Below, one piece after another: positions 1 to 25,547 of a stretch of 25,547 nucleotides of DNA. Within the stretch, counting starts at the first letter, position 1; every line of letters starts with the position of its first letter. This stretch comes from a virus. Its lineage: Duplodnaviria > Caudoviricetes. The stretch covers positions 1 to 25,547 of the IMG/VR virus record IMGVR_UViG_3300017913_003073; one strand, written 5' to 3'. A program made the position numbers and the translations under genes. The notes beneath the pieces are model-generated. The model saw only the letters and a program-made list of their open reading frames with translations, ran no database searches and was not told the origin of the DNA.

Positions 1-546
1 AGCCACCCCATATTCCCCTTGGCTCTCCGTGGCGGGGTTTAATGACGGCCCGGACTCTGCTACTAGATTCCCTATTATACCACATGTTTGTTCCGGTGTA
101 AACCGTAAAGCGTTAAAAAAGTTGAATGCTTTTTCCGCTGGTGTAGCACCAAATAAGGACGCTTCGGTTGTCTTTTCTGCGAGTGAGATGTCTGTACGAC
201 CTGTCAATACGGCGAGTTGTTGTGGCGATGGATCTTCTATACTATGGAACGATCCTAATACAAAAGGTTGTTGAGATTGCTTTCCATCTAAGAAGAATCC
301 TACTACCTTAGCACCTTGCATCATCTGTGGCATCTTACCTATACCAGATACACCACCCTCTGTAGATGGTGTAAGGACATTGGCCCAAGGTAGCTTAGTA
401 GATGGTATATCCTCCATTCGAGGGCTGTGGACACCAATGATCCTGACCTGTACTCTACCTAGCTGGAGTGGATCAGCCACACTCGTGATGGTCCCTATGA
501 ACCATCTATGGTCGTCCCCATAGTACTGTTGCTCTATAGTCCTCAT
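1..546 (-). CDS. gp5: Baseplate hub/tail spike-lysozyme gp5, N-terminal part (runs off the left edge; missing from ORF track)
   Basis: Manual translation from ATG 546 (ATGA overlap with upstream stop) gives 182 open codons: MRTIEQQYYGDDHRWFIGTITSVADPLQLGRVQVRIIGVH...LPWANV...VVGFFLDGKQSQQPFVLGS, a gp5 OB-fold signature. This is followed by CGIIGNLVAESGPSLNP, a phage tail lysozyme-like motif. Confidence 0.9.
   Translation of the reverse strand, partial: MRTIEQQYYGDDHRWFIGTITSVADPLQLGRVQVRIIGVHSPRMEDIPSTKLPWANVLTPSTEGGVSGIGKMPQMMQGAKVVGFFLDGKQSQQPFVLGSFHSIEDPSPQQLAVLTGRTDISLAEKTTEASLFGATPAEKAFNFFNALRFTPEQTCGIIGNLVAESGPSLNPATESQGEYGVA
74..102 (-). promoter_or_regulatory. Sigma70-type promoter inside gp5
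   Basis: Minus strand reads TTTACA-ccggaacaaacatgtgg(17)-TATAAT with an extended TGn, the same pattern as the five intergenic early promoters. Confidence 0.45.
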
Positions 547-1901
547 GTCGAACCCTTACGATTAGCTAGCTTCACTACGTTATTCACCGTGTCATACCTA
601 ACCTGTTGATTTGTATTACGAATTAGATGGCGAGTGCTATGGATAAGGTACTTGCCAGATCTCTTGAAGTCCGGAGTGTTATCCGCAGCGGTCCTATTGT
701 CCGCCTTCGGAGCGTTATCCAGGAACTCTATATCTATTGTCTGTCCGATACCATTGTATCCCTGCTCATTCGGGAAGAAGTTACGGCCAGGAATCATCAC
801 CTGCATCTCCGACTTCCTTATGAATTGTCTCATGCTATAGGAAATCGCCTTGGTCGAGTGGTCTGCCGCAGTCAGATCTTCGTGGTAGGAAGGTACATCC
901 GAATAGACGGCACTTGCCGAAATTTGGGTCACTTGCGTAGTACCGTACTCGTGCAGCTTGCCTCGGTGCACCTCGAAGAAGGGATCGTAGTTAGGTGTGT
1001 TCTGCCCCTGTACGACGTTTGCCTGATCTCCGAGCTTGTCGAATATCTGGTCTACTCGATAGTTGATACCGTTGACAGTGAAGTTGTTTGTATCGATGAA
1101 CTGGTACTTGCCAGAGATTCCGCCTTCGTGGGCTATCTTGAGACTGTCCTCTGTGTTCTTTTGTTGGAAAGATGAGATGTTGTAGGCCTGAGCGAGGAAG
1201 GTTTTCTCTGTATCGTTAGTGCCCGACTGGTTGTACTTATAGGATAGAGGGTTAGATGCGGGTGTCTCGAGCATGTCTTGCAATGAGAGGAACCTGACTC
1301 TGTTGTCAAGGAGTGTCGTGAAGGCGTAGAAGGGTAGCCCGAGTGAGCTTGTCGCTCGTTCTGCTAGCCATTGTATGGCTGTATAGGGCCTCCAGTTAGG
1401 GATGATGACTCGCATCTCCTTCTGCCTGACGTCTGACGAGACCCTCAAGGCCCTTGGTTTCTCGAAGTTGTCTGCCAAGATCTTGGAGATGATGGTGTCG
1501 ATAGTACCGTCATAGGCCTTGTTGACGTTCGAGAGGACATCGATATAGCCATCTATGTCCACGAAGTCAAGCGTGATGACCTCTGTCTGGTCGTTTCCCT
1601 TGTTCGTGTTGGCTACCTTATGGATTATGAATGTCTTTTTGAAGCTCTTGAAGGGCGAGTCGGGCAGCAACAGCTCGAGCTCGAGCTTCTCTGTGCCCTG
1701 GAAATCAACCTGAGAATAGAGGTTTGCATCATCCATGATGGTCACGTAGCCGGAAATAGTCAGCTTGTCGATGGACTCGTAGATGCTGAGCTCAATGATC
1801 GAGGCTCGAATGTCCGTTATGTAGAGGCCCTGGCGCTCCGTTCTCAGGTTTGCGCGTCTGATCTGGATGTCATATGGGCTCGTAGTACGAGTAGTACTCA
1901 T
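543..1901 (-). CDS. Baseplate hub protein, gp27-like
   Basis: 452 aa, located between gp53 and gp5. The motifs IYESI..., IIPNWRP..AI.WL and SGKYLI...RH are typical of gp27/late-control-D-like hub proteins. Confidence 0.6.
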   Translation of the reverse strand: MSTTRTTSPYDIQIRRANLRTERQGLYITDIRASIIELSIYESIDKLTISGYVTIMDDANLYSQVDFQGTEKLELELLLPDSPFKSFKKTFIIHKVANTNKGNDQTEVITLDFVDIDGYIDVLSNVNKAYDGTIDTIISKILADNFEKPRALRVSSDVRQKEMRVIIPNWRPYTAIQWLAERATSSLGLPFYAFTTLLDNRVRFLSLQDMLETPASNPLSYKYNQSGTNDTEKTFLAQAYNISSFQQKNTEDSLKIAHEGGISGKYQFIDTNNFTVNGINYRVDQIFDKLGDQANVVQGQNTPNYDPFFEVHRGKLHEYGTTQVTQISASAVYSDVPSYHEDLTAADHSTKAISYSMRQFIRKSEMQVMIPGRNFFPNEQGYNGIGQTIDIEFLDNAPKADNRTAADNTPDFKRSGKYLIHSTRHLIRNTNQQVRYDTVNNVVKLANRKGST

Positions 1902-2626
1902 GATTGTATGGCTTCCTGAAAGGCTCGATAGACACCGATGATGGCATCAGGCTTGATCACGTTGATGATCCGTAGGTCGTCGTTAGTGTTCTTGTACTCG
2001 TCCAGCCATGTTACAGGAGTCAGCTGTGCACCCGGTGCCTGTGCAGGATCGATATCTGTATACTCGAGATCGCCGTTGACATAGTGGTGCACAGAGTTCC
2101 ATTCGTCGGTTGCACCGGCAAGAGTTGCAGTATCGAATCCTGCACCGTTGTCAGAACGGATGATCTCAGAGCCCGTGAACTTGGCACTGTTAGTTCTTTT
2201 CACGATCAGCTGTCCGAAGTCCAGCCTCCTGCGGATGATTGTTCCTGTAGCACCGGATGATAGACCCTCGACAGTCTGTCCCGGCTCGAATACCTGTGAT
2301 AGCGTGTCTCTTGTCGTAAGCGTGAAGAGGTTTCGGTCAGCCTTTGCCTTCTTCTCGAGCTCTCTTTGTGAGAGTGGCCAACCCTGTTCTCGAATGTTAT
2401 CATTCATCATGAAGAACGTGAAGTAGTAGTCCGTGGTTCCATACAGCTTCTTCGATACCTGATCTGGCCTGTCACCGTCAAGGATGTTGTACTTTGTGTA
2501 GAAGGCTACGTTATCACGAACGTCATCGATTACCTGTACGTATGCTGCAAGGTTCTGTACAAAGTTTGGTGTCTTTTCAGTTCCATAGCGATAGAACGTA
2601 GACGGAAAGTTATAGAAATAAGACAT
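1898..2626 (-). CDS. gp53: Baseplate wedge subunit gp53
   Basis: MSYFYNFP start, LysM-like Y.I.DGDRPDQVSKKLYG, WPLS and HHY motifs, and a C-terminal I.VIKP; synteny agrees. Confidence 0.9.
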   Translation of the reverse strand: MSYFYNFPSTFYRYGTEKTPNFVQNLAAYVQVIDDVRDNVAFYTKYNILDGDRPDQVSKKLYGTTDYYFTFFMMNDNIREQGWPLSQRELEKKAKADRNLFTLTTRDTLSQVFEPGQTVEGLSSGATGTIIRRRLDFGQLIVKRTNSAKFTGSEIIRSDNGAGFDTATLAGATDEWNSVHHYVNGDLEYTDIDPAQAPGAQLTPVTWLDEYKNTNDDLRIINVIKPDAIIGVYRAFQEAIQS

Positions 2627-3759
2627 TAGTACCCCTGTGCAATCATCTGTTTGTCAAGTGTTCTGATCTCTGTGAAGGCCATTGAGATGTCTGTCTGTTG
2701 GAACTGGCCGTCTCTCATGAGTGTCATGCCGTTAGGATTGTATGTGGCTTGGAAGCTTGTCAGGTAACAATCCTGAATACGTGTTGCAAGGTGCTTGCTC
2801 GGATTCTTACGATCTCTAATCTTGATCTCAAAGATGTTAGGGAATCGATAGCCGATAGGTACACCGGTCTCTGCTTCCTTGATAGCTTCTGGATACATCT
2901 CATGCCTGAAGAACTTGATGATCCTGTTGATCTCGTCAGCCTCACGGTCAGATGTCGGAATCATGCTGAACGTAAAGTTGAAGGTCCTCATCTGTACACT
3001 TTTGAATAGTGCTCTTGAATTAGGATTAGTGGTTGTCTTCAAGGCTGACTTGATAGCACCACCAGCAGCATCACTCAAGCCAGACGACAATCGTACAGCG
3101 GCGAGTTGCGCAGTGGTGCTGTTCGCATTTGCGGTGAATACGTCGGTAAGAGATGAGATGCCGGCGCCTACACCTTCCATTGCTGCTTCTGTAATGGTAG
3201 ACGTGCCTGCGTTCAAGCCTTTCTCAATAGCTCCACCCATTACACCGAGATCAATGTTTTCAAAGTCAAGGCCATCAGATATGTTGAGTCCAGCTGGCAA
3301 GAACAGATCAGCTGACGTTCCGTAGTCAAATGCTTGTCTAGAAAGAGGAGCTGCCTGTGAAATAGCTGTACTTTGATTGGCTTGTGCATCTGCTGCAATT
3401 GCGCCTAGCTCTTCTGCATCTTCATCTTCAAATTCTGTTGTGGTTGACTTACCAGCATTCAGTTCTTTTTCAATCTTGGTGGCTGCGTTACGTGCTGCTC
3501 TTTCAGCCTCTTGGCTTATCTTTGCAGGCTGTTGAGCTTTGACTGTAAACCTGATGAAAGCGTCATAGTCATCTTGATTGTCAAGTGGAAACCTAAGCTT
3601 CTGCTTGTTCTGGATATATGTATCTGATGCTTGAGGCCCGAGGCCTGTACCAAGGATTCCTTCTAGATAGCCCTTAGCATCCCCTATGACATTATTGATT
3701 TCACGGGCGACACCACCTTTGAGGCGTGTTTCTAAATTTTTGAGATTGAGATCTGCCAT
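2626..3759 (-). CDS. gp48: Baseplate tail-tube cap gp48
   Basis: L.FP, LFLP, NP....LF.....R.F.F.F.MIP....EA..I..II.FF and F.E...L motifs; adjacent to gp53. Confidence 0.85.
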   Translation of the reverse strand: MADLNLKNLETRLKGGVAREINNVIGDAKGYLEGILGTGLGPQASDTYIQNKQKLRFPLDNQDDYDAFIRFTVKAQQPAKISQEAERAARNAATKIEKELNAGKSTTTEFEDEDAEELGAIAADAQANQSTAISQAAPLSRQAFDYGTSADLFLPAGLNISDGLDFENIDLGVMGGAIEKGLNAGTSTITEAAMEGVGAGISSLTDVFTANANSTTAQLAAVRLSSGLSDAAGGAIKSALKTTTNPNSRALFKSVQMRTFNFTFSMIPTSDREADEINRIIKFFRHEMYPEAIKEAETGVPIGYRFPNIFEIKIRDRKNPSKHLATRIQDCYLTSFQATYNPNGMTLMRDGQFQQTDISMAFTEIRTLDKQMIAQGY

Positions 3760-3768
3760 TGCGTGTCC

Positions 3769-3776
3769 GATAAATA
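3769..3776 (+). promoter_or_regulatory. T4-type late promoter (GATAAATA) for gp4
   Basis: One mismatch to TATAAATA, 26 nt upstream of the gp4 ATG, in the divergent gp48/gp4 gap. Confidence 0.6.
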
Positions 3777-3795
3777 GCTAAAAATTTCTTTTTGT

Positions 3796-3803
3796 TATTT
3801 ATA
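3796..3803 (-). promoter_or_regulatory. T4-type late promoter (TATAAATA) for gp48-gp53-hub-gp5
   Basis: Exact consensus on the minus strand upstream of gp48; it faces the plus-strand late promoter. Confidence 0.75.
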
Positions 3804-4291
3804 TGGCATACTCAGGCAAATTCATCGTAGAAAACAAATCAAAATACAAAGGCGACCCTAATAAGGTGGTCTATAGGTCGTTATGGGAGAAACATACATT
3901 TTCGTGGCTTGATATTCACCCTGGTGTGCATTCGTGGAGCAGTGAAGAGGTAGTTATACCTTATTATTACGAGATTGATAAGAGATACCATCGTTACTTT
4001 GTAGATCTCAAAGTTAACTTCAAAAACGGTAAAACTATCCTGGTTGAGATCAAACCGAAGAAGCAGACCGAGCCTCCACAAGGAAAGCGTAAGACAAAAG
4101 GCTATATATCCGAAGCTATGGCCTATGTTAAGAACATGAATAAGTGGGAAGCTGCTGATACCTATGCTAAGGATCGTGGTTGGGAGTTCCAGATATGGAC
4201 CGAAGATACCTTGTATGAGATGGGTATCATGAAAAAGAGGCGCGTACAGAAGCTCGGTAAGAAGCGCATAAAGCCGCTCAAGAAGTTATAA
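3803..4291 (+). CDS. gp4: Head completion nuclease gp4 (TnsA-like fold)
   Basis: MAYSGKF...KYKGD...YRSLWE, WSSEE, HRYFVD, EIKP..QT and N..KW.AA..Y motifs. Confidence 0.93.
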   Translation: MAYSGKFIVENKSKYKGDPNKVVYRSLWEKHTFSWLDIHPGVHSWSSEEVVIPYYYEIDKRYHRYFVDLKVNFKNGKTILVEIKPKKQTEPPQGKRKTKGYISEAMAYVKNMNKWEAADTYAKDRGWEFQIWTEDTLYEMGIMKKRRVQKLGKKRIKPLKKL

Positions 4292-4294
4292 ATA
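4287..4294 (+). promoter_or_regulatory. T4-type late promoter TATAAATA for gp2
   Basis: Exact consensus overlapping the gp4 stop, 5 nt before the gp2 ATG. Confidence 0.75.
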
Positions 4295-4299
4295 GTGTT

Positions 4300-4884
4300 A
4301 TGAGTAATCTATTTCAAAAGTTAGGCTATGAGGCGTTCCGTGCTGGGGTTACTCCACGGACAAGAGAGTCTATGACATGGTTCAGGCAGAAGGCACATCG
4401 TATCAGACGTGTCAATCGCCGTGAGCTAATGAAAGAAGAGCCTATTGAACTGCGGAATACATTCCGCCCTGGCAACATGTTTATGTTCTTCTACGATCCG
4501 AAGACAAAAGATACATTGCCTTATTATGATAAGTTTCCATTGGTTGTTGTAGTAGGTAAAGCGCCAGGTGGATTCTACGGATTGAACCTGCACTACATAT
4601 CGCCATTACTTCGTGCTAAGCTTTTGGATGCTCTGTTAGACAATACTACTGATAAGAGATATGATGAGAATACTCGGTTTAAGATTAACTATGCCATGCT
4701 GAATCGTACATCCAAGTTGAGATTCTATAAGCCTTGCTTTAAGCACTATCTCCTTGACCATGTACAGTCTAGGCTGGCTCATGTACCTGCTCCTGAGTGG
4801 GAGATTGCAACATTCTTGCCTATGGCTGATTGGCGTAAGTCTCGTGCTGCAGCGGTGTATAAATTATCTAAGGATATGATCTAA
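4300..4884 (+). CDS. gp2: DNA end protector protein gp2
   Basis: G.M.MFFYDPK.K..LPYYD.FPL, GLNLHY, KPCFKHYL and EWEIA.FLP motifs. Confidence 0.93.
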   Translation: MSNLFQKLGYEAFRAGVTPRTRESMTWFRQKAHRIRRVNRRELMKEEPIELRNTFRPGNMFMFFYDPKTKDTLPYYDKFPLVVVVGKAPGGFYGLNLHYISPLLRAKLLDALLDNTTDKRYDENTRFKINYAMLNRTSKLRFYKPCFKHYLLDHVQSRLAHVPAPEWEIATFLPMADWRKSRAAAVYKLSKDMI

Positions 4885-5498
4885 TGGCACTTAGTGTAGA
4901 TACATTCAAGGCAAACCTTCGCCAGGGCATGGCGAGAACAAATCTTTATAGGGTTATACTCCCTTCGCTCCCTGGTGCGAATGCTACACAGATAAACACC
5001 TTATGTAAAGCTGTAAACATGCCTGGTCGCCAGATCTTATCATCCGAAAGAACTATGGGTATGAAGACACAGAAGGTAGCATACGGATATGCATCTGATG
5101 ATGTCAACCTTACATTCCACCTGTTACAGGACTATGGAGTAAAGACATACTTCGATACATGGCAAAAGCTGGCTATCAATCAAGAAGATCAGCGTGCCAA
5201 CTATAAAAAAGAATACGCGTATGACGTTATCATACAGCAGTTGAGAAATGATGCTATCCTTGACTTAGGTTTCAATGTTAGCATTCCTTTCTTAGGCAAC
5301 TTTGGTGCAGACATTATTACGCCTGACCAAGTGGCTTTTACATGTATCCTTGAGGATGCATTTCCTACAACCGTAAATGCGATTGAATTTAGCAATGATG
5401 CTGACCAACTCGGTGAACTGTCGGTACAGCTATCATATTCGAACTGGAGAGAAAAAGAAGGCGGTCCGCTTTCAACTCTGCTTAACTTCCTGAGGTAA
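4884..5498 (+). CDS. gp54: Baseplate tail-tube initiator gp54 (gp19 tail-tube family)
   Basis: G.AR.N.Y.V, LCK...MPG, YFD.WQ and DAFP..V...E.S motifs; lies between gp2 and gp26. Confidence 0.75.
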   Translation: MALSVDTFKANLRQGMARTNLYRVILPSLPGANATQINTLCKAVNMPGRQILSSERTMGMKTQKVAYGYASDDVNLTFHLLQDYGVKTYFDTWQKLAINQEDQRANYKKEYAYDVIIQQLRNDAILDLGFNVSIPFLGNFGADIITPDQVAFTCILEDAFPTTVNAIEFSNDADQLGELSVQLSYSNWREKEGGPLSTLLNFLR

Positions 5499-5501
5499 AT
5501 T

Positions 5502-6221
5502 ATGGCCCTTCCTAAAATTAACATGGCACCAAAATATAGCATGACTGTCCCGTCCACGGGTGATGAAGTCATGTTCCGTCCTTTCCTTGTAAAAGAGGAG
5601 AAGGTGCTAATGATGGCTATGGAGACTGGTGACAATAAGTCTTCTCTTACAGCTATCATGGACGTGATTAAATCATGTGTAGATGCAGATATTGATGAAA
5701 ATTCTGTAACTGCATTTGACGTTGAATATATGTTCCTACAGCTACGTGCCAAAAGTGTTGGTGAAACCAGCAGAATCGGTACTGTATGTGAACAATGCAA
5801 CCACGAACAGATGATTGTGGTTCCACTTAACGACATTCAAGTAAAGCAGGCAGAAGAGACATTGCCTGATGTTATTGAGCTCACCAAAGACATTTCAATT
5901 AAAATGAAATGGCCATCATACAGAAACCTGATTGATGCCGGTGTTGAGCCAGAAAAACTAAACGAGCTAGATTCAGTGTTTAAGCTTATTGCTCTTTGTA
6001 TTGACAGTGTAATGACACCAGAAGAGCAGATGAAACTATCTGATGAGTCTGAAGAAGACCAGCAGGAATTTCTCGAAAGCCTGAACTCTGAGCAGTTTAC
6101 AAAGATTAAAGAATACGTGCAAAACATTCCAACTGTTAGATATGATGTAAGTGTAGATTGTGATGGATGTGGAGCAAAGATTGAAAAACCACTAACGGGA
6201 ATAGCTAATTTTTTCTCATAG
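5502..6221 (+). CDS. gp26: Baseplate hub assembly chaperone gp26
   Basis: MALPK...P.Y, FRPFLVKEEK.L.MA.E and FD.EY.FLQLRAKSVGE motifs, two CxxC pairs, and a GIANFFS end. Confidence 0.92.
   Translation: MALPKINMAPKYSMTVPSTGDEVMFRPFLVKEEKVLMMAMETGDNKSSLTAIMDVIKSCVDADIDENSVTAFDVEYMFLQLRAKSVGETSRIGTVCEQCNHEQMIVVPLNDIQVKQAEETLPDVIELTKDISIKMKWPSYRNLIDAGVEPEKLNELDSVFKLIALCIDSVMTPEEQMKLSDESEEDQQEFLESLNSEQFTKIKEYVQNIPTVRYDVSVDCDGCGAKIEKPLTGIANFFS
6209..6215 (+). other. Candidate -1 programmed ribosomal frameshift heptamer T TTT TTC
   Basis: X XXY YYZ pattern in the gp26 reading frame, one codon before its TAG. The -1 frame is open through to 6409. Confidence 0.65.
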
Positions 6222-6250
6222 GCCTCTCCCATGATACACTAGGGAATCAT

Positions 6251-6409
6251 ATGCAGACAAACTTTCAATTGATGCAACATCATAATTATAGTTTGGCAGA
6301 TTTAGATTCGATGATACCTTGGGAACGAGAAGTATACGTACAGATGCTACTTGATTGGTTGAAGGATGAGAGGCAGAGAATAGAAGCTCAAAGCAAAGGT
6401 AGAAAGTAA
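6251..6409 (+). CDS. gp51: gp51-like C-terminal module (52 aa from ATG 6251; frame already open at 6212; missing from ORF track)
   Basis: MQTNFQLMQHHNYSLADLDSMIPWEREVYVQMLLDWLKDE matches the short gp51 family of marine T4-like phages; TAATG coupling to the next gene. Confidence 0.85.
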   Translation: MQTNFQLMQHHNYSLADLDSMIPWEREVYVQMLLDWLKDERQRIEAQSKGRK

Positions 6410-8190
6410 TGCCAAAGCCAACACCAGTGTTTCAGGACATTAAGGCTCAGCTTATTGAGGCTAATGAACAGAGAACTGTCACCAACGAACAGGTGATGGA
6501 GCTCAATCAAACGTTCAAAGATATGTATGCTATGGAGCAGCAAAGTAAGCTTGACGCATTGGAAGCTTCAAGAGAAGCAAGTAATGCTATTGGAGCTCAG
6601 AATGCTGGGCTACAGGCTGCTGCTCAGGGGATGGCTGCTGAAACTGAAAAGAAATCTGGTGGCTTCCTCTCAAAACTTCTAGGTGGCGGCATGATGGTAG
6701 CTGCGGCAGCTGGTCTTGCTGCTATTGTCGGCGGTATCCTTGCGTTTATGAAACTGGATGTCGACAAGATTATTGGTAATGTCAAGAAGCTATTTAGCAT
6801 TGGTGACATGGCTAATAGCTTAGGTGACGCTTTCGAGAAAGGTGGCAAATTCTTCCTTATAATGTCTGGTCTTGGTGCTGGTCTCGCTATCTTTGGCGTT
6901 GGATCAGCTGTAGCTGGATTGTCTGACGCTCTGCTTAATTTTACAAATCCTGACTGGGCTTCAAGTATTGTCAATAATGTAACTACCTTGCTTGAGATCA
7001 ATAACTTAGCTGGAGATAGTGTAGTGAAAACTGCAGCTACTTTCTTGGCGATTATGGGATCTCTTGGTGCAGGTCTTGCGATCTTTGGTATAGGATCAGC
7101 TGTAGCTGGATTAGCTAGCGCATTGCTTGACTTCACTACTCCAAACTGGGCTGCAACAATTAAAGATAATGCAAAGACTCTGCTTGAGATTGGTTCGCTA
7201 CCTCTTGGTGATGCGGCCGGATTCATAGCAAATATGACAGCCCTTAGCGTTGGCTTGGCTGTGTTTGGCGTAGGTGCAGCTGCCGGTGGGCTAGGTATGG
7301 CATTGGTCAACTTTACTAACCCAGAATGGGCGCAAAGTATTGTCAGCAATGTCACTACACTAATCGGAATCGCAGATATTCCTATGTCAGATACTGCAGC
7401 ATTTGTGGCTACAATGACTGGAATATCAGCTGGCCTTATAGCGTTTGCTGGCGGTTCAGCATTTGCTGCAATTGTAGATTTCTTTGTTGGTGACGATCAG
7501 GCTGACAAGATGGCCAAAAATGTAGGCACATTGATTGATATCGTCAATGATCCTAGAATGGGCGATGATCCTGTTTATAAAGCAACTCAATTCAAGTCGG
7601 CATTGACTGTAATCGGTGAGGGTCTGGCTAACTTCTCAAAGGGCTCATTCCTTGGTGCATTGGCTGGTGCCGGTGAAACTCTATTAGGCTTTTTTGGCCT
7701 CGGTAGAGAAAGTCCATTTGAAGCTATTCTTGGTGTTGCGCAAAACGCAGATGGATTGGATAAAGGCGCCGATGCTATTGAACGTCTTGGCTTCTCATTA
7801 GAAAAGATTTCTAAGCTGAAGTTTGAAGGCGGTGGCATGGGTCTTAAAGATCTGGCCGAAGATATGCTGTATGCAATACCATCAATTGAGACTGCAATCA
7901 ACGGTGGTACAGTAGGTGCAGGTATGATTTTTTCTGGTACTAAAATCAAAGGCCTTGCATCTCCTGACATCAAGTTCGATGAAGCAGTAGAAAACATTAA
8001 GAAGGTTAGAGTTATGATTGGGGCAGATTTACAAGATGCTCAGATGCAAGCTCAGGCTGCACAAGGTGCTAACGGTGGTGGCGGCACAGTTGTTAACAAC
8101 ACAACCAATAACTCAGGCGGTGGATCAATGATGATTGCACCGCAAGCTTCAGTATATCCTAACAGCAACGCAGCAGACTTCTTTAGGTAA
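6409..8190 (+). CDS. Probable tail tape-measure protein (gp29 analogue)
   Basis: 593 aa with a coiled-coil N-terminus, Ala/Gly-rich hydrophobic repeats and a C-terminal VVNNTTNN tract. It occupies the gp29 position between gp26/51 and gp32. Confidence 0.7.
   Translation: MPKPTPVFQDIKAQLIEANEQRTVTNEQVMELNQTFKDMYAMEQQSKLDALEASREASNAIGAQNAGLQAAAQGMAAETEKKSGGFLSKLLGGGMMVAAAAGLAAIVGGILAFMKLDVDKIIGNVKKLFSIGDMANSLGDAFEKGGKFFLIMSGLGAGLAIFGVGSAVAGLSDALLNFTNPDWASSIVNNVTTLLEINNLAGDSVVKTAATFLAIMGSLGAGLAIFGIGSAVAGLASALLDFTTPNWAATIKDNAKTLLEIGSLPLGDAAGFIANMTALSVGLAVFGVGAAAGGLGMALVNFTNPEWAQSIVSNVTTLIGIADIPMSDTAAFVATMTGISAGLIAFAGGSAFAAIVDFFVGDDQADKMAKNVGTLIDIVNDPRMGDDPVYKATQFKSALTVIGEGLANFSKGSFLGALAGAGETLLGFFGLGRESPFEAILGVAQNADGLDKGADAIERLGFSLEKISKLKFEGGGMGLKDLAEDMLYAIPSIETAINGGTVGAGMIFSGTKIKGLASPDIKFDEAVENIKKVRVMIGADLQDAQMQAQAAQGANGGGGTVVNNTTNNSGGGSMMIAPQASVYPNSNAADFFR
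6850..7485 (+). repeat. Three to four degenerate ~60-64 aa repeats in the tape-measure gene
   Basis: The unit M.gLgaGLAiFGvGsAvaGL..AL.nFTnP.WA.sI..N..TL..I recurs, and the DNA GGATCAGCTGTAGCTGGATT occurs twice 192 nt apart. Confidence 0.85.
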
Positions 8191-8214
8191 AAGAAAGGGG
8201 AGCCGAAGCTCCCC
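8189..8214 (-). terminator. Intrinsic terminator for gp32 (C-UUCG-G loop)
   Basis: Minus strand reads GGGGAGC-TTCG-GCTCCCC-TTTCTTTT, between convergent genes. Confidence 0.9.
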
Positions 8215-8221
8215 AATCCCC

Positions 8222-8302
8222 GACTACCGAAGTAGTCTCTCCTTTCTAGTTGTACCAACTTTCGCCCGAGTCTTACTCAGCGGCAAGGCCTAACAGGTTG
8301 GC
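8222..8302 (-). ncRNA. Candidate structured RNA in the gp32 3' UTR
   Basis: GCCAAC/GTTGGT closing stem enclosing CCT-GTT-AGG and TTGC-cg-CTGAGT-AAG-ACTCGG-GCGA, then GACTAC-TTCG-GTAGTC. Folded by eye. Confidence 0.45.
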
Positions 8303-8307
8303 TGACC

Positions 8308-9201
8308 TTATTCCTCATTAGCGAGTTTAGCAAAGTAAGACAGTGTGTCTTCTTCATCACCACTCATTTGTTCAGCGGTGATTGGCTCACTTTTGATTTC
8401 TGGTTCAGGAGCAGGATCGTTAATGATCTTTTCCTGTTGCAGTGTCGGAGTACCTGCATTGGCTTCTTCGCCAAGGACCCTCATAAGCTTAGCCTGAAGT
8501 TCAGAATAAGTCTTATAATTCTTTGGATCCGTGAACTCACCCAGATCGTGCATCTGGTTATAAATTGCCTCGAGCTTATCGTCTTCGGCAAGTTGCCCTG
8601 CACTAGAAAACTCCGACTTATCGTAGTTACGATACCCTTCTACATTACGAATCTTCAGTTTGAAATCGGCACCTTCCCAAAGGTCGAAAGGATTAACCGG
8701 TGTTTCGTCTGCAAAATCAGGCTGCATAACATCCATGATTTTGTCAAAGATCTTCTTACCAAATTGGTAAAGGAAGACTTTACCCTCGTTTTGAGGGTTC
8801 GAAGGATCACTTACTACGTATATATTAGACACATAATGAAGCCTACGCTTCTGGCTACGTGCCTTTTCTTTATCCGCGTCAAGGCCAGTGTTCCAAAGCT
8901 TTGAGTTCAGCTCACCAACAGGGTCTTGTTGACCAATGGAAGTGAGGGATCTCTCAATATACCAGAGCCCGGTCGGACCTTTGAACCCATGGTCCCAATA
9001 GCGTACCCAAGGAAGTTCTGCACCCTCGGCGGCAGGCAGAAAACGGATAACGGCATAGCCATTACCTGCTTGGTCAACTGTTGGTTTCCAGAAACGTTCA
9101 TCGGCATAAGACTTTGTTTCGGTCTTACCGCCGGCTGATTCAGCAGCTTGGATTAGCTTACTGATTTGATCGCGGTTGCGTTTTAGATTTTCGAACGACA
9201 T
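8308..9201 (-). CDS. gp32: Single-stranded DNA-binding protein gp32
   Basis: DERFWKP..D.AGNGYAVIRFLP, GKVFLYQFGKKIFDKI, GADFKLKIR and Y.NYDKSEF motifs, plus an acidic tail ending LSYFAKLANEE. Confidence 0.97.
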   Translation of the reverse strand: MSFENLKRNRDQISKLIQAAESAGGKTETKSYADERFWKPTVDQAGNGYAVIRFLPAAEGAELPWVRYWDHGFKGPTGLWYIERSLTSIGQQDPVGELNSKLWNTGLDADKEKARSQKRRLHYVSNIYVVSDPSNPQNEGKVFLYQFGKKIFDKIMDVMQPDFADETPVNPFDLWEGADFKLKIRNVEGYRNYDKSEFSSAGQLAEDDKLEAIYNQMHDLGEFTDPKNYKTYSELQAKLMRVLGEEANAGTPTLQQEKIINDPAPEPEIKSEPITAEQMSGDEEDTLSYFAKLANEE

Positions 9202-9233
9202 ATTTTCTCCGTATTTGCTGAAATATTAACTGT

Positions 9234-9262
9234 ATTATACCATAGTGTTGTACAATTGTACA
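9234..9262 (-). promoter_or_regulatory. Sigma70-type (early/middle) promoter of gp32
   Basis: TGTACA-N17-TATAAT with TGn extension; GGAG Shine-Dalgarno before the gp32 ATG. Confidence 0.7.
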
Positions 9263-9266
9263 CCAT

Positions 9267-9274
9267 TATTTATA
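9267..9274 (-). promoter_or_regulatory. T4-type late promoter TATAAATA upstream of gp32
   Basis: Exact consensus overlapping the gp33 stop. Confidence 0.65.
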
Positions 9275-9506
9275 TCGACTCCAAGTCAATAGAGTCACCA
9301 TCTTTAGGTAGAAAGTTCAGGCTCTGAGCCTCTACCTCGATCTTACCTTTGATGATTGGCGAAATAAATTTGCTTACATCTTCAGGTTCAATACCATTCT
9401 TTTCACAGACATGTAGTACTGCTTCCATGTATGGTACTTTCAATTCAAGGACTGCCGCTTCGACAATCTTTGAAAACTTTGCTTTGGTTAGAAATTCACT
9501 GCTCAT
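9270..9506 (-). CDS. gp33: Late transcription coactivator gp33 (78 aa, start revised to MSSEFLTK)
   Basis: F.TK.KFS..VE, YMEAVL..CE.N.IE.EDV.K.IS...K.KIE.EA..LNFLPK signature; located next to gp32. Confidence 0.9.
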   Translation of the reverse strand: MSSEFLTKAKFSKIVEAAVLELKVPYMEAVLHVCEKNGIEPEDVSKFISPIIKGKIEVEAQSLNFLPKDGDSIDLESI

Positions 9507-9702
9507 CAATCTTCTCTTCCCATAATCTGTATGGCACTCCTGAGTAGCCACTATTTTCCCAATACTCAATACGGCTTTCAGGATAGCCTTGTTCTATGAG
9601 CCATTGGCGAATATTACCAATTCCATCTGGAAACACTTTAGGAAACCCGTATCTCCATCCTTCATCTGGATCAATCATCCATCTGGTTTTTGTACGTACC
9701 AT
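9496..9702 (-). CDS. Hypothetical phage protein
   Basis: Coupled ORF with IDP.EGWRYGFPK...WL..QGYP, a pattern familiar from T4-like phages. Confidence 0.7.
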   Translation of the reverse strand: MVRTKTRWMIDPDEGWRYGFPKVFPDGIGNIRQWLIEQGYPESRIEYWENSGYSGVPYRLWEEKIDEQ

Positions 9703-10220
9703 AAATCATCCCACTTCGGTACTTTTACTTTTGGAGCTTTTGGTCCATTAGGATTTAGTTCAAACCAGTTCTCTTCAAAGTAAAGCTTTACTGCTTTGTA
9801 CACGCCTTTCTTACTGTAGTCATGACCGATAATATATCCACCCGGTCTAACTTTATTATACCACAATCTGATGTCATTGTACACCGCCCATTTACTATGA
9901 AGTGCATCAATAAATACAAAGTCTAGAGTAAAAGGACGAACCTCTCTACACGCGTTATCAGATGTCATCTTAAGAAATGTAGTCTTAGGATTATTAGGCC
10001 AGCCTCTTAGCGTGAGTTGCTTCCGCATCCCTGGCCATTGCTTCTCCATCTGATACTTGTATGGATCTACACCATACATCTTCAAATGTGGAAAGGTATC
10101 AATTAGGTGGAAATAGGTTACACCTTCATGTACTCCTATCTCTGCACCGACAGTAAAGTTATTGTCTCTGACTAGGTTTTCTAGCCAGAGTTTTCTATGT
10201 TGTTCTGGATGTTCCGTCAC
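9675..10220 (-). CDS. Class I SAM-dependent methyltransferase (Methyltransf_24-like)
   Basis: GAEIGV..G, YGVDP, LDFVFIDA.H and VRPGGYIIGHDY motifs. Confidence 0.88.
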   Translation of the reverse strand: MTEHPEQHRKLWLENLVRDNNFTVGAEIGVHEGVTYFHLIDTFPHLKMYGVDPYKYQMEKQWPGMRKQLTLRGWPNNPKTTFLKMTSDNACREVRPFTLDFVFIDALHSKWAVYNDIRLWYNKVRPGGYIIGHDYSKKGVYKAVKLYFEENWFELNPNGPKAPKVKVPKWDDLWYVQKPDG

Positions 10221-11353
10221 TTATCGAATACTCGGAGGATGATTGTATCTTTGTTGATACGACCATTAGCCTCATACCTCTTGGTTGTAAGATTCTTCCA
10301 TTCATTATTGATCTGATTAGGAGTCTTCTTAAGGGCTACAGGCAGGAAGTCATTTGGCCTCCTCAAAGCCTGAGATCTTGACAGTTCAGGATCGAATCCT
10401 TTCACCGTTGAACCACTAACAGTAAATCCGCTGGTTGATACCAGTTCTGTAAGCCTCTTGTTCTTAGTGTTAAACGTAAGCAGGCGGACAGCACCGATAA
10501 TCAAGACCGGATTGATGGAAACAATCTTGAAATCGTTGTCTTCTTTTTTGTATTGCATTTTAGCAACCTGCTTGTCGGCCGCCTTAGGCTTAGCTTTACG
10601 GACTGTACGCTTAGCTTTACCTGAAAGCTTGATACGTTCAATGTCTGCAAGCATCTTTTCACATTCGTCTAACCTACGCTTGAGTTCGGTTCTTTTCAAA
10701 TGTGAGTAGCCTTCTACGGCCTGTTCACAACGCTTGTGATAAGCGTCACTGTAATCAAGCAACCATCCGCTGATAATCTCAGCGATAGCGATGGTTGCTG
10801 AAGATGGAAGGCCATGTCGTTGGAAGGAAGTGTATATGTCGAGCGTGGCCTTCTCACCTTCAATCCATTTATCTTCAAGGTCGTCAATGTCTACCATAAT
10901 AGTGCGAGCGATCTTACGTTCAAGCTTCTGCATAGGAGACAGTGACACTACATTGCCGGTAGACGTGTCTTCTACTTTCTTTTCGGCAAGTATTTTCTTA
11001 CCCATCTCAAGCATCTCATCAGTATGGCGCTTAAGACCGGAGATATAATCTGCATTATGTTTGACACATTGTGTCAGGTCCATGTCACACAGGATCCAAT
11101 AAGCTGTTGCAACATAGTGGCTCATCGAATAGAACTTGTATTCAGGACATGCAAGCATTGCCTTTGCGTCTTCTTTCGAAAACGTTTGGCGAATGTAACG
11201 CTTCATAATGTCAGACGATTCTTTCTTATCTACTTCCATGTGGAAATAAGAAAGTACTGACGGATTAAAACCTTTTTCAAGTGGAGCTGCTCCAGCACCA
11301 ATGCGTGCTCTTGCTCTTACAGTCTTTTTACGAGTTCTCTTCGGTATTGCCAT
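10217..11353 (-). CDS. Large basic hypothetical protein of T4-like phages
   Basis: 378 aa coupled ORF with a Lys/Arg-rich N-terminus and a C-terminal GRINKDTIILR; no function recognised. Confidence 0.8.
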   Translation of the reverse strand: MAIPKRTRKKTVRARARIGAGAAPLEKGFNPSVLSYFHMEVDKKESSDIMKRYIRQTFSKEDAKAMLACPEYKFYSMSHYVATAYWILCDMDLTQCVKHNADYISGLKRHTDEMLEMGKKILAEKKVEDTSTGNVVSLSPMQKLERKIARTIMVDIDDLEDKWIEGEKATLDIYTSFQRHGLPSSATIAIAEIISGWLLDYSDAYHKRCEQAVEGYSHLKRTELKRRLDECEKMLADIERIKLSGKAKRTVRKAKPKAADKQVAKMQYKKEDNDFKIVSINPVLIIGAVRLLTFNTKNKRLTELVSTSGFTVSGSTVKGFDPELSRSQALRRPNDFLPVALKKTPNQINNEWKNLTTKRYEANGRINKDTIILRVFDK

Positions 11354-11544
11354 TATTCACTTCCATCCAATTTAACAATTTCCAATTCACCATCGCGATC
11401 TCGGCGAGTACGAAGGTAGCCCTGTTTGATCAGAGCATCTATAGTCGCTGCAATAGTCTTATCACGCTCGTTCTTACCGAGCAGATAAGTACAGTAACAT
11501 AAGATGCCGATCAATAAGCCGGCTGTAACCGGATCAGTCATCAA
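11353..11544 (-). CDS. Small membrane protein
   Basis: N-terminal hydrophobic helix followed by TIDALI..GYLR; coupled on both sides. Confidence 0.7.
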   Translation of the reverse strand: MMTDPVTAGLLIGILCYCTYLLGKNERDKTIAATIDALIKQGYLRTRRDRDGELEIVKLDGSE

Positions 11545-11836
11545 GCAAAGCCTTAAATGACTTCATACGATCAATGCGGAATGACCGCCAATCGCCGGCG
11601 CCTTCTTTAGCTTCGACATCCCATACGATCAAGATGTCTTCGTTCTCAGGCCGATTGCGAAACTTCTGCCGGCTAAATCCGTCTTTGTCGTTAGAAGGTG
11701 GCACAATGCCCTTTTGCAGTGTACACTTCATAACGCGATTAGTGCCATCGGCTTTAGTAAATTCAGCCAAGCACATAGATACATTCAAAAGATCAGTGCA
11801 ATCTTTTTTAATGCGTTTCTTTTCAGCTTTATCCAT
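11534..11836 (-). CDS. WYL_2/DUF2693-like SH3/Sm-like beta-barrel protein (start revised to MDKAEKK)
   Basis: FTKADGTNRVMKCTL...VWDVE...WRSFRID signature; GGGAG SD before ATG 11836. Confidence 0.8.
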   Translation of the reverse strand: MDKAEKKRIKKDCTDLLNVSMCLAEFTKADGTNRVMKCTLQKGIVPPSNDKDGFSRQKFRNRPENEDILIVWDVEAKEGAGDWRSFRIDRMKSFKALLDD

Positions 11837-11981
11837 TTTGATACTCCCGAATAGTGATTTTCTTCGCCCCTCTATTAAACACAGAGAAAGGCGAACGCTT
11901 AGGTTCCGGCCTCTTATTGGAAGGCCGGCAATATGTAACCTTGCCACCTTTGGCAAAGAAAGCTGCTAGATCCTTATCCAT
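11829..11981 (-). CDS. 50-aa microprotein with a SutA-like AFFAKGGKVT motif (missing from ORF track)
   Basis: MDKDLAAFFAKGGKVTYCRPSNKRPEPKRSPFSVFNRGAKKITIREYQNG; TAATG coupling upstream and overlap with the next start; fills the gap exactly. Confidence 0.7.
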   Translation of the reverse strand: MDKDLAAFFAKGGKVTYCRPSNKRPEPKRSPFSVFNRGAKKITIREYQNG

Positions 11982-12220
11982 TAGTTCCAACCTTCGTAAG
12001 ATTCATATGAATTTTGATCAGCAACGCGATCACCATAATGCTCAGCAAGATACTTAGATCCATCAGTGTAAGCATTGATGTTTGTAGTATCGTCATTGAT
12101 ACGTACAACTTCTTCGTCATAGTCGTAAGACTTGACTTTTACTTTAGCTTGGTTACGCTTAGCTGCAACCTTTTTGATAAGTTCCAAGCGAGCAGCATAT
12201 TGTTCAGGTGTAAATGACAT
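11981..12220 (-). CDS. Hypothetical early protein
   Basis: First gene after an early promoter cassette with a strong AAGGAAGG SD. Confidence 0.75.
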   Translation of the reverse strand: MSFTPEQYAARLELIKKVAAKRNQAKVKVKSYDYDEEVVRINDDTTNINAYTDGSKYLAEHYGDRVADQNSYESYEGWN

Positions 12221-12253
12221 AGTATTTCCTTCCTTTTTCCATTTTCTAGATAT

Positions 12254-12282
12254 ATTCTACCACAGTTTTTCGCCATTGTAAA
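12254..12282 (-). promoter_or_regulatory. Early promoter cassette copy 1
   Basis: TTTACA-N17-TAGAAT; upstream palindrome AAAAATGCATTTTT at 12286-12299; downstream leader CTAGAAAATGGAAAAAGGAAGGAAA. Confidence 0.85.
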
Positions 12283-12332
12283 GGAAAAAATGCATTTTTA
12301 TTCCTAACAAAAACAACTACTTACGTTTTTTT

Positions 12333-12770
12333 TTAATTTTTTTTCCAGCCATAGAAGATATGATCCCCAATTATGGCCGTTTCAGACTTTTGCGAAGCCC
12401 AATCTGGTGTAACGTAATAAGCATGGTACCATAGAGCTCCATCTACCTGATCATCCACGTTGCCATGATATACAGCCCAAGCTACATTGATAGCTTGAGA
12501 CCATGCCATCTGATCTTTTGGCTCATCTGACTTACCGTCACAATACCAGCTGAACTGGCAGCGGTGACGTACAGGAATATCCTCGTCAGGGTTGTTCCAC
12601 TTTGGACGTGTTGGTCCTTGGAAAACTACTTCACATACGCGATCTGGATAGTACTCAGACTCAACTCGGTTCATAACAACTTGCGATACAGCTATCTGTC
12701 CACGGATGTCTTGGTCGCGTGCTTCGAAATATGCGTTCAAAGCCAAGCATACAATTGCTTCTGCAATCAT
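12333..12770 (-). CDS. SleB/CwlJ-like cell wall hydrolase (Hydrolase_2)
   Basis: CLALNAYFEAR, GQIAV.QVVMNRV, CQFSWYCDGKSD, GALWYHA and IGDHIFY motifs. Confidence 0.92.
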   Translation of the reverse strand: MIAEAIVCLALNAYFEARDQDIRGQIAVSQVVMNRVESEYYPDRVCEVVFQGPTRPKWNNPDEDIPVRHRCQFSWYCDGKSDEPKDQMAWSQAINVAWAVYHGNVDDQVDGALWYHAYYVTPDWASQKSETAIIGDHIFYGWKKN

Positions 12771-13129
12771 TATCCTCTCCTCATTCTTGCTACTTCTTTA
12801 GCGTCTTCTGAGGAAGTGATTGGGACTGCGTTGGATTTATGCATAGTCGCCACACCTTTAATAAATGTTCCGGTGTATCGATTCCCTTGCTTTTTGGAGC
12901 AAATTCCTTCAATCCGATCCGACGTCGGGATTGTTGGTTTTGTATTTGAGTAGTCTGGAATCTTGTTACCACTACACTTTTCCTTCCCTTTGAGCTGTGA
13001 TGGATGTACACCCATCTTTTTCAGCCATGCATCGTGTTTTGCCTGAGCCTGTTCCCAGCCCGGCTTACGATTAACCTTCCTCTTCTTAGTATTTATGGCG
13101 CTCATTCCGCGTACTAAATGCATAGTCAT
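12770..13129 (-). CDS. Conserved hypothetical T4-like phage protein
   Basis: Basic 119 aa protein ending YTG..IKGVATMHKSNAVP....AKEVARMRR; first gene after an early promoter. Confidence 0.75.
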   Translation of the reverse strand: MTMHLVRGMSAINTKKRKVNRKPGWEQAQAKHDAWLKKMGVHPSQLKGKEKCSGNKIPDYSNTKPTIPTSDRIEGICSKKQGNRYTGTFIKGVATMHKSNAVPITSSEDAKEVARMRRG

Positions 13130-13158
13130 AATTACTGTCCTTTTTCCATTCTACTTGT

Positions 13159-13187
13159 ATTCTACCATAAATAATAGCAGTTGTAAA
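13159..13187 (-). promoter_or_regulatory. Early promoter cassette copy 2
   Basis: TTTACA-N17-TAGAAT; near-palindrome TAAAAGTGCATTTTA upstream; ATGGAAAAAGGA leader. Confidence 0.8.
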
Positions 13188-13218
13188 CCATAAAATGCAC
13201 TTTTATTAAATAAAATAA

Positions 13219-13281
13219 TCGCACGGTGTGCATGTAAGGGTATAACTATACGGCTATCTTTTACGTGTGCACACGGTGCGA
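13219..13281 (+). promoter_or_regulatory. Long imperfect hairpin in the 5' leader of the lone plus-strand gene
   Basis: TCGCAC/GTGCGA, GTGTGCA/TGCACAC, TGTAA/TTACG and GGGTA/TATCT stacked stems ending just before GGAGG. Confidence 0.6.
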
Positions 13282-13293
13282 CTGGAGGTACAA

Positions 13294-13554
13294 ATGTCTA
13301 ATGATTTGTTTGATTTCGGCTTCACAGCTATGGACGAAGGGGAACTTGAGGCGGTTCAAAGGACTCAAGATGCTGTAAATGATGCAGAACAGGCTGCAAA
13401 TACGGCTCAAGAGAAGCTCGATAAGCTATATAATGCCATCACGCCTCTCTTGAATAACCTAAAAGCTAACCCTGAGAAAGACTACATTTATTGGCCAAAT
13501 CGGCTTAAAAAGGTAGAAGCTTTTGAGGATAAGATACAAGACATCTATCGATGA
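13294..13554 (+). CDS. Conserved hypothetical coiled-coil protein, probably late (start revised to MSNDLFDFGF)
   Basis: GGAGG SD; FDFGFTA.DE.EL and LK.NPEKDYIYWPNR motifs; late-like CATAAATA (13166-13173) and ATTAAATA (13205-13212) upstream. Confidence 0.8.
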   Translation: MSNDLFDFGFTAMDEGELEAVQRTQDAVNDAEQAANTAQEKLDKLYNAITPLLNNLKANPEKDYIYWPNRLKKVEAFEDKIQDIYR

Positions 13555-14441
13555 AGTCCGCTTTTTGGCAGCATTCTTAAGTCTGACATCATAAACTTAC
13601 GATTACGCTTGTTGAGTCCAGGGTGATGATTGTTACCCGCTAGCTGTAACCTATTACCCTTATTATCGTATCGCACATCCCATAGGTGTACGGTGTCTGC
13701 ATTGTACTCTTTGTACTGTGTCTCGTTTTTCCAGAAATTGACAGGAAATCCTTCATCAAGATCAAGCACTTCTCTAGTTGCAAATGAGTTGTAAAGCTTC
13801 TTAGCAAAAATATCATGACTTGGCCATGACATGTGGTTTAACCTACGATCAACATAGCCTCCGACTTTCATGCATCTTTCCCACAAATCATTTGCATTAT
13901 TAGAGCCAAACTCCCTGAAGCATACGTTGCCTAAGCTACCCTTTACTTCACAGTAAGGATTGAACATGAGCTGTGCATCTTCGTTGAATCCCGAAACACC
14001 GATATATGGCGTTGCAAGCGATGCTGCAGCGTAGGCTGTTGCTGATGCAAATGCATTCATCTCAAGCATATCTGCCTCATCGTTTTTTAGATATGCGAGA
14101 TAGTTCTTGACAGCATCGGCCTCGTCCTTATGCATGATCTTGTCCAAATCTCTCAAGTAAATGTTTGAGTGTTCTGGTAGATCTCTGAAAAACCACTTCC
14201 TGTGTCTAGATGTCCAGATGACAAGAATGTAATCGTCTTTTGTCATTTTTGGAAACTGCTCTTTGAATTGTAAGTAAATCCAACTTGCAGCAACTCCAGG
14301 ACTACCCCACACCTCTAGCTCATCTACATCAAGCATTTCAGCTAGCTGATGTTGATATGGTGGCATATACCCAGGGTGTTCTTTATAAGTTTCATGCGGC
14401 AACTCAGCATAGCTGTCACCAAATATCCATAGCTTACTCAT
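13545..14441 (-). CDS. SGNH/GDSL-like hydrolase-fold protein
   Basis: N-terminal LWIFGDSY and a C-terminal D.R.NHMS...H motif. Confidence 0.6.
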   Translation of the reverse strand: MSKLWIFGDSYAELPHETYKEHPGYMPPYQHQLAEMLDVDELEVWGSPGVAASWIYLQFKEQFPKMTKDDYILVIWTSRHRKWFFRDLPEHSNIYLRDLDKIMHKDEADAVKNYLAYLKNDEADMLEMNAFASATAYAAASLATPYIGVSGFNEDAQLMFNPYCEVKGSLGNVCFREFGSNNANDLWERCMKVGGYVDRRLNHMSWPSHDIFAKKLYNSFATREVLDLDEGFPVNFWKNETQYKEYNADTVHLWDVRYDNKGNRLQLAGNNHHPGLNKRNRKFMMSDLRMLPKSGLHR

Positions 14442-14534
14442 TTAATCCTCATATATGAAAGGGTCGTTCTTTCGGATCTTCTTCAAAGCTTTACGTAGCT
14501 TCCACCAACGACGAATGCGGCTGAACAGACTCAT
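14442..14534 (-). CDS. 30-aa cationic microprotein (missing from ORF track)
   Basis: MSLFSRIRRWWKLRKALKKIRKNDPFIYED; TAATG coupling upstream; its stop abuts the next ATG. Confidence 0.65.
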   Translation of the reverse strand: MSLFSRIRRWWKLRKALKKIRKNDPFIYED

Positions 14535-14626
14535 TACTTTTTCCTGTTCTTCCGCATATTTGCACGTTTTGTTGAACCCTTTTTTCTACGACCTGGGCGT
14601 GGTCTGTTCTTGGCTGGCCAAGGCAT
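14534..14626 (-). CDS. 30-aa highly basic microprotein (missing from ORF track)
   Basis: MPWPAKNRPRPGRRKKGSTKRANMRKNRKK; GGAGAG SD; coupled to the next ORF. Confidence 0.65.
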   Translation of the reverse strand: MPWPAKNRPRPGRRKKGSTKRANMRKNRKK

Positions 14627-14641
14627 AATATAGACTCTCCA

Positions 14642-14848
14642 TTATTTTTTAAGCTTGAAACACACTAGCTCCTTGCCTGTAGGTGTTGTCATAACGATTT
14701 GCTTGGCATTTTCATAATCGGGTTCTACACACTCGATCTTTGCCGGCAGCCAAGAGTAGCCTTCTTCTTGTTGAGCTACAGCCGTGTCAAAAAATTCTCT
14801 CTCTGCAACAGAAAACAGAGCTAAAAAGGTAAAAGCAAAAATAGTCAT
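14642..14848 (-). CDS. Hypothetical exported/membrane-anchored protein
   Basis: Hydrophobic N-terminus, two Cys, 68 aa. Confidence 0.65.
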   Translation of the reverse strand: MTIFAFTFLALFSVAEREFFDTAVAQQEEGYSWLPAKIECVEPDYENAKQIVMTTPTGKELVCFKLKK

Positions 14849-14864
14849 TTTATTATTCTTTCTG

Positions 14865-14896
14865 AAAAAAAGGAGGCCTTTCTCGAGGGCGCCTCC
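14865..14896 (-). terminator. Intrinsic terminator downstream of the tRNA
   Basis: Minus strand reads GGAGGC-gccctcgagaaag-GCCTCC-TTTTTTT. Confidence 0.75.
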
Positions 14897-14960
14897 ACTT
14901 TCCCGCCTGATCTTATATATAGGAGCTCAGGCCTAACCACGTTTATACTCGTATCCTATA
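14897..14960 (-). ncRNA. Candidate small structured RNA between the tRNA and its terminator
   Basis: GCCTGA/TCAGGC stem around an AT-rich loop; no coding role evident; shares sequence blocks with the 8254-8302 element. Confidence 0.35.
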
Positions 14961-15127
<167 letters not shown>

Positions 15128-15128
<1 letters not shown>

Positions 15129-15418
15129 TATGCGCACATCCTTTCAATATGACGTTTAAGATTTGCATCACTCCAGTTATGAAACTCAAGTGAACGAGCA
15201 TATGACTTACTGCATTTATCAGCAGTGATGTAATATGCATCCTCCTCAAGCTCAATCCGCTTGAGTTCTTTCAGAGTGCCTGAAGGAACTCGGCTTGACC
15301 AGTAAACAAACTCATCAGGATGAGGCATCATCCCCATGAAGTTGCCAGGTGCAGCAGCAGTAAATGCTTCCGCTTCTGCACGTTGAGCCATGATATAATC
15401 TACAAGAGCCTTTTCCAT
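15128..15418 (-). CDS. Hypothetical early protein (start revised to MEKALV)
   Basis: GGAGG SD and TAATG coupling at 15418. Confidence 0.7.
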
Positions 15419-15696
15419 TACGCTACCTCCAACAAAGATGGTGTTACATTCCACATTCCATTGCCGCCACAATTAACGACGATGTTCTTACGATTGATCT
15501 TAGTGATCGTACCAGACATATGGCCTTTCTTGCCATACCACTGTACACGTTGACCAACTGAGAAGTTGTTCTTCTGATTACGTTCGTAAGCACGACGAGT
15601 CGTGTTATACATTTCAGCAATCTTTTGGAAATCCTTGTTGTCAGCTTGAGCAAAAAGAACTTGAATTTCAGAGATTTGAGCGGTAGTTAAAGACAT
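15418..15696 (-). CDS. Hypothetical early protein with SH3-like C-terminus (start revised to MSLTT)
   Basis: F.VGQRV.W...G.ITKINRKNIVV....WNV.PSLL motif; first gene behind a promoter cassette. Confidence 0.75.
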   Translation of the reverse strand: MSLTTAQISEIQVLFAQADNKDFQKIAEMYNTTRRAYERNQKNNFSVGQRVQWYGKKGHMSGTITKINRKNIVVNCGGNGMWNVTPSLLEVA

Positions 15697-15729
15697 AATG
15701 TTTCCTTCCTTTTTCCATTTTCTAGATCT

Positions 15730-15758
15730 ATTATAAACTAGTTTTCTAAGAATGTAAA
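15730..15758 (-). promoter_or_regulatory. Early promoter cassette copy 3
   Basis: TTTACA-N17-TATAAT; AAAAATGCACTTTTT upstream; leader nearly identical to copy 1. Confidence 0.85.
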
Positions 15759-15786
15759 CAAAAAAGTGCATTTTTATTTCATTTGA

Positions 15787-15799
15787 AATCAACTACTTA
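15787..15799 (+). promoter_or_regulatory. IHF-like site upstream of early promoter (second copy at 12311-12323)
   Basis: AATCAACTACTTA matches WATCAANNNNTTR exactly; the copy AAACAACTACTTA has one mismatch. Confidence 0.45.
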
Positions 15800-15808
15800 C
15801 GTTTTTTT

Positions 15809-16012
15809 TCATTTTTGACTCAATAGATGTGCCATGTCTATTTCTAGACGCTTTACTTTTTCCTGAAGTTCTTTGATAAGCATTCGGTCTGGTCGATGGT
15901 CGATACCTGCTTCAGCATCAGCCTCTCTAGACTTTCTTAACATATAGTCGTAGTATCCTTCCCGATTGACTGCTTCGTAAGAGGGATAGCCCTTTTCGAA
16001 TACCGGTTCCAT
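15809..16012 (-). CDS. Hypothetical protein with C-terminal coiled coil
   Basis: GAGG SD; overlaps the 3' end of the upstream gene. Confidence 0.6.
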   Translation of the reverse strand: MEPVFEKGYPSYEAVNREGYYDYMLRKSREADAEAGIDHRPDRMLIKELQEKVKRLEIDMAHLLSQK

Positions 16013-16362
16013 AGTTCCTCCTGTAATGTGTATGCTTCTATTTCGTGTTGACGTTCATAATAAGGCAGCGTGTCATCAAAAGGCACGTTTCTCTCACACT
16101 GGCGTACATGCACCATTTCATGAAAAAGTGCAGTAATAAAATCATCACGAGTTTGTTTAGGATTTATTTCGATTTCATGTGTGTACTTTTCTACGTGAAG
16201 ATGCCACGCACACGCAGAATCTCCAGTATCACACAAATGAATAGTGACGTCGAGTTTTTTCTTTCTCGGCATCAGTTCTTTCACGGCAAATTCGAATGCT
16301 TCGCGAATTTCTGTGTCAGGAACAGCAGGGCAATCGTCGCCGGTTATGTCCAAGTAAATCAT
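15937..16362 (-). CDS. Zincin-like metallopeptidase-domain protein
   Basis: ALFHEMVHVRQ (HExxH) followed by Y....HEIEAY. Confidence 0.8.
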   Translation of the reverse strand: MIYLDITGDDCPAVPDTEIREAFEFAVKELMPRKKKLDVTIHLCDTGDSACAWHLHVEKYTHEIEINPKQTRDDFITALFHEMVHVRQCERNVPFDDTLPYYERQHEIEAYTLQEELWNRYSKRAIPLTKQSIGKDTTTIC

Positions 16363-16367
16363 GATTT

Positions 16368-16396
16368 ATTATACCATAATTTTACCGGATTGTAAA
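16368..16396 (-). promoter_or_regulatory. Early promoter copy 4 (probably leaderless transcript)
   Basis: TTTACA-N17-TATAAT, then only AAATC before the ATG, with no SD. Confidence 0.75.
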
Positions 16397-16399
16397 CCC

Positions 16400-16993
16400 C
16401 TATTTAGGGGTAATGACTTCCACGTTGTCTGGAAGTTGAATCTTTGCTTCTTTATGCTTATGATATACGAAGAATTGAGTCTTCTTAAATTCATTGAAGA
16501 TGCCCTCCGTAATAGGACGCCAGTTGTTGGCAAGGCGGAATGTGTTTTCCGCGTTTCTATTCGAAGACAGTACAAAATCTGTTGTGCTGATCAAGTTAAA
16601 GTCAAAGATAGAGTCAAATCCATAGAGGTGGATTTCCTCAGCATTTAGCCTGTTACAGGCATAGTGTGTAGCCATGTGACCACAATTAAAGTCAGTATAG
16701 TTCTTTGCATATTTAGGTAAATCGAGGTAAAACTCTTTCACTCTTGGTGCGTATTTCATATAAAAGCTTGGATTGCCTTCCATATATTTCTTAGGCCTTG
16801 CGCCCATAACCCAGTCGAGCATGTTTAGGTTTACACTACCTTCATGAATAGCTCTACACATCTTAAAGTCAACAATACATGTAGCATATACGTTTTGAAT
16901 CTCACGTGGTGGTAGATTACACGTCAGCTTAAGTCCCTTTGCCGGCTGATAAAAGTTATGTGAATCACCATTTCCAATAATATGTACCTTCAT
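16400..16993 (-). CDS. Sialyltransferase/MAF(DUF115)-like glycosyltransferase-fold protein
   Basis: HIIGNGDS...CN...NCGHMA..YA....AEEIHLYGFD pattern. Confidence 0.6.
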   Translation of the reverse strand: MKVHIIGNGDSHNFYQPAKGLKLTCNLPPREIQNVYATCIVDFKMCRAIHEGSVNLNMLDWVMGARPKKYMEGNPSFYMKYAPRVKEFYLDLPKYAKNYTDFNCGHMATHYACNRLNAEEIHLYGFDSIFDFNLISTTDFVLSSNRNAENTFRLANNWRPITEGIFNEFKKTQFFVYHKHKEAKIQLPDNVEVITPK

Positions 16994-17661
16994 TGTGCCA
17001 TCAATTCCCTGATCTTATCCTTGCCTTTACGACCTGTCCAATGGATGCCTCTCACATCCTTATCTAGTTTAGCACCATCTACGAAAAGCAACCGCATCCA
17101 GTTGAACTTTTGTGGTGCATCTGTAATATATATCGCCTTCCTTAGCGGATCCATATGTGCATGCAATGTTTCTTGATCTCCTCGGACAGGCTTTTCATGA
17201 CACAGTTGAGCCCATTCACGTAAGATTGGAGGCTTGTCTCTAAATGCTACAATTCCAGAATTATGCCATTGCTGGCCACTGCGCTTTGACCAAGGTTTAT
17301 CCTCTACCATACACAGCTTCTGGTCTTCTACATAATTAAAAATTTCTTCCATGTCGCCTCGGATCTCAAAGTCAGTGTCAATCCAGCATACTTCTTTGTA
17401 TGGCGTACCAAGCATCGCGCTCGGCTTGAGAAACCACCCTTGGCCCATTTCTCTGTCCATTTGACCAATGGAATGAAACTCTTTCGAAGCTACTGCCCAT
17501 TCCATCATCTTGTCAGACATGCCAAAATCTGCTAGCGACATCTTAACTGTAGGGTTATGCTTACGAAAACCCTCTACAAACCAAGGCAACATCCATTCTG
17601 TTTTTTCATCACAACCTGTAAGAAAGGCTCTATCAAACTGGCTCAATTTTATATCCCTCAT
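16990..17661 (-). CDS. GT-A fold glycosyltransferase (GT8/GT77-like); start 17661 or TTG 17646
   Basis: WFLKP, WIDTD (DxD), NSGIVAF, GDQE.L and HWTG..GK motifs. Confidence 0.8.
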   Translation of the reverse strand: MRDIKLSQFDRAFLTGCDEKTEWMLPWFVEGFRKHNPTVKMSLADFGMSDKMMEWAVASKEFHSIGQMDREMGQGWFLKPSAMLGTPYKEVCWIDTDFEIRGDMEEIFNYVEDQKLCMVEDKPWSKRSGQQWHNSGIVAFRDKPPILREWAQLCHEKPVRGDQETLHAHMDPLRKAIYITDAPQKFNWMRLLFVDGAKLDKDVRGIHWTGRKGKDKIRELMAQ

Positions 17662-18298
17662 TATAATTGTGTTTTGCCTGGCATCCCAATTCGTTTTGAA
17701 TAGTAGTAAAGTAATCCCTAGCTTCATGTGTCCAAGGATACAGCTCTTCAAGGAAAGGGAACCTGTCAAGGTTCAAGAAAACGTCGGTAGGAGCAGCACC
17801 GTGTACCTGAGCATGATTGACCACTGTTCTAGCTCCGGCCGGCTTTACTGCATAGGCATGAGCACCAGGGAAATATCTCTTTGAATGTAGTGGACCTGAC
17901 CCCATCACCATTGGTGTTCTGAAACGTCCATAGCTAGGTTTACCCATAGACATGAACTGTTTGAATCCCCACCCAGCTCTAATCGATTCTGGCAGTGGCA
18001 TAACCTGTACAGCATCATGTTCAAATATCATCATAGGCTCATTTATTTCAAGGCACTTTTGCCATAGAGAAAAATGAGAAAGAAATGCTGCGGCACAGTT
18101 TTCATTACGAGAATACTTTTCAATGAGAGCTTCTGTCGGAACCTTACGTTCTTTCAGTATCTCAAATGGATTGTCTTTTGGCGTATATGCCTCAAACTTC
18201 TCTACAATCTCACCAAACTTTTCTGCCTCGCGAATGCAACGGTCTGCTGCTTCAACAGATTTAGCATTATCCATTATTGTAATTACGAATGATCTCAT
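17633..18298 (-). CDS. Glycosyltransferase family 25
   Basis: AAFLSHFSLW, MIFEHDA, GAHAYAV.P.GA and P.D.FL motifs. Confidence 0.88.
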   Translation of the reverse strand: MRSFVITIMDNAKSVEAADRCIREAEKFGEIVEKFEAYTPKDNPFEILKERKVPTEALIEKYSRNENCAAAFLSHFSLWQKCLEINEPMMIFEHDAVQVMPLPESIRAGWGFKQFMSMGKPSYGRFRTPMVMGSGPLHSKRYFPGAHAYAVKPAGARTVVNHAQVHGAAPTDVFLNLDRFPFLEELYPWTHEARDYFTTIQNELGCQAKHNYNEGYKIEPV

Positions 18299-18990
18299 AG
18301 CGTTGTAGTAGAAGGTGTCCTTTGCACCACGGTGTAGTATTCTCTAGTCTGCCCAATACCCTTAAAGTTCTGATAACACAGAAGAGCATCATTTGGCCAG
18401 ATTCCGATGTTCTTAATCAACTCACATGCTTCTGCGGCCAGATCAGGTTTAATTATGTATGCACTATTTCCAGCCAACCCTTGAGGAATATCATATTCAT
18501 CAACCTTTGGCACAGGTCCAATAGTATTCTTAAATCCTTGAACAGTGTCGTGATAGACTTGAGATCTACGAGTTGCACCTCTTGGATCGTTAATTCCAAC
18601 CAAGTTATAGTTGGAGCTTATAATCACATCAGGATCTAGTCTTTGCACAAACACTGCATCATGTTCAAGGATAAGCATTGGTTCTTTGGTTTGAGCAACC
18701 TCTTTCCAAAGCGTCCAATGAGAAAGGAAGCATGCAATTCTCTTGTTAGGATCAACCGTTGGATATGCAGTCAGCTTTAGGCCTGTTGCAAAATCAACTC
18801 TACCACCTTCCAATGGATATGTCCATTGTAGCATATTGCTATTCATAAGATGAGGAACTTGATCTGGAGTTATAGCGTCAAACACTTCAAGATCGAACTC
18901 ATTGCCGACTCTCTTATGTGACTCAATACACTTCTTCGAAGCATTCTCTGATACGCTGTTTCCAGCGATTGTAATTATTTTTGCTTTCAT
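18295..18990 (-). CDS. Glycosyltransferase family 25
   Basis: FDAI, ACFLSHWTLW, LILEHDA, GNSAYIIKP and WPNDA motifs. Confidence 0.88.
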   Translation of the reverse strand: MKAKIITIAGNSVSENASKKCIESHKRVGNEFDLEVFDAITPDQVPHLMNSNMLQWTYPLEGGRVDFATGLKLTAYPTVDPNKRIACFLSHWTLWKEVAQTKEPMLILEHDAVFVQRLDPDVIISSNYNLVGINDPRGATRRSQVYHDTVQGFKNTIGPVPKVDEYDIPQGLAGNSAYIIKPDLAAEACELIKNIGIWPNDALLCYQNFKGIGQTREYYTVVQRTPSTTTL

Positions 18991-19604
18991 GTCAACCTAA
19001 TAATGTAGCTATCTGGTTCGCCTGTTACAGAACGCAGGTCGAATCTTTCAATTTTCATTTTTGACCGGTCCAAAGCTTGTAGGAACTGCTCATTCTTAAA
19101 TGCATTGTAGTCTTTTAGATTACGCTGCACCCAAGGATGTCCTAGCTCTTCGAGAGTCATCTTTTCTAATGGCCATACGTCTTCAATAAAGTACTGGCCA
19201 CCTTCTGCAAGGAAAGGCTTGAGGTGATTGAACGTAAGCATGTTTGCTTCCGGTGTATGCTTACCATCATCAATAATAATGTCAAACTTGATCTGACCAA
19301 ACTCGCCATGAACCTGTGGTCCAACGGCAGCATTGGTTGAGTCTGCTTTCATAAGATGAGATCTTTCTAGTCCATAAGGTTCAATCTCATTCTTACGTGT
19401 ACGAGTAAAGATGTCTAATCCATAGATGTCTGCATTCGGAAAGTAATCCAAATGAGCCAGCATGCTGTGGCCTTTCCAAACACCAACTTCAAGAATCTTC
19501 AGGGCGTCTTCACGAATAGGTTCAAAGAACTTTTCATAGACTGTATCGTATCGATGCTTTTTAGACTTGTCGCATCCATACTTATCAAATAAGCTTCCCA
19601 GCAT
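18987..19604 (-). CDS. Class I SAM-dependent (sugar O-)methyltransferase-like protein
   Basis: DK...H.Y...YE, ILEVGV..G.S, YFPNA.IYGLDI, FDIIIDDG.H and GG.Y.IED motifs. Confidence 0.85.
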   Translation of the reverse strand: MLGSLFDKYGCDKSKKHRYDTVYEKFFEPIREDALKILEVGVWKGHSMLAHLDYFPNADIYGLDIFTRTRKNEIEPYGLERSHLMKADSTNAAVGPQVHGEFGQIKFDIIIDDGKHTPEANMLTFNHLKPFLAEGGQYFIEDVWPLEKMTLEELGHPWVQRNLKDYNAFKNEQFLQALDRSKMKIERFDLRSVTGEPDSYIIRLT

Positions 19605-19613
19605 TATGTACTC

Positions 19614-20009
19614 CTATTTCTTGAAGCTTAGCGATTGCTGCTTACCTTCATACGTAAATGTAATGGTGCTATGAGAGTAAATGGTTTGTTGCTCTTCTTC
19701 ATAGCGTGTTTCAGTTCGACACTGTGGTCCTTTATCTTTATTTCTTTCTGTATTTAGCACACCACCAAGAAAGGCTCCAAGAGCTCCGCCGTTCTCTTCA
19801 CCTGGGATGTTATTACCAATAGCACCACCTACAATGGCGCCTTCAAGAAAGTTGGTGATATCTGACTTGTTGTTACCGTTACCTTGAGTACACACCTCAA
19901 CGGTGTATGGCTTTTGCACAATTACAGTCTTGTAGTGATCTGTAATGTTTTGTGCATACGCTGTGGTCGACAGCAAAATAAGACCAGTTGCAATGATCAA
20001 AGTTTTCAT
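19614..20009 (-). CDS. Glycine-zipper 2TM domain exported protein
   Basis: Signal peptide (AYA) and GAIVGGAIG...GGALGAFLGG flanked by Cys. Confidence 0.8.
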   Translation of the reverse strand: MKTLIIATGLILLSTTAYAQNITDHYKTVIVQKPYTVEVCTQGNGNNKSDITNFLEGAIVGGAIGNNIPGEENGGALGAFLGGVLNTERNKDKGPQCRTETRYEEEQQTIYSHSTITFTYEGKQQSLSFKK

Positions 20010-20012
20010 AAT

Positions 20013-20714
20013 TTATTTCCTCCAATAATTTTTTTGTGCTGCGGTGTCGAAGTCAAATCCCCAATAATCAATATCTGCCTTATACCAGTCAGCAATGATT
20101 TGAATTGTCTTATCGTTATATAGGTCCCGATAAGTACCTTTGTTTAGAGCTGTGACATTGCGAGCTCTAGTCATTTTAGGGATTCCAAAGTAAGCTTCAA
20201 GATCTGAGTTTAGATGTTCAAATCTAAGAATGTCGCACTTAACAGTACCAGCGTCATCAACGACATGATCAAGTGCCGGGTACCAGCCTCTAACTGCGCG
20301 ATGCCACATGTAAGGTTCACCACCCCACTTATGACGCTCTTCAAGAAATGCTTCAAATGAGCTAACATCTGCATAAGAAGGATCAACCTTTTGTTCGACT
20401 TCAATTACTTTCTTCGCAAAAAAATACCTGCTAACAACGCGATCCCAGGGATTCCTAGCCACAGCAAAAGCGTCAAAGGAGTTTCTGTAATCTTTACGAA
20501 GATCTCGCCATCGAGCATGCTCAGCCCCGTGATGGTCATTTGTTTTCCTCATTTGTTCCATTAGTCCGCTTGTGTACGATGGACTGATATGTTTACTAGA
20601 ATCGTTTACCCAAATCTTTTGACCAAGCCCATGACGAATTGTCATGCCTGCATTCTTAGGAATGTGAACAAAGATTTTACGTGACAAGGTGGACAAGCTC
20701 ATCGAAATTTTCAC
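20013..20714 (-). CDS. Sulfotransferase family 2 (true start likely a few codons downstream)
   Basis: 5'-PSB motif FVHIPKNAG.TI, 3'-PB motif RNPWDRVVSRY, ILRFE.L..D and Y..D...WGF.F. Confidence 0.88.
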   Translation of the reverse strand: MKISMSLSTLSRKIFVHIPKNAGMTIRHGLGQKIWVNDSSKHISPSYTSGLMEQMRKTNDHHGAEHARWRDLRKDYRNSFDAFAVARNPWDRVVSRYFFAKKVIEVEQKVDPSYADVSSFEAFLEERHKWGGEPYMWHRAVRGWYPALDHVVDDAGTVKCDILRFEHLNSDLEAYFGIPKMTRARNVTALNKGTYRDLYNDKTIQIIADWYKADIDYWGFDFDTAAQKNYWRK

Positions 20715-21456
20715 CCTTCATTGGTAGTTTATCTTTCAAAAAGAAATGCACGAAATGGCAATCTTTAATCTTGGTATTGGCTGTATATAGGCCATTCCAT
20801 TTCCAGTCCATGTGCTGAACTTTCATGTTCTGCTCTTTCACCCAGAAGTTCAGAAGTGTCTGGTCTGTTGACCACTTCCACGCTCCCTTTCCATCAACAA
20901 AGTCTTTGAACTTGGACTGCTCAATAAACTCTTTTGGTGACTTGCCTTTCAGGTAATCTTTAATGCTACTATTGAGAAGCATAAGACCCATGTTGAAAAA
21001 CTCGAAACCAAGATTATTAGGTTTGAAATCGATGAACTGCGCAAGATCGCGATACTGCATAGCAGAATAGTTGCGAATCTTTTGCTGATATTTTTCGGTG
21101 ATTGGCATTTCTCTTTCTACCACCCCACCGAAGTCGACATCATCGTTGAATGCTTCAAAGATATTCGGAGCATTGGGTCGAATCCAGATGTCTGAGTCTA
21201 CAATAGCTATCTTGTCATATTTGTCAAGATAGTCAAATGCGTTTTCTTTTTCGTAAATAGGAAGATAGCCTAACCTCTCCACAGCCTCTCTTGAGCGATT
21301 GGTTGAGAAGGGGTCAGGCCTTATCATAAGTTTTGGTACTGTTTGAATTATGTGGTCTATATCATACTTTTTACAGTAGCTTTTTACAGAATTGATACAA
21401 CCATCATATAGTCGTGAACCTTTTCCAACGTTCACTTGATAAATCATAGTTTTCAT
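20677..21456 (-). CDS. GT-A fold glycosyltransferase (GT8-like)
   Basis: IAIVDSDIWI...APNIF, FFNMG.ML, DQTLLN, WNGL and FVHFF motifs. Confidence 0.85.
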   Translation of the reverse strand: MKTMIYQVNVGKGSRLYDGCINSVKSYCKKYDIDHIIQTVPKLMIRPDPFSTNRSREAVERLGYLPIYEKENAFDYLDKYDKIAIVDSDIWIRPNAPNIFEAFNDDVDFGGVVEREMPITEKYQQKIRNYSAMQYRDLAQFIDFKPNNLGFEFFNMGLMLLNSSIKDYLKGKSPKEFIEQSKFKDFVDGKGAWKWSTDQTLLNFWVKEQNMKVQHMDWKWNGLYTANTKIKDCHFVHFFLKDKLPMKGENFDELVHLVT

Positions 21457-21647
21457 TATGTTTCAATCGCATCCTTTTGTTTGCACACATATTGAATTGA
21501 GTCCCAATCACCATCAGGTGGTAACTCTATATATTGTACAAGCACAGTTTCACACTCTTTCTGTGATTCAAACCACTGAACATCCTGTGTAAAACACTGT
21601 CCGCTAGAGCAGACTGTCAACAATATGTGCCAAATTGCTTCAATCAT
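21456..21647 (-). CDS. Small Cys-rich hypothetical protein
   Basis: 63 aa, hydrophobic N-terminus, four Cys, coupled. Confidence 0.7.
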   Translation of the reverse strand: MIEAIWHILLTVCSSGQCFTQDVQWFESQKECETVLVQYIELPPDGDWDSIQYVCKQKDAIET

Positions 21648-21970
21648 TTCCTACTATTACTCATCCAAGCAGCAGCACCGAAGTAAGCACCGACGACACC
21701 AGCTTGTGCAATATAAAACAATCCGAGTAAGTCAGCCAAAGCTGTTACTCTTTCGTCACTCATCATAGGTGTAAACAGAACCACAGTAAAGATAAGCATT
21801 GAGACCATTGCGATCCAAGCCATCTTTTTCTGCGCTTCTGCTTTCTCTTCTCGCAACTCCAGCTCAAGCATTTCTTTTGACTTTGTCAATTCTTCATCGC
21901 TCACTACGCCATCGCCATCTAAATCATATTCGTTATACTTTGAACCGGGTTGCAATGATTTCTTGACCAT
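21644..21970 (-). CDS. EF-hand plus two-TM membrane protein
   Basis: DLDGDGVVSDEE canonical 12-residue loop, then two hydrophobic helices; AGGAGG SD. Confidence 0.75.
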   Translation of the reverse strand: MVKKSLQPGSKYNEYDLDGDGVVSDEELTKSKEMLELELREEKAEAQKKMAWIAMVSMLIFTVVLFTPMMSDERVTALADLLGLFYIAQAGVVGAYFGAAAWMSNSRK

Positions 21971-21993
21971 TGCATCCTCCTTTGGTTACAATA

Positions 21994-22545
21994 TTATGTA
22001 TAACCTTTATAGAACTCAATCGCTTCAGGCAGTGCACCAGATAACAAATATTCGACATAATCATCTTTATCTGCTTGGAACCGGATACCGATACCACCAT
22101 TGTCGATCCAACGCTTGATGTTATCAGGCTTGTCATCGATAAGAATGTTTGGAGTACCTTTCAGTTTACAGCGAGCATACTTATGCTTGTTGCCAGTGAA
22201 GATAAGATTTTCCATATCTTCTGGCAGCCATCCACGATCCTGTAGCCAGACTCGCTTCCAGTATGCTGAGTTGTGCATATCACCGCGAAGAGGTGATGAG
22301 CAGATACCCCAACCCATACCAGCTTGTTGAGCAATCAACCGAGTTTCTTCGACAATAGTCTTTGAAACGTTTGTATCGCCGTCCATAAACTCTGGTAGCT
22401 GGTTAAAGAAATCGGTGTTATGTAAATCAATCAAGGTTTTTTTTTTTTTTTTTATTGACTTCCAATGATCGGCGCCGCAGCTGTCAGCCCAGAAGCCGAA
22501 GAAGTCTGCAATAACGCCGTCCATGTCTAGATAAATGTTTGCCAT
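21994..22545 (-). CDS. 5'(3')-deoxyribonucleotidase (NT5C, HAD family; start revised to MANIYLD)
   Basis: IYLDMDGVIADF, ICSSP, K..WL and ILIDD...NI..W...GG.GI motifs. Confidence 0.92.
   Translation of the reverse strand: MANIYLDMDGVIADFFGFWADSCGADHWKSIKKKKKTLIDLHNTDFFNQLPEFMDGDTNVSKTIVEETRLIAQQAGMGWGICSSPLRGDMHNSAYWKRVWLQDRGWLPEDMENLIFTGNKHKYARCKLKGTPNILIDDKPDNIKRWIDNGGIGIRFQADKDDYVEYLLSGALPEAIEFYKGYT
22437..22453. repeat. 17-nt T/A homopolymer inside the nucleotidase gene
   Basis: T17 on the plus strand; encodes KKKKK in frame. Confidence 0.9.
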
Positions 22546-22748
22546 TAAGCAGTCTCCTTCTTTACCCAAGTTTCAAAGTTTACACCGGACCAAACATAAC
22601 CTTGGTCTCGCTTATAGACTTCATATGCTTGAAGAACTTTAACTGTTTCATCAAAACCATTGTCAAGCATTTCAACTAACTCATCAACAGTCTTACCATA
22701 AAATTCTGCACGTTTGTTTAGAATTGTCATTGCACCTTTTATTTGCAT
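22545..22748 (-). CDS. Hypothetical early protein
   Basis: Coupled ORF, 67 aa. Confidence 0.7.
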   Translation of the reverse strand: MQIKGAMTILNKRAEFYGKTVDELVEMLDNGFDETVKVLQAYEVYKRDQGYVWSGVNFETWVKKETA

Positions 22749-22993
22749 GCTTTTGCCCTCGCTGCATCAAGAATTGAATTATAGCTAGTTGGATCAGTTT
22801 GCTCCCATACATCCAGTGGAGCAAGGCCAGACTGGCGCATTTCGCGGTATGATTGAGGAGTCAGACCAGATTTGATTAAGAACTTCTTGAACTTCGCTTT
22901 AGTGAAAGGACCACTATACTTGAAGCGAGCTACAATCTCACCTTCATAGCGAAGATATTCAGAATCGTTCGAGAAGAGTTCTTTGTGAAACAT
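22739..22993 (-). CDS. Hypothetical early protein (start revised to MFHKELF)
   Basis: First gene after a promoter cassette, GGAAGG SD; VARFKY.GP.TKAKF.KFL motif. Confidence 0.7.
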   Translation of the reverse strand: MFHKELFSNDSEYLRYEGEIVARFKYSGPFTKAKFKKFLIKSGLTPQSYREMRQSGLAPLDVWEQTDPTSYNSILDAARAKACK

Positions 22994-23025
22994 AATTTTT
23001 CCTTCCATTTCCATTTTATAGATCT

Positions 23026-23054
23026 ATTATACACCATTTCTTCTCAATTGTAAA
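23026..23054 (-). promoter_or_regulatory. Early promoter cassette copy 5
   Basis: TTTACA-N17-TATAAT; palindrome AAAAATGCATTTTT at 23059-23072; leader AGATCTATAAAATGGAAATGGAAGGAAA. Confidence 0.85.
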
Positions 23055-23067
23055 CCATAAAAATGCA

Positions 23068-23107
23068 TTTTTTTCACTTTTTTTCACTTTTTTTCACTCT
23101 TTTTTCA
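23068..23107. repeat. 10-bp tandem repeat (TTTTTTTCAC)x~4
   Basis: TTTTTTTCAC three times plus TCTTTTTTCA, directly upstream of promoter copy 5. Confidence 0.9.
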
Positions 23108-23974
23108 TTAGATGACAAGCCCTTGTTTGACCATATCCATAGGATGAACCTTATTAGTCCACTTGTTAGTAGACCAAGTCTGTCCATCAAAGTCAATCCA
23201 AGGTGACCATCCAATGACGATGGCTGTACGATTCATGGAAGGATTAGAATTAAAGTTCCATCTGTGAGGTTTATAGGTGTTGAAATGGTAAGCATATCCT
23301 GGCTCAAAAAACATCTTAGTGCCAGTCTTGAACTCGATAAAATAGTCCTCATCATATGAGATAGGAATGAGTAGTCTAGACAGCATTTCATTTGGCTCAT
23401 CGGTATGCCAAATAAACTCTTTGTCTTCTTCTTTCAAAAGATGGCCTACATCTTTACCACGAATCATTGCCACTCTACCCTGAAACATAGGCCTCTTTAC
23501 AGCATCCATAACGTGCTTTATAGATCTATACGACGCAATGTCAGTTGGAACTCTCATTCCAAAGTAATCGTCGTAAGTGTTGAATCCTCTTATTTCGCCT
23601 TTAGTTTCTTCATAGTCTCGATTCCACACCAGGTTCTTCCACTCTTCGGGTGTCATATCCTTTGAGCCTCGAGGAGCACCAAAAGCTTGAGCATGAGCCG
23701 GCACTTTTAGCCTATAATCAGGATTCCAGTTTAAGCCACATCCTACGTAAAGAGGACTCCTATCCCAAGAAGTCTTTGATCTTTGAATCTTACCATAGTA
23801 GCCAAAGACACTATTAAGAGCTTCATCTACATCTTTCTCTAGTTCTTTCCAAGGTAGATCTACTGGAATCTTGATGTATTCATCAGTGCATTCAGGATAT
23901 CGCTCTTCAATGCCAAACTCAATCTTTAGCTGATGAGCTCTGGTTTTAGTTGGTAAGAAATCACTTTCATTCAT
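23108..23974 (-). CDS. Cupin/2OG-Fe(II) oxygenase-like protein (Asp/Asn beta-hydroxylase-like)
   Basis: WHTD (HxD), RLLIPI, EPGYAY.FNT.KPH and R.AIVI motifs. Confidence 0.65.
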   Translation of the reverse strand: MNESDFLPTKTRAHQLKIEFGIEERYPECTDEYIKIPVDLPWKELEKDVDEALNSVFGYYGKIQRSKTSWDRSPLYVGCGLNWNPDYRLKVPAHAQAFGAPRGSKDMTPEEWKNLVWNRDYEETKGEIRGFNTYDDYFGMRVPTDIASYRSIKHVMDAVKRPMFQGRVAMIRGKDVGHLLKEEDKEFIWHTDEPNEMLSRLLIPISYDEDYFIEFKTGTKMFFEPGYAYHFNTYKPHRWNFNSNPSMNRTAIVIGWSPWIDFDGQTWSTNKWTNKVHPMDMVKQGLVI

Positions 23975-24654
23975 GGAAATACTCTACGCTGTCTATACTC
24001 TTCAATAGTAGCCATAAGAAGAGGAACATAATTGTCTCTATGTTCTTCAAATATGAGAGGTTGCTCAAAGTCTACGTCCATCACAATGACTGTGTTAACA
24101 ATGGGCATGCCAGTTCGCTCTTCCCACATGATAGCATAGGCTGACATTTGAGCAAAGTAGTTTGATATGTTTTCTTTTTTCTTGATTCTCTTTGACGTTT
24201 TGAAGTCAATGATAGAAGGTACACCCTTCCATTCTGCTACACAGTCACACCTACCGGCAAGACCAAGATGAGCAGAATAAAGCGGAACTTCCAATCCAAA
24301 GATAGTACCTACATTCTCGTCGAGATGAGGCTTTAGATTCATAAAAGATTGTTGGATATGTGGAAGATAGTCTGTTGTATCTTCGTTTCTTAAGTACTGT
24401 TCGAGAATACTATGTACAGCAGACCCGCGATTAGAAGCTCGAGTGCTAACTTGATTCGCGACGTCCTCACCAACTCTTGCTCTCCAAGCGCGTATCGCGT
24501 CCTCTGAGAGGATGGAAAGTACTGTCGTGATTGAAGGGTAACGTTCTCCTGTTGGCGTAAGATACGTTCTTCCCGTTTTTCTAGTATCAGCCTTAAGATC
24601 TTCATACCCTAAATCTATAAAGTTATGTTCAAATAGTTTCGGTGTTGAGGACAT
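23971..24654 (-). CDS. PD-(D/E)XK Cas4-like exonuclease of T4-like phages
   Basis: R.Y.TP.G..YPSITTVL, W..RVG, RG..VH, AGRCDC, IIDFKTS and Q..AYA.M.EE motifs. Confidence 0.9.
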   Translation of the reverse strand: MSSTPKLFEHNFIDLGYEDLKADTRKTGRTYLTPTGERYPSITTVLSILSEDAIRAWRARVGEDVANQVSTRASNRGSAVHSILEQYLRNEDTTDYLPHIQQSFMNLKPHLDENVGTIFGLEVPLYSAHLGLAGRCDCVAEWKGVPSIIDFKTSKRIKKKENISNYFAQMSAYAIMWEERTGMPIVNTVIVMDVDFEQPLIFEEHRDNYVPLLMATIEEYRQRRVFP

Positions 24655-24874
24655 TATCAATCAATTCACTTCTTGCATTATTTTCTGGGATACAGTACAT
24701 GTTTCCCCAAGGTTTTTCTTTAGCCATCATAGCCAAATTTGTTAATGGCTGCCAATATGTCTGAGCAAAAGCTTGGCATTCTTCCACATCTCTGAAGTAC
24801 ATCTTCTCGTATAAGTAGTGGTCAACATGCTCGCCCGGTTCAGCAGCCATTATGATAAGGATGAGAAACCTCAT
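24629..24874 (-). CDS. Small hypothetical protein
   Basis: Hydrophobic N-terminus, F...EECQ and a C-terminal Cys; coupled. Confidence 0.7.
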   Translation of the reverse strand: MRFLILIIMAAEPGEHVDHYLYEKMYFRDVEECQAFAQTYWQPLTNLAMMAKEKPWGNMYCIPENNARSELIDNVLNTETI

Positions 24875-25254
24875 TAGAAGTCATCCCAACCTGTTAGAGC
24901 TTCGAGCTCGTCTGGATCGAAAATGACATTGCCGGTTCCGCCAGCAATCAGGCATTGAAAGCCATTGTCTTGTCTTTCGATAATTGTAATCTGTTGCTCT
25001 TCATGATCGTATAAAACGATGTAGTCAGATTCAAACTTAGTACCATCTTGAAGAAATGAGTTTCCTCTAAATCCGAGAAGTGGTACCATATTGTCGTCTT
25101 TTATCTGCTTCCACATTTCTGGTGCTTCCCAGATCTGTGCGCAAATTACAGGCTTACCGAACATATTTAATTTAGGTGCTTCTTGTTCTTGAGCCTGAAC
25201 AGGTGTGCAATAGGCGAGGGCAGCCGCCAATATTGTTGCCCATAACGTTTTCAT
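24874..25254 (-). CDS. Exported hypothetical protein
   Basis: Signal peptide (VQA), KPV.C and C.IA.G motifs; GGAGG SD; ATGA overlap. Confidence 0.75.
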   Translation of the reverse strand: MKTLWATILAAALAYCTPVQAQEQEAPKLNMFGKPVICAQIWEAPEMWKQIKDDNMVPLLGFRGNSFLQDGTKFESDYIVLYDHEEQQITIIERQDNGFQCLIAGGTGNVIFDPDELEALTGWDDF

Positions 25255-25547
25255 AGCAATAGTGCCTCCTCCGTGGTTTCATCAACTCGTCGAGTCCAAC
25301 CACGTCCAAATGTATCAAATGTAGACAAGGATTCATAATAAGCCTGCCTACGTCTTTGATATTCATGAATAGCACCTTTAACTCCTTCACTATCACAGTA
25401 GATAGTTAGAGCTTTAAGTGTATTCGGTCCAATTCCCCCATCAACTACAGTTCCAATCATTTCCTGTAGAAACTTTGCTGCACGGCCAGTCCCAGCATTG
25501 ACACCGAAGTCAAAGACGCACAAGTCTAAACCAGCTGGCAGATCGTC
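25251..25547 (-). CDS. Glycoside hydrolase family 108 endolysin with PG-binding C-terminus (5' end outside window)
   Basis: DDLPAGLDLCVFDFGVNAG.GRA.K.LQ, DG.IGP.TL and F..FGRGW..RV motifs. Confidence 0.9.
   Translation of the reverse strand, partial: DDLPAGLDLCVFDFGVNAGTGRAAKFLQEMIGTVVDGGIGPNTLKALTIYCDSEGVKGAIHEYQRRRQAYYESLSTFDTFGRGWTRRVDETTEEALLL

Follow-up and report, generated by a model that had tools for sequence, protein, structure and literature searches.

The chaperone locus and its neighborhood

The window analyzed here is a 25.5-kb fragment (25,547 nt, about 12% of the genome) of an uncultured T4-like marine phage taken from IMG/VR, and within it gp26 is surrounded by a block of T4-type baseplate and tail genes (Table 1). 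The gp26 product gives the only match to PF12322 in the record, scoring 200.3 bits against a cut-off of 24.5 over residues 10-238, and the same locus encodes a gp51-type module in its -1 frame. A full-length gp51 gene of its own may lie in the part of the genome outside this fragment. The gene immediately 5' of the chaperone gene, which is of the tail tube type in the window, is annotated as tail tube or tube initiator in phage C48C1, Rhizobium phage N34, Aeromonas phage CC2, and Vibrio phage PC-Liy1.

Table 1. Genes and sequence features at and around the gp26 junction (window coordinates)
Feature	Position	Strand	Evidence or remark
gp5-like	1-546	minus	
Tail protein	543-1901	minus	
Wedge subunit	1898-2626	minus	
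gp48	2626-3759	minus	
gp4	3803-4291	plus	
gp2	4300-4884	plus	
Tail-tube-type gene (gp54/gp19-like, 204 aa)	4884-5498	plus	phrog_45 'tail tube' 6.2e-31; directly 5' of gp26
gp26 ORF, short chaperone form (TAC-N, 239 aa)	5502-6221	plus	PF12322 T4_baseplate 4.2e-59; phrog_150 5e-63
GGGA, Shine-Dalgarno (SD)-like, over the invariant Gly233 codon	6197-6200	plus	8 nt 5' of the heptamer; possible stimulator
TAA closing the -1 frame, immediately before the heptamer	6206-6208	plus	Translation
Slippery heptamer T_TTT_TTC, in X_XXY_YYZ phase in the gp26 frame	6209-6215	plus	
TAG stop of gp26, one codon past the heptamer	6219-6221	plus	
-1 frame ORF, 66 codons plus TAA, gp51-type C-terminal module	6209-6409	plus	phrog_634, phrog_150, BLASTP to T4 gp51
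In-frame ATG, possible independent start of a 52-aa product	6251-6253	plus	AGGGA at 6241-6245, 5 nt 5' of the ATG
Small gp51-like ORF from ATG	6251-6409	plus	
Putative tape measure gene (593 aa)	6409-8190	plus	Length, position, repeated Gly/Ala-rich hydrophobic segments
gp32	3' of the 593-aa gene	minus	

An earlier sequence-only reading of this DNA had placed a tape-measure-like gene at 6409. The start position stands, and the protein is similar in length to T4 gp29 (590 aa). A protein atlas returned PF25671 T4_Tape_measure as its rank-9 cluster (score 0.92), which we treat as a lead only. The protein has no Pfam or PHROG match at E <= 0.01, and a BLASTP comparison with T4 gp29 detected no similarity (best E 1.3). 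Its identity as the tape measure gene, the other part of that earlier claim, is therefore no more than weakly indicated.

Elsewhere in the window, a run of ORFs at 16400-21456 on the minus strand sits among the phage genes and is mostly devoid of PHROG matches. Methyltransferase-like genes occur at 9675-10220 and 18987-19604 and a sulfotransferase-like gene at 20013-20714; together with the ORF run, they possibly represent a host-surface or DNA-modification cassette.

The 3' end of gp26 carries a conserved slippery heptamer

gp26 ends AAT TTT TTC TCA TAG, and the in-frame heptamer that the sequence-only reading had pointed out is present at the expected phase. The same reading had predicted a stop-free -1 frame leading to a 302-residue fusion and to the start of the next gene, and translation agrees with it on all three points. 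From the heptamer onward the -1 frame reads FFLIGLSHDTLGNHMQTNF...PWERE... and is open up to the TAA at 6407-6409, which is overlapped by the ATG of the next ORF at 6409-6411 (TAATG). The gp26 frame and the -1 frame overlap at 6209-6221 only, and the predicted fusion comprises 236 + 66 = 302 aa.

For comparison, gp26 relatives were collected from IMG/VR (the best 80 of 204, 40-51% identical), a selection that oversamples the window's own clade because only the best matches were taken, and from 15 named phages picked across 1005 tblastn hits, to which T4 was added. The 80 IMG/VR relatives, less three that run off the contig before the gp26 stop, together with the window and 10 named phages make up 88 loci, among which there are 63 distinct junctions. 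A T_TTT_TTN heptamer in the phase of gp26 was found in all 81 sequences of the first pass and, after seven further named phages had been included, in 88 of 88 loci, so that the conserved heptamer and constant -1 relation sought among homologues are both there. The span between the heptamer and the gp51-type module, which would be interrupted by stops if the two were unconnected according to the earlier reading, is likewise open; at loci with enough sequence, the -1 ORFs measure 58-71 codons.

The pattern of variation within the heptamer is highly constrained. Across the 63 distinct junctions the seventh base varies (T in 32, C in 17, G in 10, and A in 4), and the T run is six long in 31, seven in 1, and eight in 31. 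The run always starts at codon position 3 and is never longer on its upstream side, and every junction has the gp26 stop either directly after the heptamer (45 junctions) or one codon further on (18 junctions). In an alignment of 58 junctions, all six T positions (0-5), among them the last base of the codon before, reach 2.0 bits, and third-position variability passes from frame 0 to frame -1 precisely at the heptamer. The codon before the heptamer's Phe codons is GAT, AAT, AGT, TCT, or GCT, with T as its last base throughout, and TTT is used without exception for the first Phe. For these two frozen synonymous sites the background in the same genes is 0.763 and 0.743, and the joint chance is roughly 2e-8 to 1.5e-12 for 31-48 sequence clusters, a figure that derives from a cluster count and not from a tree. 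Chance occurrence of the heptamer is ruled out by the in-phase TTTTTTN at all 88 loci together with the invariant synonymous sites. The free seventh base, the six fixed bases, and the strict phase fit a tandem -1 slippage of two tRNAs. A DNA search placed the highest conservation between this phage and cyanophages at the junction (about 6198-6348 of the window, 68-74% identity).

The layout in which a single locus carries both frames and T_TTT_TTN is found in the Kyanoviridae (P-HM1, S-T4, ACG-2014i, P-SSM2, C48C1, and Ochrobactrum phage OC) and also in the Pootjesviridae (Rhizobium phage N34), in Aeromonas phage CC2, and in a KVP40-like Vibrio phage. Stenotrophomonas phage YB07 shows the layout by frame only, its -1 ORF having no PHROG match.

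T4 gp51 is colinear with the predicted fusion

The -1 ORF of the window matches phrog_634 ('baseplate hub assembly catalyst') at 2e-25 and positions 231-276 of the 282 positions of phrog_150 at 2.1e-5. T4 has two PF12322 proteins. T4 gp26 (208 aa) matches PF12322 only (8.8e-64), and T4 gp51 (249 aa) matches PF12322 over residues 1-201 (3.9e-52), phrog_634 over residues 147-246 (1.2e-23), and phrog_150 along its whole length. In BLASTP comparisons, the N-terminal part of T4 gp51 aligned with the window gp26 (E 6e-7) and its residues 200-244 aligned with the window -1 ORF (E 1e-4), making gp51 colinear with the predicted fusion. The description of T4 gp51 in the sequence-only reading, as a gp26-type domain followed by this C-terminal module, was thus accurate. 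These comparisons support a correspondence, drawn from sequence similarity, of T4 gp26 to the short form and of T4 gp51 to the predicted long form.

Genes 26 and 51 stand apart and are divergently transcribed in T4, Erwinia phage Cronus, and Serratia phage Muldoon, whereas the window has one locus that would give both forms, and the gp26 of these three phages lacks the slip site, ending ...EFFELL or similar. The separate genes 26 and 51 of T4 would then be the derived state in a group that otherwise keeps to the frameshift near-universal among tail chaperone genes.

The N-terminal domain of gp26 resembles a tail assembly chaperone

An AlphaFold2 model of gp26 built from a 33-sequence alignment had a mean pLDDT of 89.1 and a pTM of 0.83. 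Foldseek found nothing in the PDB for this model at E <= 0.001. An exhaustive VIA-align search of 48,161 chains gave as its top three matches 3fgx_B (Z 7.8), 3klu_A (Z 7.2), and 2ob9_B (Z 7.2), all aligned with model residues 1-88 to 1-95; below them, the first unrelated match has Z 4.6. 2ob9_B is described as 'bacteriophage HK97 tail assembly chaperone', and 82 of its 104 residues were aligned at an rmsd of 3.2 A. The tool itself rates Z values under 8 as middling; we nevertheless give weight to the HK97 match because it is well separated from the entries that follow and spans most of the domain. For gp26 residues 1-88, the model supports a chaperone-like fold of the kind seen in solved tail assembly chaperones such as HK97 2ob9.

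The remainder of gp26 includes four invariant cysteines, C96, C99, C220, and C223 (window 5787-5798 and 6159-6170), arranged as two CxxC pairs. The pairs adjoin each other in the model, and there are weak matches to zinc-ribbon-type folds (Z about 3). Lambda-type chaperones are not known to have such a cysteine-bearing part. A complex prediction pairing the -1 module with the gp54-like tube protein scored 0.00, which is uninformative either way.

Sequence elements flanking the heptamer

The sequence-only reading had seen only weak stimulators at the junction, namely, GGGA at 6197-6200 and short stems downstream. The upstream element holds up as a weak SD-like signal; the downstream one does not, there being no conserved RNA structure in the 60 nt past the heptamer (mean z -0.42, with 6 of 59 junctions below -2, relative to mononucleotide shuffles). 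In the window itself these 60 nt fold at -5.8 kcal/mol (z +0.47). A downstream hairpin or pseudoknot as a conserved stimulator is ruled out by these z-scores. Strong local hairpins do occur in P-SSM2 and in a few further relatives; that of P-SSM2 (positions 2211-2260 of our locus L096) has a folding energy of about -16 kcal/mol (z -3.1) and starts about 5 nt past the heptamer, which implies that some lineages may have gained a downstream stimulator.

Upstream, the window GGGA forms an anti-SD duplex of -4.3 kcal/mol, placing it in the strongest 9% of positions in its own gene. Across the 63 junctions, an SD-like element 8-12 nt 5' of the heptamer has a median anti-SD energy of -5.1 kcal/mol, versus a background of -0.9 kcal/mol, and in 46 of them it ranks in the strongest 10% of its own gene. 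The signal exceeds that of other Gly codons only modestly (-5.1 versus -3.95, p 2e-5), a comparison that ignores kinship and is confounded by the invariant Gly codon.

RNA data were available as Logan contigs, which are blind to a minority of transcripts with one extra U, to transcript ends, and to strand. The shares for three RNA-library runs were small, at 0.14, 0.07, and 0.05. One RNA-library contig (X1, 351 nt) spans 5973-6323 gap-free with the genomic T6 and so has the junction in one piece; we regard it as weak evidence because such libraries can contain DNA.

How the -1 module is translated

The gp51-type module might be made without any recoding, solely as a separate 52-aa protein initiated at ATG 6251. 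The AGGGA that precedes this codon by 5 nt, to which the sequence-only reading had drawn attention, is indeed present, and small gp51 genes are annotated in P-HM1, P-SSM2, C48C1, and others. The ATG, which is codon 14 of the -1 frame, is nevertheless specific to this phage, occurring in 1 of 58 junctions; the sole conserved in-frame ATG is codon 21, present in 44 of the 58. More telling is what lies upstream of these codons. The residues just past the two Phe residues of the -1 frame are conserved and free of indels, none of the 33 aligned sequences departs from L6, S7, and H8 of the -1 product, and -1 codon periodicity begins at the heptamer. Of the LSHD whose conservation the earlier reading had made a test, L-S-H is thus invariant and lies upstream of every conserved start codon, and most relatives have no ATG before the Met at codon 21. 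In ACG-2014i (locus L001, 1511-1700) and Aeromonas phage CC2 (locus L090, 2181-2366; phrog_634 match at 2.2e-12), the module is present in the -1 frame with no usable annotated start, being unannotated in the public records, and the S-T4 annotation begins it at an internal TTG. Separate synthesis alone also leaves the frozen synonymous sites of the heptamer unaccounted for and sits poorly with T4 gp51, in which the module is fused to a gp26-type domain. We consider it quite improbable that the module is made in this way only, but in this particular phage ATG 6251, with its plausible SD, could make the 52-aa module on its own as well. An even slimmer prospect, to which we give hardly any credence, is that ribosomes terminating at TAG 6219 reinitiate nearby in the -1 frame with no slip. 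The gp26 stop does adjoin the -1 ORF in all loci, but the interval from the heptamer to L-S-H lacks any conserved start-like codon (GTG at codon 3 in 12 of 58 junctions, ATG at codons 4-5 in 4 of 58), and reinitiation would explain neither the frozen T at position 0 nor the preference for TTT over TTC.

Some recoding event at the T run that yields short and long chaperone forms is, in our judgment, very likely. One such event would be transcriptional: if RNA polymerase inserted one extra U at the T run in a minor fraction of transcripts, the outcome would be an identical 302-aa protein, and both the nature of the conserved element, a homopolymer of 6-8 T, and the lack of a conserved downstream RNA structure would suit it. 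Half of the junctions, though, have six T only, a run on the short side for bacterial RNA polymerase to slip on efficiently, and the fixed start at codon position 3 and the free seventh base reflect what tRNAs need rather than what a polymerase needs. Contig X1, of genomic length across the site, is uninformative about minor species. The phage Adele paper calls the poly-T of the TAC-N genes of T4-like phages a -1 frameshift slippery sequence (PMC12846349). Polymerase slippage therefore seems unlikely to us, and a ribosomal -1 frameshift at the gp26 T run is, from the sequence evidence, the probable route to the long form.

A proposed model for the two chaperone forms

According to the ribosomal frameshift reading, most ribosomes would terminate at TAG 6219-6221, giving the short form of 239 aa. 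The smaller share would slip back one base on T_TTT_TTC and read the -1 frame to TAA 6407-6409, yielding the 302-aa long form with its gp51-type C-terminal module. The slip would consist of a tandem re-pairing of two Phe tRNAs, from UUU-UUC to UUU-UUU, and might be aided by the adjacent stop codon and the upstream SD-like GGGA and not by downstream structure. The two products may have the roles of lambda G and GT. Chaperone pairs of the lambda G/GT type are produced in a fixed ratio and are both needed to assemble the tail, their N part binding the tape measure and their C part the tube protein. If the analogy with lambda holds, the N-terminal part common to both forms would coat the presumed tape measure protein from the next gene, and the C-terminal module, present only in the rare long form, would bring in tube-type proteins and so start the tail tube on the hub.

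A more specific version of this mechanism, a stop-adjacent, SD-assisted -1 frameshift that needs no downstream RNA structure, is a tentative suggestion that we think may well prove wrong. In such a mechanism, the pause allowing the Phe tRNAs to slip would come from the stop 0-1 codons past the heptamer together with the upstream rRNA-binding GG element. If it is true, the ratio of short to long form would be tuned by host termination efficiency and not by mRNA folding.

Comparison with known systems

The window shares several features with lambda gpG/gpGT: two overlapping frames that follow a tube-type gene and precede what may be the tape measure gene, a heptamer of the X_XXY_YYZ type right where the first frame ends, and a second frame that has no start of its own (in the window family, no conserved start). 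The differences are also clear. No sequence similarity to lambda G can be detected in gp26, which is roughly double its length and has the additional four-cysteine part, and the heptamer of the window family is U_UUU_UUN whereas that of lambda is G_GGA_AAG. With E. coli dnaX the window has in common a heptamer and an upstream SD-like element. In dnaX the SD-like stimulator lies about 10 nt upstream and is combined with a strong downstream stem-loop; the stem-loop has no conserved counterpart in the window family, in which the SD-like signal is weak and confounded by the Gly codon. Conservation of the -1 frameshift of tail assembly chaperone genes was reportedly described by Xu, Hendrix and Duda in 2004, a study cited in PMC12859696.

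Vladimirov, Gautam and Davidson (Virology 2022; 566:9-15) are credited, in two later papers (PMC10885494 and PMC12846349), with identifying the T4-like phages' chaperone genes and their poly-T slip signals. As summarized in the PRFect paper (PMC10885494), some T4-like phages have a short gene and a longer fusion gene and no frameshifting, and as summarized in the phage Adele paper (PMC12846349), poly-T stretches in T4-like TAC-N genes are known -1 slip signals. Judging by these citing papers, a connection of gp26/gp51 with G/GT-type chaperones thus appears to have been published already. Literature searches on gp26, gp51, frameshift, or tail assembly chaperone found no experimental demonstration and no other relevant paper. 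The proposal in the sequence-only reading that the short gp51 of marine phages is really the T part of a G/GT-type frameshift is therefore well supported in substance, by the heptamer at all 88 loci, the invariant L-S-H, and the composition of T4 gp51, but it is not new.

Because a two-frame chaperone gene has already been published for the family, the value of the present locus lies in confirmation in a new uncultured lineage. The details added here, namely, the frozen synonymous sites, the always-adjacent stop, the lack of a conserved downstream structure, and the weak upstream SD-like element, could guide a first experimental test of the junction. The small 'gp51' genes annotated in marine and other T4-like phages are most plausibly the latter half of a chaperone gene that spans two frames.

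Relatives with a different gp26 terminus

In the Ackermannviridae (Salmonella phage SilasIsHot and Klebsiella phage Menlow) and in Vibrio phage K445, gp26 ends ...NTT TTC ANN TAA, with no run of six T. A small ORF is nevertheless kept in the -1 frame in all three (locus L092, 2229-2399; locus L094, 2310-2483; and locus L093, 2049-2252). These ORFs match phrog_9633 at 2.4e-36, 9.5e-31, and 1.3e-5, and the first two also match phrog_634 weakly (0.0026 and 0.00026). The arrangement of frames suggests that the gp26 genes of these phages may have the same two-form layout with another slip site, which presumably resembles that of T7 gene 10.
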